From contig CADBVV010000001.1 of assembly GCA_902798205.1 (NCBI GenBank), positions 3,020 to 67,019 of the forward strand: 64,000 nucleotides of DNA, written 5' to 3'. Origin of the DNA: an uncultured Pseudomonadota bacterium. GTDB lineage: Bacteria > Pseudomonadota > Alphaproteobacteria > Rs-D84. Position numbers and translations under genes: made by a program. Below are positions 1 through 64,000 of the stretch, one piece after another (the first letter of the stretch is position 1; each line of letters opens with the position of its first letter). The notes below the pieces were generated by a model. It did not search any database. It saw only the letters and a list, made by a program, of their open reading frames with translations, and was not told the DNA's origin.

Positions 1-346
1 CAGCAGTAACGACAGCTGGGCCTTTGACTTTAATTGTTGCTTTGTGTTGACCTTCGGTTAACGCTTTGAAATAAACACCTTTCAAATTCAAAAGGATATC
101 TGTAACATCTTCACGAACACCGCTGATGCTGCTGAATTCATGTTGAACGCCATCAATTTTAACATAAATTGGTGCGCATCCTTGCAATGAAGACAACAAA
201 ACACGACGCAATGCTGTGCCAAGTGTCAAACCAAAACCCTTTTCCAAAGGTTCTGCAATTAAAGTTGCAATATTAGGATTTTTTTCATCGACTTTGATAT
301 TCAATTTTTTTGGCTTGATCAAAGTCATCCAGTTTTTTTCAATCAT
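1..346 (-). CDS. rpoA: RNA polymerase alpha subunit, N-terminal part; runs off the window
   Basis: Manual translation from ATG at 346: [15 protein letters not shown]...[25 protein letters not shown]...[28 protein letters not shown] upstream. Absent from the ORF track because it is truncated. Confidence 0.97.
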
Positions 347-414
347 TTTTTACTCCATCAGGCTTAGTTTATTATTTTCACCAGATTTACACGAAATTCC
401 TTTCGTGCCCGCGA

Positions 415-443
415 ATTTTATACCAAAAAATAAAGAAAGTCAA
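415..443 (-). promoter_or_regulatory. sigma70-type promoter for rpoA
   Basis: TTGACT-N17-TAAAAT on the minus strand. Confidence 0.65.
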
Positions 444-448
444 TTTAT

Positions 449-1483
449 TTAATAGTTATTTTTTCTTAGTGTTTGAACAACCTTGGTATTTACGGGGCCC
501 CATACCTTGTTGTCGCCCAAACTGTAAGAAGATTTGCAATTTAAACGTTCCTCGATAAAATTAATTTTTCCACCCTTGCGGCCACCCGAAGTATTGGCAA
601 GTTCTTCATCACAAGCACACTTTGGTTTATAACATAATTGTGCCGGTATTGATTTGCAGGCCTCGCTGGCTATACACTGTATACCAAAGCCATCTTCACG
701 GTCTTTACAAGAACCATCAAATGTCTTTTTAACATTATTTTCTGTTACCTCGCTTGCAGGACCACTGGCATATGTGGAATACCCCATTGCACATTCTGAA
801 CATTGCGAACTGCCAGATTCCGCATATTCGTCCTGACCACATGCTGTCGCATCACTACACATAACTTTGTCGTTATTATTTTTTATATCCCCATCACCAG
901 GACATGCAAAACCAGCGGGACATATTTCACAAGCCCCATCATCATCAACACAATGTCCACTGTGGCAATATCCACATTCGCCATTTATGTTGTATTGATT
1001 CTCAGGGCAAGCTTTACAATAATCAACTGTACCAGAATCAACGTCTTTTATTATATCACTTGGCAAATCTTTATCTTCTTTCGGAACCGATTGTGCAGCA
1101 CCATATACAGTATAATTATCTTTACGGACATAAGCCTCTTGTTGTGCATCATACACATATACAACATTAGTTCCAGCCCCACAAATTGAAGAACCTGTGA
1201 CAGTTTTTAATTTTATTGCACAACTTTCTATATTATCAGAAGAAACTTCGGTATTTTCTATGAATTCATATAAAGTCCATTCAAATTTAGGACAATCTGT
1301 TACCTTGTCGTTAGAAATATACTGTCCAGGCTGAATAGCACAAATGGTAACGCTAAAAGTATCATTTGTTTTACACTTCGCCGGACCGTCTGTTGTTGCA
1401 TCTTCTGCAAAGACAGACTGCGAACATGTACACGCAATGCTTATAAAAACAACAGATAAAAAACGCAAACAATTAAATTTCAT
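449..1483 (-). CDS. Secreted cysteine-rich protein with CxxCPxG(x)Y/F-type (GCC2_GCC3/ephrin-receptor-like) repeats
   Basis: Signal peptide ending SVFA; 27 Cys in 344 aa; CKACPENQY, CEICPAGFAC, CSECAMGY. Confidence 0.8.
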   Translation of the reverse strand: MKFNCLRFLSVVFISIACTCSQSVFAEDATTDGPAKCKTNDTFSVTICAIQPGQYISNDKVTDCPKFEWTLYEFIENTEVSSDNIESCAIKLKTVTGSSICGAGTNVVYVYDAQQEAYVRKDNYTVYGAAQSVPKEDKDLPSDIIKDVDSGTVDYCKACPENQYNINGECGYCHSGHCVDDDGACEICPAGFACPGDGDIKNNNDKVMCSDATACGQDEYAESGSSQCSECAMGYSTYASGPASEVTENNVKKTFDGSCKDREDGFGIQCIASEACKSIPAQLCYKPKCACDEELANTSGGRKGGKINFIEERLNCKSSYSLGDNKVWGPVNTKVVQTLRKNNY

Positions 1484-1517
1484 CTCTGTAAAAACAACCC
1501 TTTCCTTTTATGGAAAT

Positions 1518-1546
1518 ATGATATCAATTTTCTGTTTTTTGTGCAA
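1518..1546 (-). promoter_or_regulatory. sigma70-type promoter for the Cys-rich gene
   Basis: TTGCAC-N17-TATCAT with TG extension. Confidence 0.5.
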
Positions 1547-1558
1547 TCAATATTTTAT

Positions 1559-1585
1559 AAAAAACACCGCCAAAAATGGCGGTGT
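1559..1585 (-). terminator. Intrinsic terminator after rpsK
   Basis: ACACCGCCA/TGGCGGTGT stem followed by a T-run on the minus strand. Confidence 0.75.
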
Positions 1586-1607
1586 AATTCTTGTTCGCAA
1601 ATGCGTA

Positions 1608-1991
1608 TTAAACACGACGAACTTTCTTTGGACGGCACCCGTTGTGTGGAATACGTGTCGTATCTGTAATAGATTGAACAATCAATCCTGCATTTGCCAA
1701 ACCACGAACAGCAGATTCACGACCTTGGCCAATACCACGCATCAAAACATCAACTGTTTTCATACCCATTTCGGCAACTTTTTTGCCAACTGCGTCTGCA
1801 ACAACTGTTGCGGCATATGGTGTTGATTTTTTTGCACCTTTGAAGTTATTAGCACCTGCTGTTGCCCATGTTAATACGGCACCAGTTTGGTCTGTGATTG
1901 TTATACGTGTATTATTATTTGTTGCAACCACATGTGCAATACCATGTGATACTTTCTTTACAACTTTCTTTTTTGATTTTGTAACTGCCAT
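1608..1991 (-). CDS. rpsK: 30S ribosomal protein S11
   Basis: GAKKSTPYAA, GRESAVR, IPHNGCRPKK; start moved to the ATG after an AAAGGA RBS. Confidence 0.97.
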   Translation of the reverse strand: MAVTKSKKKVVKKVSHGIAHVVATNNNTRITITDQTGAVLTWATAGANNFKGAKKSTPYAATVVADAVGKKVAEMGMKTVDVLMRGIGQGRESAVRGLANAGLIVQSITDTTRIPHNGCRPKKVRRV

Positions 1992-2054
1992 TTGTGTTTT
2001 TCCTTTATTAGATGTCTTCAATTAACTATCGTGTTAATCTCTACCCAATTAAAC

Positions 2055-2432
2055 TTATTTACCCTTGGTCGCAGAACCTGCAACAACAACGCGTTTACCC
2101 TTACGAGTTCTTGCGTTAGTTTGTGTGCGTTGACCACGAACTGGTAAACGGTTACGATGACGAATTCCGCGATATGTTTTCAAATCTTGCAAACGTTTAA
2201 TATTCATTGCAACTTCGCGACGAACGTCACCTTCTACTTTAAAGTTTTGTTCAATATAATTTGAAATTTTGATAACATCTTCGTCAGTCAAATCTTTTGC
2301 GCGCAGACCGTCTTTCAATTTCAATGCAGAACAAATCTGTGCAGATTTAGCCGGCCCAATACCATGAATGTATTGCAACGCAATTTCAATGCGTTTTTCG
2401 GACGGGATGTTAACACCTGCTATACGTGCCAT
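2055..2432 (-). CDS. rpsM: 30S ribosomal protein S13
   Basis: [33 protein letters not shown]. Confidence 0.98.
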
Positions 2433-2578
2433 CTTTTATTTTCCTTTTTTGTTTCTTGTTATTCGAATGTTTCCATTCGGACCATGAATATTCAAAATCC
2501 ACACGTTTTTTGAATATTCCCTGATTTTCATACCAACCAAAAATATCATGCGTTGATATAAAAATCAAATCTTTTGTC

Positions 2579-3895
2579 TTAGCCGCGGAAACGACCTTTC
2601 TTTTGTGTTTTGTTCACAACACCTGTGTATTGTTTTTCAACCAAATAAGATTTTATTTGATTCATTGTGTCCAATACCACACCAGCAACGATTAAAACAC
2701 TGGTTCCACCAATCATTAAAGGCATACCACCACGGGTATTCAACAAGATTGGCACCACACAAACAACTATTAAATACACTACACCGATTGCTGTTGTTCT
2801 TGATACAACACCATCAAGATAATGCATTGTTTGTTCGCCCGGACGGACACCTGGGATGTATCCACCCATATTCTTTAAATTGTTACTTGTTTCTTCACTG
2901 TTAAATACAACAGCTGTTTGGAAATACGCAAAGAATGCGATTAACACTGTGTACAATAACATATAAGACCAAGTTCCATATGTAAAGAATCCAAGTATTT
3001 GTTGTACAAATAAATTCTCACTTTGAACAAATCTTTGAACAAATGCTGGCAACATCATGATAGATGCAGCAAACACAGGTCCCATAACACCAGACATATT
3101 AACCTTGATTGGTAAATATGAAACATTTGTATTCATTACACCATTAGCCATCGCTTGACGTGGATACAAAATTTGGATACGACGTTGTGCCTGTTCCATA
3201 AATGCAATCAATGCAACAATACCTATGACGAAAGCCAAAACCAATGCAATCTTTGCAGGCGACATTTGACCAACGCCAATCAAAGAAAACAGTTTTGCAA
3301 TTCCACCAGGAACTTCCGCGATAATACCTGCGAAAATCAATAATGATGCACCCTGCCCGATACCACGTGATGTAACCTGTTCGGCCAACCACATAACAAA
3401 TACAGTTCCACCAACCAATGCAACTATCGCAGATAATTCAAATGCAAAACCTGGATTTGCAACCGCTGGAACACCATTAACCGCAGCCATAGATTCAAGA
3501 CCGCGAACAACTGCCCAACCTTGAACCACAGCCAACAATACCGCCAAATAACGTGTATATTGGTTAATTTTGATACGTCCAGATTCACCTTCTTTGCGCA
3601 AATCAGTCAAAGATTTGCTGGTTGCTGTCAACAATTGAATTACGATTGACGCTGAAATGTATGGGAAAATATTTAAAGCCAAAACAGACATACGTGACAA
3701 TGATCCACCCGAAAACATATCAAACATTCCCATCATACCATTATCACCGTTGAACAAATGCAAAACCGCACTTGCATTAACACCTGGTAATGGAATAAAT
3801 GAACCAATACGATAAACAATCAACGCACCCAATGTGAACAAGATACGTTTTTGTAAATCTGTCAGATTGCCAAAAATATTTTTCAAAAATTTCAT
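2579..3895 (-). CDS. secY: Preprotein translocase SecY
   Basis: Multiple TM helices; FSGG, PYISASI, IPGVRPG motifs. Confidence 0.98.
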   Translation of the reverse strand: MKFLKNIFGNLTDLQKRILFTLGALIVYRIGSFIPLPGVNASAVLHLFNGDNGMMGMFDMFSGGSLSRMSVLALNIFPYISASIVIQLLTATSKSLTDLRKEGESGRIKINQYTRYLAVLLAVVQGWAVVRGLESMAAVNGVPAVANPGFAFELSAIVALVGGTVFVMWLAEQVTSRGIGQGASLLIFAGIIAEVPGGIAKLFSLIGVGQMSPAKIALVLAFVIGIVALIAFMEQAQRRIQILYPRQAMANGVMNTNVSYLPIKVNMSGVMGPVFAASIMMLPAFVQRFVQSENLFVQQILGFFTYGTWSYMLLYTVLIAFFAYFQTAVVFNSEETSNNLKNMGGYIPGVRPGEQTMHYLDGVVSRTTAIGVVYLIVVCVVPILLNTRGGMPLMIGGTSVLIVAGVVLDTMNQIKSYLVEKQYTGVVNKTQKKGRFRG

Positions 3896-3948
3896 GGTTT
3901 TTGAACTTTATGTTTTAAGCATTCGGAAAAATCCGAATGCTTTATTAA

Positions 3949-4407
3949 TTATTTAGATGCGATTTTTCCACCTGCTTTAACGATTGCAGCTTCGGCTGAT
4001 TTAGACCATTTGTCTGCAACAATGTTAACAGCTGATTTAATTTCACCTTTTGCCAAAACTTTCAAACCGTCCATTTTACGATTCAAAATTTTTGCTTCGA
4101 ACAAAGAATCCAATGTGATTTCTTTCTTTGCATCAATTTTACCAGATGCGATAAATTTTTCAATATCACCCAGGTTAATTGTTGCATATTCTTTGTGGAA
4201 AGGATTGTTGAAACCAAATTTTGGGAAACGACGCAAAATTGGCATTTGTCCACCTTGGAATGTGGCTTGTTTACGTGAACCAGAACGGGCTTTTTGACCT
4301 TTGTTACCACGACCAGATGTTTTACCATAACCAGATGCCATACCACGACCAACGCGTTTAACGTCTTTGCGTGCACCAAAATTATCCATCAATGCATTTA
4401 ATTTCAT
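3949..4407 (-). CDS. rplO: 50S ribosomal protein L15
   Basis: RVGRG..GKTSGRGNKGQKARSG, FQGGQMP. Confidence 0.97.
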   Translation of the reverse strand: MKLNALMDNFGARKDVKRVGRGMASGYGKTSGRGNKGQKARSGSRKQATFQGGQMPILRRFPKFGFNNPFHKEYATINLGDIEKFIASGKIDAKKEITLDSLFEAKILNRKMDGLKVLAKGEIKSAVNIVADKWSKSAEAAIVKAGGKIASK

Positions 4408-4486
4408 TTCTTTTTCCTTTTTGTCCTATGACTATGATATAGTCCTTGTCGCACATAATTCAAGATTATGTACTCGGTTAATTTTA

Positions 4487-5041
4487 TTATTTTGCTTCTT
4501 CTGCTGTTTCTAATTTTTTACCATCACGGCCAGCAATGATTTCTGCGACTGTTTTGCCACGACGTGCAGCAACAGTTTTAGGAGAATTCATTTTTTCAAA
4601 GGCCAAGAAAGCAGCACGAATCATATTGTTTGGATTGTTTGAACCTTGTGATTTAACAACAACGTCCTGAACACCCAAGCATTCAAATACTGCACGCAAT
4701 GCACCACCGGCAATAATACCAGTACCTGGAACAGCACTGCGGACAACCAATTTGCTGGCGCCATATTTTGCAGAACTGTCATGATGCAATGTACGACCTT
4801 CTTTCAAAGGAACGCGCAACATTCTTGCTTTTGCTGCTTTTGTTGCTTTTTGAACAGCGGCTTGAACTTCCAAAGCTTTACCTTTGCCAAATCCAACCAT
4901 GCCCGCTTTGTCCCCAACAACAACCAATGCAGAGAAAGACATATTACGTCCACCCTTCACTGTTTTGGAAACGCGGTTGATAGAAACTAATTTATCTACC
5001 AAATTATCTGACTGTAATTTTTTTTCATCAAAACGTGCCAT
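4487..5041 (-). CDS. rpsE: 30S ribosomal protein S5
   Basis: [20 protein letters not shown]; start after GGAG RBS. Confidence 0.97.
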
Positions 5042-5060
5042 TGTTTTACGCTCCATCTAA

Positions 5061-5417
5061 TTAAATTTTCATTCCGTTTGCGCGCATTGCATCGCCCAAA
5101 GCTTTTACACGACCATGATATAAATAACGACCACGATCAAAATAATAGTTATCTTTGATACCAGCTTTTGCCATACGTTCAGCAAAAATTTTGCCCAACA
5201 TTTCTGCACCAGCGATATTCCAACCTTTGCCTTTGAAATCTTTTTCTTTTGTTGATGCTGCACACAATGTGTGACCTTTTACATCATCAATAGCTTGGAT
5301 TTCAATATGACGATCCGAACGGAACACTGACAAACGAATTTTGCCAGGATTCTTTCTTTTCAACGCACCGCGATTTGCCAATGTACGTCTTTCATCAGAA
5401 GATAAATGTCTTAACAT
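5061..5417 (-). CDS. rplR: 50S ribosomal protein L18
   Basis: RLSVFRS, FDRG..YHGRVKAL. Confidence 0.96.
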   Translation of the reverse strand: MLRHLSSDERRTLANRGALKRKNPGKIRLSVFRSDRHIEIQAIDDVKGHTLCAASTKEKDFKGKGWNIAGAEMLGKIFAERMAKAGIKDNYYFDRGRYLYHGRVKALGDAMRANGMKI

Positions 5418-5463
5418 TTTATTTTTCCTTTGTTCACATTCCCGTAACAGCGGGAATTATTTA

Positions 5464-6015
5464 TTATTTCTTTTTGCCTTCTTTGCGACGGATATATTCG
5501 TCTTTATAGAAGATACCTTTACCTTTATATGGGTCTGCTTTGCGGATTTTGTGAATCTTGTCAGCAAATTGTCCCAACAAATTCTTGTCGATACCAGAAA
5601 TTGTGAATTCTGTTGGTGTTTCACCCATTGTAACAGTCAAGCCAGCTGGAATTTCCATAACAACATCATGAGAAAAACCAACAACCAATGTAAAGATGTT
5701 TCCTTTGACAGATGCTTTATAACCAACACCTTTCATGTACATTGCTTTTGCGAAGCCTTCGGATACACCCTTTACAGCAGCTTTGATATTACGTGTCATT
5801 GTTCCCCACATAGCGCGCGAAGCTTTATCTTCCGCATTCTTTGGTGTAACAACAACGTGACCATCTTCTACTTTAATATCTACCAAACCGGCATTTTTTG
5901 TTTCCAAAGAAACATGCAATTCGCCTTTTGGTCCTTTTACAACTACAGCGTTATCTGTCAATTCAACCGATACGCCATTTTTAATTTCTACTGGATATTT
6001 TCCTGCACGAGACAT
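5464..6015 (-). CDS. rplF: 50S ribosomal protein L6
   Basis: MSRAGK, VKGPKG, GVGYKA, PYKGKGI. Confidence 0.97.
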   Translation of the reverse strand: MSRAGKYPVEIKNGVSVELTDNAVVVKGPKGELHVSLETKNAGLVDIKVEDGHVVVTPKNAEDKASRAMWGTMTRNIKAAVKGVSEGFAKAMYMKGVGYKASVKGNIFTLVVGFSHDVVMEIPAGLTVTMGETPTEFTISGIDKNLLGQFADKIHKIRKADPYKGKGIFYKDEYIRRKEGKKK

Positions 6016-6031
6016 AACGATTTCCTTTTGA

Positions 6032-6430
6032 TTAGATAACTTTGCATAATACTTCACCGCCAACATTCATAAGGCGAGCTTTGTGATCTGTCATAACGCC
6101 GTTTGGTGTTGATACAACAGCAATACCCAAACCGTTCAAAACGCGTGGCATTTTCGCACAAGACGAATATACACGACGACCCGGTTTTGATACAGTTGTT
6201 ATTTCTTGGATTGCACCGTTACCATTAACGTATTTTAATTCAATAACCAAATTTGCGCGTTTATCATCGATTTTTTCTTCGCGAAAATCTGTTATGAAAC
6301 CTTCATCTTTCAATACAGCCAATACTGCTGCACGTAATTTACTGTTTGGAACAGAGACTGTTTCTTTACCAGCATTTTGACCATTACGGATGCGGGTAAC
6401 CATATCTCCGATTGGATGTGATATTGACAT
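6032..6430 (-). CDS. rpsH: 30S ribosomal protein S8
   Basis: DMVTRIRNG, SKPGRRVY, GGEVLC. Confidence 0.98.
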   Translation of the reverse strand: MSISHPIGDMVTRIRNGQNAGKETVSVPNSKLRAAVLAVLKDEGFITDFREEKIDDKRANLVIELKYVNGNGAIQEITTVSKPGRRVYSSCAKMPRVLNGLGIAVVSTPNGVMTDHKARLMNVGGEVLCKVI

Positions 6431-6504
6431 TTTTTACTCCTTGTTTTGCAAGAATTTCTTCTTGCTCTTGGGCTGCATTGTCCACAGCTTGCTTTTAATT
6501 TATC

Positions 6505-6807
6505 TTACCAGCTGGATTTACGAACACCTGGTAATTTTCCTTCTGATGCCATTGTGCGAACTTGTTGACGGCACAAACCGAACAAGCGAGAGAACCCACG
6601 TGCACGACCAGTGATAGAACAACGATTGTGCAAACGTGTTGGATTTGCGTTGCGTGGCAACTTTGCCAATTTTTTCATGGCATCCATACGTTCTTCTGGT
6701 GTCGCATTAACAGACATCTTTGCTTTAATTGATTCGCGTTTTTTTGCATATTGCGCAACCAATTTTTCACGTCTTTTTTGTTTGTTTATTAACGCTAATT
6801 TAGCCAT
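6505..6807 (-). CDS. rpsN: 30S ribosomal protein S14 (long form)
   Basis: LPRN, RCSITGR, LPGVRKSSW. Confidence 0.97.
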   Translation of the reverse strand: MAKLALINKQKRREKLVAQYAKKRESIKAKMSVNATPEERMDAMKKLAKLPRNANPTRLHNRCSITGRARGFSRLFGLCRQQVRTMASEGKLPGVRKSSW

Positions 6808-6823
6808 TTTTATTTCCTTATAA

Positions 6824-7369
6824 TTATTTCAAAACCAAAGGCAAGCCGATTTTTGTCAGCAATGCACGGGCTTCATCATCTGTTTTTGCTGTTGTAACAA
6901 TAACGATATCCATACCACGGATAGCATCAATTTTATCAACAGAAATTTCTGGGAATATCAAATGTTCTTTGATACCGAACGCATAATTTCCACGACCATC
7001 AAATTTAGATTTTGAGAGCCCTCGGAAGTCTTTAACACGTGGCAAAGCCACTGTGATTAATTTATCCAAGAAATCATACATTCTTTTGCCACGCAAAGTT
7101 ACTTTTGTTCCAATTGCTTGACCTTCGCGTAAACGATAAGTAGCAATTGATTTCTTTGCATGTGTGATGATTGATTTTTGTGCAGCAATCGCTGTTAAAT
7201 CAGCAGCGGCACTGTCCAATTTCTTTTTATCAGATACAGCTTCGCCAACGCCCATATTCAAAACGATTTTGGTAAGTTTCGGAACTGCAAACATATTTTT
7301 GTACCCGAATTCTTTAACTAATTCAGGAACAACGTTTTTTTCATAAATTTCACGCAATCTGCTTTGCAT
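6824..7369 (-). CDS. rplE: 50S ribosomal protein L5
   Basis: [27 protein letters not shown]. Confidence 0.98.
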
Positions 7370-7417
7370 TTTTTGTACCTTTTCGTTATCGATTCCGTAA
7401 CAGCGGAATCATTTGTT

Positions 7418-7720
7418 TTAAATTTCTGTTCCAGATTTTTTTGAAACGCGAACTTTTTTATCACCTTTCATTTCATATCCAGCACGTGTTGCTTTTTTTG
7501 TTTTTGGATCAATCAATGCAACATTAGATACATGAATTGGTGCTTCGCGATCAACGATGTGACCTGGTTGTTCTTGTGTTGGTTTGATGTGCCATTTGTG
7601 ACGGTTCACACCTTCGACAACAACACGGGATTCTGTTGGACGTGCTTGTAATACTTTACCTTTGACGCCTTTGTATTTTCCCGAAATAACTACGACTTCG
7701 TCGCCTTTCTTAATTTTCAT
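7418..7720 (-). CDS. rplX: 50S ribosomal protein L24
   Basis: [21 protein letters not shown]. Confidence 0.97.
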
Positions 7721-7748
7721 TTTTTCGCCTTTTAGTTAGTCAAAAGTA

Positions 7749-8123
7749 TTATATTACTTCCGGTGCCAAAGACACGATTTTTTGAACATCGTATTTACGA
7801 CGAACTTCACGTGCAATTGGGCCAAAGATACGTGTTCCAATTGGTTCAAAATTGTTTTTGTTAATCAAAACAACCGCGTTATCATCAAAACGGATAATAG
7901 ATCCATCTGGACGTTTAACTGGGAATTTTGTTCTTACGATTATTGCACGTTGAACAGTTCCTTTTTGAACTTTACCACGTGGAATAGCATCTTTAATAGC
8001 GACAACGATTTTATCGCCAACTGTTGCATAACGACGATGAGAACCGCCTAAAACTTTGATACACATAGCTTTACGTGCACCAGAGTTATCTGCAACTGTC
8101 ATAACTGTTTCATTTTGTATCAT
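7749..8123 (-). CDS. rplN: 50S ribosomal protein L14
   Basis: MIQ..VADNSGA, FDDNAVV, GTRIFGP, SLAPEV. Confidence 0.98.
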
Positions 8124-8243
8124 AACTTTTTTCCTTAATCCTGCAAATGGGGCCATCCCCCACTGCTTTGTTACCGGGTTTCGACTGTCTTGAATTTTGC
8201 GTTAATGTTTCAGATTCAAGACCTCAAAAAACCCACCAATTTA

Positions 8244-8510
8244 TTAGTCAACATTAACAGTTGTGTCTTTGCTGACCCCAACACGGCCCTTTACAATCCA
8301 AGATTTTGTCTTGGAAATAGGACGATGTTCTTCAATAGCAACGATTTCACCAACTTTATATTCGTTGTTTTCATCGTGTGCCTTGTATTTTTTATTCTGC
8401 TTCACGAACTTTCCGTACAATGGATGACGAAAACGGCGTTCTACCTCTACAACGACAGTTTTGTCATTTGCTGTACTTTTTACAGTTCCTTGCAGTATAC
8501 GTCTTGGCAT
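8244..8510 (-). CDS. rpsQ: 30S ribosomal protein S17
   Basis: DKTVVV, HPLYGK, RPISKTK. Confidence 0.97.
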
Positions 8511-8583
8511 AACTTTAGTCCTTATTTTTTGTTTCCGGCTTTTGATTTTACACTAAAAAAACCAAAAGTCAAAGATTTAGTTA

Positions 8584-8796
8584 TTATTTCGCAGCATTCA
8601 ACTTGGTTTTTACACGTGCAATTTCACGGCGAGTTTTACGCAAAACATGTGTTTTTGGCAATTGACCCGCAGCCAGTTGAAAGCGTTGATTCATTTGTTC
8701 TTTTTTCAAATCAACCAATTTGCTTTGCAAAGCTTCCTTTGTCAAAGCTTCTTTTTCGGCTGTTTTAGCTGTCTTAGCTGTTTTCTTTTCTGCCAT
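8584..8796 (-). CDS. rpmC: 50S ribosomal protein L29
   Basis: [18 protein letters not shown]; operon position. Confidence 0.93.
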
Positions 8797-8821
8797 TTCT
8801 TCTAACCTTTTTGCACTTGTA

Positions 8822-9235
8822 TTAGTTTACTTTGCGGTCTACGATTTTTGTTTTAACTGGCAATTTTGCAGCAGCCAAAGCAAATGCTTCATATGCGATT
8901 TCTGGTTTAACACCGTCAAGTTCGAACATGATGCGGCCTGGTTTAACGCGGCAAATCCAGTATTCAACAGCACCTTTACCTTTACCCATACGAACACCAC
9001 CTGGTTTTGCAGTCACTGGAACATCTGGGAAAATACGAATCCATAATTTACCCTGACGTCTCATATGACGGGTGATAGCACGACGGGCTGCTTCTATCTG
9101 ACGTGCAGTTACACGTTCAGGAGACATTGCTTTCAGACCAAACGACCCAAACGCCAATTCACTTCCACCTTTTGCTGCTCCGTGAATACGACCTTTGTGC
9201 TGTTTGCGAAATTTTGTTTTATTTGGCATTAACAT
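8822..9235 (-). CDS. rplP: 50S ribosomal protein L16
   Basis: [22 protein letters not shown]. Confidence 0.98.
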
Positions 9236-9260
9236 GATTAAAACCTTTAAATTTTAATTA

Positions 9261-9962
9261 TTATTTGCTTTTCTTTTCGCTGCTGCCGGCATATTCAGTC
9301 GGACGCGCCATTTCAGACGCCAGCTTTTCTTTGTTCACAACATCACCTGTGTAAATCCAAACTTTAACGCCGATTACACCGTATGTTGTTTTTGCTTGAA
9401 TTGACGCATAGTCAATATCTGCACGCAATGTATGAAGTGGTATACGACCTTCGCGAATTTGTTCGCTGCGCGCAATTTCAGCACCATTCAAACGACCAGA
9501 GCACATTACTTTGATACCTTGTGCACCAGCTTTTTGAGCGTTTTGAACAGCTTTCTTCATAGCACGTTTGAAAGATACACGACCTTCAATTTGTTGTGCA
9601 ATATTTTGTGCAACTAATTGAGCATTCAAATCTGGACGACGAACTTCATAGATGTTGACAACAACTTGATCGTTCTTTACCAATTTTTTGATATCGTTAC
9701 GCAATGCTTCAATATCTGCACCGTTTTTACCAATAATCATACCTGGACGTGATGTGTGGATAGTAACAACCACTTTTTTAGCAAAACGTTCAATAACGAC
9801 TTTGGCTAATCCTGCTTTCTTTAATTTCTTTTCGACGAATTTACGGATTTTAACGTCTTCTGCCAATAATGCTGCATAATCTTTTTTACCAGCAATCCAG
9901 CGAGAATCTGTAATCTTGTTAATAAATTCGCGTAATGAAATTGGTGATACTTTCTGTCCCAT
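9261..9962 (-). CDS. rpsC: 30S ribosomal protein S3
   Basis: [27 protein letters not shown]. Confidence 0.98.
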
Positions 9963-9978
9963 TTTTTTCACTCCACTT

Positions 9979-10291
9979 TTATTTTGTTACTTTTTTTGTG
10001 TTTTTCTTTTCAGGAGCCGCGCCACTTTCCAAAACGATTGTCAAATTAGAAAATGGTTTCAAAATTGGACGAGCACTTCCACGAGGTCCTGCCATAATAC
10101 GTTTCATTGTCAACGCTTTATTTCAAAACTTCGTCAGAAACGCGTTTTTTCGAAAACTTTAAAACGTCAACGGCACGGTCAACTGGCAAGCCGCGAACCA
10201 TATCACAAACCAGATTTAATTTCTGGTGGCTGATGCGAATCATTTTATTGAACGCACGAACCTGATTGTCTTTTATTCCATATCTTGTCAT
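9979..10291 (-). pseudogene. rplV: 50S ribosomal protein L22, disrupted by an internal deletion and frameshift (possible assembly error)
   Basis: Frame 1: MTRYGIKDNQVRAFNKMIRISHQKLNLVCDMVRGLPVDRAVDVLKFSKKRVSDEVLK, stop at 10118-10120. Another frame continues NKALTMKRIMAGPRGSARPILKPFSNLTIVL..., stop at 9979. The SAxANA helix region is absent. Confidence 0.9.
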
Positions 10292-10306
10292 GATTTTACC
10301 CTACCC

Positions 10307-10585
10307 TTATTTTGCTGCTGCTTTTTTATTTGCGGCATGACCTTTAAATGTACGAGTTGGAGCAAATTCACCCAATTTATGTCCAATCATATCTTCTACG
10401 ATTGATACAGGGATAAATTTGTTACCGTTGTGAACTTCAAATGTCAAACCAACCATAGGTGGCACAATTGTACTGCCACGAGACCAAGTTTTGATAGGTT
10501 TATGGTCATCTTTTTCAATAGCCACCGCTACCTTTTTCAAGATAGATGGGTGAACATAAGGACCTTTCCATACTGAACGAGACAT
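10307..10585 (-). CDS. rpsS: 30S ribosomal protein S19
   Basis: [23 protein letters not shown]. Confidence 0.98.
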
Positions 10586-10597
10586 TATACACTCCTA

Positions 10598-11431
10598 TTA
10601 TTTCTTCTTTGCCAAATGTCTGCTGCGGATAATCATCTTTGCAGTACGTTTATTGCTACGTGTACGATATCCCTTGGCTGGAATACCTGTGCGTGATACA
10701 GGTTCGTGTCCTTTGGAATGACCATTACCACCACCCATTGGGTGATCGTTAGGGTTCATTGCCATACCACGTGTAGATGGGCGAATTCCCAACCAACGTG
10801 CACGACCCGCTTTACCCAAATTAACATTACGTTGTTCAGGGTTAGAAACACTGCCAACTGTTGCCAAACATTCAGAATGAACTTTGCGTAATTCACCGCT
10901 GTTCATTTTAATTTGAGCATACACACCATCTTTACCCATCAATTGAGCATAACAACCAGCACTGCGGGCCAATTGACCACCAGCACCTGGTTTCAATTCT
11001 ACGTTGTGAACAATTGTTCCGATTGGCATATTTTTCAATGGCATTGTGTTACCTGGTTTAATATCTTCACGTGTACCAGAAATAACTGTATCACCTGGTT
11101 TCAAATCACGTGGTGCCAAGATATAAGAACGAACACCATCTTTATATTCAATCAATGCAATAAATGCAGTACGGTTTGGGTCATATTCCAAACGAACTAC
11201 TGTTGCAGGTATATCTTTTTTCTTACGATCAAAGTCAATCAAACGATATTTACGTTTGTGTCCACCACCCTGGTGAGGAACTGTGACATGACCAAAATTA
11301 TTACGTCCACCTTTGGACTTTAAACCAACAGTCAAAGACTTTTCAGGTGCACCTTTGTGCAATTCACTGTGGTCAATCAATGTTAAACCACGTGTTCCTG
11401 GTGTTGTTGGCTTGTAATGTTTCAATGCCAT
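10598..11431 (-). CDS. rplB: 50S ribosomal protein L2
   Basis: [28 protein letters not shown]. Confidence 0.98.
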
Positions 11432-11502
11432 TTTGTTTTACCTTTGTTTAAAGCTTTGACACTAACACCCGATCAATCCGGGTTCTCTGTCAAAACCGTT
11501 GT

Positions 11503-11832
11503 TTATTTCATATCTGCGGCCAAATCCAATTTTGCATCAGCCGGCAAAGATACGTATGCTTTTTTAACTTTGCGTTGTGTACCTGTGCTGCGACCACGGA
11601 AAGTTTTTTCTTTACCTTTCGTGATAACAATGTTGATTTTTGTTGGTTTGATACCAAACAAAACTTCCATTGCTTTTGCAACATCTTCTTTTGTTGCAGA
11701 CATTGCAACTTCGAATACAACGCCATTGCTTTCGGAAAGGCGAGCCGCTTTTTCCGAAATGATTGGACGACGCAATACATCGTATGTATTTGCCGTCACA
11801 ACTAATTTCTTTTCAACTTTTTTTTCTGCCAT
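11503..11832 (-). CDS. rplW: 50S ribosomal protein L23
   Basis: PIISEKA, KKAYVSL; operon position. Confidence 0.95.
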   Translation of the reverse strand: MAEKKVEKKLVVTANTYDVLRRPIISEKAARLSESNGVVFEVAMSATKEDVAKAMEVLFGIKPTKINIVITKGKEKTFRGRSTGTQRKVKKAYVSLPADAKLDLAADMK

Positions 11833-11848
11833 ATCTTCAAACCTTTAA

Positions 11849-12469
11849 TTATGAAAGTCTCGCTTCTACGGCTTTAACAGCGTCTGCTGTCAAAACTAAT
11901 TTTTCGTGTTTCAAGATATCCAAAACATTCAAACCAATTGTTGGCAAAACGTCAACATTGATGATGTTTGCAGCAGATTTCTTGAAGTTTGTATCAATGT
12001 TTTCAGCACCAACAAACAAAGCAGATGCAATATTCAATTTTTTCAATTGTTTTGCCAAAGCGTTTGTTTTTGCTTCTTTCATTTTTTCTGTATCAATAAC
12101 AATCAAAGCGCCTTCTTTTACTTTTGAAGACAAAGCCATTTTCAAACCCAAAGAACGAATTTTCTTTGGCAAATCGATGTTATGATCACGAACAACTGGT
12201 CCATGAACTACACCACCGCCACGCATGTGAACATTGTATCTTTCACCTTCACGTGCGTTACCTGTTTTCTTTTGTTTGAATGCTTTTTTACCACTTCCTG
12301 CAACATCAGATACAGTTTTAACTGCATGAGTGCCAGCACGAGCATTTGCACGTTGCCATGTAACAACACGGTGCAAAATGTCTGCACGTGGATCAATTCC
12401 AAAGATGCTGTCGGATAATTCTAATTTACCGACTGATTTGCCATCTAAATTTAAAATTTCTACTTGCAT
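11849..12469 (-). CDS. rplD: 50S ribosomal protein L4
   Basis: RAGTH, QKKTGNAR, RGGGVVHGP. Confidence 0.97.
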   Translation of the reverse strand: MQVEILNLDGKSVGKLELSDSIFGIDPRADILHRVVTWQRANARAGTHAVKTVSDVAGSGKKAFKQKKTGNAREGERYNVHMRGGGVVHGPVVRDHNIDLPKKIRSLGLKMALSSKVKEGALIVIDTEKMKEAKTNALAKQLKKLNIASALFVGAENIDTNFKKSAANIINVDVLPTIGLNVLDILKHEKLVLTADAVKAVEARLS

Positions 12470-12492
12470 TTTATTCACCTTATATTGTGTCG

Positions 12493-13230
12493 TTATGCTT
12501 GTTCAGCTTCGTTTACTGGTTCTTCAGCTGCTGCTTCAACAACAGGTTCTGCTGCTGGTTGTGCAACAAATGTTGGAACAGGCAATTGATCTTGAGCTTT
12601 TTTAACAGCGTCATTAACCAATACAAATGTTCCGTTGCTGCCTGGAACTGCGCCTTCAACGAAAATTAAATTTTCAGCAACATCTGTTCCAAAAACTTTC
12701 AAGTTTTGAACTGTTACTGTTTCGTTACCCATTTGACCGGACATCTTTTTACCTTTCAAGACGCGGCCTGGCCATTCACGCATACCAGTACCACCCAAGG
12801 AACGGTGTGCTTTCAATACACCGTGGGTTGCTTCTTTACCGCCAAAGTTGTGGCGTTTCATAGCACCCTGGAAACCTTTACCTTTGCTGGTTGCTTGAAC
12901 ATCAACATATTGACCGGCAATAAAATGTGCGGCAGATAATTGTGTTCCTGCTGGAATTACACAATCATCAGAAACGCGGAATTCAACAACCTTGCGATAA
13001 GGTTTTACACCCGCTTTTTCTGCTGCTACTGCTTGTGGTTTCGCAACATGTTTTGCTTTTGCTTCACGCAAACCCAATATATTTGCAACATAACCATTTT
13101 TTTCTGTTGTACGATTTCCAATAACAGCACAATCCCCAACAGATAAAACTGTTACTGCATGGGCAACACCGGCTTCATCATAAAGACGGGTCATCCCTAT
13201 TTTTGTTGTAATTAATCCGCTACGTTTCAT
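12493..13230 (-). CDS. rplC: 50S ribosomal protein L3
   Basis: KIGMT, SKGKGFQGAMKRHNF, GKKMSGQMG. Confidence 0.98.
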   Translation of the reverse strand: MKRSGLITTKIGMTRLYDEAGVAHAVTVLSVGDCAVIGNRTTEKNGYVANILGLREAKAKHVAKPQAVAAEKAGVKPYRKVVEFRVSDDCVIPAGTQLSAAHFIAGQYVDVQATSKGKGFQGAMKRHNFGGKEATHGVLKAHRSLGGTGMREWPGRVLKGKKMSGQMGNETVTVQNLKVFGTDVAENLIFVEGAVPGSNGTFVLVNDAVKKAQDQLPVPTFVAQPAAEPVVEAAAEEPVNEAEQA

Positions 13231-13289
13231 TTTTTTGCCTTTTTTTGTCAGTGGTTAATGGATTACACACATCCATCAACATACACATT

Positions 13290-13601
13290 TTATAATTTAA
13301 TTTTTACATCAACACCTGATGCCAAATCCAACTTCATCAATGCATCAACTGTCTGAGGGGTTGGATTAACAATATCTACAACCGCTTTATGATTGCGGAT
13401 TTCGAATTGTTCACGTGATTTTTTATCAACGTGTGGTGAACGGTTCACTGTAAACTTTTGAATCAAAGTTGGCAAGCGAACTGGTCCAACGACATCGGCG
13501 CCGGTGCGCTTTGCTGTTTTAACTATTTCTTCTACTGATTCCATCAAGACCCTGTGGTCAAAAGCTATTAATTTGATGCGAATCTTAGATGCAGGTACCA
13601 T
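13290..13601 (-). CDS. rpsJ: 30S ribosomal protein S10
   Basis: [14 protein letters not shown]. Confidence 0.98.
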
Positions 13602-13671
13602 TGTTCGTTTTCCTTATTTTAAGTTGATTTGCGGGCTAAAGGATAAACCATTAACCCGCAAATTGCAACAA

Positions 13672-14859
13672 TTATTTAACAATTTTTGATACAACACCTG
13701 CACCAACTGTACGTCCGCCTTCACGGATAGCAAAGCGGCGACCTTCGCTCATAGCAATAGGTGCAATCAATTGCACGCTGATACGAACGTTATCACCTGG
13801 CAATACCATTTCTTTGTCAGCTGGCAAAGTAATTGTACCTGTTACGTCTGTTGTGCTGAAGTAGAACTGTGGACGATAGTTAGAGAAGAATGCTGTATGA
13901 CGGCCACCTTCTTCTTTTGTCAAGATATAAACTTCAGCTTCAAAGTCTGTGTGAGGTGTAATAGAACCTGGTTTGCAGATGATTTGACCACGTTCTACAT
14001 CTTCTTTCTTTGTACCACGCAACAACAAACCTACGTTATCACCGGCTTCACCTTGATCCAACAATTTGCGGAACATTTCAACGCCAGTAACTGTTGTTTT
14101 TTGTGTTGGTTTCAAACCTACGATTTCGCATTCGTCACCTACTTTGATAACACCAGATTCGACACGACCTGTTACCACTGTACCACGACCTGTGATAGAG
14201 AACACGTCTTCGATTGGCATCAAGAATGGTTTATCAATTGGACGTTCTGGCATTGGGATGTATGAATCACATGCAGCCAACAATGCATCGATAGATTCTT
14301 TGCCCAAACCGTCGTTTTTGCCTTCCAAAGCGGAAATAGCAGAACCACGGATGATAGGAGCATTGTCACCGTCGAAGTCATTTGCAGACAACAATTCACG
14401 GATTTCCATTTCAACCAATTCCAACAATTCAGGATCGTTAGCCAAATCGCATTTGTTCAAGTAAACTACGATTTTTGGAATACCTACCTGACGTGCCAAC
14501 AAGATGTGTTCACGTGTTTGTGGCATTGGACCATCAGTTGCAGCAACCACCAAGATAGCACCGTCCATCTGAGCAGCACCAGTGATCATGTTTTTAACAT
14601 AGTCAGCGTGGCCTGGGCAGTCAACGTGAGCATAGTGACGATTTGCTGTTTCATATTCAACGTGAGCAGTGTTAATTGTTATACCACGTGCTTTTTCTTC
14701 TGGTGCATTATCGATTTGATCAACACCTTTTTGTGCGTCGATACCAACGCCATAGTAGTGAACAATTGCAGCTGTTAATGTTGTTTTACCGTGGTCAACG
14801 TGACCAATAGTACCAATATTAACGTGTGGTTTTGTTCTTACATACTTTTCTTTTGCCAT
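13672..14859 (-). CDS. tuf: Elongation factor Tu
   Basis: [21 protein letters not shown]. Confidence 0.99.
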
Positions 14860-14902
14860 AGTTTTCTCCTTAGGCTGTTAGTTATTTAAGTTTGTAAACT
14901 GT

Positions 14903-16984
14903 TTATTTTGTCATTTTTTTGATTACTTCGTCAGCAACATTTTGTGGCACTTCGTCATAGTGTGACAATTCCATGTATGGATTTGCACGACCTTGTGACA
15001 AAGAACGTAATGTTTTGACATACCCGAACAAATTCGCCAGAGGGACAAACGCAGTGATTAACTGGCTGCCGAATCTGGTTTCGATACCATTGATTTGTCC
15101 GCGGCGACTGTTCAAATCGCCAATAATGTCACCGACGTATTCTTCCGGTGTGTTAACCGAAAGCTTCATAATCGGTTCCAATAATTTCGGTGATGCTTTC
15201 TTCATCGCTTCGCGGAAGCAAGCACGCGCCGCAATTTCAAAGCATAACACATTAGAGTCAACTTCGTGATATTTACCATCTACCAATGTGGCCTTGAAAT
15301 CTACTGTTGGATAGCCAATCAAAACACCTGTTTGTTGTGCTATCTTCAAACCTTTTTCTACACCTGGGATGTATTCTTTTGGAATCGCACCACCAACAAT
15401 CTTGTTTTCAAATTCATAGCCTGCGCCTGGTTCCAATGGTTCAAATTGGATTTTAACCTGAGCGTACTGACCAGAACCACCAGATTGTTTTTTATGTGTA
15501 TATTCTTCCAAAACTGGTTTACGGAAAGTTTCACGATATGCGATACGTGGTTCACCGACATTAACATCTACTTTGAATTCACGTAACAAACGATCAACCA
15601 AAATTTCCAAATGCAATTCACCAACCCCAGCCAAAATTGTTTGACCAGATTCTTCGTCAACAGATACACGGAAAGAAGGATCTTCTTTGGCCAAAGCTTG
15701 CAAGCCCAAAGACATCTTTTCAATATCTGCTTTTGTTTTTGGTTCTACTGCGATAGAAATAACTGGTTCTGGAACGTGAATTGATTCCAAAATAATTGGA
15801 TTTGCTTCATCGCATAATGTGTCACCAGTAATAGTTTCTTTCATACCAACCAATGTGATAATATCACCAGCTGATGCTTCTTTGATTTCTTCACGTGCAT
15901 TTGCGTGCATCAACAACATACGGCCAACGCGTTCGCGTTTATCACGGTTTGAATTATAGATATAAGAACCAGAAGTCAATTTACCTGAATAAATACGGAT
16001 GAACATCAAGTTTCCAACGAAAGGATCGTTTGCAACCTTAAATGCCAAGGCACTGAAAGGTTCTTTTGGATCAGCATGACGTTCTGCTTCTGTTTTGCCG
16101 TCCATCTTTGTTCCCTTAATTGCAGGAATATCCAATGGTGATGGCAAATAATCTACGATAGCATCCAACAATGGTTGAACACCTTTGTTCTTAAATGCAG
16201 TACCGCACAACACAGGAACGAAGTTTTGTGCAATTGTTCCTTTGCGTAACAATTTTTTGATTGTAGCGACATCTGGGATTTTGCCTTCCATGTATTCTTC
16301 CATGATAGCATCATCCAATGTCACAACTTCTTCAATCAATTTGTTGTGCAATTCTTCTGCTTTTTCTTTTAAATCGTCTGGGATTGGTTCAGTAATAGGA
16401 TGTGAACCATTTTCATCTTCCCAAATAATAGCTTTCATTTCAACAACGTCAACGACGCCTTTGAAATCTTGTTCTTGACCGATTGGGAAATTAACAACCA
16501 ATGGGTTAGCGCCCAAACGTTCACGAATCATATCAACACAACGGAAGAAGTTTGCACCTGTTCTGTCCATTTTATTAATAAAGCAAATACGTGGAACATT
16601 GTAACGATCAGCCTGACGCCATACTGTTTCTGTTTGAGGTTGCACCCCAGACACAGATTCAAATACAGCCACAGCACCGTCCAAAACGCGCAAAGAACGT
16701 TCTACTTCCATTGTAAAGTCAACGTGGCCTGGTGTATCAATCAAATTGATACGATGGTCGCGCCAGAAGCAAGTTGTCGCGGCAGAAGTAATTGTAATAC
16801 CACGTTCTTGTTCTTGAACCATCCAGTCCATAGTTGCTGCACCATCGTGCACTTCACCGATTTTATATGTTTTACCGGTATAGAACAAAATACGTTCAGA
16901 AGTAGTTGTTTTACCTGCGTCAATATGGGCCATAATTCCAATATTGCGGTACATATCCAAAGATGCGGTTTTTCCAACTGACAT
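14903..16984 (-). CDS. fusA: Elongation factor G
   Basis: [27 protein letters not shown]. Confidence 0.99.
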
Positions 16985-17014
16985 GTGTCTTTCCTTATTT
17001 CCTTATTAATTATA

Positions 17015-17488
17015 TTACCAACGGAAGTGAGCAAATGCTTTATTAGCTTCTGCCATTCTGTGTGTGTCTAATTTCTTTTTGAATGCGCCACCTTGACCAT
17101 TCAAAGCATCACGCAATTCTGCAAACAATCTTTCTTCCATAGAACGTTCGCCACGTTTTCTTGCGAACATAACCAACCAACGCAATGCCAATGTTTGTTG
17201 GCGTTCTTTGCGAACTTCTACTGGAACTTGGTAAGTAGCACCACCAACGCGGCGTCCTTTAACTTCAACAGATGGTTTTAATGCATCAATTGCTTCCAAG
17301 AAAGTTGTTAATTCATCTTTGTCTTTGTTGAGGGTTTTCAATTTTTCCATTGCACCATAAACGATGTTTTCGGCAACTTCTTTTTTACCATCCCACATAA
17401 CAACATTAATACATTTTGCAACAACCAGATTGTGATATTTTGAATCTGGCAAGATTTCGCGTTTTGTTGCAGCTTTACGTCTTGACAT
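17015..17488 (-). CDS. rpsG: 30S ribosomal protein S7
   Basis: [26 protein letters not shown]. Confidence 0.99.
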
Positions 17489-17553
17489 ATTTATTTTCCT
17501 TTTTGTTTCTTCACTTGGTTTCCCAAATTACTCACACCGAAAAACGATGTGTA

Positions 17554-17925
17554 TTATTTACTACCTTTTGCGCCGTACAAGGAACGACCCTGTTTTCTGC
17601 TTTCGACGCCTTTTGTATCAAGAACACCACGAATAATGTGATATTTTACCCCTGGCAAGTCCTTTACACGACCACCACGAATCATAACAACACTGTGTTC
17701 CTGAAGGTTATGACCTTCGCCTGGAATGTATGCAGTTACTTCGTGACCATTAGCCAATTTAACACGCGCAACTTTACGTTGAGCAGAGTTAGGTTTTTTA
17801 GGTGTAGTGGTATAAACACGTGTACAAACACCGCGTTTTTGAGGATTCGACATCATATCAGGTGCAGTAGATTTTACTGCAACTTTTTTACGTGGTTTCC
17901 GAATCAGTTGATTTACTGTTGGCAT
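17554..17925 (-). CDS. rpsL: 30S ribosomal protein S12
   Basis: [16 protein letters not shown]. Confidence 0.99.
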
Positions 17926-17963
17926 TCAAATTCTCTTTGTTTTTTTATTCACTTTTTTCCATA

Positions 17964-18036
17964 CGAAACCCGCAGGCAGACTTATTTCCGGCGCATTGCG
18001 CCTGATTATAAATCTCGCATAGGTTGCGGTTTTCTG
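17964..18036 (-). promoter_or_regulatory. Long hairpin in the rpsL 5' leader
   Basis: Nested stems GAAAACCGCA/UGCGGGUUUC, AGAUUUAU/AUAAGUCU, GGCGC/GCGCC. Confidence 0.5.
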
Positions 18037-18075
18037 TTACTTCTTACTTTCCTTCATTACACGGAAAGCAAGCAT

Positions 18076-18103
18076 ATTATAACCCGACCCCGAAAATTGT
18101 CAA
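18076..18103 (-). promoter_or_regulatory. sigma70 promoter of the str operon
   Basis: TTGACA-N16-TATAAT upstream of rpsL. Confidence 0.7.
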
Positions 18104-18204
18104 GGAAAATATCCGACATTTTTTTGAAAAAACCGCTAAAAATCTATACTTTGACACATTTAACGAATGACAAATAAAAAATAAGTCTAAACAACATAAT
18201 AACA

Positions 18205-18277
18205 CATAAAAAAAAGCCCGTTCAACCGAACGGACCTTTTTATTTGTTTTTGGTTTGGATTAGAAATCGATACCGAA
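18205..18277 (-). repeat. Direct repeat copy 1: duplicate of the OMP gene 3' end and terminator
   Basis: Matches 18494-18565 except for one substitution and the A-run length. Confidence 0.95.
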
Positions 18278-18330
18278 AACAAGTAGATTTTACAAGCGCA
18301 ACGCGCACAGTAAAATCGTTACGGTTTCCG

Positions 18331-18495
18331 CCAGAATGTCAACGGCACAACATGTGCCGTTTGAAAATGACAATTTTCATGGGCGCCAGCCCCAGACACG
18401 CATGGCGAATACGAGAATACACAATTAGAAAAATCATAAAAACGCAGTTTTTTAATACGAGTTTTTATAGATTTTTATTATTGCGTATCAAGGCA
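18331..18495 (-). ncRNA. Structured non-coding element, copy A (unknown family)
   Basis: Reverse complement is homologous to 21429-21591, with compensatory changes in two hairpins. Confidence 0.6.
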
Positions 18496-18565
18496 TAAAA
18501 AAAGCCCGTTCAATCGAACGGACCTTTTTATTTGTTTTTGGTTTGGATTAGAAATCGATACCGAA
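18494..18565 (-). repeat. Direct repeat copy 2: native OMP 3' end (FGIDF*) and intrinsic terminator
   Basis: GGTCCGTTC/GAACGGGCT stem plus T-run; duplicated at 18205-18277. Confidence 0.95.
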
Positions 18566-19405
18566 TTTAACACCACCACCAAAACCTTTTTCAAAGCCCC
18601 AACCTTTTTCAGATCTCAAAGCTTCTTGTTCGCCTTTCCAATGATTCAAAGTACCATTGATGTACAAGCCAACATATTTTGTTGCATCGATGTTAAAGTT
18701 TGCAGCCAATGTTCCGGTCCAAACACCTTCATTTTCCATTTTTCTGCCTTCTATACCACCCATATATTTGTTATCGTTTGTGACACCTGCATATTCAACA
18801 CCTGCAACCATATTGAAGTGAGATGTAAAGATGTATTGTGCATCCAATCCCAATGCCCATGCATGCATACCATGGTTACCCCAGTTGAAAGATTCAGAAT
18901 TCAAATAGTTGTACAATGCATGACCTGCGATTGTCCAAGAATTTGCTACATAACCGCCACGAACACCAGCTGTCCACAAATATTGTGTAGCATCTTTATC
19001 GAACCATTTGCTATCAGAAGTACCATCTAAATGTTGTGCAGGACGGTTCAAATAGAAACCTGCTGCTTCATAAGCTGCAACAAGGTCTGCTTTCCAGCCA
19101 CCCATATCCAATGCACGATATGTTGCACCCAATTTCAAGCCATCCCAATTATATTCTTCAAATCCTCTTTTTTCAGACAAAGATGTTGCAACATCAATTG
19201 CAAAATGGTCTGTTACACCGTAACCAAAATCTTCAGCCAATGCCCATGTACGAACATCTGGGTTAGAATGTGATGACAAAGCTGTTTCACTAACATGATG
19301 ACCAGCTTTTGGCATGTATAATGGGTTACCATCAATTACGTTTGCAGCGTGTGCGCCAGAAACAGCGAATACAGCCAACAATGAAGTCAAAGCGATTTTT
19401 TTCAT
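18548..19405 (-). CDS. Outer-membrane beta-barrel protein
   Basis: Signal peptide (GAHA), alternating beta-strand pattern, C-terminal Phe (VKFGIDF). Confidence 0.8.
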   Translation of the reverse strand: MKKIALTSLLAVFAVSGAHAANVIDGNPLYMPKAGHHVSETALSSHSNPDVRTWALAEDFGYGVTDHFAIDVATSLSEKRGFEEYNWDGLKLGATYRALDMGGWKADLVAAYEAAGFYLNRPAQHLDGTSDSKWFDKDATQYLWTAGVRGGYVANSWTIAGHALYNYLNSESFNWGNHGMHAWALGLDAQYIFTSHFNMVAGVEYAGVTNDNKYMGGIEGRKMENEGVWTGTLAANFNIDATKYVGLYINGTLNHWKGEQEALRSEKGWGFEKGFGGGVKFGIDF

Positions 19406-19571
19406 TTTTTATCCTTTTTCTCGGTTAAACTTAACGTCAGGCTTTCTTTCCTGATAGGATTATTATCGCACTAAAACAAGAAATATTCAAGAAAATAAAT
19501 ATCTTGCCATATATATTTTTTATGATATAATTTGCGTAAGTTTCGTATGTGTTATTACACATGCGATTTTT

Positions 19572-20582
19572 TTATTTATTCAATTCTTTCTTGATTTCGC
19601 GCCAGATTTCGTGGTTTTTTTGGTGTTCGCTGTAATCGCGCGAAAATTTATGACCACCCCGCCCGTCCGCAACAAAGAATAAATATTTTGTGTTTGCCGG
19701 TTTCAAAACACTGCGAATCGCATCACGTCCAACATTAGCAATTGGATGTGGTGGCAACCCGTTATGCGTATATGTATTATAAGGACTGTCTATTTTTAAA
19801 TGTCCCGACAACAATGGCGCACCATGCATATCGCCTTCGAATTTAGTCAAAGGATAAATAACAGTTGGACAAGATTGCAATCGCATATTGATATTCAATC
19901 TGTTCAAATATACACTGGCCACGATCGGCATTTCACGTTTAAGCGGTGTTTCTTTTTGAACAATCGAAGCCAACACCATTACATCGTTCCAATCTTTCAA
20001 TGGCTTCGGATAATCCATATTTTCAAAAGATTTTTGAACATCCAACATTTTCTTTCTGGCCAAATCAAGAACCGCCAAACGTGTTGTTCCGCGTGCGATT
20101 CGATAAGTATCTGGGAAAATATCCCCATCGTGTAAATTACATACTGGCAAATCTTTGTTGCAATCAACATCGCCAGTTAAATACGGGACATTCATCAACA
20201 TATTTTTGATTTGGATAATTGTGTATCCTTCGGGAATTGTAATTGTGGTTGTTGCAACGCGACCGTGTGATAACATAGATGCAATTGTCCATGCCCCCGC
20301 CCCACGTGGCAATTCATATTCACCAGCCATTATTTTCCCACCGTTTAATTTGATTGAAAAATTAAACAAACTTTTAGATTTAATAATATTGTTTTTATAA
20401 AGGTAATTTGTCATACCTGTAACAGATGCACCACGTGGCACAACAACACTTATCGGGTTACGAACCGGCGACCAAATATTAAAAATGAAATAAACAACAA
20501 ACACAACCACACAGGCAATAGCCAGCGCAAATTTGGTCCATTCTTTGATGTTTTTGAATCTTCTTTTTGATATTTTTATCAT
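19572..20582 (-). CDS. mltG: Endolytic transglycosylase MltG (YceG family)
   Basis: N-terminal TM; TIPEG, FPDTY, LASIVQKE, SPYNTY, GLPP.PI. Confidence 0.93.
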   Translation of the reverse strand: MIKISKRRFKNIKEWTKFALAIACVVVFVVYFIFNIWSPVRNPISVVVPRGASVTGMTNYLYKNNIIKSKSLFNFSIKLNGGKIMAGEYELPRGAGAWTIASMLSHGRVATTTITIPEGYTIIQIKNMLMNVPYLTGDVDCNKDLPVCNLHDGDIFPDTYRIARGTTRLAVLDLARKKMLDVQKSFENMDYPKPLKDWNDVMVLASIVQKETPLKREMPIVASVYLNRLNINMRLQSCPTVIYPLTKFEGDMHGAPLLSGHLKIDSPYNTYTHNGLPPHPIANVGRDAIRSVLKPANTKYLFFVADGRGGHKFSRDYSEHQKNHEIWREIKKELNK

Positions 20583-20676
20583 AACCTGAAAGTATAAATA
20601 GTATTTTACATAAAGCAATAAAATATATTTTCTCTTGTTATTTTTTATACTATGTTTAAGAATACTTTCGTTCTTT

Positions 20677-20753
20677 CGGGGTGTAGCGCAGTCTGGTAGC
20701 GTGTTTGTCTGGGGGGCAAAAGGTCACGGGTTCAAATCCCGTCACTCCGACCA
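20677..20753 (+). tRNA. tRNA-Pro(GGG)
   Basis: 77-nt cloverleaf, anticodon loop CTGGGGG, GGTTCAAATCC, encoded CCA. Confidence 0.95.
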
Positions 20754-20760
20754 AAAAATT

Positions 20761-20785
20761 TAAAACCGCCATTTTGGCGGTTTTA
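20761..20785. terminator. Bidirectional terminator
   Basis: AAAACCGCCA-TTT-TGGCGGTTTT between convergent genes. Confidence 0.8.
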
Positions 20786-21328
20786 TTATTTAATCTTTCT
20801 TAATATCTTCAAATCATGTAAAAATTCAATAATCAATACAATCTGCCAAACAAAAAATACAATTGTCACAATATCATCACACATATGATTTTCGATGATA
20901 TCAACTAATGAAAAAATATACCCTTGTTCTGTTGTAACAAAAAGCATTGCTGTTTCCCATGCAAACATTGTGAATCGTTTATCTATAATTGGAATTATTT
21001 TTCCTTTTTCGTCATAAACAATATTACGGACACATTTTGTTTTATATACAAGATGCTTTATCACAAATACAATCACACATATAAATATTTGAACAAGAAT
21101 ATTATACCATATCCATTTTTTTTCAAAAGCACCGTTTGCTATACCGGAAAAATCATAATCATATTTAATCATATCTGGAACAGAATCCCAGTATATATAA
21201 AACATCGCTATTTCTATGGCCAAAACTATAAACGTTACAATTATGGATATTGATGTTCTGAACTTAATTCCACGCAAATTTCTTTTGGACAAAAGCATTT
21301 TTATAAATTGTATAAATGACGCCAGCAT
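20786..21328 (-). CDS. Hypothetical membrane protein (DUF1648-like N-terminus possible)
   Basis: 3-4 hydrophobic segments; WDSVPDMIKYDYDFSG motif; very AT-rich. Confidence 0.65.
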   Translation of the reverse strand: MLASFIQFIKMLLSKRNLRGIKFRTSISIIVTFIVLAIEIAMFYIYWDSVPDMIKYDYDFSGIANGAFEKKWIWYNILVQIFICVIVFVIKHLVYKTKCVRNIVYDEKGKIIPIIDKRFTMFAWETAMLFVTTEQGYIFSLVDIIENHMCDDIVTIVFFVWQIVLIIEFLHDLKILRKIK

Positions 21329-21428
21329 ATTTTCCCCGTTTAATTAAGATATTTTTCATATAATATTTAATAAAGTACAGGAAAACAAGCATATATTTAC
21401 ACAAAAAATGTTTTTATGGTCGGGGCAG

Positions 21429-21591
21429 TGCCTCGATACACAATAAATAAAATAAAAAAAATCTTGTGAACTTCGATTTTTTAATATTTTCTTAATTGTG
21501 CATTCTCGTATTCACCATGCATGTCTTGTGGACTATCGCCCACGAAAACTTCGTTTTCAAACGGTAGATTTCCGTACCGTTGACATTCTGG
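21429..21591 (+). ncRNA. Structured non-coding element, copy B (unknown family)
   Basis: Homologous to the reverse complement of 18331-18495. Confidence 0.6.
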
Positions 21592-21595
21592 TGCA

Positions 21596-21655
21596 TCTTG
21601 TTGCCCCAACCCAAACATAAAATTAAAACCACCACAAAAGTGGTGGTTTAAATTT

Positions 21656-21672
<17 letters not shown>
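21596..21672. terminator. Extended hairpin: tRNA terminator plus an inverted copy of the tRNA 3' end
   Basis: AAACCACCAC/GTGGTGGTTT core; TCTTGTTGCCCC pairs with GGGGCAACAAGA. Confidence 0.75.
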
Positions 21673-21732
<60 letters not shown>

Positions 21733-21741
21733 AAAGCAACC

Positions 21742-22410
21742 CTATTTTACATTTTGTTTTTGATTTTTCAATGCGATTTTTACACCTTCAAACATTTTAC
21801 GTGCATCTTTGTCCATTGGAACAAAAGCGCCCGTACTGTTTGTTTTACCGGTATAAAACCAAACATTATCACGCAATGTTTTATATTCAACCAATTTATA
21901 AAGCGAATTCAATACTGTAAATTCTTTTGGAAAATTGTGTTTTACACCCTTTTCAAAACAATAAATCGTGCGATGAATAAATCTGATTGGACATTTTCTT
22001 TGTATTAACGCAATAATTAAATCGTTTAAAAAACCCTGTTCTTTTTCAATTGATTTACTTTTGCGTGCACTTTTCCACATTTCTTGCATATCAGATAAAA
22101 CAAAAGGTCGTTTATTTATATCTTGGTCCAACATTGAATCAAAATTATAAATTCTGTTTACATAATTATATAATCTTTTGCATTCATCATTTGATTTATC
22201 AAACTTACGTGTTGTTGGTAAACCATCAATAAAAATTGTATATTTGGGTTTTGATTGTCCATATTGAAATAAATCAATTGTCGCCAACAAAGTTTTATCT
22301 GTGGAATAAAGATAAAAAGAATCTTTGTTCGCCACAGAAATTTTTGCACCACCCTGTACCAATGCATTTATTTCGTTTTGTGCAATTGCAACTTTTTCTT
22401 TATCTGACAT
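21742..22410 (-). CDS. Hypothetical protein
   Basis: Long ORF, AAGGAAAGG upstream of the ATG; no family recognised. Confidence 0.7.
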   Translation of the reverse strand: MSDKEKVAIAQNEINALVQGGAKISVANKDSFYLYSTDKTLLATIDLFQYGQSKPKYTIFIDGLPTTRKFDKSNDECKRLYNYVNRIYNFDSMLDQDINKRPFVLSDMQEMWKSARKSKSIEKEQGFLNDLIIALIQRKCPIRFIHRTIYCFEKGVKHNFPKEFTVLNSLYKLVEYKTLRDNVWFYTGKTNSTGAFVPMDKDARKMFEGVKIALKNQKQNVK

Positions 22411-22439
22411 CGCCCTTTCCTTTTCTTTATACAAACGCA

Positions 22440-23690
22440 TTATTTAACGCGTTTCAAAATTAAACTGGCGTTTGTCCCCCCAAAACCAAACGAATTACTT
22501 AATGCCGCATTAACTTCACGTTTTTGCGCTTTATTTGGAACCAGATTGAAATCACCAACTTCATCAATTGGATTTTCCAAATTAATTGTTGGTGGAACAA
22601 TATTATCACGAATCGCCAGCGCAGAAAAGATTGCTTCGATTGCACCGGCTGCACCCAACAAATGTCCAGTCATAGATTTTGTTGATGACATACATGTATT
22701 GCCATTACCAAACAATTCTTTGACAGCGACCAATTCGCCAACATCGCCCAAACCTGTTGATGTTCCATGTGCATTTACATAATCAATTTCTTCTGGTTTC
22801 AAACCAGATTTTTCCAATGCAATTAACATGGCGCGTTTGCCACCTTCACCATTTGGTGCCGGTGCAGTGATATGATGCGCATCCGCAGACATACCAAAAC
22901 CAGCAACTTCGGCATAAATTTTTGCACCACGTGCAACGGCATGTTCATATTCTTCCAAAACCAAAATACCTGCGCCTTCGCCGATAACAAACCCATCACG
23001 ATCCTTATCCCATGGACGTGATGCATGTTCTGGGTCATCATTTCTTGTACTTAATGCACGCATAGCGGCAAATCCAGCCATACCTATACGGCACACTGCA
23101 GATTCAGAACCACCGCAAATCATAATATCCGCATCACCACGTTTGATTATTTCTGCGGCTTCACCAATGGCATGTGATCCTGTTGCACATGCTGTGGACA
23201 TCGCAATGTTTGGACCGCCAAAACCATATTTAATTGAAATATATCCCGCAGGCATATTTACAATAGATTTTGTAACAAAGAACGGGCTTATAAAACGCGC
23301 ACCATTTTTAAGCATTTCTGTATCGGTATCGGAAATCGAAGAAATTCCACCGACACCACTGCCGACTGAAACACCAACACGATTTTTATCACCATCATAA
23401 TCGATAAGATTCGCATCATTTAAAGCCTCTTTTGCAGCGACCAACGCATACAAAGAAGTTTTTTCCATCTTTCTTTGTTCACGCGCATCAACTGCGACAT
23501 CTGGATTATATTCCCCTGGATTAGTTCCGCAAACTGGTACGCCTGCAATCTGTGAAGAAATATCAGAAACGTCAAATTCGGTAACTTTTCTGATACCACT
23601 TTTACCATCTAATAAATTTTTCCATGCGAATTCTATACCTGTACCAACTGGTGAAACAATTCCCATACCTGTGATAACAACTCTTTTCAT
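22440..23690 (-). CDS. fabF: 3-oxoacyl-ACP synthase II
   Basis: RVVITGMG, TACATG, NAHGTST, GHLLGAAG, SNSFGFGG. Confidence 0.97.
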   Translation of the reverse strand: MKRVVITGMGIVSPVGTGIEFAWKNLLDGKSGIRKVTEFDVSDISSQIAGVPVCGTNPGEYNPDVAVDAREQRKMEKTSLYALVAAKEALNDANLIDYDGDKNRVGVSVGSGVGGISSISDTDTEMLKNGARFISPFFVTKSIVNMPAGYISIKYGFGGPNIAMSTACATGSHAIGEAAEIIKRGDADIMICGGSESAVCRIGMAGFAAMRALSTRNDDPEHASRPWDKDRDGFVIGEGAGILVLEEYEHAVARGAKIYAEVAGFGMSADAHHITAPAPNGEGGKRAMLIALEKSGLKPEEIDYVNAHGTSTGLGDVGELVAVKELFGNGNTCMSSTKSMTGHLLGAAGAIEAIFSALAIRDNIVPPTINLENPIDEVGDFNLVPNKAQKREVNAALSNSFGFGGTNASLILKRVK

Positions 23691-23813
23691 AAATAAATCC
23701 TTTTTATAATCTTTGTCGCGCAAATCATACAATAAAATAAATATTAAATCAACGACATAAAAACGATGCCACCGAAACGGTGGCATCATTATCTTTTAAT
23801 GATTCAGAAGCAA

Positions 23814-24059
23814 TTATTTTGCGTGTGCTTCGATATATGCAACAGCATCACCAACAGTTGTCAATTTTGTTGCTTCTTCATCAGGAATTGTGATATTGAA
23901 TTCTTTTTCAACTTCCATAACAAATTCTACAACGTCCAAAGAATCAGCACCCAAATCATTTACGAAAGATGCAGTTTCTACGACTTTTGCTTTATCAACA
24001 CTCAATTTATCGCTTACAATATCTGTTACTTTAGCTAAAATTTCATCATGTTTTGACAT
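23814..24059 (-). CDS. acpP: Acyl carrier protein
   Basis: DLGADSLD motif. Confidence 0.98.
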
Positions 24060-24195
24060 TTTTTATCCTTTGTTTGTGTTAATCTTGTGGCCCGTTTTTC
24101 CCAGGCGCCTTTCTTAACAAATTATCATTTTATCATACTTGTGTCAAGGAATTATAACAAACGATAACAAAGTGTTGACTTTTTCAAAAAATATA

Positions 24196-25194
24196 TTATG
24201 CGAATAATTCGTCCAACAAATCGTTCATATTATTACGCAAATTATCCTTGTCTGGATTCCAAACCAATGCATGCATTAAAAACTTATTAACATCATCCAT
24301 TGTAACATCAGGCATATTTGCTTTTGTTGTTACATGTTTCCATGCAGTACGCGGATCAATTATATGGAAACGTCCACGTCCCACAAACACCCATTCGCCA
24401 TCTTGGGGTAAATCTTGCAACAATAAAACAGCCCTGTCAGACAACGGCATATCGCCCCACATATCATGATTGAAATCTAAATCTTCCCAACGCATTTTAA
24501 ATATTTTTGTCTTTGGCGCAAAACCGTAAACCAACATTAAAAATGCAGCACGCAAATTAATATCTTTTTCTTTATTTATTACAGACAATAATTTTTTCAA
24601 ACCAGATTTAGTCAATTTTCTTTCACGTCTTACAACTGTGATTTTTTCAATATCATCTGTTGGGTTATCTTTTCTGTACCCCATATCGACGGCATAATTA
24701 AAAATGCTTTGCAACAATTCTTGCATACGCAGTGCCATCGAACGACCCGCAATATTATCCAATGATTTTTGTAAATCTTGTTTCGTTATATTTTGGATAT
24801 TTTTATCAAACAAAGAATCAAAATGTGCATTTATCGCACGTTTCAATTTTGTCATAGAATCTTCACTGCGACGGACCTTGCGTTCAAGATACGATTGCAC
24901 AAAATCTTTGAAAGAAATTTTCTTTCGTCTGTTTGGCACTTTCTTTAATGCTTCACTTAAAACTTCACCAACTTTGGCACGCGCTTCTTCAATGTCTGTT
25001 TCTGGATATTTACCAATAATGATTCGTTTATCACGTCCATTAACACGTTTTCGCACAAAGAAACTTTTCACACCGCGTTGTGTTATATACATACGCAATC
25101 TTGGTTCAGACAAATCTTGGACAACATCAAATCCTGTTTCCGGTGCAGGAAGACTGTCCAGAATATAAGAATTAAAGAAAAATTGATGTGCCAT
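24196..25194 (-). CDS. Tyrosine-integrase homologue (arm-binding and core-binding domains) lacking catalytic motifs
   Basis: N-terminal LRMYITQRGVKSF..R..G..KRIIIGKYP..IEEAR; MRWEDLD, PLS, WVF retained; box I and II residues altered. Confidence 0.8.
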   Translation of the reverse strand: MAHQFFFNSYILDSLPAPETGFDVVQDLSEPRLRMYITQRGVKSFFVRKRVNGRDKRIIIGKYPETDIEEARAKVGEVLSEALKKVPNRRKKISFKDFVQSYLERKVRRSEDSMTKLKRAINAHFDSLFDKNIQNITKQDLQKSLDNIAGRSMALRMQELLQSIFNYAVDMGYRKDNPTDDIEKITVVRRERKLTKSGLKKLLSVINKEKDINLRAAFLMLVYGFAPKTKIFKMRWEDLDFNHDMWGDMPLSDRAVLLLQDLPQDGEWVFVGRGRFHIIDPRTAWKHVTTKANMPDVTMDDVNKFLMHALVWNPDKDNLRNNMNDLLDELFA

Positions 25195-25205
25195 TTTATT
25201 TTCCT

Positions 25206-25703
25206 TTATTTTGTGTGTTGTTTCCAGAAACGAAAATTATCCAGTAATTTTTGTTTTGCCTGATTTTGTTTTTCTTGTGCCATTTTGAATTGTGCATACA
25301 AAGATTGATATTGAACCAGATCTTTAAAAGCATCACAATCACGACAAAAAGTTTCGTAAATTGTCCCATCTTCAAGATTATTCATGCATCTTTGTACTTG
25401 TTTTTCTGTATAAACTTTATTCTCGCCAATATGATCAAACGGATTATATATCACATAAAAGCAAGGATATGCATGACACATATGCGAATATGTATCCATG
25501 TATTGTTTGCATTCTTGTGGTTGTGTTTTTGGATCTGGGGCAGATTTTATAAATGCAGATTCTATAGAAATATTGTGTCCAAAATGTGGCAAAGAAACCT
25601 GTCCCAGCATACTATTAAATTGTTTGCTGACATTCTGTTGTGCAACAACAGTGTTCTTTTTTGCTTCTTTCCAATCATGATAATCTTGAATTATTTTCAA
25701 CAT
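25206..25703 (-). CDS. Hypothetical protein
   Basis: ORF coupled to the lepA stop (TAATG); no family recognised. Confidence 0.7.
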   Translation of the reverse strand: MLKIIQDYHDWKEAKKNTVVAQQNVSKQFNSMLGQVSLPHFGHNISIESAFIKSAPDPKTQPQECKQYMDTYSHMCHAYPCFYVIYNPFDHIGENKVYTEKQVQRCMNNLEDGTIYETFCRDCDAFKDLVQYQSLYAQFKMAQEKQNQAKQKLLDNFRFWKQHTK

Positions 25704-27496
25704 TATTCACCAACCTTTAATGCGTTAATAAATGCAGACTGTGGAATTTCTACATTACCAAAAGTGCGCAGACGTTTTTTACCTTCTTTCTGTTTTTCTA
25801 ATAATTTTCTTTTACGTGTAATATCACCACCATAACATTTTGCGGTAACATCTTTGCGATATGCAGCAATTGTTTCACGCGCAATAATCTTGCCCCCTAT
25901 GGCTGCTTGTAATGGAATTTTGAATTGATGACGTGGAATTAAATCTTTCAATTTTTCAACAATTTGACGTCCGCGTTTTTCTGCTGCTGCGCGATGACAA
26001 AGGAACGACAAAGGTTCCACATTTTCATCATTTACCAAAATAGAAACTTTGACCAAATCACTTACGCGATAATCATATAAAACATAATCAAATGAAGCAT
26101 ATCCAGATGACAAAGATTTTACACGATCATAAAAATCAAACACTATTTCTGACAAAGGTAATTGATAGACCAATACGGCACGATTCCCGACATATGAGAT
26201 ATTTTCTTGGACACCACGACGTGATGCACATAATTCCATAATTGCGCCCAAATATTTATCTGGCATCATAATTGTTGCACGCACCCATGGTTCTTCGATA
26301 GATTCAATACGTGTTATATCTGGCATATCAGCAGGATTTTCCAAATCCATTGTTGAACCGTCACGTAAATGAATTTTATAAAGCACGCTTGGCACCGTAT
26401 TGATAAGCGACAAATTAAATTCACGATTTAATCTTTCACTTATAATTTCCATATGCAGCAATCCTAAAAATCCACAACGCAAACCAAAACCCAACGCCGA
26501 AGATTTTTCGGTAGTAAATACAAACGAGGCATCATTTAATGCTAATTTTTCAGCCCCTTCACGCAGGTCTGGATAATCATTAGCTTCTACCGGAAAGAAA
26601 GACGAAAATACCACTGGAACCGATGGTTTAAATCCAGGCAACATTTCAACATCGCTTTTGGCATCACAAATTGTATCACCAACTTTGCAATCATGGATTG
26701 TTTTCATACCAGTAATAATAAAACCAATTTCACCAGTTGAAAGCGAATCTACATTTTCCATTTTTGGTGTAAAATAACCAACCTTTTCAACAACATATTC
26801 TGCACCAGTTGCAATGAATTTTATTTTTTGTCCGCGTGATAATTTCCCATCAACAACACGAACCAAAACAACAACCCCCAAATATGAATCATACCAGGAA
26901 TCTACCAACAATGCGCGCGTTGGTGCATTTTCATCGCCATTTGGTGCAGGCAATTTATTTACTATTTCTTCCAATAATTCAGGAACCCCCGCCCCGGTTT
27001 TACCAGAAACACACAATGCATTTGATGCGTCCATACCAATAACATCTGCAATTTGTTCACGTGTTGATTGAACATCACTGGACGGCAAATCAATTTTATT
27101 TAACACCGGCAACATTTCCAAATCATTATCCAGCGCAAGATATGCATTGGCCAATGTTTGTGCCTGAACCCCCTGGGTTGCATCAACCAAAATAATCGCA
27201 CCTTCACATGCCGCCAAAGAACGCGATACTTCATAAGAAAAGTCCACATGTCCAGGCGTATCCATCAAATTTAATTGATATGTTTCACCATTTTTTGCCT
27301 TGTAATTCAAACGAACAGTTTGTGCCTTGATAGTAATTCCGCGTTCACGTTCAATATCCATAGAATCAAGAACCTGCGCTTTCATTTCACGAGATTCCAG
27401 ACCGCCAGTATATTCAATCAAACGATCAGATAATGTAGATTTACCATGATCAATGTGCGCAACAATTGAAAAATTTCTGATATTACTCTGCTTCAT
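25703..27496 (-). CDS. lepA: Elongation factor 4 (LepA)
   Basis: [37 protein letters not shown]. Confidence 0.99.
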
Positions 27497-27513
27497 CCTT
27501 TCCCCACATTATT

Positions 27514-27864
27514 TTACATATCTAAATTATTCAACAATTCTTCGATTCGGTTTGCACGTTCCAATGTATCATCATAAACAAATCTTATTTCTGGAACATA
27601 TTTTTGGTCTATTTTTTGCGCCAATTCAAAACGCACCATTTTTGTTATTTCGTCCAATCTTTTCTGGGTTGCTTCTATATTATCATGCGCATAAAAGAAT
27701 ATCTTTACGAATTGCATTCCACCGTGAGCCTCTGCCCCAACCAGTGAAACACCGTTTATCAATTTATCATCAAAAAAATTACGTTGTAAAATTTCCGCGA
27801 CCAAGGTTTGAACCTTGCTGGCTATTTTTTCAGATCTGTTAGAATTGGTTTGTTTTTTCATCAT
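27514..27864 (-). CDS. rbfA: Ribosome-binding factor A
   Basis: YVPEIRFVYDDT.ERANRIEELL. Confidence 0.85.
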   Translation of the reverse strand: MMKKQTNSNRSEKIASKVQTLVAEILQRNFFDDKLINGVSLVGAEAHGGMQFVKIFFYAHDNIEATQKRLDEITKMVRFELAQKIDQKYVPEIRFVYDDTLERANRIEELLNNLDM

Positions 27865-27968
27865 AATAATACATTTCCTTTGCGGCAATGATACACTGGT
27901 ATATAAAAATTACAAGAAAATTATTAAAGATGTTGAACAAGTATTTGAAATCTTATATTATGGTGTCT

Positions 27969-28541
27969 ATGAAAATAATAAATAAAATCTTGGACAAATC
28001 ATCAAAGCCTTGGTATGCATGGATTGTGTTTTTAATGACCGTCTGTGAATCAATATTCCTTTTTATCCCACCAGAAGTCTTTATGACCCCGGCAATTGTG
28101 GCGGATAAAAAACGCGCCCGACCAATTGTTTTGGCTGCCGCGATTGGTTCGCTTGTTGGTGGTGCAATTACTTATTTAATAGGGCTTTGGTTATTTGACA
28201 CCGTTGGTATGTGGTTAATTGAACATTTTGCCAGTTTGGAAAAATTCGAATTGACCAAGGCATTATTTACCAAATATGGTGTGCTGATTATTATTGCAAC
28301 TGCGGTAACACCTATCCCGTACAAATTATTGGCATTGTGTGCTGGATTTCTGGAATATCCTATTCTTGTTTTCTTGGGGGTTTCTGCGATATTCAGAACT
28401 GGCCGTTTTGCAATAATCGGATTTTTGCTTTGGCGCTTTCAAGAACAGGCAAATTTAATCGTAAAAAAATATTCTTGGCAATTGACAATTGGCGCAATCG
28501 TGTTCGCATTATTGGGTCTGTTAATAATAACTGTGTTATAA
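27969..28541 (+). CDS. YqaA/DedA (VTT domain) membrane protein
   Basis: ESIFLFIPPE, GSLVGG..Y.IG, TPIPYK. Confidence 0.88.
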   Translation: MKIINKILDKSSKPWYAWIVFLMTVCESIFLFIPPEVFMTPAIVADKKRARPIVLAAAIGSLVGGAITYLIGLWLFDTVGMWLIEHFASLEKFELTKALFTKYGVLIIIATAVTPIPYKLLALCAGFLEYPILVFLGVSAIFRTGRFAIIGFLLWRFQEQANLIVKKYSWQLTIGAIVFALLGLLIITVL

Positions 28542-28584
28542 AATACCCTTGCCCAGATATAATTTTTTTACTATGATAAATGTC

Positions 28585-29355
28585 ATGACAGAAACAACTA
28601 TATCTTTTGCAAATGTATCAGCAACATACGACAACAAACACGATGTTTTATCAGACGTGTCTTTTAATATAAGTGGTGGTGCTTTTTATTTTTTAACAGG
28701 TGCAAGTGGTGCCGGTAAAACAACACTTTTGCGATTGATATATCAATTACACAAACCATCCAATGGAACAATCAAACTTTTCGGCAAAGATTGTAGCGAA
28801 TTATCACGTGATGAAATTTCTGTATTGCGTCAAAAAATGGCAATCGTTTTTCAAGAATATTCTTTGATTTCACACATGACTGTATTTGATAACGTTGCAT
28901 TACCATTACGCGTTCGTGGATTTGGTAATGACAAAATTAAAAAGTTGGTTACAAAAACACTTGAATGGGTTGGTTTGGGAAAATATGCGAATGCTTATCC
29001 AATGGAATTAAGTGGTGGACAACAACAACGCGTATCTGTTGCACGCGCCATTATTATTCAACCATCTATATTATTGGCAGACGAACCAACAGGCAATCTT
29101 GATGATGAAAATGCTTCGCGTCTTATGGAATTATTTATTCAAATGAACAAGATGTTCGGAACAACTGTTATATTGGCAACCCACAATAAAAAATTGTTGG
29201 AAACATATAAATTCCCGGTAATCATGGTTGATAATCATCATGTTACTTTTTCTGGTGCAAACACAGAAAATACCACACGTAAATGGAAGGGACCACAACC
29301 ACAAAATTATTTTTCAGAAATTTCTAAACAATTTGAAGATATTGGTAAAGCATAA
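28585..29355 (+). CDS. ftsE: Cell division ATP-binding protein FtsE
   Basis: GASGAGKTT, LSGGQQQR, LADEPTGNLD; upstream of ftsX. Confidence 0.92.
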   Translation: MTETTISFANVSATYDNKHDVLSDVSFNISGGAFYFLTGASGAGKTTLLRLIYQLHKPSNGTIKLFGKDCSELSRDEISVLRQKMAIVFQEYSLISHMTVFDNVALPLRVRGFGNDKIKKLVTKTLEWVGLGKYANAYPMELSGGQQQRVSVARAIIIQPSILLADEPTGNLDDENASRLMELFIQMNKMFGTTVILATHNKKLLETYKFPVIMVDNHHVTFSGANTENTTRKWKGPQPQNYFSEISKQFEDIGKA

Positions 29356-30194
29356 TGAAAAAGACAAAACTTGTATTTTCACTGGTTCGCGAACAATCCA
29401 TGTTTATGACGGTGGTATTGTCTGTTTTAACTTTCTTGTCCGTATTATCTTTGGGTATCGCATTGGCGGTTGGTGGTGGCGTTATTCGTTGGAACAATCA
29501 ATGGAACAGATATGCAACAATTCAAATAACAAATCCTGATAATACAAATTATGTAAAAAAAGTATTTGAAGAAAATGCGGCCAAATTTGACAACATCCAG
29601 GAAATATCTAAAAACGAAATGGAACATTTGTTGCAACCATGGATGTCAAGTGGCGCAAAAATAAATAACTATTTACCAACTATGTTTGAAGTAAAATTGA
29701 AAAAATCTTCTGACATGGCATTTATCAAAGAAAAAATCGCACCACGCGCAAAATTCTTGGCGCACACATCCGCTTTAAAAACATCTATTTCTGCCGGATG
29801 GAAACTGGTATCCATAACAACATTAATTTTATTATTGATGTTGGTATCTATCGGTGTTTGTGTATCATGTATATCGCGAAACATCGCAATGTTACACAAA
29901 CATGAATTGGAAATATTAAACCAGGTTGGCGCCACAGATAATTTTGTTGCAAAACAAATGCAAATTATTGTTGCAAGAATAAGTTCCATTGCTTGTCTTG
30001 TTGGTTTTGTGTGTGCAACACCAATTATTTTAATGATATTATCAACCGCACATTCTGCACGGGTTGGTTTAATGTCCACATTATCTTTATCAACATCAGA
30101 TTGGATTATTTTGATGTTATTACCGATAATGATTATTATGTTTTCAGTTTATATAACAAAAAGAACAACTTTTAAAATACTATCAGAAAATTGA
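29355..30194 (+). CDS. ftsX: Cell division permease FtsX
   Basis: 4 TM; ELEIL.QVGATDNF; conserved ftsE-ftsX-ydcF-plsC order. Confidence 0.85.
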   Translation: MKKTKLVFSLVREQSMFMTVVLSVLTFLSVLSLGIALAVGGGVIRWNNQWNRYATIQITNPDNTNYVKKVFEENAAKFDNIQEISKNEMEHLLQPWMSSGAKINNYLPTMFEVKLKKSSDMAFIKEKIAPRAKFLAHTSALKTSISAGWKLVSITTLILLLMLVSIGVCVSCISRNIAMLHKHELEILNQVGATDNFVAKQMQIIVARISSIACLVGFVCATPIILMILSTAHSARVGLMSTLSLSTSDWIILMLLPIMIIMFSVYITKRTTFKILSEN

Positions 30195-30700
30195 TGAAAT
30201 ATATTCCTGCATCTTTGGTGTTAATTTTTTGTTTCGTATTCGGTGGAATAATGTTCAAATCGATGACCCCGCCAAGATGCGAATCTTTACAACAAGATGA
30301 CAGTATATTTGTATTAACAGGAGATGCACGCCGTATTCCATACGCAATAAAAAAATTAGATTCTTTACAATATGGAAATCTTTATGTTATTGGCGCGGGT
30401 GTAACATCAATACCCAATCACGTACATGTAAATGTTGAATCCGCATCTAAATCTACTTATCAAAATGCATTGGCAATCAAAAAAATAGTCCAAGATAAAA
30501 AACTTAATCGCGTGGTCGTTGTCACAACAGAAGACCATATGAATCGCGCATTGTATTTATTAAGAAATACTTTGCCAGAAACAGATATTGTTGCATGCCC
30601 CGCTTCATTAACAGGCATGCCAGCACCAATACGTGTAAAACGTTGGGCCATTGAATATGTAAAATACATCGTCACAATGTTTGGTATAAAGGAAAGTTAA
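30194..30700 (+). CDS. YdcF/DUF218 family protein
   Basis: VLTG, STYQNA, VVTTEDHMNRA, EYVK. Confidence 0.88.
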   Translation: MKYIPASLVLIFCFVFGGIMFKSMTPPRCESLQQDDSIFVLTGDARRIPYAIKKLDSLQYGNLYVIGAGVTSIPNHVHVNVESASKSTYQNALAIKKIVQDKKLNRVVVVTTEDHMNRALYLLRNTLPETDIVACPASLTGMPAPIRVKRWAIEYVKYIVTMFGIKES

Positions 30701-30702
30701 AA

Positions 30703-31410
30703 ATGTTACGAACTTTAATATTTAAATTTGTTCTTGTTATATGGTTTTTGATGTGGACGCCATTACTTTTAGTTGGGTTAATATCTTCAAAACTTGAACG
30801 CCAGTTTGTATTAGCAGATGCATGGGGGGTATTATTTCTTACACGAATTATCGCCGGTATAAAATATAAAATACATTACCCATCAACAAACGAAGACGGT
30901 ATCCCTTTGAAACACAATATAAATCAAAGACTTGATGGACGTTCCATTATTGCATCAAAACATATGTCCATGTTGGAAGTCGCGATATTGGTCACCCATG
31001 TCCCAAATTGTTTCTTTATAATGAAACGCGAATTATTATGGATTCCTGTTTACGGTTGGGCGTTTTGGAGAATCGGGCTTATCGGCGTAAACAGAACACG
31101 TGGTGCAACAAATATGAATATATTGGCTAACAAAGTTACAAAACATATTATGGACGGAATGACACTTATAATATTCCCCGAAGGAACCAGGGCCACACCA
31201 AATCAAAAAATACAATTAAAACGTGGATTATTGTTTTTGGCATCACATTTAAAATTGCCTATAACCCCAGTTGGTGTAGATACGGGATTATATTGGCCAA
31301 AACATGGAAAAATGCGCCCTGGAACAACACACATATATTTTGAAAGCGAATTGCCTTCATCGGCAACACTGGAAGAAATTCACGAAGCAATAAATCGTCA
31401 CAGCTGTTAA
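30703..31410 (+). CDS. plsC: 1-acyl-sn-glycerol-3-phosphate acyltransferase
   Basis: KHMSMLE, IFPEGTR. Confidence 0.9.
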   Translation: MLRTLIFKFVLVIWFLMWTPLLLVGLISSKLERQFVLADAWGVLFLTRIIAGIKYKIHYPSTNEDGIPLKHNINQRLDGRSIIASKHMSMLEVAILVTHVPNCFFIMKRELLWIPVYGWAFWRIGLIGVNRTRGATNMNILANKVTKHIMDGMTLIIFPEGTRATPNQKIQLKRGLLFLASHLKLPITPVGVDTGLYWPKHGKMRPGTTHIYFESELPSSATLEEIHEAINRHSC

Positions 31411-31414
31411 TAAA

Positions 31415-31828
31415 TCATTTATTACACCACGATTTACGTTTACCACCAGAATATGCACGTCCAACTTTTTCTTTGACTAAAACCAATCCGATATCACGGT
31501 TGGCAGAATCATAGACATTTGCATCAATACGGCCTGCATATTTGTCATTGGTTATATTTTTTATTTCTATGACAGAACCGGATGGGATCAATTCTTCCAA
31601 TCTTTGTTTGGCATATTTTGCACGCTTGATTTCAGATTCACAATCACCATGTAATTCTGGGGTATCAACATTACGCAAGCGAACTTTGACAGACATAACC
31701 TCTGTTTTATCTGCCAAAATAATATCACCAACAAAAGTATCCCCATCAATCACATGCGCAACACGCACAGGGGTTGCCAAACAATTTTGACCAACAAGAA
31801 ACATACAAAATAACAAAAATCTTTTCAT
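31415..31828 (-). CDS. Secreted thermonuclease (SNase) family protein
   Basis: VIDGDT, VRL.NVDTPE, DKYAGR; signal peptide. Confidence 0.9.
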   Translation of the reverse strand: MKRFLLFCMFLVGQNCLATPVRVAHVIDGDTFVGDIILADKTEVMSVKVRLRNVDTPELHGDCESEIKRAKYAKQRLEELIPSGSVIEIKNITNDKYAGRIDANVYDSANRDIGLVLVKEKVGRAYSGGKRKSWCNK

Positions 31829-33150
31829 TATGGTAATTTTGGAGACCATGTAGGTTCTACACCATTTATCCCATCTTTTAATTCGATATCATACATATTT
31901 TGACCGGTAATATCTACACTGCGGATATGGCTGATACGTTCTTCACCATCTTCTGCGCGTTCTGTTTCATAGTACACTACGCGACGTGATCCGGGCGCCC
32001 AAGACGGCGCTTCCATATACCAACCACCCGCCAATATCTTTTCATGGCGCCCCTGAGGATTCATAATACCGATATAGAAAGTGTTTTCTGCAATTTTTGT
32101 AAAGGCGATATAATTTCCGTCTGGCGACCATGCAGGTGTAGCATAACGCCCCTCCCCAAAAGTTATACGATTTTGTTTACCTGTTTTTAAATCCAGCACA
32201 TGTATCTGTTGTGAACCAGAACTGTCTGAATTAAATGCCATATAACGACCATCCGGGGAATAAGATGGGCTGGTATCAATATGTTTACCAAAAGTTAATT
32301 GACGCAAAACTTTGGTTGTAATGTCATATTCATAAATATTTGTAATACCATTCTTTACCAAAGATAATGCAACACGATTACCATCTGGTGAAAAACGTGG
32401 CGCAAAACTCATACCACCAAAATTACCCAATTTTGTTTGATCACCTGTTTCTAAATCCAAAACCCAAACCATTGGGTCATCATTTCTGTATGATAAAAAT
32501 ACCACACTGGACATATTAGGCGAAAAATGTGGTGACATAACAAAAGTCTTCTTATCAGATAAATAACGCATGCCATAACCATCTTGATCCATAATCGCCA
32601 TACGTTTTACACGATTATCCACAGGACCAGTTTCGGCAATAAATACTATTTGTGTATCAAAATACCCTATTTCGCCTGTCAATCTTTCATAAATTGCATC
32701 CGCCATTATGTGTGCAAGTCTGCGAACAGATTTCTTGGAAGCAATCAAACTTTGGGCTTCTATTTGTTCTTTGCCGTTCACATCCCACAAATAAAATTCC
32801 AGTTTATAATTATCTTTGCCTTCTGGTTTTATACTTGCCTGGACAAGGGCCTGTGTTTTTATCGCAGCCCAACTTTTAAAATTAGGCATTTCATTCATTT
32901 TTACATATTCAGGAAATGCATCATGATTAACAATTCTGAAAAGGCCTGTGCGTTTTAAATCATCTTCGACAACCTGTCTTAACATTTTGACATCTGAACT
33001 GGATACTTTGCCATTTGTTTCAAACTTTTGAACAGCAATCGATGTCGGATCAATTCCACCAGCAACAATATCAACATGCAATTCTGCACGTGCATTTGAT
33101 ACAAACAAAACCGACACAACAGCCATAAAAAACGATAATAATTTACGCAT
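31828..33150 (-). CDS. tolB: Tol-Pal system protein TolB
   Basis: AH..AD.IYE.LTG..G.FDT; PD40 repeats (SPDG). Confidence 0.95.
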   Translation of the reverse strand: MRKLLSFFMAVVSVLFVSNARAELHVDIVAGGIDPTSIAVQKFETNGKVSSSDVKMLRQVVEDDLKRTGLFRIVNHDAFPEYVKMNEMPNFKSWAAIKTQALVQASIKPEGKDNYKLEFYLWDVNGKEQIEAQSLIASKKSVRRLAHIMADAIYERLTGEIGYFDTQIVFIAETGPVDNRVKRMAIMDQDGYGMRYLSDKKTFVMSPHFSPNMSSVVFLSYRNDDPMVWVLDLETGDQTKLGNFGGMSFAPRFSPDGNRVALSLVKNGITNIYEYDITTKVLRQLTFGKHIDTSPSYSPDGRYMAFNSDSSGSQQIHVLDLKTGKQNRITFGEGRYATPAWSPDGNYIAFTKIAENTFYIGIMNPQGRHEKILAGGWYMEAPSWAPGSRRVVYYETERAEDGEERISHIRSVDITGQNMYDIELKDGINGVEPTWSPKLP

Positions 33151-33277
33151 AAAAAATCCTTTCCTTTTAATACAGAGATGATTCTAGCACACATTAATAC
33201 AAAAAAGCAAAAATTAAAAGTCATACACACCACAATACAAATGCCTATATTTCCGCCATCACAGACGTATACATAAA

Positions 33278-33309
33278 TGTATTGACAAATGTAAATACAA
33301 TGATATAGT
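33278..33309 (+). promoter_or_regulatory. Promoter with overlapping inverted repeat (candidate operator)
   Basis: TTGACA-N16-TATAGT; TGTATTGACA..TGTAAATACA imperfect palindrome over the -35. Confidence 0.55.
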
Positions 33310-33342
33310 CAGTTGTAATTACTAAAGTATAGGAGTTGGTAT

Positions 33343-33573
33343 ATGCCTAATGTAATGCAACAATTATTCGTTATGAATATTGAAACCTTGCTGAAAGAAT
33401 ATGCTGCCTTTCGTGCATTTAATAAATCGGATTGCGTAATAAATATGCGAATTCCACATCAAATATTGGAAAAAATTAAAGAATTGGCAGACGCACAACA
33501 CGTTCCATATCAATCATTAATATCATCTGTTTTATTTTCATTGGCTAATGTTGACGAATCTAAAAAGGATTAA
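33343..33573 (+). CDS. CopG/ribbon-helix-helix antitoxin-like protein
   Basis: INMRIP...LEKIKELA....VPYQSLI; AGGAG RBS. Confidence 0.75.
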   Translation: MPNVMQQLFVMNIETLLKEYAAFRAFNKSDCVINMRIPHQILEKIKELADAQHVPYQSLISSVLFSLANVDESKKD

Positions 33574-33575
33574 AA

Positions 33576-34505
33576 ATGATAAGTACATCCCCTTCCCCAC
33601 GCGAAGCAAATATTTACAAAGCGTTAAATCAACGTCGTTATCAAGACAACCGCTCCCTTTTTGACAACCAAGAAACATCTTCTTATTGGACATTGTCAGA
33701 TTTAACCATTTTATACCCAAACTATTTTGATATAAGCCAACCGATTTCAAGTTCTGTTATCACAAAAATAAACAGCATGGTTTTTAAAGCCATACCTGCA
33801 TTTCAAAACTTAACACCACAACCAATTCATATATTAAATTTTAAAGAAGATTACAACGCATTTGTAAAAGAAGCCCACGAAATAAAATCAATAAAAAACG
33901 GCACAAACCAAAAATTATCACCCATTGTTTGCGAATATTTATTTGGCCAAATAAATGGCGCCGAATTTGAACAGGCATATTTTATGTGCCCAAACAGACA
34001 AATCGAAGATATAAAATCCATATCAAATCAGATAAGATTTGCCAATGTTCGCACCCAAGTAAAACGTTTAAGCGAAAATTTAGCATCCATTACAAAACAT
34101 GCCATTGGATCTAATCTGGATTCTTATTCTGACATATGGTCTTATTTATGGTGCAGATTATTCAACGTACAAAGCATGGACATTTTACGTCAAAGATATT
34201 GTTTAAAAGAAAATGAAACCATTTTGGATTATATGACATTGGGACCATTAAATTATATGAACAAGATATTGCCAGAAATCTTGTCACGAATTTATGCCAG
34301 ACCCCATGTTTCAATAGATGAAATAAAATATATTATATCCATTGTTATATCACCGGACCGCATTGCACAATTCACAAAAGATTTTGGTGATCCGGTCACG
34401 AATTATACACAAAAGAATACAGAAACCGGTATATTGGCACCAATCAATCGTGCCAGAACAGCGCTGTGGTATAAAACGTACCCTTTATCATTAAAACAAA
34501 AATAA
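33576..34505 (+). CDS. Hypothetical protein, remote DinD-like
   Basis: LSPIVCEYL..EFEQAYF..ILDYM resembles remembered DinD motifs LSRYACYL..AFAQTYF..ILDHM. Confidence 0.55.
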   Translation: MISTSPSPREANIYKALNQRRYQDNRSLFDNQETSSYWTLSDLTILYPNYFDISQPISSSVITKINSMVFKAIPAFQNLTPQPIHILNFKEDYNAFVKEAHEIKSIKNGTNQKLSPIVCEYLFGQINGAEFEQAYFMCPNRQIEDIKSISNQIRFANVRTQVKRLSENLASITKHAIGSNLDSYSDIWSYLWCRLFNVQSMDILRQRYCLKENETILDYMTLGPLNYMNKILPEILSRIYARPHVSIDEIKYIISIVISPDRIAQFTKDFGDPVTNYTQKNTETGILAPINRARTALWYKTYPLSLKQK

Positions 34506-34533
34506 AAAAGCCGCCCAAATGGGCGGCTTTTTT
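34504..34533. terminator. Bidirectional terminator
   Basis: AAAAAAGCCGCCCA-AA-TGGGCGGCTTTTTT. Confidence 0.85.
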
Positions 34534-34554
34534 ATTTCAATTGTTCTTATATTA

Positions 34555-34908
34555 TTAAACATTACCAAAGTTTCTGATAATATCTTCACAACCAATAAGT
34601 CTTGCACCTGTTGCAGACATAACGAACGATAACAATACACCAACCAAGAATAACAAGCTGAAACCAACCAATAATCCTTGGCCCTTTTCTTTGATATCTT
34701 TCATTTCTGCTTTACCAGATGAAATATATCCCCATGCCCAACCTGCGATATAGAACGCAGCACCAATAAATGCCATTGTACGAAGCAAATTAAATACACC
34801 GGATAAACTTTGTAAAGCAGCGCACATACCATTATCAGCAGCAAATGCAGGAACAGATACCATTAAACCAATCAAAGCAAAATTGATTTTATTCATAACT
34901 TTTTTCAT
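34555..34908 (-). CDS. TrbC/VirB2-like pilin (small two-TM protein with signal peptide)
   Basis: Leader ending PAFA, two hydrophobic helices joined by a short basic loop. Confidence 0.55.
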   Translation of the reverse strand: MKKVMNKINFALIGLMVSVPAFAADNGMCAALQSLSGVFNLLRTMAFIGAAFYIAGWAWGYISSGKAEMKDIKEKGQGLLVGFSLLFLVGVLLSFVMSATGARLIGCEDIIRNFGNV

Positions 34909-34963
34909 ATAAAAACTCCTTTCTTTCGTATTATTTTATCACAAAAAACACATATTAACAAAT

Positions 34964-34998
34964 AAAAAAAGCGTCATCTTTCAAGATGACGCTTTTTT
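34964..34998 (-). terminator. Intrinsic terminator
   Basis: AAAAAAAGCGTCATCTT/AAGATGACGCTTTTTT. Confidence 0.85.
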
Positions 34999-35012
34999 AT
35001 AATCGATATTGA

Positions 35013-35384
35013 TTATCCAGCATATGCAGGAACAATAACATATCTGTTTTTCAAAACTTGTTTTTTACCACATGTTTTGCAACCACATTTTGACGCCACA
35101 GGTTCTTCTGTCGCTGCAGGAATAATCGCTTTTCTGTCGTTGCGTTGTGAATAACCATATGTATCATTCAAATACAAATCTTCACATCTTACATTGTTGT
35201 ATACAACTTTCTTGGCATCTTTCAATGTACGAATTTCGCTATTAAATTCTTTACCTTTTTCATTATAGTAATAAACACAGTTATCACCTTCCTGACGGTA
35301 ACGAACATCAGTTTTGTAATAATCATAGCCAGAACAGCCGGCGATTAATGTAAAACCTAATAAAGACAAAATAACTTTTTTCAT
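35013..35384 (-). CDS. Lipoprotein of unknown function
   Basis: Lipobox LIAGC; C-terminal CGCKTC. Confidence 0.75.
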   Translation of the reverse strand: MKKVILSLLGFTLIAGCSGYDYYKTDVRYRQEGDNCVYYYNEKGKEFNSEIRTLKDAKKVVYNNVRCEDLYLNDTYGYSQRNDRKAIIPAATEEPVASKCGCKTCGKKQVLKNRYVIVPAYAG

Positions 35385-35510
35385 TTGTTTTCCTTTTGTT
35401 AACTCTTTAATCAAATTTTGACACAAATATTTCTGTTGTCAAGATTTAATATTAAATCACAAAAAAACACTCTTTTATGATATAATATCACAGAAAAGGA
35501 AGAAAAACAA

Positions 35511-36452
35511 ATGCACTACTCTAATTTTGGACTTGCCAACACAAAAACACTTCTTAAACGCGCTTTACAAAACGGTTATGCTGTGCCGGCATTTAATTTC
35601 TATAATATGGAAACATTGGACGCAATATTAACCGCCGCACGAATAACACAAAGCCCGATTATATTGGCCGTATCCGAAGCTGCCCTTGAATATATGAGTG
35701 GAGATATATTGATGGGCATGATTCGTGGTGCAAAATACGAACCTGGCCAAATAGCATTACACCTGGATCATGGGCACAGTTTTGAAATTTGCAAATATGC
35801 CGCCAATATTGGTTTTTCATCTGTGATGTTTGATGGCAGCACATTACCATTAGAACAAAATATTTCCGAATCGCGTAAAATTGCAGATTACGTCCATAAA
35901 TTTGATATATCCCTGGAAACAGAACTGGGTGTTTTATCCGGCATAGAAGATGAAAACACTAAATCAGAAACACATTCTTATACCAATCCGGATATAGTTA
36001 AAAGTTTTGTAAAACAAACACAAACCGATTCGTTGGCCGTCGCAATTGGGACATCTCACGGTGCGTACAAAAGAAAAAGTGAAAAAGAATCTTTGCGATT
36101 CGATATATTAAAACAAATTGCTGACAACATACCAAAGGTTCCATTGGTATTACATGGTGCATCAAATATCCCGCAAAAATACATTAAACAAATAAACAAA
36201 TTTGGTGGCAATATAAAAAACGCACGTGGTATTTCACCATCACAAATTCGTCGCGCAATATCATTACATATTACAAAAGTTAATGTTGAAACCGATTCGC
36301 GTTTGGCTTTTACTGCAGCGATTCGGAAAACATTATCAACCAATCCATCCGTATTTAATCCACGCGATTATTTATCAAATGCCAAAGATGAAATGGTGAA
36401 AAATTGTATTGATGAAATACAAAATATTATGGGATCTGGCTATAAATTTTAA
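35511..36452 (+). CDS. fba: Class II fructose-bisphosphate aldolase
   Basis: AVPAFN, LHLDHG, SVMFDGS, GTSHGAYK, LVLHGAS. Confidence 0.93.
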   Translation: MHYSNFGLANTKTLLKRALQNGYAVPAFNFYNMETLDAILTAARITQSPIILAVSEAALEYMSGDILMGMIRGAKYEPGQIALHLDHGHSFEICKYAANIGFSSVMFDGSTLPLEQNISESRKIADYVHKFDISLETELGVLSGIEDENTKSETHSYTNPDIVKSFVKQTQTDSLAVAIGTSHGAYKRKSEKESLRFDILKQIADNIPKVPLVLHGASNIPQKYIKQINKFGGNIKNARGISPSQIRRAISLHITKVNVETDSRLAFTAAIRKTLSTNPSVFNPRDYLSNAKDEMVKNCIDEIQNIMGSGYKF

Positions 36453-36457
36453 TTAAT

Positions 36458-36484
36458 AAAAAAACCGCCTGTACGGCGGTTTTT
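36458..36484. terminator. Bidirectional terminator
   Basis: AAAACCGCC-TGTAC-GGCGGTTTTT; near-identical hairpin at 44948-44978. Confidence 0.8.
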
Positions 36485-36502
36485 CTTCATTTTACAAAAA
36501 AC

Positions 36503-36598
36503 AAATTAAAACGGTGCAGATGCGCCGTTGTTATTAAGTGAAGTGTACACAAAGGTACATGAACCCAATAACGACAAGCAGATGTGTCGTTATAATTT
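36503..36598. repeat. Palindromic intergenic element, ERIC/RPE-like
   Basis: ~96-nt imperfect hairpin with two GCAGATG copies and an apical TGTAC/GTACA stem. Confidence 0.55.
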
Positions 36599-36606
36599 AT
36601 TTTTAT

Positions 36607-37176
36607 TTATTTTGCTCTTTCAACATATTCTAATGTTTCTGTATTAACAACAATTCTTTCGCCTTGTTCAATAAACGTTGGAACCTGAACACGAACACCG
36701 TTATCCAAAATTGCTGGTTTACCACCACTGCTGGTTGCTGTTTGACCTTTTAATGCAGGTTCTGTTTCTTCAACAGTTGCAATAACAGTTTTTGGCAATG
36801 TGATTGATACAGGATGTCCTTCGACAAAGTTTGCTTTGACCAACATTTCTGGTGCCAAAAATTTCATTTGTTCGCCCAATGATTCATTTGGCATTGTGAA
36901 TTGTTCGTAATCAGATAAATTCATAAAGAATGCATCTGTACCATCAGAATACAAATATTGACATTCAATATCTTCAACCATCAATTTTTCAACTTTATCT
37001 TCTGCGCGCCAACGATCGCCGCCTTTATTACCAGAATCAATATCACGAAGATCAGCTTGAACAAAAGCACCACCCTTGCCTGGTTTTACTTTTGTGATAG
37101 ATGTAACAGAATAACGTTTTCCATTGTGGGAAATAACCCAACCCACACGCATATCATTTGCAATATAAGATGCCAT
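36607..37176 (-). CDS. efp: Elongation factor P
   Basis: KPGKGGAF, KPA.L.NG..VQVP.FI. Confidence 0.97.
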   Translation of the reverse strand: MASYIANDMRVGWVISHNGKRYSVTSITKVKPGKGGAFVQADLRDIDSGNKGGDRWRAEDKVEKLMVEDIECQYLYSDGTDAFFMNLSDYEQFTMPNESLGEQMKFLAPEMLVKANFVEGHPVSITLPKTVIATVEETEPALKGQTATSSGGKPAILDNGVRVQVPTFIEQGERIVVNTETLEYVERAK

Positions 37177-37282
37177 TTGTTTACCCCTTGGTTTAAATTT
37201 ACCAGATAAGAATATAATAAAGTTTTTGTTTTAGCAACAAAAAATCCGCCACTTTGGGCGGATATAAGCATTTTGTATATTT

Positions 37283-38395
37283 TTACATACGCATTGGCAT
37301 TAAAACGAATAATGCGTCTGTATCTTTTTCAGTAGATTTAATAATTGTTGGTGACAAAGATTCTTGCATTTCCATTTGGAATTTATCACCTTCGACCTGA
37401 CCCGCAACATCAAGCAAGAATTTAACATTAAAGTTAATTGTAAATGTTGCATCACCATTATATTCTACATCTAATTCTTGGGTTGCAGCCCCAGCATCTG
37501 GACTGGAAGCACTGATAACCAATTTATTCATAGAAAACGCCAATTGAACAGATTTTGTTTTATCAACACTGGCAACAGAAACCAAATCAACAGCATTAAC
37601 AAATTGTTTTCTGTCCAAGATAGCAATCTTGTCATTTCCCTTTGGAATAACAACACGATAATTTGGATATTGTGCATCAACCAATTTGCTTGTCAAAGTA
37701 GCGGCGCCAACTGTGAAACGTGCCTTGGTATCAGACAATTCAATCAAAACATCGTCAACATTTGCATCTTCTAATAATTTTGACAATTCACCAATAACGC
37801 GTCTTGGGATAATAACCGAAGGCATACCTTTCGCTGCTGCAGGTGCATCAATTGCACACAAAGCCATTCTTTGTGCGTCAGTTGCAACGGCAGTTAATTT
37901 ACCAGTATCTTCAGATATATGGAAATATATACCGCCCAAATGATAACGGACATCATCTGTTGGGATAGCAAATTTTGTTTGGTTAATCAAATGTGCCAAA
38001 TCACCAGTTGTCATTTGGAATTTTGTGCTTAAATTACCACCAGCCATTGCAGGGAAATTTTCTGCAGGCAATGTTGGCAAATGGAACACTGCACGACCAC
38101 TGGATACAACCAATTGATCACCAGATTGTTTGAAACTTATTTCTGCATCATCTGGCAATTTACGAACAATATCATACAACATCTGTACAGGTACTGTTGT
38201 TTTACCAGCCAATGTAATATCAGCCGCAACATGTTCAACCAATTCTAAATCTACATTTGTTGCAGACAACACCAAATCATCTGAAACTTCGATTTTAACA
38301 TTAACCAATATAGGCAAAGTAGCACGTTTTTCAACGATAGACTGCATATGCCCCAGCGCACGTATTAAAACCTGACGAAACACTGAAAATTCCAT
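37283..38395 (-). CDS. dnaN: DNA polymerase III beta clamp
   Basis: TLPIL, VATD, YPNY..VIP, LMPMR C-terminus. Confidence 0.96.
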   Translation of the reverse strand: MEFSVFRQVLIRALGHMQSIVEKRATLPILVNVKIEVSDDLVLSATNVDLELVEHVAADITLAGKTTVPVQMLYDIVRKLPDDAEISFKQSGDQLVVSSGRAVFHLPTLPAENFPAMAGGNLSTKFQMTTGDLAHLINQTKFAIPTDDVRYHLGGIYFHISEDTGKLTAVATDAQRMALCAIDAPAAAKGMPSVIIPRRVIGELSKLLEDANVDDVLIELSDTKARFTVGAATLTSKLVDAQYPNYRVVIPKGNDKIAILDRKQFVNAVDLVSVASVDKTKSVQLAFSMNKLVISASSPDAGAATQELDVEYNGDATFTINFNVKFLLDVAGQVEGDKFQMEMQESLSPTIIKSTEKDTDALFVLMPMRM

Positions 38396-38527
38396 AATTT
38401 GCTCCTGTTCTTTTTATTTCATTAATTTCCTGTCTGAAAGTGTACCAAAAAACACCGATTCGGTGCAAGAGCAAATCTAATAAAAAAGAAACTTTATTTT
38501 TATTTGACAAAATGATTTTTTATCAAA

Positions 38528-39298
38528 TCATTTTACCAAGATTTTTTCTAATTTATTGCGGATTTTTTTCACATCATCATATTTTTTGATCGTCCCCTTT
38601 TCCGCAAACGATATATCGCCTGTTTCTTCGGATACTACCAAAATAATTGATTTTGACATTTCTGACATCCCAAGTGCTGCCCTGTGACGCGTACCATATT
38701 TCCACTGCAACTGATTTTGTGACAATGGTAAAATTGCCCCGGCATATTTAATCTTGTTATCTGCAATTATAACAGCACCATCATGCAATGGTGTTTTATT
38801 AAAGAATATTGTTAACAATAATTCGCTTGATATAATCGCATCAATCTTTGTGCCATAACGTTCAATGACACCATCATCAATATCTTCTGGAAAAACAATC
38901 AAAGCCCCAGTATGTTTTTCTGACATATACGTCACAGCTTTTATTATTTCTTCTACAGATTTTTGTTTGTTTGATGAATTTTTAACATCTTGTCTGAAAG
39001 CATATATTATATTCTTCCATCCACGAATATTTCCCATTAACGCTAAAAATTTTCGCAATTCTGGTTGAAAAATAACAATTAATGCAACAGATAAAAACAA
39101 TGCCAACCAATGTAAAAAACGTCCCAAAAGATGTAAGTGTACCATTGGCAACAAAAAACTTAATGCCCAAATCACACCAAGTCCAAACAACCCACGCACC
39201 AGTTTTTCAGAAGATGTGTTTTTTATGAAACTTACATAAAATGCATAAACCATTAATACAATTATGAAAATTTCGATAATATTTAACCATGTTAACAT
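38528..39298 (-). CDS. cdaA: Diadenylate cyclase, CdaA/DacA type
   Basis: 3 N-terminal TM, IFQPELR, PLHDGA, GTRHRAA, VSEETG. Confidence 0.92.
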   Translation of the reverse strand: MLTWLNIIEIFIIVLMVYAFYVSFIKNTSSEKLVRGLFGLGVIWALSFLLPMVHLHLLGRFLHWLALFLSVALIVIFQPELRKFLALMGNIRGWKNIIYAFRQDVKNSSNKQKSVEEIIKAVTYMSEKHTGALIVFPEDIDDGVIERYGTKIDAIISSELLLTIFFNKTPLHDGAVIIADNKIKYAGAILPLSQNQLQWKYGTRHRAALGMSEMSKSIILVVSEETGDISFAEKGTIKKYDDVKKIRNKLEKILVK

Positions 39299-39301
39299 TT
39301 T

Positions 39302-41392
39302 TTATTTCCCTTTTGTTTCAAACAAGGAATTTGATAACTTTTCAACGGGTTGACGTAACCAATCTGGATCACTACGTTTCAAAGGAGCACCACTTTTCTT
39401 TGCTGTTTCATAAGGATGTTCATCTGCCAACCATCCTTCTAATAAATCGCCTGCCAACATACCAGCAATTAAACCACCAGCTATACTTAACCCCCCTGTC
39501 AAAGGTGACAATAATAAACCTATACCAACAGCAGAACCAACCTTGCCTGCAACTGCAGCCCCACTTATATTAAAATCAGGTTCAGACAAATTCCCTGCTA
39601 TCTGTAATGTATTAACAAGATTACCTGAAATTGATAATTTTAACCCTTTAACTGGGACAGTTGCCAATGACAAATGCATTGTTTCTTTACCCAAATCCAA
39701 ACTACCAGCCAGACGCATATTTATAACATGTGATTCAACCGAAACCCCGTTTTCTGTTTCAATCAAGCCATTTCTTAATATAACATTAACAATCGCATTA
39801 TCTATTTGAATCATATCGCGCTTGTTACCCGTGAACATATCTTCAACGCCATTACGAAGCGTGGTCAAAAAATCACCGCCATACATATATTCAACCAAAT
39901 CAGCATGTGCAAAACCGCGATCTGTTGAATACACTAATACCGGTCCTGTTATTGTTTGCATTATTTCTGACATATCCTTTCCATATGCTTTGACATATAA
40001 ATTTATATCCATTGGCAATCCAGATAAAATGTCCTTTACGTCAACCTGATCAATAATTCCACCAACATAAACATTATGGCCAACAGCCGCCAATGTTGCA
40101 TCATACATTCCGTTTTTATAAATGTCAGAATTTAACAACGCATGAACCTTTCCATCAGCAATACCAACAAGCGCATCTGCACGTACTGTATGATTTTTAA
40201 TTATCAATTTAACATCCATATCTGACAAATCTAAATGTCTGTATACGATAAAATGCTTCATCTTTACATTTATTTCTGCATCAAGATTATATAAATATTC
40301 ACCAAACAATGGCATGTCTTTAAAAGCATTCAATTCTCTGTCAGGATGCACCCATTCTTCACCGACGCCAAACCATTCTGGGAAAGATTTATACAAATTT
40401 ATCATATCTGAAGAAACATTTAATCGCACAACCGGAATTGATTTTGACCAATCATACATTCCAGAAAAATTAATCGAAGAGCCTCTTGATTCTATTGAAG
40501 ATTTTCTGAATGATATTTTTTTTCTGTCTATATTAAATGCGACATTCATCTTCATTTTCGGTACATCCATTGTATCAATGTTAAACCAACGCCCCAGTTC
40601 TTTGATATTTGGGGTTTCCCCAGTTATAACAAAATCTATTGGCATTTTACTTGTACCTTCTAATGCAATATTTGCTATCAATGGTTCGCCACCTGTTGCA
40701 AAAGCAATTTTTACAGGGTAAATTTTTCTTTCGTTGTTATATTCAGAAAACTGTATTACAAAAGGAAAGTTTGTATCATAAGGTTTTACCCAACCACTAA
40801 ATTCACGATTTGAATGGCGCATATAATTACTTATACCCAAACTAGATAATTCATATTTATCACCATATAAATTAACAGATAATTTTTCAATATCCATTCC
40901 ACCGAACGGCAATTGTTCAACAGGATATCTTTTAATTACATTTTTTTCTGTATCCGGTGATTTTTCTGGCGTTTGTGTTTTGTTAAACACAACAGAAATT
41001 TCATTTTTATCATTTTTTTCAACGTTTATTTTTGCATCATAAACGCTTATATGACGAATAACAGGATGCGGTTTAAACATTGACAATAAATCTAATCTTA
41101 CATCTATTTTTTTTGCACTGAAAAGATTTTTATTTTTTGCCCAATCAGCGTTTGGAATACGAACATTATTTAATTCTATTTCTGGACGCAAAGAAAAACG
41201 CCATGAAATTTTTCCATCTATCTCAATAGGCATATTGCTAGCATCACGCAATGCAGATACAATATTTCCACGTAAAGATTCCAAATCTAAATGGTGCAAA
41301 GCAATGCCAATTGCTACAAACAATCCCATTAAAAACAGTGCTATTATTCGCAATGTCAAAAGATGTTTTCTATAAAATGTGTACAAAAACAT
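39302..41392 (-). CDS. AsmA family protein
   Basis: N-terminal TM, I.IDG.I.W..SL.P.I...V.I.N..WA pattern, beta-rich body. Confidence 0.8.
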   Translation of the reverse strand: MFLYTFYRKHLLTLRIIALFLMGLFVAIGIALHHLDLESLRGNIVSALRDASNMPIEIDGKISWRFSLRPEIELNNVRIPNADWAKNKNLFSAKKIDVRLDLLSMFKPHPVIRHISVYDAKINVEKNDKNEISVVFNKTQTPEKSPDTEKNVIKRYPVEQLPFGGMDIEKLSVNLYGDKYELSSLGISNYMRHSNREFSGWVKPYDTNFPFVIQFSEYNNERKIYPVKIAFATGGEPLIANIALEGTSKMPIDFVITGETPNIKELGRWFNIDTMDVPKMKMNVAFNIDRKKISFRKSSIESRGSSINFSGMYDWSKSIPVVRLNVSSDMINLYKSFPEWFGVGEEWVHPDRELNAFKDMPLFGEYLYNLDAEINVKMKHFIVYRHLDLSDMDVKLIIKNHTVRADALVGIADGKVHALLNSDIYKNGMYDATLAAVGHNVYVGGIIDQVDVKDILSGLPMDINLYVKAYGKDMSEIMQTITGPVLVYSTDRGFAHADLVEYMYGGDFLTTLRNGVEDMFTGNKRDMIQIDNAIVNVILRNGLIETENGVSVESHVINMRLAGSLDLGKETMHLSLATVPVKGLKLSISGNLVNTLQIAGNLSEPDFNISGAAVAGKVGSAVGIGLLLSPLTGGLSIAGGLIAGMLAGDLLEGWLADEHPYETAKKSGAPLKRSDPDWLRQPVEKLSNSLFETKGK

Positions 41393-41402
41393 TTCCGTTT
41401 CC

Positions 41403-42365
41403 CTATGGTAATTTAAATTCTAAAAATTTTATAACTGATTGCATAAAGTCAGGGACTTCTGCGTTCAGTGTTATCATTTTTCCTGTTCCAGGGTGTCTGA
41501 AAGTAATCCTGTATGCAAACAAGAACAATTTTTGTGTTGTTAAAAACGATCCAAGAATGTCGTCTAACTTATTACTTCTGTCGCCATACAAATCATCACC
41601 TATGATCGGTGCATGCAAAGAAAAGGCACTGTGTAATCTTAATTGATGTGTACGACCTGTTTTTGGTGAAAACAATACCCATGTTAACATCCCTGCCGCT
41701 TCGCCCAAAACCTTGTATTCTGTTATTGCGCGTTGTGCGGATACAGATTGTGGAATTTTTTTTGCATCCTCAAAAACCTGCCCCTTGGCAACATAGTTTT
41801 CAATTATACCAGATTTTTGTGATAAACTGCCCTGTAATAATGCCAAATATTCTTTGTGTGCTGTTTTATTCTGAAATTGGCTTGCCAAATCTTGTGCAGC
41901 CTTTTGATTTTTTGCCACAACCAATAAACCACTTGTTTCACGATCTATTCTGTGCACTAAAGATATTTTATCATACGGAAAAAGAGCCGCAGCCATTTTA
42001 TCTATGGATTTTTTGATACCCGTTCCACCCTGCACCGCCAATCCTGCCGGTTTATTAAAAACAACAATATCTGCATCATTATGAATAATGCACTTTCTTA
42101 AACTTTCTAGATCTGCCAAAGAATAATTTGCACCATTTTCTGTTTTTTTAACAATCTTGTATGATTGCAATGTTGGTGGCAATCTTACAATATCACCAGC
42201 ATTTAAAATTTCCATCCCTTTACAACGCGAAGAATTAACCCTGATTTGTCCCCCACGACAAAGTTTATAAAAATCACGTTGCAACATTCCTGGATAATTA
42301 CGAACAAACCAGCGTAATAAACGGGTTCCAGATTCAGCCTCAGAAATAGTTATAAATTCAGCCAT
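41403..42365 (-). CDS. RluA-family pseudouridine synthase (RluC-like)
   Basis: S4 domain, NKPAGLAVQGG, HRIDRETSG, TGRTHQLR. Confidence 0.92.
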   Translation of the reverse strand: MAEFITISEAESGTRLLRWFVRNYPGMLQRDFYKLCRGGQIRVNSSRCKGMEILNAGDIVRLPPTLQSYKIVKKTENGANYSLADLESLRKCIIHNDADIVVFNKPAGLAVQGGTGIKKSIDKMAAALFPYDKISLVHRIDRETSGLLVVAKNQKAAQDLASQFQNKTAHKEYLALLQGSLSQKSGIIENYVAKGQVFEDAKKIPQSVSAQRAITEYKVLGEAAGMLTWVLFSPKTGRTHQLRLHSAFSLHAPIIGDDLYGDRSNKLDDILGSFLTTQKLFLFAYRITFRHPGTGKMITLNAEVPDFMQSVIKFLEFKLP

Positions 42366-42370
42366 ATACT

Positions 42371-42832
42371 TTATTCGCCATATGTAATGGATACGACATT
42401 ATTGCCACCATCCATACAATTACCTGTAGCACCACTTTCTTTGTGATTCGAAGAAACATATCCAACAGAATCTGTCCATGCTTTTGTTACCAACGCTTCA
42501 CAATCGGCCTTGTTTAATCCATTTATACGAACAATAAATTGGCGATAATTAGATGGATTAACTGCCAATTCATATGTGCCGCCATATGGGTTTTTGTTAC
42601 TTACCGACATTGCGGCAAAAATTGTTGAATTATCGATATTTGAAAAATCATCATAATCTCCCAAAAGGCCACGCACCCCAGAAACCATTGTTACCACATC
42701 ATCCATAACGCGTGCTTGTTTTTGCCTGTTTATTCCCAAAGAAATAAGGGCAAACGCTGTTGCGGTTAACATACCCATAATTGCCAATACGCCAACCATT
42801 TCTATCATTGAACGACCAGATTCTTGTCTCAT
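42371..42832 (-). CDS. Type IV pilin/pseudopilin-like protein
   Basis: MRQESG|RSMIEMVGVLAIMG class III signal with E at +5; NPYGG; C-terminal Cys pair. Confidence 0.8.
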   Translation of the reverse strand: MRQESGRSMIEMVGVLAIMGMLTATAFALISLGINRQKQARVMDDVVTMVSGVRGLLGDYDDFSNIDNSTIFAAMSVSNKNPYGGTYELAVNPSNYRQFIVRINGLNKADCEALVTKAWTDSVGYVSSNHKESGATGNCMDGGNNVVSITYGE

Positions 42833-42880
42833 ATTACACCTCTATTTGATTTTTCTTTATTTTATAATATCATATTTATT

Positions 42881-44308
42881 ATGAATATTCAATTTAAAGA
42901 CTTAATAGAAAATGCCCCCCTGTCACCAGGAATATATAAAATGTATGACGGCGATGGGAATCTTCTGTATGTCGGCAAAGCCAAGAATTTACTTAACAGA
43001 TTACGCCAATATATTGATATATCCAAACTGGAAAACCATAAACAAGTCATGCGTTCACTTGTTAAACGTGTAGAATGGGAAATTACCAGAACAGAAAATG
43101 ACGCATTAATATTGGAACAAAAACTTATAAAAACATTAAAACCAAAATACAATGTGATGCTGACTGATGGGAAAATGTACCCCATGTTGGCATTAACAAA
43201 ACACGAATTTCCGCGTTTATTAAAATTTCGTGGAAAGATATCACAAAAGAAAGATGTTTTTGGTCCTTATCCATCTGTTTATGCTTTAAACGATACAATA
43301 AAAACTATCCAACGTGTATGCAAATTAAGAACATGTAATGATACTTTTATGCAAAACAGATCTCGCCCTTGTCTGTTATATCAAATCGGACGATGCAGTG
43401 CGCCATGTTGTTTACCACAAAATGATTATGATAAAAATGTTCAATTGGCACGACGAATTTTAACTGGCGACAGCGAACCAATAATTTCAGATTTAACAAA
43501 ACAAATGAAAACATTTTCAGATAAAATGGATTTTGAAAATGCCGCAATTATACGTGATAAAATATCCGCATTAACAAAAACAACAAATCGCGGTATACGA
43601 CAAAATCCGTCGTATACACCAGATTTACAATGGGATAAAAACGTCACAGAATTTGAAAATTTATTGGGATTAAAATTAGATTGTGTTGGTGTGTTTGATA
43701 ATTCACATTTATTTGGAAAACAACCTGTGGGCGCAATGATTGCGTTTGGACATGATGGATTTATAAAATCATCATATCGACATTTTAAATTACATGATAT
43801 AAAACGTGCTGGAAATGATATAGCAATGATGGAAGAATTTGTAACACGTGCCATCAAAGACGGTCCAAAAATGGATTTAATCATTGTTGATGGTGGAATT
43901 GCCCAATGGAATATCGCACAAAAAGTTTCAAATAATACAGTCCCTGTGTTTGGGGTCACAAAAGGAGAAGTCAGAAACGGTGACGAACATTTTATAATGC
44001 CAGATGGTTCTGAAAAACGTGATATACCGAAAGATTCACCATTATTTTTAATGTTACGTGCCGTTCGTGATGAAGCGCACCGATTCGTTATAACATATCA
44101 CAGATCCGTTCGCGCTAAACAATTAACAGCTTCTGTTCTTGATTCAATCGAAGGCATTGGACCAAAACGAAAGAAACAATTATTGCAACATTTCGGTTCT
44201 GTCCATGCAATTATGGACGCAGATTTACCAGCATTAAAACGTGTTCCAGATTTGGGTAAAAGTGTGGCAGAAAAAATATATGCCTATTTCCATTCCGAAG
44301 TGTTATAA
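42881..44308 (+). CDS. uvrC: Excinuclease ABC subunit C (compact)
   Basis: PGIYKM..LYVGKAKNL, FDNSH, VDGG..Q, RDEAHRF, HhH GIGPK. Confidence 0.93.
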   Translation: MNIQFKDLIENAPLSPGIYKMYDGDGNLLYVGKAKNLLNRLRQYIDISKLENHKQVMRSLVKRVEWEITRTENDALILEQKLIKTLKPKYNVMLTDGKMYPMLALTKHEFPRLLKFRGKISQKKDVFGPYPSVYALNDTIKTIQRVCKLRTCNDTFMQNRSRPCLLYQIGRCSAPCCLPQNDYDKNVQLARRILTGDSEPIISDLTKQMKTFSDKMDFENAAIIRDKISALTKTTNRGIRQNPSYTPDLQWDKNVTEFENLLGLKLDCVGVFDNSHLFGKQPVGAMIAFGHDGFIKSSYRHFKLHDIKRAGNDIAMMEEFVTRAIKDGPKMDLIIVDGGIAQWNIAQKVSNNTVPVFGVTKGEVRNGDEHFIMPDGSEKRDIPKDSPLFLMLRAVRDEAHRFVITYHRSVRAKQLTASVLDSIEGIGPKRKKQLLQHFGSVHAIMDADLPALKRVPDLGKSVAEKIYAYFHSEVL

Positions 44309-44333
44309 TAATAAGACAATGAAGGAGAAAAAC

Positions 44334-44933
44334 ATGAAAACATTTGTTAATTTTTTATCATCTTTTCGTATCGCATGCGCTTTTGCGATTATATTTACAA
44401 TTATGTTTAATTTGCCTTGGACGACATTTGCATTATTTGCCCTGGGGTCAATATCAGATTGGTTTGATGGATTTTTAGCACGCAAATATAATTGCTGTTC
44501 TAAATTGGGTGGTGTGTTGGATCATATTGGTGATAAATTGCTTGTATGCAACACATTGATTATGTTAACACTTATGGCACCAGTTTGGTATGTCGTTATA
44601 CCTGTTATATTTATGATTGCACGTGAATTATATATCAGTGGTCTGCGTGAATTCTTGGGAACACAAAAAATTGAAATGCCTGTACCAAAGGCACGTTTTT
44701 CAATGGGTAAAATTAAAACAACAGTTCAAATGATTGCAATAACAGCTTTCTTGTTATGGTTTGCAGTATTTGCATCTATAACACCAAACACAACAACCCC
44801 TGTCGTATTTTATTTGATTTATGCATTGCCAAAACTTGGTGTATTTGGTTTATGGTTTGCACTTGTTTGTTCTTTGTGGTCTGCGACACAATATACATTT
44901 ACATTTGCAGAAAAATTAAAGAAATTAAAATAA
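44334..44933 (+). CDS. pgsA: CDP-diacylglycerol--glycerol-3-phosphate phosphatidyltransferase
   Basis: DWFDG.LAR...LG..LD...DK; follows uvrC. Confidence 0.9.
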   Translation: MKTFVNFLSSFRIACAFAIIFTIMFNLPWTTFALFALGSISDWFDGFLARKYNCCSKLGGVLDHIGDKLLVCNTLIMLTLMAPVWYVVIPVIFMIARELYISGLREFLGTQKIEMPVPKARFSMGKIKTTVQMIAITAFLLWFAVFASITPNTTTPVVFYLIYALPKLGVFGLWFALVCSLWSATQYTFTFAEKLKKLK

Positions 44934-44947
44934 TAAATTTACAAACT

Positions 44948-44978
44948 AAAAATCCGCCTGTACGGCGGATTTTCTTTT
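44948..44978. terminator. Bidirectional terminator
   Basis: AAAATCCGCC-TGTAC-GGCGGATTTT. Confidence 0.8.
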
Positions 44979-44993
44979 GTTTGTAATTTTTAA

Positions 44994-46958
44994 TTATACA
45001 AACAAATCTTTAACAAATTGTGCATGTTCTGTAATGAATTTAAATCTAAATTCTGGTTTTTTACCCATCAAATCATACACCAATGTTTTTGTTTTTTCTG
45101 TATCTTCTTGCCCCTCTTCTGTCTTTGGTGGCAAATCAACACGAATCAATCTGCGTGTCTTTGGAGACATTGTTGTTTCCTTTAACTGATTCGGCATCAT
45201 TTCACCCAACCCTTTGAATCGGGATATTTCAATTTTCTTGTTTTTATATTTATTGTTTTTCAATTCTTCCAATTCTTCATCGGTATCGACATAAATCGAT
45301 TCGGTTCCACATGTTAATTTATAAAGTGGTGGACAAGACAAATACAAATGCCCCCCATAAATCAATTGTGGCATATATTGATAAAAGAACGCCATAAGTA
45401 GCGATGCGATATGGCTGCCATCAACGTCCGCATCGGTCATAACAATAATCTTTTCGTATCTCAGTTTACTGTCATCCCAATCTTTTGCGGTCCCAGCACC
45501 AATAATATCTATCAAATCATTTAATTCGCGATTCGCGCTGAAACGTTCATCAGAATTAGAAAGAACATTTAAAACCTTTCCACGCAAAGGCATAATAGCC
45601 TGGGTTGCACGATCACGTGCCTGCTTTGCAGTTCCACCAGCAGATTCACCTTCTACAATAAATAATTCTGTTCCTTCGACACCATGCTTTGAACAATCTG
45701 CCAATTTAGCCGGCATACGTATTCTTTTTGTTGGTGTTTTGCGTGCAACATCTTTAACCTGTTTGGTTTTAATACGTGCATTTGCCAAATTCACAACAAA
45801 TTCCAATAAAGCATTTGCAGTCTTTGGATCAGATGCCAAAAACATTTCCCATGGATCACGCAATGCGTTTTCGGTATATCTGGCAATTTCAGGGTTAGAC
45901 AATTTTTCTTTAGTCTGTCCCAAAAATTGTGGTGTCTTGTAAAACACAGAAACAATTGCAGCCACAGAATCAAATACATCTTCACTGATAATAGATGCAG
46001 CGGCTTTATTATTTACCTTTTCGCCATAAGCCTTTAATCCCTTGGTTATTGCGGCCTTGAATCCGTTTTCGTGTGTTCCACCATCAATTGTTGCGATTGT
46101 ATTACAATAAGACGCAAAGAATCCATCATCTGACGCAGCACCATTTTCATCTGTTAATACGGTCAAAGCCCATTCAACACGACCACAATCATCAGGAAAA
46201 TCGATAGAACCACTGAATATTCTTGGCAAGATACGCGGTTTAGAATCTGTCTTTTCCGCAACGAAATCGGCAACACCATTTGGATAAAAGAACACTTTTT
46301 CCGCAGGTATATTCATATCTTCTGTCAATAACGCAGGATTACAATGCCATTCAATTTTTACACCACGCGACAAGAACGATTTTGCACGTGCCATACGATA
46401 AATTTTTACAGGTTTAAAAACAGCGTTTTCACCGAATATTTGATCATCCAATGTGAACTTTATTTTTGTTCCGTGTGCTTTTGTTGCGGTACCTTTGGTA
46501 ATTGGGCTGGTCACTTTTCCACGTGAAAAAGTTTGATGCCATTCAAAACCATCCCTGGAAATTGTCACATCCATGTTTGAAGAAAGTGCATTTACAACCG
46601 CACTGCCCACACCATGCAAACCGCCACTGGTTTTATAAACATTGTTATTAAATTTACCACCAGAATGCAATGTTGTAAAAATAACTTCCAGCGCAGATTT
46701 CCCAGGATACTTTGGATGTTCATCAACCGGAATTCCACGTCCATCATCTGTTATTTCAATTGTCTTTGCATCAATTAAATTAACAACTATCTTTTTAGCG
46801 AAACCGGCCACTGCTTCGTCGATTGAATTATCCATAATTTCAACCGGCAAATGATGCCAAGCCTTTTCATCTGTACCGCCAATATACATACCTGGACGCA
46901 GGCGCACAGGTTCCAAACCTTCAAGAACTTCTATATCAGATGCATCATATTTATTCAT
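44994..46958 (-). CDS. parE: DNA topoisomerase IV subunit B
   Basis: LEGLEPVRLRPGMYIGG, EGESAGG, MTDADVDG, RFKGLGEM; no GyrB insertion. Confidence 0.9.
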   Translation of the reverse strand: MNKYDASDIEVLEGLEPVRLRPGMYIGGTDEKAWHHLPVEIMDNSIDEAVAGFAKKIVVNLIDAKTIEITDDGRGIPVDEHPKYPGKSALEVIFTTLHSGGKFNNNVYKTSGGLHGVGSAVVNALSSNMDVTISRDGFEWHQTFSRGKVTSPITKGTATKAHGTKIKFTLDDQIFGENAVFKPVKIYRMARAKSFLSRGVKIEWHCNPALLTEDMNIPAEKVFFYPNGVADFVAEKTDSKPRILPRIFSGSIDFPDDCGRVEWALTVLTDENGAASDDGFFASYCNTIATIDGGTHENGFKAAITKGLKAYGEKVNNKAAASIISEDVFDSVAAIVSVFYKTPQFLGQTKEKLSNPEIARYTENALRDPWEMFLASDPKTANALLEFVVNLANARIKTKQVKDVARKTPTKRIRMPAKLADCSKHGVEGTELFIVEGESAGGTAKQARDRATQAIMPLRGKVLNVLSNSDERFSANRELNDLIDIIGAGTAKDWDDSKLRYEKIIVMTDADVDGSHIASLLMAFFYQYMPQLIYGGHLYLSCPPLYKLTCGTESIYVDTDEELEELKNNKYKNKKIEISRFKGLGEMMPNQLKETTMSPKTRRLIRVDLPPKTEEGQEDTEKTKTLVYDLMGKKPEFRFKFITEHAQFVKDLFV

Positions 46959-47126
46959 AACATTTCCTATCTTTATCAAGGTATTAATATAACATTTTTG
47001 AATTTTTATCAAGGCAAAACCATTATACAGCGCCAAAAAACCGTAAAAAAATACTCAAAAACAACCCTTGATTTTTAATATAATATACCTATATATTTCA
47101 TACAAAGTTAATTAACAGGTAAAAAT

Positions 47127-48248
47127 ATGAACAAAAATCCTTATGAAGTTTTGGGCGTTGCACGCGATGCCAGCGATGCAGATATTAAAAAGGCCTATCA
47201 TAAATTGGTTATGAAATACCACCCAGACAAGAATCCTGGGGACAAATCTGCCGAAGAAAAATTCAAAGAAGTCAACAATGCCTTTGATATATTAAAAGAC
47301 CCACAAAAACGTGCGGCATATGATCGATTCGGTGATGCTGCGTTTGCTGGTGGTAATGGTGCCAGTGCTGGTGCTGGTTTTGGTGGCAATCCATTTGGTA
47401 ATGGTTCTTTCCACTTTAATGGTGGCGACATGGGTGGCATGGAAGACATCTTGCGCGAAGCCATGCGCGGTTTTGGATTTGGTGGTGGTTTTGGTGGCGA
47501 ACAACAACGTCAACAACGCGGCCGCGATTTACTGGATGAAGTAGTCATAGATTTAAAAGATGCTTATTTTGGCACAACACATACTGTTAAATTTACCAGT
47601 GCTGTTAAATGTGAAAAATGCGATGGACACGGAACGGCAGATGGCAAACCTGCCAAACCTTGTTCAACATGTGGCGGGACAGGATATGTTCATACCCGTC
47701 AGGGATTTTTCGCTGTTGAAACCCCTTGTCCAGATTGTCAGGGCTTGGGTAAAAAGATTGATAAAAAATGTTCACAATGTGATGGTACCGGTACAGTCAA
47801 CAAACAACGAACATTGGATGTAAAAATACCGGCTGGTATTATGGATGGTGCCAGATTGCGTATGGCCGGCATGGGCGAAGCCGCCCCAAATGGTGGCACA
47901 CCTGGCGATTTTTATATTGATGTTCATGTTCGTCCAAATAAAACTTTTGAACGTATTGGTAATGATTTGTTAATGCATATGGATTTAGATTTCGCGACAC
48001 TTGCAATGGGCGGTGAAATAGAAATCGAAACAATCGATGATAAAAAATTATCAGTAAAAATCCCATCCGGAACTCAGGTTGGCGAAAAATTACGTGTTCG
48101 TGGACACGGTATGCCAAATGGTCGCAGTGGTTTTGGTGATTTATATATTGAAATTGGTATTACAATTCCAAAGAAATTAACCGAAAAACAAAAGAAAGCG
48201 TTATCCGAATTCGCCGGAATAAAAAACGATAAAAAAGGTTGGTTTTAA
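47127..48248 (+). CDS. dnaJ: Chaperone DnaJ
   Basis: HPD, G/F-rich region, four CxxCxGxG repeats. Confidence 0.97.
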
Positions 48249-48273
48249 AAAACGCCCGTTTGGGCGTTTTTTT
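48247..48273. terminator. Bidirectional terminator
   Basis: AAAAAACGCCC-GTTT-GGGCGTTTTTTT. Confidence 0.8.
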
Positions 48274-51200
48274 ATTTCAGTTTGTTTTTAATCAAATCAT
48301 AATTCTGTGAATATAATTTTGCATCTTGTGGGGTCATATTTTCGCTTTGCAAAACCCCATTTGGGAATTCAGCATTTATTATACCAAATGCAGTATTAGC
48401 CGCACTTGGCAAGGCGACACCGCTTGCATTGTTCCCAATATAACGTACGATTACAGACGGATTAACTTGCTGATTTAACAACTTTGTTATATTGTCAATC
48501 GTTTTGATTCCAGAATTTGCATTTGGATATACATTAAACCAATGTCCTTTTTCACCTATTCCTAATATTGGTGTCCATTTATTATTCTTGTTAATAAAGA
48601 ACGGCAATTTATAACCATTGTAATTTACAACAGCCACGGCTTTGGCATCAATATCAACAATCTTTGCATTAGTATTCACAGTTGTTGGCAATGGTATCAA
48701 AGAAACCTGTTTTCCATCAACTGTACCCAAAATTCCATTTGCGTTATTCATTGCTTGTTCTAGTTGTGGATTCAATTGACTTACAGTTACAGCTTCCGCC
48801 GTTTTTGCAGCTTTGTCTTTTGTTGTTGCTGCAACAACCCCACCAACAATGGCCCCTGTTGCAACCAAACCAGCCGCTGTTAATCCAACAATCAAACCAA
48901 CATTCTTTTGTTTATCTGGCGTGAATGTTGTCGGGCTATTATTTCCTGATATTGGCGCAACAACAGGCACAGGAGACGGTGTCACAACTGGTGCCGGTGT
49001 CACAACTGGTGCCGGTGTCGGTGTCGGACTTGGTGTCGGTGTTGGTGTCGGTGTTGGTGTCGGTGTTGGTGTCGGTGCCGGTGTTGGTGTCGGTGCCGGT
49101 GTCGGTACCGGTGTCGGAGTATCTTTCTCTTCTTCTTCGATATCAACTATTTCAATAACAGCTTGTTCTTGTTGTTTTTGTCCCATACAATATGGCACAC
49201 GATAACCATCTGCGGTCTTGGTTTCAAAATATCCCGTCGCCGCAGCCGTTTCAGCCAATGTACCAAGTGCAGGATTTGCCATACCTGCCATATTAAATGT
49301 AACATGAACAATCCTATTTTCAACAGTTATTGGGACCCTGACCAAAGCTGATGCAAAACGTCCATTAGTTAATCGCAATAAACCTTGTGATTTATTGAAC
49401 CATGTTGCCCCCCTATAAAGATTAATATCCAAACCAGCCTTTGCCATAATATCAGCAGCATCGGGCCAACTGTATGCAGTTCCATATTTTAATCCAAATT
49501 TATTCAAGAAAGATCCACCCGTCGTTTTTGCTACTCCCTCTTGTGCTTTACGTAACATAATACCACGGTTACCATTATCGCCGAAAGCATACAGTTTCTC
49601 ACTTACTTTTTCAACAACCGTTTCTGTTGTTTTTTCAAATGCAAGATTTCCTATACGCAACAAAGAGCCAGCAATTTCTGCTATTTCACCGGCCGTACGC
49701 ATATGTTGCCAAAACTGTTTTTTTGTTTTTATCTGGCAAGTCCACGGATCAAATATTTCCGTATCTTGCATAAAAGCAACCCAGAAATCAGAAGTGCTTG
49801 GTATTTGATTAAATAAATGGTTACATAATTCATCAGTTGCCTTTTGTTCAGCTTGTGTAAATTCTCTTTTATAACTTTGAATTTTCTGCAACCATTTGCG
49901 TAATAAATCTCGTGCACATGTTTCATTATGACAAGCTTCCACTTCATCTGCAAAATCAGAATATATTGCTGTTTGCATTATAATATTTGAAGCGACACGA
50001 GTTGTGGCACCAGTAATTACCAGAGTACCAGTAACATAATTTAATGCCAATACCGCCCCACCTTGCATTCCCGGAACAAAGAATAACGCAACTCCAACAG
50101 CGGCTGCACCTGTTTCAGTAGTTATTTTAATAGCTTTATTTATGTTATCTGCATGTCTCGCCGAAGGCAACTCACATGACGTACCATTCCATACAGGCTT
50201 ATCACACTCTGGACAACTTGTTTTTAAAACATTTGCTAATTGCTTGCAATTTTCTTCACCTAAAAGTCTACAATTACGACCATCAAAAGTACCATCACTT
50301 GCGATACAATTCATACCACTTACACCACCGGCATGATAACTGTCCCAGCTTTCATTTATATCATCAAAAACGAAATCTATTTTTTCATTTCCAACCTTGC
50401 AAGTTTTAATATCATCTTTAATATCTGTAATGCCGTTTGCATTACACCCCCGTCCTGTATATGTATTAAAACCAGCCAAACATGTAATCTGAGATTCTGT
50501 TATCTGTTTTCCTTGTTTTGCTGCCGCAGATATAATATAACTTTTTACAGCAGACTCTGCAGATGGCGCATTTTTAACTTGAATGCCTCTACAAAAGACA
50601 AACGGATCTATACCATAAGCCGTATGTAAATCTTCCGCTTTTTTTACAGAATTAAAATTTATCTCGCATTTTCCATCAACATATGAAGCAGTATAACCTA
50701 AATTTTGTAATGTTTTTGTTATCTGTGAACATTTGTTACTGTCTGTTTTACAATATCCATTGTAACAACTCATTGAACCACTGACATTTGTTCCTCCACC
50801 AGTACAGCCGCCTGTTACAGATGGAACATCAAACATTTTACAAACAGCATCCTGAATACTATTTTTAATTGTGTTATCTTTTGATTCTTCCAAATCATCA
50901 AAAACAAATTCATAAAAAGCATTTTTATTTTGAGACGCACATTTTATTACATAATCTGTCGCACCTGCTACAACTGTTATCTTTCTGTATTTATCATGAC
51001 ATTTAACACTGTCATCACCATGCTTTATACGCGCATATTCTTTTGCAAGCCATATACCAGGTGTCATATTTACCTGTATACCACCGTAAACTTTGCTGGT
51101 AAAAAAGTCATTAACACAATATTCTGTTCCACCAGATTTACCTTTATCCTTGCCACAAACTTCATAAAACTGTTTTGATGCAACCTTGACCAAACTAAAA

Positions 51201-51469
51201 ACAAATTCACCACATTTTTTTGTGTCTGATGTTTTTTTAATATCCAAACCACCAGCAGTACAAACTTTCCATAAATTTTCAGCACTTATACTGCCATCTG
51301 CAGCAAGATTTTCTTTGTATGTGGCCAGCGCAGATGCTTTATCTTTGTCTTGTGGAAAATATTTACGAATAACAGAATCAACGGTATCTGTTTCTATCTT
51401 TATATTAGCACTTGCCGGTAAAACAAAACACAATGCAGAAATTAAAGTTATTATAAAACGTTTAATCAT
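48272..51469 (-). CDS. Large exported Cys-rich protein with internal repeat, hydrophobic hairpin, Pro-Thr linker and TM helix
   Basis: Signal peptide; two GIQV...FVFDD(L/I)xES units; (PT)n; [25 protein letters not shown]. Confidence 0.8.
48977..49120 (-). repeat. Coding hexamer tandem repeat (Pro-Thr linker)
   Basis: GGTGTC/GGTGTT/GGTGCC units on the plus strand. Confidence 0.9.
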
Positions 51470-52407
51470 TTCAAAACTCCTTCACATTGTGCTGCTACAT
51501 TGGCCACACGTTTAATCGCTGCAATTTGTGTTGCACTGAAAACTGTAGAAGTCGCAGATGCAACAGTTGTGGTCCCTGCCATAACATTAGCCGCAGTATT
51601 CAAATTCTTTTCTTTTTTATTACCCGCATCACTGTTATCTTGGCGGACTTTATCTGAATTTGCGACCGCACTGACTATTGTTCCTGTAAAACCTGTTGTT
51701 GCACCAATTGCCGAAGAAATTTCTGCACCTTTGGCACGTTTAGAAATAGATTTTGCATCCACTGTTTTATATTCACGACATGCAGATATTATTTCGTTCG
51801 CTTCACTTACATCTTCGCCATTCATTTTTGCCTGTAATACAGAATCATTCAAATTGTTCACCGCATCCAAACAAACATTTATCATATCTTGTATATCATC
51901 ACTGGCACCACTTTTGGCCGCCAAAACAGCCCCTGCTACATTTGTAGCAGTTGAACCAGCCAATAAGCCAGTACGCCAATTACCCAAATTTTTAGATTTT
52001 TTATTTAATTTATCTAATTCAGATTGATATTTATCAACATCTTTCACTGCTGCTTCGTAAGATAAATTAAATTCTTTTTCAAACTGTGCTATTTCCATAT
52101 CCGATAATGTGTCATAATCAACATCTTTTGTTTGTTCACGTAATTCTTCCAGTAAACGTTCATAAGATTCTGCTTCTTTATCCGTTGCATATTTTACAAT
52201 ACCTGTCGCAGTAGCGCCAATACCAAGCCCAGTTCCAACAGCGGACACAGCGGTATTTATACCAGCCAATGTTTTATAAGTTGCCAATTTGTCATCGATA
52301 CCAACACATGCGGTATATGTCGCACGCAATGCATCATCCAAAGGCAATACCTGTGAATATGCATTACACGATACAAGCATCACAAATACAAACCAAAATT
52401 TTTTCAT
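51466..52407 (-). CDS. Exported helical protein with Gly/Ala/Thr-rich hydrophobic helices
   Basis: Signal peptide; ATGA overlap with the downstream gene; four small-residue helices. Confidence 0.75.
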
Positions 52408-52528
52408 GAATATCCCCTACACTAATATCATGTGAATTATACCATATTTTAGATAACAAAAAAAACAAAAAAACACCCTATTTTAAGGGTGTTTTTCTTT
52501 CTCCTCTTCTGTTCAGCGAACAAAACTT

Positions 52529-53809
52529 TTATTTACAAATTTTTACCATATCTTCAATTTCTGCATTTAACATCAAATCAGACATTTTTTGTTTTTCAAT
52601 TTGGGACAATGCATAAACAACCGTTGCATGATCACGACCACCACATACATTGCCAATTTCGGTCAAAGATAAATTTGTAGATGATTTTAATGCGGCCATC
52701 ATAACCTGGCGGGCACGAACAACACGACGGGCACGTGAATTACCAGAAATTTCTTCAAACGATACACCCATTTTTTCACACATTGATTTTACCATCATTA
52801 ATGGGGTTTTAGATTTATTCAAAACATCAGCCAACAAACGTGATGCAACATCCATATTAACCTTTTCACCCATCAATTCTGTATATGTTTTGATTTTGTT
52901 TATAATACCATTTACCAAATGACCATCGCCATTGATTTGTTTTGCCAATTCATCAGCAACCGCCATATCAACACCACCGCGAATCAACATTAAACGGCGA
53001 ACATACGCATTTGGAGCAACAACATCGACAGCCAACCCAGATGCAAATAATGATTGAATACGTCTGTCAAATCCATTCAATGCATTTGGTGCACAATTGG
53101 CAGTCAACACAATGTTTTTACCAGCGGCACGCAAATCCATTACCAATTGTAAAAATTCTTCTGTTGTTGCATGTTTACCAACCAACGCACAAACATCATC
53201 TAATATGAACATATCGCAGTTACGGCACATATCTTTGAAAGAAAATATCGTTCTGTCGCGTAATGCGCGTGTAAAGTCCGCAACAAATTGACCACCAGAC
53301 ATTCTTACAACATTTTTTTCTGTAGCATTACAAATACAATCTAACAACATTGATTTGCCACACCCAGATGGGCCATAAATAAACAATTGTGAAAACGATG
53401 TGTCAGATAAAGCAATCTTTTTACATGCCGCAACTGCAAACATATTTTCATCACTGCAAACAAAAGTATCAAAACCATTTTTGTTTTTTACAGATTGTTT
53501 TTGTGTTTTAACAAATTCACAAACAACATTATCATTTGCAGATTGAACAACATTATTAATTGGGCGAACACAGATATTTAAATCTAAAGAAAAATCCGCC
53601 GCTATATTTTTCAGGGTGTTTCCGTATTCCCTTGCGATATAGTCGGCGGTAAATTGGTTTTGTGCGACAAGATCCAAACGATTTTCATACAAATTTGCCT
53701 GCAACGGTGCGATCCATGCTGTAAATCCGGCGGGATCTATTTTGGACGCGAAAGCCCCCATAACAGATTCAACATTCACAGTCTTGTTTATCGCTATTGC
53801 CTGTATCAC
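52529..53809 (-). CDS. dnaA: Chromosomal replication initiator DnaA (divergent)
   Basis: WIAPL, F.TFV....N, GPSGCGKS, ILDDV, GGRDHATV; GTG start after AAGGAG. Confidence 0.88.
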   Translation of the reverse strand: MIQAIAINKTVNVESVMGAFASKIDPAGFTAWIAPLQANLYENRLDLVAQNQFTADYIAREYGNTLKNIAADFSLDLNICVRPINNVVQSANDNVVCEFVKTQKQSVKNKNGFDTFVCSDENMFAVAACKKIALSDTSFSQLFIYGPSGCGKSMLLDCICNATEKNVVRMSGGQFVADFTRALRDRTIFSFKDMCRNCDMFILDDVCALVGKHATTEEFLQLVMDLRAAGKNIVLTANCAPNALNGFDRRIQSLFASGLAVDVVAPNAYVRRLMLIRGGVDMAVADELAKQINGDGHLVNGIINKIKTYTELMGEKVNMDVASRLLADVLNKSKTPLMMVKSMCEKMGVSFEEISGNSRARRVVRARQVMMAALKSSTNLSLTEIGNVCGGRDHATVVYALSQIEKQKMSDLMLNAEIEDMVKICK

Positions 53810-54085
53810 CTTTCGCTCCTTTTTCCTTCCAATAAAAAAGAGACACAACATTAATGGTTATAAAAACCACCGTCACATAAAGACATCTTTATGCCGCCAT
53901 TCTCTTTTTTCTCTCGCTTTGTTGATTGATAAAAATCAATCGTTTGGATGCACAACAATGTATAAAATTTATTTATGTTTGCAACCAAATGTTGATTTAT
54001 TTTTAAACATTTATTTTTTGACAACGATTCGTTTTTTTTTCAGATTTTCGCACTTTGTATATACATTGTATATACATTTTAAAAA

Positions 54086-55096
54086 TCAATTTAAAACATA
54101 ACCACCGTCTTGTTTTCTTATTAAACCTTGTAATTCCAACACTACTAAATCAGCTTTAATTTCCGAAACTGTTTTTTTGACAAGATTTGCCAATACAGAT
54201 TCTGACACTGGAATCATTCCTAACTTGTCTAAAATTTCATTTTTTTGATCTGTATTTTTTGTATTTTTTTCTTCTTTTTTATTCCCAAAGAAATCGTTCA
54301 CCCCACTACATAATATTGCATTACCATTTTTTATCAAAGAATTTGGTCCTTCACTTCGTGCATCACTGGGGTGTCCGGGCACCGCAAATATGCGTTTTTT
54401 ATAATCAATTGCGAATCGTGCTGTTGTCATACTGCCAGATTTTGCATCCGCTTCACCTATAATTAATGTATCAGATATGGCCGCAACCCAGCGATTTCTT
54501 TGAACAAAATTTTGTGCGTTTGGCATCATACCAACAGGCATTTCACTTATTATTGCCCCACGTTCCAATATTTCATAATAAAGCGATTCGTTTTCCAATG
54601 GCCATATATAATCTACACCACCAGCCAACACAGCTATTGTTTGCGCATTTCCGTTTGCGCGTAACGCCCCAATATGTGCAGCGGTATCTGTCCCCATTGC
54701 CATACCAGAAGTAACAACAAAATTATGACTTGCAAATTCTGTTGCTATATCAGATATAAAATTCATACCAGCCACTGTTGAATGACGTGTCCCAACAATA
54801 GAAACACTTGGTTTTGACAATGTTTCAACGTTTCCACGAACACTTATAACTATCGGATGGTTTTTGACACTTGATAAACCAATTGGATAACGTGTATCTG
54901 TATCACATATATATTCTATATCCATATTATACGCATTATCCATTTCACGTTTAACACTGTCGATAAAATCGTCTGTTAAATTTAAATGTTCAAGGATGTT
55001 TTCATCTGTTTTATATTCATTTAATAAACTTCTGTATTTAACAGGTCCGATACCCGGTGTTCTTAATATCAAAAGTTTGTTTAATATGTCTTTCAT
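54086..55096 (-). CDS. dprA: DNA-processing protein DprA
   Basis: IVGTR, SGMAMGTD..AH, F..RNR, SGSM.TA, AVPG.P. Confidence 0.95.
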   Translation of the reverse strand: MKDILNKLLILRTPGIGPVKYRSLLNEYKTDENILEHLNLTDDFIDSVKREMDNAYNMDIEYICDTDTRYPIGLSSVKNHPIVISVRGNVETLSKPSVSIVGTRHSTVAGMNFISDIATEFASHNFVVTSGMAMGTDTAAHIGALRANGNAQTIAVLAGGVDYIWPLENESLYYEILERGAIISEMPVGMMPNAQNFVQRNRWVAAISDTLIIGEADAKSGSMTTARFAIDYKKRIFAVPGHPSDARSEGPNSLIKNGNAILCSGVNDFFGNKKEEKNTKNTDQKNEILDKLGMIPVSESVLANLVKKTVSEIKADLVVLELQGLIRKQDGGYVLN

Positions 55097-55100
55097 AACA

Positions 55101-55134
55101 AAAAAGATTGTAGAACAAATCTACAATCTTTTTT
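55101..55134 (-). terminator. Hairpin/terminator between the secreted gene and dprA
   Basis: AAAAAAGATTGTAGA/TCTACAATCTTTTTT. Confidence 0.6.
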
Positions 55135-55154
55135 AAGTAAAAAATTGCTAAATA

Positions 55155-55712
55155 TTAATTTTCTTCAATCCATATATAAACATAATCAGATGGCAACGAT
55201 GCGCTATGAACAGGTCTAGACCCAATCTTCACAGCATCAATCCTTGGATCATCCACATCTTCCATTACATTTTGAACAGCTGTTACAAATTCATTATTGT
55301 TATAAACTTCGTTTACATCATAATAATTATTTTCAATATTGTGTGTTACAGCATCAATTATAGCTGCTACATCTACATTTGCAGGCATTTGAGCTGGTCC
55401 AGAAGAACCACCAGTCTGAGGTGCAGTAACCGTATTATAAGAATATGCAGGTTGTATCACAGGAAATCTAGATGCAGAACTTACACTACCAACAGACGTT
55501 AAAGCACTCGCTTTTGGTTTGGAATGTAAAGAACCAATTCTTGCATTAGATACCGTACCTGTGCTTTCACCAGAAGCTTTTATTGGTGTAACCCTTGCAC
55601 CAGAATTTATTGCCGCCGATAAAGCCGGTTGATTCCCCAACATTCTTACAGAGGGCGCCCCAAAAGAAACTACTGGTGCAAAAATCAATAACAATATCAA
55701 ATACTTCTTCAT
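55155..55712 (-). CDS. Exported hypothetical protein
   Basis: Signal peptide, Ser/Ala-rich N-terminal half. Confidence 0.7.
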   Translation of the reverse strand: MKKYLILLLIFAPVVSFGAPSVRMLGNQPALSAAINSGARVTPIKASGESTGTVSNARIGSLHSKPKASALTSVGSVSSASRFPVIQPAYSYNTVTAPQTGGSSGPAQMPANVDVAAIIDAVTHNIENNYYDVNEVYNNNEFVTAVQNVMEDVDDPRIDAVKIGSRPVHSASLPSDYVYIWIEEN

Positions 55713-55738
55713 GTTTACAACCTTTAGCTATTGTATAT

Positions 55739-56527
55739 TTACAGACATTCTTTCATTAAATCTGCATATTTATCGTAATCTTTGACAGTTTGTCCTGCTT
55801 GTTTTGCCTCTTGCATAACTTTCAAAGCATTACAAACTGTATTGTATTGTGGATTGTTGTTGTTTTTATAAGTCAACAACAAAGACCTATACAATTCAGA
55901 TTCTGACATTTTTGTGCTTTTTTGTCCCTGAACTTTACCATCAATTAATTTATTACCAAATAATTCCATGGCACCTACACCAAGTCCTACACCACCGACA
56001 GTACTTGCCACGATACCACCAATACGGGCACCTTTTCTTGCGTCCAAAATACGTTTTTCCATTTCTTTTTGGTTGGCCCACGAACCACATTCAATATCTT
56101 CTCCCCACATAAAGTATTTTGGTGCAATATCGGCAACAGAAATTCTGGATTCATCATCAGATTTTAATTCCACACGAACAAAACAAACATTGTTTTGTGG
56201 ATTTGCTGTATCTTCAACCATACTTGCATAATTGGAAGTATTACTGTATCTGGATGCCCAAACGAAAGTATTTCCAATACCAATATTATTATTTATACAA
56301 GCATTACGTTCAGCTTCGCGCATATCGATTTCTGGTTTTTCTTCAACAACAGGTGTTGCGGATGTAACAGCGTTATTTACAACACTCACACCATTTAACT
56401 GATTGACCGATGCAGTATAACGTGGCGCAGCCATTATTTTATTAGACATGGCTGGACGACCAGTATTTGCCGCAAAAGCCCCCATTGAAACCACAGATAA
56501 AACAACCAACGAAATGAAGCGTTTCAT
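55739..56527 (-). CDS. Exported hypothetical protein with glycine-zipper helix
   Basis: Signal peptide (GAFA); IGGIVASTVGGVGLGVGAMELFG. Confidence 0.75.
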   Translation of the reverse strand: MKRFISLVVLSVVSMGAFAANTGRPAMSNKIMAAPRYTASVNQLNGVSVVNNAVTSATPVVEEKPEIDMREAERNACINNNIGIGNTFVWASRYSNTSNYASMVEDTANPQNNVCFVRVELKSDDESRISVADIAPKYFMWGEDIECGSWANQKEMEKRILDARKGARIGGIVASTVGGVGLGVGAMELFGNKLIDGKVQGQKSTKMSESELYRSLLLTYKNNNNPQYNTVCNALKVMQEAKQAGQTVKDYDKYADLMKECL

Positions 56528-56596
56528 AACATATTCCCTCTTTTATGCTTTTAATTATACCACAAAAACGACAAAAAAACAAATATAATATCTATA

Positions 56597-57184
56597 TTAT
56601 TTTTTCCATTTCCATTCTATTTTTGATTCTTGACCTTTGACAAGGCGCAAAATATTTTCACGATGTCTGATAAAACATAATATTGCTATGGCTAAGAACG
56701 CATACCCAATACCTGTCCCCATAACAAAGCCGAACACAGGCATCAAACAAAACACAACCGTTGCACCAGCCGAAGAAAAACCGGTTCCCAGTGCAACAAT
56801 TAACCATTCAATTCCCAAAACAATAAAAAGCACAGGATTAACCGCCAACAAAATTCCAAACAGTGCAGATATTCCCTTTCCACCATGAAATTTAAGCCAA
56901 ACAGGGAAACAATGTCCAACAATTGCAACAAAACCACACCATGCACCAAAAGCATCGCCGGCAACGTAACGCCCCAATAAAACGGCTATTATCGCCTTGG
57001 TCATATCCAAAATCCATGTTAACCCAGCAAGGCGCAATCCCCCAACACGCATAACATTAGTGGCCCCGATATTACCGGAACCAACCTTGCGTAAATCGCC
57101 CTTGTTAAACAGTTTTGCCACCAATAAACCAAATGGTACAGACCCTAATAAATAAGATAATATTAAAGAAAAAATGTATATCAT
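56597..57184 (-). CDS. plsY: Glycerol-3-phosphate acyltransferase PlsY
   Basis: YLLGSVPFG, GSGNIGATN, GH.FPVW..F.GGKG, RH..NI.RL. Confidence 0.96.
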   Translation of the reverse strand: MIYIFSLILSYLLGSVPFGLLVAKLFNKGDLRKVGSGNIGATNVMRVGGLRLAGLTWILDMTKAIIAVLLGRYVAGDAFGAWCGFVAIVGHCFPVWLKFHGGKGISALFGILLAVNPVLFIVLGIEWLIVALGTGFSSAGATVVFCLMPVFGFVMGTGIGYAFLAIAILCFIRHRENILRLVKGQESKIEWKWKK

Positions 57185-57258
57185 TGTTATTTTCCCTTGA
57201 TTTTGTGTTTGTTTTCTATAAAATAACAGAAAACCATATAAAATAAAAGGAAAATAAA

Positions 57259-57519
57259 GTGGCAAACCATAAATCATGTAAAAAAAGAATTTTAGTGACA
57301 GCTAAAAAGAATGAAATTAACACCGCTCGTCGCAGTGCTGTTAAAACAGAAACAAAAAAAGCATTGAAAGCAATCGAATCTGGCGATAAAGCAGCAGCAG
57401 TTGCAGCTGTTCGCAGTGCAGAAAGCAAAATCATGAAAGCAGCTGGCAAAACAATGCCAAAGAAAACTGCTTCTCGCAAGGTTGCACGTTTGGCAAAAAA
57501 AGTTGCTAAAATTGCTTAA
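57259..57519 (+). CDS. rpsT: 30S ribosomal protein S20
   Basis: MANHKS.KKR, ASRKVARL; GTG start. Confidence 0.93.
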   Translation: MANHKSCKKRILVTAKKNEINTARRSAVKTETKKALKAIESGDKAAAVAAVRSAESKIMKAAGKTMPKKTASRKVARLAKKVAKIA

Positions 57520-57531
57520 TAAAAAATTCTT

Positions 57532-57559
57532 AAAAAACAACCGCCCAATTGGGCGGTGT
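57532..57559. repeat. 28-bp direct repeat / terminator hairpin, copy 1
   Basis: AAAAAACAACCGCCCAATTGGGCGGTGT, identical to 58151-58178. Confidence 0.9.
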
Positions 57560-57561
57560 TT

Positions 57562-58104
57562 TTATTTATTCTTGAATTTTACAAAACAATTAGTATCACG
57601 AAAACGATTTTCATATTTTAAAAATCTGTCTTGTTTTAAAATCGCTTCTAATTTATAACCTGATTTTTTTGCAACATTTACAGAATTTTTATTCAAAACA
57701 TCAGTATGTATAATTATTTTATTAAATCCGTTTTTAAATAATTCTTGTTCCAGAACATGAACAGATTCCGTTATATAACCATTACCACGATAATCTTTTG
57801 CCAACCAATATCCCAATTCAACTTTTTTGTTTGTTTTATCGACTGTTACAGCACCACACATACCAATAATTTCATCATTCAAAACAACAGCATATTCATA
57901 AGCTTTGTCTTTTTGCCAATTTTTATCCGATTGAACCACAAAGTTATATGTATCTTTAACAGATTTAGTGTCATTTAACCATTGCATCCATGGTAATAAA
58001 TATTTTTTATTTTTAACCAATACACTATACATCAAACTTGCATTGTGCATTGACGGCGCAAGATGCATCAATAATAAACGTTTACCTTTTAATACATATT
58101 TCAT
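57562..58104 (-). CDS. RimJ/RimL-family GNAT acetyltransferase
   Basis: L.PWM.W, ELGYWL...RGNG, N..S..VAKK.GY.LE. Confidence 0.88.
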   Translation of the reverse strand: MKYVLKGKRLLLMHLAPSMHNASLMYSVLVKNKKYLLPWMQWLNDTKSVKDTYNFVVQSDKNWQKDKAYEYAVVLNDEIIGMCGAVTVDKTNKKVELGYWLAKDYRGNGYITESVHVLEQELFKNGFNKIIIHTDVLNKNSVNVAKKSGYKLEAILKQDRFLKYENRFRDTNCFVKFKNK

Positions 58105-58150
58105 ACACAAACCCTTTTGATAAATTTTATCACATTTTATATATATATGC

Positions 58151-58178
58151 AAAAAACAACCGCCCAATTGGGCGGTGT
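58151..58178. repeat. 28-bp direct repeat / terminator hairpin, copy 2
   Basis: Identical to 57532-57559. Confidence 0.9.
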
Positions 58179-58197
58179 GTCTTTATCTTATTATATA

Positions 58198-59796
58198 TTA
58201 ATTTAATGGGGCACCCCAATGTTGTTGGATACTGCGTTCTGCATCCATTGGGCTGACTAATACCTGTGGTGTCAAGATAACAACCAAAACTTCACGTGAT
58301 GCAGATGTTTCACGCGAACCGGACAACGCCATAAAGTCCGCATCGCCCAAACCGTATCTTGTGTCGTTGTTGCTCTGTTTTTCAAAGCCAGACACAACCA
58401 ACATTTGACCAGATTCCATGATAACTTCCTGCATAAATGAACGTTCTTCCACTTCTGGTAATTGCAATGTTACCGCACCAATCTTTTCCTGGGCCATCTT
58501 TAACAATTCGCGCACAGACATTTTGAACAACAACAATATCTTTCCATTATCCAAAACATTTGGTAACAATTGCATTGAAAAACCTGTTTCTAATTCGTCC
58601 TGGTCAACGGTACTTGATTCAACAGTTGTAAATGTACGTGATTCAAAACGTTTAATATAACCTGTTGTCTTGGTATTTGTCACAGGCGCAACACGATTAT
58701 TACGTGTTGTTACACCAACATTTGTTACCAAAGAAACCTTACCCTGTTTTGCCAAAGCTTCTATCAAAGCTTTTGAACCAGCCACACGCGCCATTGAACC
58801 ATTTTGTATTTGGTCGGTTGAATATGTATTTGCAATACCTGTTGCGGATTCTGCAACCGTATTTGACAATACAGCCACATTAATAGATGATGTTTCTGTC
58901 GATGCCAAATTATTCTTTGGGTTCGCAACAATATTCAAACCAGATGCAGAATTAATTGCCGCAGCCAAATTCAACCCGAACGCAGATTCATTAGACAAAG
59001 AAACTTGCAAAACCTTAACGTCTATTGTCACCAATTGTGATAAACGTTTATTTTGTTTTGCGATATATTCACCAACACGACTTAAAATCGAAGGTGCAGC
59101 TGTCACAGTAATTGTTCCCAAACTGCGTGATACTGTGAATTGCGCATTTTTAGAATTGTTAATAATAGAATTGATTGTCGCTTCGACTTCATCCCATTCT
59201 TTCAATGTTGATTCCAAAGATACCTGGTTGCCAGAATCTGTTTGGACCGATGATTGATAAGAAACATCTGTTCCCAGCGCATATAATGTATATGTACGTG
59301 TTTCTGTTTCATAGAAAACGATTGAATCTTTATCATAATACCAAAGCAAATCTAAATCTGTCGCAATTTGTGAAAGCAAACCAGACAATTTACCAGTATA
59401 TGCGACATCAACTGTCTTTTTTAATTTTTCGCCATCTACCTGACTGTCAATTTTCACAGGGATTCCTGTGACTGAATTAATATCATTTGCCAAGACCTGT
59501 AATGTCACAGGTTCATTTAATAAAAGGGTTATACCTGTATCTGTTTCAAATTTGGACGGCAAATTGTTTTTATGTTCTAACAGTGTAGATTTATTTCCCA
59601 ACCACACACCTTCGGACATGGAAACAGTATCACCGCCTGTAACTTTGGCACGTGGATTCTTTGCCATTTCAAATGCTTCATAAGCATTAACGAAATTTTG
59701 GTCCACAGTCGCAGAAACTTTGGCAGATTCTTTCAATGTACAACCTGTCAATGCCACCAACAAACCAATTAAACAGATATTTAAACGAATTTTCAT
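58198..59796 (-). CDS. Lipoprotein secretin, PilN/BfpB type (type IVb pilus)
   Basis: Lipobox LTGC; secretin C-domain (ALAKQGKVS, TGFSM.LLP, SGQ.LVVSGFE, VILTP). Confidence 0.88.
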   Translation of the reverse strand: MKIRLNICLIGLLVALTGCTLKESAKVSATVDQNFVNAYEAFEMAKNPRAKVTGGDTVSMSEGVWLGNKSTLLEHKNNLPSKFETDTGITLLLNEPVTLQVLANDINSVTGIPVKIDSQVDGEKLKKTVDVAYTGKLSGLLSQIATDLDLLWYYDKDSIVFYETETRTYTLYALGTDVSYQSSVQTDSGNQVSLESTLKEWDEVEATINSIINNSKNAQFTVSRSLGTITVTAAPSILSRVGEYIAKQNKRLSQLVTIDVKVLQVSLSNESAFGLNLAAAINSASGLNIVANPKNNLASTETSSINVAVLSNTVAESATGIANTYSTDQIQNGSMARVAGSKALIEALAKQGKVSLVTNVGVTTRNNRVAPVTNTKTTGYIKRFESRTFTTVESSTVDQDELETGFSMQLLPNVLDNGKILLLFKMSVRELLKMAQEKIGAVTLQLPEVEERSFMQEVIMESGQMLVVSGFEKQSNNDTRYGLGDADFMALSGSRETSASREVLVVILTPQVLVSPMDAERSIQQHWGAPLN

Positions 59797-59830
59797 ATTT
59801 GTCCCCCGTCCCCAATTTGTTCAGGTATAA

Positions 59831-60778
59831 TTATTCTTCTGTGGTTGAAATAACCAAAACACGATTTCCTTTGTAGAATTTTGCATATGGAATTGGTGTT
59901 GCACGTTCAAAGTTACGAACCAATGCAGATGCTACATCAACAAAACGGCCTTTGAATACAGCACTGGCTTCGATTGGATATTCGCGTGCTGTAGTCCAAA
60001 CCAAATCCCAACCTTCTTTGTCACACCAAGATTGCAAAACCTGACGCAATGTTTGACCATTTGTAACAACCCAAGAACGAACCTGATCTTGCACTGGTGC
60101 AGATGTTTCTTCGTCAACATATTCATTCACAGCAACTTCTTTATCTGAACCACTTGCTTTGTTGCATGTTTTTTCTGCTGCAAATCCAGCCCTTTGTGCA
60201 AACATAGCATAAGAATCAGCAGATTTATTGCAATTCTTGTGACTGCTGCGCGACATTGCCAAAACAGAACCACCATCATCTTCCATCATTTCGCGACGCA
60301 TCAATGGCATTTCTGCATTATTTGCACATTCATAATCAAATCCCGCAGGTATTTGTATTCCATTTGAAATATTTGGACCACCAGTCCAACCTGTACCATC
60401 TGTCACAATATTATTTTCAATAACCAAGCCAGATCCAACCTTGGAAACAATCTTGGCATCACTATTTCCACAGCCCGTTTCACCACAAGCAATTTCAACA
60501 TCCGCTTCTGATCCGGCCAAAGGCCACACAGGAACATCTTTCTGAACTTCTGAAACTTCTTCGATTTCGTCATATTCGTAAATGTTGTACACAGGTTCTT
60601 GATATTCTGGTTCTTGATACATCGGACCTTGATCAACAAACCGTTCTTCCGCAACATATTCTTCAACACCAGAATCAGAAAATACCTCTGATGTGGTAAT
60701 CTGTGGAATCTTGTCAGCCGCCCCGGCAACACCCACCAGACCGGCAAAAATAATAAACGCACAACATTTATGGAACAT
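59831..60778 (-). CDS. TcpQ/PilL-like exported protein
   Basis: C-terminal W....G.TLR..L..W....GW.LVW....YPI...F.G.F..A...FYKGNRVL; signal peptide. Confidence 0.75.
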   Translation of the reverse strand: MFHKCCAFIIFAGLVGVAGAADKIPQITTSEVFSDSGVEEYVAEERFVDQGPMYQEPEYQEPVYNIYEYDEIEEVSEVQKDVPVWPLAGSEADVEIACGETGCGNSDAKIVSKVGSGLVIENNIVTDGTGWTGGPNISNGIQIPAGFDYECANNAEMPLMRREMMEDDGGSVLAMSRSSHKNCNKSADSYAMFAQRAGFAAEKTCNKASGSDKEVAVNEYVDEETSAPVQDQVRSWVVTNGQTLRQVLQSWCDKEGWDLVWTTAREYPIEASAVFKGRFVDVASALVRNFERATPIPYAKFYKGNRVLVISTTEE

Positions 60779-60945
60779 TTTTTTCCTTTCCTTTTAATTA
60801 TTATGTATAATTATAACAATTTGACCGAATCTGTGCAAGACATAAAAACATAAAATTTAGAAAAAAATAATAAGCATAAAAAATCGCGCGAATCGGTAAA
60901 ACATGTTATACTTATGCAGTATAAAAACTAAATCAGAGGAAAAAT

Positions 60946-61488
60946 ATGACAAATACCGTTATGCTTGTTTTAATCGCAATTTGTACAATTACCAGTTTAA
61001 TCGCTGTTTTTTATGCATTTTTAGTTAATAAAAACATAAACAATGTAAACAAAACTTTGACATATCAATATAATTTATTGGTAAAAATTCAAAATGTCCT
61101 TAAAAACAGATTTTCTGTAAATGAAACCACTGACAAAGCAGAAATAATATATCAAGATTTGTTACAAGATTTGATTCCAATTATGGCAACAATGGATATA
61201 ATGCCACGAACAACTTCCGAACATCCACTTTGGCGTGCACTTGGCGGAATAATGGACGAATATGCAAAAAATCCATTTGTCCTTGAAAAATTGCGTCGTG
61301 CAATCAAACTTGATCCAAATATTGCACACAATGTCACACACTATCTTAATCGCGCAAATTCATTTTTACAGTACATGTCTACAACAGATACAGATGGTAT
61401 ACTGTCTGCAACTTTCACCGATGGACTTTTGGGAAAATCGCTGACATTCTTTGCACAAGCCCAAACATTAGCCAGCACAGATAAATGA
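60946..61488 (+). CDS. Hypothetical protein with a single N-terminal TM
   Basis: GAGG RBS; ATGA overlap with sufB. Confidence 0.7.
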   Translation: MTNTVMLVLIAICTITSLIAVFYAFLVNKNINNVNKTLTYQYNLLVKIQNVLKNRFSVNETTDKAEIIYQDLLQDLIPIMATMDIMPRTTSEHPLWRALGGIMDEYAKNPFVLEKLRRAIKLDPNIAHNVTHYLNRANSFLQYMSTTDTDGILSATFTDGLLGKSLTFFAQAQTLASTDK

Positions 61489-62825
61489 AAATATTAAACG
61501 AACAACTTATCCGCGAAATATCAAATCTGCGTAACGAACCAGAATGGTTATTACAATGGCGATTGTCCGCTTTTGAAAAATGGAAAAAAATGAAAGAACC
61601 CCATTGGGCTGAAATCGATTATGAACCGATAGATTATGATTCTTTGAATTATTATAACAAACCAGAAAAAATTGATAATTCTGAATTAAAAGAAACTTAT
61701 GAAAAAATGGGGTTACCAGAATCAGAGCAACAGGCACTGCTTGGCATGGCAACAGACACTGTTATTGACAGCCAATCTGTTCATACATCATACAGTGAAG
61801 AACTGAAAAAACTGGGTATAATATTTTTACCCTTCTCTGAAGCAGTTATCCAATATCCAGATTTAGTAAAAAAATATCTGGGCAGTGTTGTTCCAAACGA
61901 CGATAACTTTTTTGCAGCACTTAATGCGGCAGTATTTTCAGACGGAACATTTGTATATATTCCACAGGGTGTTAAATGCCCTATTGATTTGGCCAGTTAT
62001 TTCAGAATTGAAACTGCAAAAATTGGACAATTTGAACGCACATTGATTATCGCAGAAGACAACAGCAGTCTTTCTTATATGGAAGGATGCAGTGCACCAC
62101 GTCGTCCAAACCATCAATTACACAGTGGTGTTGTGGAAATAATTGTTCACGATAATGCATATGTAAAATATTCAACGGTTCAAAACTGGTATGCCGGAGA
62201 TTCTGCCGTATACAGCGATTCAAAGACAAATAAAAATGGTATATTAAATTTTGTTACAAAACGCGGCAAGTGTTTCAAAAATGCAGGCCTTGATTGGACC
62301 CAGGTTGAAATTGGTTCTGCAATGACTTGGAAATATCCATCAACTGTTTTACAAGGCGATGGTTCCCACAGTGATTTTTATTCTTTATCAATCACACGTG
62401 GAACACAACAAGCAGATACCGGAACAAAAATGATTCATATTGGCAACAACACAAAATCCAATATTATTTCATACGGTGTTGCAACAGATTATTCACGACA
62501 AACATTCCGCAGTCTTGTTTCATTTTCTGGCATGGGCGGTAAAAATTCATGTAAATGCGACAGTCGCATTATTGGAAATAACGCAACTGCGAACACAATA
62601 CCAACCGTTATTCACAGCAACGCACAAAACGAACAATCACACGAAGCAACAACAGGTGCTATTGATAAAGACGCCCTGCTTTTCCTTATGCAAAATGGAA
62701 TCGAAGAAGATGAAGCAATCGCTTTGATTATCGGTTCTATGGCATCACCAATAATATCCAGATTACCAATGGAATTTTTGGTGGAATCAAAACAATTAAT
62801 ACAAATGGCTTTAAAGAAAGAATAG
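61485..62825 (+). CDS. sufB: Fe-S cluster assembly protein SufB
   Basis: GQFERTLI, EGCSAP, LH.GVVE, NFVTKRG, QADTGTKMIH, HEAT. Confidence 0.94.
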   Translation: MKILNEQLIREISNLRNEPEWLLQWRLSAFEKWKKMKEPHWAEIDYEPIDYDSLNYYNKPEKIDNSELKETYEKMGLPESEQQALLGMATDTVIDSQSVHTSYSEELKKLGIIFLPFSEAVIQYPDLVKKYLGSVVPNDDNFFAALNAAVFSDGTFVYIPQGVKCPIDLASYFRIETAKIGQFERTLIIAEDNSSLSYMEGCSAPRRPNHQLHSGVVEIIVHDNAYVKYSTVQNWYAGDSAVYSDSKTNKNGILNFVTKRGKCFKNAGLDWTQVEIGSAMTWKYPSTVLQGDGSHSDFYSLSITRGTQQADTGTKMIHIGNNTKSNIISYGVATDYSRQTFRSLVSFSGMGGKNSCKCDSRIIGNNATANTIPTVIHSNAQNEQSHEATTGAIDKDALLFLMQNGIEEDEAIALIIGSMASPIISRLPMEFLVESKQLIQMALKKE

Positions 62826-62829
62826 AAAA

Positions 62830-63507
62830 ATGTTAGAAATAAAAAATCTTTGTGTATCAATGAATGGCAAACCATTATTAAAAGATATTAATATGGTAAT
62901 TCAAGACGGCGCACGTCACAGACTGGCCGGACATAATGGTTCCGGGAAATCTACACTGGTTAATACAATTGCCGGCGATTCTGCTTATACAATTGATGCT
63001 GGTCAAATTATCTTTGACGGTAAAAACATAACAAATGAAAACGCAACAACACGCGCATTAATGGGGATATTCCTGGGGGCACAAAACGTCCCAGAAATTC
63101 CAGGTTTAACAGTTCTCAGTTTTCTTAAACATTCCATGATTGCGCACACTCATTTTAATACAGGCAAAGAATTATCCATGGGTGAATTTTTGGAAAAATT
63201 GGAATCTGCACGCGAACAATTAAACATCCCAAAAGAATGGTTAAATCGATATGTAAACGTTGGTTTTTCTGGTGGTGAACGCAAACGCATTATGTTATTA
63301 AGACTGGTTTTAACACAACCAAAACTTGCTATTTTGGATGAACCAGATTCTGGCGCCGATAAAGAAGTTCAACAACAAATAATCGACACTATTAACAATA
63401 TGCCAAACACTGCATTTTTATTTATTTCACATCAAGATGCTTTCGCATCAAAAATGAACATTACCGAAACAACTGCTTTGGATAATGGTAAAATTGTGGT
63501 AGAATAA
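62830..63507 (+). CDS. sufC: Fe-S cluster assembly ATPase SufC
   Basis: GHNGSGKSTL, EIPG, NVGFSGGERKR, ILDEPDSG. Confidence 0.9.
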   Translation: MLEIKNLCVSMNGKPLLKDINMVIQDGARHRLAGHNGSGKSTLVNTIAGDSAYTIDAGQIIFDGKNITNENATTRALMGIFLGAQNVPEIPGLTVLSFLKHSMIAHTHFNTGKELSMGEFLEKLESAREQLNIPKEWLNRYVNVGFSGGERKRIMLLRLVLTQPKLAILDEPDSGADKEVQQQIIDTINNMPNTAFLFISHQDAFASKMNITETTALDNGKIVVE

Positions 63508-63531
63508 GAAAGATAACTAAAAGGATAAACA

Positions 63532-64000
63532 ATGAAAGCAAAAAAACAAACCACACAAACACCAACATTATTAAATTGGTTATTTTATAAACCTTTATTG
63601 TTTGCAGTTTCTACATTTATCGGGGTTTCTGCCGTTGTATTGTTATATGCACTGATTGCTTCTATGTTAACACTTTCAAAAACACCTTTGATAGTTGGGG
63701 GCATAATTGTTATCTTGTATACAATATATTACCTGATAAAAAGATTGCCACACGAAAAAATGCCACGCAAAGATTTTATTGCAATCACAAACGGCGCATC
63801 TATTATTTCAATAGCATCTTCGATTATTGCAATATCTGTAATTGGTTTTTATGGTGCAATTATTCAACAAAAAATGTTGATGATGTATTTATTACACCCA
63901 ACAATCGTTAATATTATGTTGATTGCAATAGCATTATTATCTTTGTATTTATTTGGTGTTGCAATATCTGGAATTTATGCAAAATATAAACGTGTCACAA
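63532..64000 (+). CDS. Multi-pass membrane protein; runs off the window
   Basis: AAGGA RBS, ATG at 63532, successive hydrophobic segments. Confidence 0.65.
   Translation, partial: MKAKKQTTQTPTLLNWLFYKPLLFAVSTFIGVSAVVLLYALIASMLTLSKTPLIVGGIIVILYTIYYLIKRLPHEKMPRKDFIAITNGASIISIASSIIAISVIGFYGAIIQQKMLMMYLLHPTIVNIMLIAIALLSLYLFGVAISGIYAKYKRVT

Follow-up and report, generated by a model that had tools for sequence, protein, structure and literature searches.

Small, hairpin-rich DNA elements behind tRNA genes of Candidatus Enterousia, bracketed by copies of the tRNA tail

A 64,000-nt stretch of an uncultured alphaproteobacterial genome (contig CADBVV010000001.1, positions 3,020 to 67,019; hereafter the window) holds two similar stretches of DNA, A and B, which lie in inverted orientation about 3 kb apart and raise the question of what they are and how they arrived there. 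We regard them as probable members of a lineage-specific family of mobile DNA elements that are miniature, non-coding and non-autonomous. The sequence-only reading of the window had already named such an element among its options, and this is now supported by the number of copies, by strong covariation and by insertion seen at filled versus empty sites, with no Rfam match among the results. Members of the family carry co-varying hairpins, are inserted, are linked to tRNA tails, form arrays with rare cargo and have no transposase linked to them.

Structure and insertion sites of copies A and B

The full-length match between the reverse complement of 18331–18495 and 21429–21591, as first read from the sequence, was borne out at about 76% identity. 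Taken on the reverse strand, A aligned end to end with B in BLAST (76% identity across all 163 nt of the query, E 1.7e-24), while a second alignment gave 75.9% identity over 170 columns and a MAFFT alignment including the flanks gave a mean column identity of 78%. The sequence blocks said to be shared are present in both copies, and so are the two compensatory changes, GAAAAT/ATTTTC in A versus GAAAAC/GTTTTC in B and AACGGCAC/GTGCCGTT in A versus AACGGTAC/TACCGTT in B. We found that the closing pairs co-vary too (CGCCA/TGGCG in A versus CACCA/TGGTG in B). The proposed multi-way junction with three hairpins reappeared in the consensus fold of 14 long-form copies, where it is enclosed by the closing stem (CGCCA/TGGCG in A) of a module that we call H1; in these copies double changes preserve pairing at 9 of 23 predicted pairs. 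The folds of A (219 nt, z -7.7) and of B (197 nt including the closing stem, z -8.0) were matched in stability by 0 of 200 shuffles each.

The paired structure described from sequence alone therefore stands, but three features had been missed: a 69-nt target duplication, an extra 53-nt module of A and the link to tRNA 3' ends. Likewise, 18331–18495 does belong to A, the true span of which is longer, namely 18278–18496 (219 nt). H1 of copy A makes up the bulk of what had been described. The features of both loci are collected in Table 1.

Table 1. Coordinates of copies A and B, their modules and their targets in the window
Feature	Position	Strand	Basis
Direct repeat 1 of A: duplicated last 18 nt of the porin-like ORF, 3' UTR and terminator	18209..18277	.	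99% identical to 18497–18565
Module S1 of A: hairpin, common to 'type 2' elements behind other tRNAs	18278..18330	+	BLAST, fold
Module H1 of A: CGCCA/TGGCG stem round three-hairpin junction	18329..18407	+	14 long forms, consensus fold
A: conserved linker AATACGAG, long AT-rich hairpin H2 and conserved end TCAAGG	18408..18496	+	
Direct repeat 2 of A: in-place 3' end of porin-like gene and terminator	18497..18565	.	single-occurrence context in relatives examined
Porin-like gene, 285 aa; 3' end and terminator duplicated by insertion of A	18548..19405	-	ORF list
Direct copy of last 12 nt of tRNA-Pro(CGG) at far end of B, 11/12 match	21419..21430	-	census of tRNA-tail repeats
H2, linker and conserved end of B	21431..21512	-	model R1
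H1 of B with three-hairpin junction	21513..21593	-	alignment and fold
Inverted copy (complement) of tRNA-Pro(CGG) 3' end	21594..21612	-	inverted repeat I3
Intrinsic terminator between tRNA and B	21620..21655	-	terminator-like hairpin 21626–21649, both strands
tRNA-Pro(CGG)	21656..21732	-	ARAGORN; Rfam tRNA, 64.8 bits

Copy A fills the gap between two 69-nt direct repeats (18209–18277 and 18497–18565), which a repeat search showed to be identical at 68 of 69 positions and both of which hold a terminator-like hairpin. The porin-like gene that supplies this duplication matches no Pfam family and has orthologues in 27 of the 30 other genomes of the genus that were searched. The comparison of the locus returned 24 loci, of which those of G000 and seven relatives were inspected; all seven relatives have the porin-like gene with one terminator and no element, i.e., an empty site. 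The covariance model R1 matched A at 18381–18493 (89.1 bits, E 3e-18). The linker-H2-end part of A is up to 97% identical to copies from other species, and BLAST found matches to positions 166–219 of A in C9, C12 and many relatives. Relative to the terminator of its target, A is oriented opposite to the tRNA-linked copies and, unlike these, has no inverted copy of the target end.

Copy B, matched by R1 on the minus strand at 21431–21533 (70.8 bits, E 6e-14), lies behind tRNA-Pro(CGG): the terminator comes first, next the tRNA 3' end in inverted form, then the element and finally the tRNA 3' end again as a direct copy. The direct tail repeat sits 228 nt downstream of the tRNA with one mismatch, and the complement of the tail 47 nt downstream with one mismatch in 13. 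The inverted copy, at about 21596–21612, pairs with 21419–21430 and so closes the element, with a closing stem of 10 bp in the predicted fold, and it also pairs with the 3' end of tRNA-Pro(CGG) across the terminator. In relatives, the same tRNA is followed by another element type (G002) or by none (G046, G010 and G014).

A patchy family tied to tRNA 3' ends

Candidatus Enterousia comprises gut Alphaproteobacteria with reduced genomes. Model R1 matched 39 of the 61 genomes of the genus, all of them metagenome assemblies, a single genome holding as many as 18 matches; occupancy is patchy, the 22 genomes without the element including nearly closed ones. The expectation that the window genome would hold further copies was fulfilled by full copies at C4:112150, C7:59074 and C7:27226, besides A and B, and by partial ones in C9 and C2. 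Covariation, which the two original copies had suggested, proved strong when a covariance model was applied to 51 copies: 94% of cells are paired and double compensatory changes occur at 18 of the 29 stem pairs, counts that derive from an alignment fitted to the covariance model itself, and none of 500 shuffles reached the observed pairing. In the outer stem of H1, seven of the eight pairs show double changes across the 51 copies. The elements are non-coding, 100–260 nt in size and modular, consisting of an optional S1, H1 (the loop of which may hold the three-hairpin junction), a conserved linker and the long AT-rich H2 ending in TCGAGG. The arms of H2 lie 60–100 nt apart in 81 of 85 copies and, judged by this spacing, none of the 85 holds cargo within H2.

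The sequence-only reading could assign no known RNA family, and neither could an Rfam scan, in which only the two tRNAs passed the gathering threshold in the whole window; searches by E-value of 18000–22000 and of 16 element-bearing loci returned weak terminator-like or tRNA-antisense matches only. A distant-mode blastn search with copy A found no match in phage and plasmid collections, and neither a 28-nt H2 motif nor a 21-nt S1 motif had an exact match in viral contigs. Full-text literature searches, together with term searches within individual papers, turned up no account of elements of this kind.

The association with tRNA 3' ends is the most informative feature of the family. In the window genome, 12 of 45 tRNAs have their last 12 nt repeated (≤1 mismatch) within 350 nt downstream, versus 0 of 45 upstream. 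A same-strand tRNA lies within 330 nt upstream of 35 of the 51 model matches, and no row was flagged with an opposite-strand tRNA alone. Among copies from public genomes, 50 of the 74 assessable ones have such a tRNA upstream, and 22 of the remaining 24 read as lying behind a tRNA 3' fragment and a terminator. The orientation relative to the tRNA is constant among tRNA-linked copies, and the family uses at least 11 tRNA species as sites. In element-bearing loci, chosen for holding elements, 65 of 140 tRNAs have an exact downstream copy of their last 11 nt.

Insertions of this small, hairpin-rich mobile DNA behind tRNA genes are bracketed by the tRNA's own tail. The direct repeat reaches from the T loop or the acceptor strand to CCA, sometimes including the terminator (11–57 nt), and tRNA sites additionally carry an inverted copy of the tRNA 3' end directly after the terminator. 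The outer inverted repeats vary by tRNA, each being equal to the tail of its own tRNA. At non-tRNA sites the target duplication measures 24–69 nt, the flanking repeats of the copies other than A being 67, 48 and 24 nt long. In the tree, closely related cores fall at different targets, namely tRNA genes for Glu, Gln, Pro, Ser and Arg as well as the porin-like gene and a GC-rich repeat, which supports mobility between targets. A tRNA gene split in the T loop was seen in a single case (G018), which recurs four times in overlapping loci.

The elements also form tandem arrays, occasionally with cargo genes. Intervals between successive tail copies measure 100–299 nt in 76 of 82 cases and 941–1883 nt in four, and all four long intervals terminate in an H2 module. 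Larger units between tail copies include a 4.7-kb phage-like remnant in G007, an ORF in G002 that by eye looks like a putative acetyltransferase, and ORFs in the window genome and L216 assigned, likewise by eye from their sequence, as a putative GDSL-type hydrolase. We infer from these arrays and the rare cargo a resemblance to integration at tRNA ends via a folded hairpin site.

Known systems and the search for an enzyme

Prokaryotic MITEs and related small repeats (RPE, Correia, ERIC and REPIN) are, like the Enterousia elements, small (~100–260 nt), non-coding, AT-rich, multi-copy, intergenic, rich in hairpins and associated with target duplication, and the family shows the size, the copy number (up to 18 matches), the 69-nt duplication and the empty sites of such elements. 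Yet MITEs have conserved terminal inverted repeats in common with a parent IS, whereas the ends of the Enterousia elements are not fixed but vary by tRNA and match each target; their duplications are 11–69 nt instead of 2–14 nt, they stand near-exclusively behind tRNA genes in one orientation, and no parent IS was found for them. A term search of the main text of a 2024 review on prokaryotic MITEs returned no mention of tRNA. P4-type tRNA-integrating islands and their integrase-less derivatives, which are named cis-mobilisable elements, likewise occupy tRNA 3' ends with T loop-to-CCA repeats, accrete and carry cargo, and direct tRNA 3'-end repeats flank the Enterousia inserts as well. Unlike the islands, however, the Enterousia units are 100–300 nt long, have no cognate one-tRNA integrase beside the copies, use at least 11 tRNA species within one family, add an inverted copy of the tRNA tail and also occupy non-tRNA terminators.

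Folded single-strand attachment sites are represented by attC and by attP(+) of CTX phage, in which the outer inverted repeats reproduce the core of the integration site; integrons encode the IntI integrase beside the array and have the R'' and R' core sites RYYYAAC and GTTRRRY. The Enterousia elements share with these sites the imperfect hairpin, the conserved structure with free loops and the arrays of units ending in the same core, and, as in integron cassette arrays, some units carry one gene and many none. They differ from attC in that the core is a 13–18 nt tRNA tail and the use of single-stranded DNA is putative, and apparently from integrons in having no IntI-type integrase beside the arrays. 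The bridge (seek) RNAs of IS110/IS1111 and the hairpins and omega RNAs of IS200/IS605 resemble them as structured non-coding parts of ~150–200 nt with target-matched sequence; in contrast, these IS make little or no target duplication, and the target-matching parts lie in internal loops of their RNAs rather than at the ends. In turn, retron msr-msd RNA has closing inverted repeats and short stem-loops followed by one long hairpin at a similar size, but it is encoded directly upstream of its own reverse transcriptase (RT), whereas the Enterousia copies have no adjacent RT gene, occur many times per genome at tRNAs and are missing from the RT loci of the genus that were searched.

The enzymes of these systems were sought in the window genome, which is 93% complete. 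It has no match to Y1_Tnp (PF01797), Y2_Tnp, rve or DDE_Tnp_1, and none to the IS110 DEDD domain (PF01548) at E up to 0.1, where control genomes were positive; hence neither a DEDD gene nor a Y1 HUH transposase or RAYT, as known for IS110 and for PATE/REPIN, was detected, and no transposase of the IS200/IS605, IS91, IS110 or DDE families. Its tyrosine recombinases are one Xer-like protein, one of 194 aa beside the AbiP2 reverse transcriptase and one weak integrase-like match, and its serine recombinases are two Hin-type invertases and two large ones; none of these genes is linked to copies. The only phage-type integrase-like gene has no catalytic motifs and, by its sequence, looks catalytically dead. 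The linked-gene check proposed earlier agreed with a non-autonomous element, as no recombinase recurs beside copies: none was found among the 10 recurrent neighbour ORF clusters sent to Pfam, and the clusters present in several tRNA contexts are ABC transporters, M23 peptidase, glycosyltransferase, deaminase and similar only. The full-length P4-type integrases of relatives were considered and set aside; no element lies within 1.5 kb of them, and theirs are different tRNAs (Asn, Leu-taa and Arg-tct).

Contigs of four runs were aligned to the region, and no circular or excised form was seen. A contig of run X13 that 'goes back 288' as a circle turned out to be a loop made by the 69-nt repeat in the assembly graph, and in a contig of run X2 that skips 21399–21649 as if the site were empty, the intervening letters are unknown bases. 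Two runs are of RNA type; their contigs, from which expression is not readable, leave A uncovered and put a low-depth bin over part of B (X20).

Competing explanations and a possible route of movement

The strong covariation and the very stable folds would also be expected of a family of structured small RNA genes linked to tRNA genes, with mobility secondary, in which the RNA would be made with or just after the tRNA, be closed by a stem resembling the acceptor/T-arm minihelix with CCA, and be matured or stabilised by tRNA-processing enzymes. The fixed orientation relative to the tRNA agrees with this, as do the closing stem made of the tail complement and the tail itself, the G011 copy that preserves H2 pairing via G-U pairs on the tRNA strand, and the promoter-like matches inside A, although the promoter scan yielded weak matches only, inside A and B. 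We nevertheless consider it unlikely: G-U and A-C departures number 30 versus 20 over 1420 cells with no clear strand bias, both strands fold alike because the stems are palindromic, a terminator separates tRNA from element, no Rfam family matches, occupancy is patchy, and the 69-nt duplication at the porin-like gene is left unexplained. Still less probable, in our view, is that the elements are scars, i.e., joined attachment-site arms of tRNA-integrating islands or prophages that lost their interiors during genome reduction and are not mobile themselves. Integrase-mediated islands do leave direct repeats of tRNA 3' ends and accrete in tandem, larger units lie between tail copies, and many relatives have full-length P4-type integrases. 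Random deletion, however, would not yield identical, complete, co-varying hairpins at more than 50 places, nor does it agree with the narrow size ranges of H2 and of the units, with one core lineage at many tRNAs and, flanked by fresh duplications, at non-tRNA sites, or with the finding that an integrase adjoins no copy examined.

The least probable explanation, which we hold to be very improbable, is a retroelement whose msr-msd-like RNA is copied by an RT that switches template onto the 3' ends of abundant terminated transcripts, yielding a hybrid cDNA that recombines with the gene. It would account for direct repeats that stop exactly at the terminator T run, i.e., the transcript 3' end, and that start in the T loop at tRNAs, for targets that are highly expressed genes (pre-tRNAs and porin mRNA), and for an inverted copy of 13–18 nt, a length like that of a primer-binding site. 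RTs do occur in 25 of the 61 genomes of the genus, but they are present in 18 of the 39 genomes with the element versus 7 of the 22 without it. The RT was rejected as the driver because its presence does not track the element and no copy adjoins an RT gene: with filters off, R1 reached at best 14.2 bits (E 0.27) at six RT loci and the AbiP2 locus. The sole RT of the window genome is an AbiP2-type defence RT (E 5e-164), the order of sense and antisense tails is unfit for simple tRNA priming, and a pattern of element-free, RT-positive and element-rich, RT-free clades is already partly seen.

Returning to a non-autonomous mobile element, its mode of movement can be inferred in outline. The elements insert directly downstream of intrinsic terminators, nearly all of which belong to tRNA genes, and each insertion is flanked by sequence that was copied from the target or matches it. 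The hairpins may act in cis, as sites for a recombinase that is provided in trans. Together, the tRNA tail, the terminator and the complement of the tail could fold into a hairpin that serves as attachment site by mimicking the target tRNA gene's double-stranded 3' end, in the manner of attC sites and of attP(+) of CTX phage; this would explain the unit order tail-terminator-antitail-core-tail. Several observations stand against a mobile element: no mobilising enzyme was found in the window genome, no circular or excised form was seen, copy A departs from the tRNA-linked copies in its orientation and lacks the inverted copy, and the ends match each target instead of forming fixed terminal inverted repeats, a pattern that fits no known cut-and-paste chemistry. 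The target-matched ends could instead be locus-specific frames that persist while the cores are swapped by gene conversion. A more far-reaching proposal, which we regard as doubtful, groups the elements with the small gene-bearing units into an integron-like cassette system that integrates at tRNA 3' ends, is programmable by a copied tail match and is served by an unrecognised recombinase or host function; the stem of each unit's hairpin attachment site would then be a double-stranded copy of its own tRNA's tail, and a nucleic-acid match, either copied or re-templated, would determine the target.

If a mobile family is indeed at work, about one in four to one in three tRNA genes of these very small genomes is followed by a hairpin element, parasitic or domesticated, whose ends imitate the tail of its own tRNA. 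One family at more than 10 tRNA genes with matching ends lies beyond the rule of one integrase for one tRNA and beyond transposases with fixed ends, and discovery of the enzyme could bring to light a new principle of integration-site choice, based on structure mimicry or on templating. The elements would further flag those sites in reduced genomes that are hot spots for the entry of small gene cargo, and their repeats break genome assemblies of Enterousia.

Copies A and B and their relatives

The two inverted copies in the window, A and B, belong to a family of real, structured, lineage-specific, non-autonomous mobile elements set in a frame that mimics the 3' end (tail) of tRNA genes. The family belongs with known kinds, MITEs and integrase-less tRNA-site elements, among which such a frame is unusual. 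Its targeting mechanism is potentially novel, and we found no description of such elements in the portion of the full-text literature covered by our searches.

The reverse complement of 18331–18495 (A) aligns end to end with copy B at ~76% identity (E 1.7e-24), and the likeness, shared blocks and paired substitutions described in the sequence-only reading are all found in the sequence and alignment. Each copy folds much more stably than shuffled sequences (z -7.7 for A and -8.0 for B, with 0/200 shuffles as good in each case). The Rfam scan suggested by that reading returned no family for either copy at gathering or permissive thresholds. The ends it proposed for A hold for the part that aligns with B; the full copy is longer and fills exactly the gap between two 69-nt direct repeats, each made up of the final 18 nt of a porin-like ORF, a short 3' UTR and an intrinsic terminator. 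A search with the porin retrieved 24 loci, eight of which were inspected: the window's genome and relatives G009, G001, G012, G043, G007, G010 and G002. In all seven relatives the porin-like gene is followed by a single terminator and the element is absent, and in four of them (G001, G007, G010, G002) the rpsL promoter and gene come next, as in the window. Since the relatives' site has one terminator and no element, copy A was inserted here, and 69 nt of the target were duplicated in the process.

Copy B is found downstream of tRNA-Pro(CGG). Read in the direction of the tRNA, the order is tRNA, terminator, complement of the tRNA 3' end (12/13 nt), element and a direct copy of the last 12 nt (11/12). 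Just beyond B, between two convergent tRNA-Pro genes, lies a 180-aa ORF with no Pfam family. In G002 this ORF is missing and both tRNA-Pro genes share one terminator; thus, it may be cargo brought by an insertion.

A covariance model built from nine short-form copies detects the type 1 (A/B-kind) core, i.e., hairpin H1, a linker and a long AT-rich hairpin H2, in 39 of the 61 Candidatus Enterousia genomes (as many as 18 matches in one genome), which bears out the earlier guess of more copies elsewhere. No match was obtained in the other 22, several of which are assembled in 2–9 contigs. A DNA search gave matches in 18 of the 24 relatives from this genus; 16 genomes from other families of the order yielded one weak 29-nt match and nothing else. 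An exact 28-nt motif recovers 81 stretches from a species-representative genome collection. Their titles all indicate Alphaproteobacteria or proteobacterium MAGs, in some cases Candidatus Enterousia, and where a title gives the host it is a ruminant, deer, horse or similar animal. The runs containing the window stretch are bovine, sheep and unspecified gut metagenomes where the record gives an organism. PMC12306168 places Candidatus Enterousia in order Rs-D84 and describes reduced genomes.

The structure of the element is under selection. In an alignment of 51 copies (50 distinct), fitted to the covariance model and hence biased toward structure, 94% of cells are paired vs 85.9% in shuffles, and none of 500 shuffles reached any of the measures. 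The pairing-preserving changes seen earlier between A and B extend, in this model-fitted alignment, to double changes in 18 of 29 pairs, a signal lost when the partner is slid by 1–3 columns. The three-hairpin insert inside H1 of A and B is common to other copies, and its outer stems are kept through changes such as GTGCC/GGCAC, ATGTC/GACAT and TGCAC/GTGCA. Departures from pairing (30 G-U vs 20 A-C) do not clearly indicate a strand; therefore, the fold could act at the RNA level, in either DNA strand when single-stranded, or as a palindrome bound by a protein.

Features of the window, its genome (G000) and a relative (G018)
Feature	Position	Remark
Copy A, full extent	18278–18496	219 nt
Direct repeats of copy A	18209–18277 and 18497–18565	68/69 identical
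Porin-like ORF	18548–19405	minus strand
Copy B	21429–21591
180-aa ORF	20786–21328	minus strand
tRNA-Pro(CGG)	21656–21732	minus strand; copy B downstream
332-aa integrase-like protein	24196–25194	minus strand
Other element types	G000 contigs C3, C6, C8, C9, C11–C14	e.g., loci L090–L100
GTTCGTAA ... TTACGAAC module	G000:C4:112066–112115, C4:113227–113276, C3:34160–34209	relatives too
Split tRNA-Ser(GGA)	G018:C19, about 276–430	loci L043 / L154
Island-like stretch	G000:C4:50000–62000	outside the window
Permuted tmRNA gene	G000:C9:10593–10923	ARAGORN

The tRNA-tail frame

The window's genome is 93% complete and comprises 851 kb in 17 contigs. Here the tail (last 12 nt, at most one mismatch) is repeated within 350 nt downstream of 12 of 45 tRNA genes and upstream of none. 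Exact 13-mer repeats accompany 10 tRNA genes, none of these repeats occurring further off, and degenerate ones were recognized by reading at four further tRNAs. The space between tRNA and tail copy is occupied by elements of a few related types, of which types 2 and 3 have different cores in an unchanged frame; the extra 53 nt of A (18278–18330) is a type 2 module. Type 2 (starting AACAAGTAGATTTT...), type 3 and others occupy the same frame behind Ser, Met, Arg, Gly, Val, Leu and Tyr tRNAs. In these other types a T-arm-like GGTTCGA directly precedes the core and the tail copy begins at the T loop.

Among 51 model matches in the fetched loci, 35 have a same-strand tRNA within 330 nt upstream, and no row was flagged with an opposite-strand tRNA alone. 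Public genomes provided 82 copies, 74 of them assessable after setting aside eight too close to the locus end, and 50 of the 74 follow a same-strand tRNA within the same distance. By reading, 22 of the remaining 24 follow a tRNA 3' fragment ending in CCA and a terminator, in arrays or behind islands; the other two lie within a GC-rich palindromic repeat, with flanking duplications of 67 and 24 nt. The tRNAs used are Glu(TTC), Gln(TTG), Gln(CTG), Ser(GGA, CGA, TGA), Tyr, Arg(ACG), His, Pro(TGG) and Pro(CGG). Of the 50 tRNA-linked public copies, 34 show an exact complement to 10 nt or more of the tail in the space from terminator to core, and 29 have an exact tail copy, 9 nt or longer, beyond the core.

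We found that units are repeated behind a single tRNA, each with its own terminator, inverted tail copy (antitail), core and tail. In loci picked for holding elements, 76 of 82 intervals between successive tail copies measure 100–299 nt, two 350–399 nt and four 941–1883 nt, all four of the latter having an H2 module at the end and one or two ORFs inside. Larger or coding inserts include a phage-like remnant of 4.7 kb that tail copies flank in G007 and, by reading of the sequence, putative ORFs for an acetyltransferase (G002) and a GDSL-type hydrolase (window's genome, behind tRNA-Glu).

The GC-rich palindromic repeat family (AACCCTCCCC ... CCCCGCCCCGGGCGGGGAAT) of some Enterousia genomes (loci L032, L052, L176, L177) is an alternative type 1 target. 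A further palindromic module (GTTCGTAA ... TTACGAAC), with arms ~35–50 nt apart and TTTCCAATACTTTCA before it, occurs downstream of tRNA-Glu, Tyr, Pro and Gln loci. In G018, a 75-nt type 3 core sits within the T loop of tRNA-Ser(GGA), between GGTTCGA and ATCCC. The interrupted gene is the only close tRNA-Ser(GGA) copy found in that genome, so it is either dead or requires removal of the insert; no further T-loop-split tRNA gene was found in the DNA searched.

Signs of movement between targets and a proposed mechanism

In a tree of 51 cores, targets are intermixed within clades, one tight clade uniting copies at Glu, Gln, Pro, Ser and Arg tRNAs and in the GC-rich repeat. Copy A clusters with copies at tRNA-Gln(CTG) and in the GC-rich repeat, and B with the copy that its own genome carries at tRNA-Pro(TGG). 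Identity between copies from different species reaches 97%. Behind tRNA-Pro(CGG) with an identical terminator, G002 carries a type 2 element with a 56-nt repeat and G046, G010 and G014 carry none. One copy at a non-tRNA site retains the tRNA-Arg tail and terminator of an earlier site.

The most likely mechanism for integration at tRNA 3' ends, proposed by analogy, would involve a circular, probably single-stranded unit presenting a hairpin that has the terminator as its tip and, as its stem, the 3' end of the tRNA gene copied in double-stranded form. The element would in this respect resemble attC sites and the CTX phage site, which operate via such a hairpin and strand exchange. A single strand exchange with the tRNA gene would leave tail, terminator, antitail, core and tail. 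This expected order is the one observed, and the model would account for arrays whose units each bring their own terminator. On its own, however, the model explains neither the way in which the stem is matched to every new tRNA nor the plain duplications of 24–69 nt at non-tRNA sites. There are two ways out: the ends may be templated from the target, or cores may be exchanged between locus-specific frames.

Candidate mobilising enzymes

The sequence-only reading had looked toward a linked transposase, reverse transcriptase or IS110 gene. No recombinase was present among the 10 recurrent ORF clusters neighbouring the copies that were compared with Pfam, and the IS200/IS605, IS91, IS110, rve and DDE_Tnp_1 families have no match in the window's genome. 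The reverse transcriptase of this genome is an AbiP2-type defence enzyme (E 5e-164), and we rejected such genes as drivers: they occur in 18 of 39 element-bearing vs 7 of 22 element-free genomes, and no copy adjoined the six RT loci and the AbiP2 locus scanned. Full-length P4-type integrases of relatives are located at other tRNAs and their 1.5-kb flanks contain no copy. Phage, plasmid and viral-contig searches found nothing.

The window also encodes a 332-aa P4-type integrase-like protein with arm-binding and core-binding domains. Its catalytic domain is a weak match in which the usual Arg/His-x-x-Arg/Tyr motifs were not found, and 60 of 61 genus genomes carry a gene of this size with this arm-domain match, apparently in synteny. 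Judged from these sequence features, it looks like a domesticated DNA-binding protein. Elsewhere in the genome, an island-like stretch adjoining tRNA-His and tRNA-Ala includes a HipA/HipB pair, an ankyrin-repeat protein of 720 aa, two neighbouring large serine recombinases, and the AbiP2 reverse transcriptase with a tyrosine recombinase of 194 aa after it. The genome also carries a permuted (two-piece) tmRNA gene with the tag AANDNVRLAIAA, as expected in an alphaproteobacterium.
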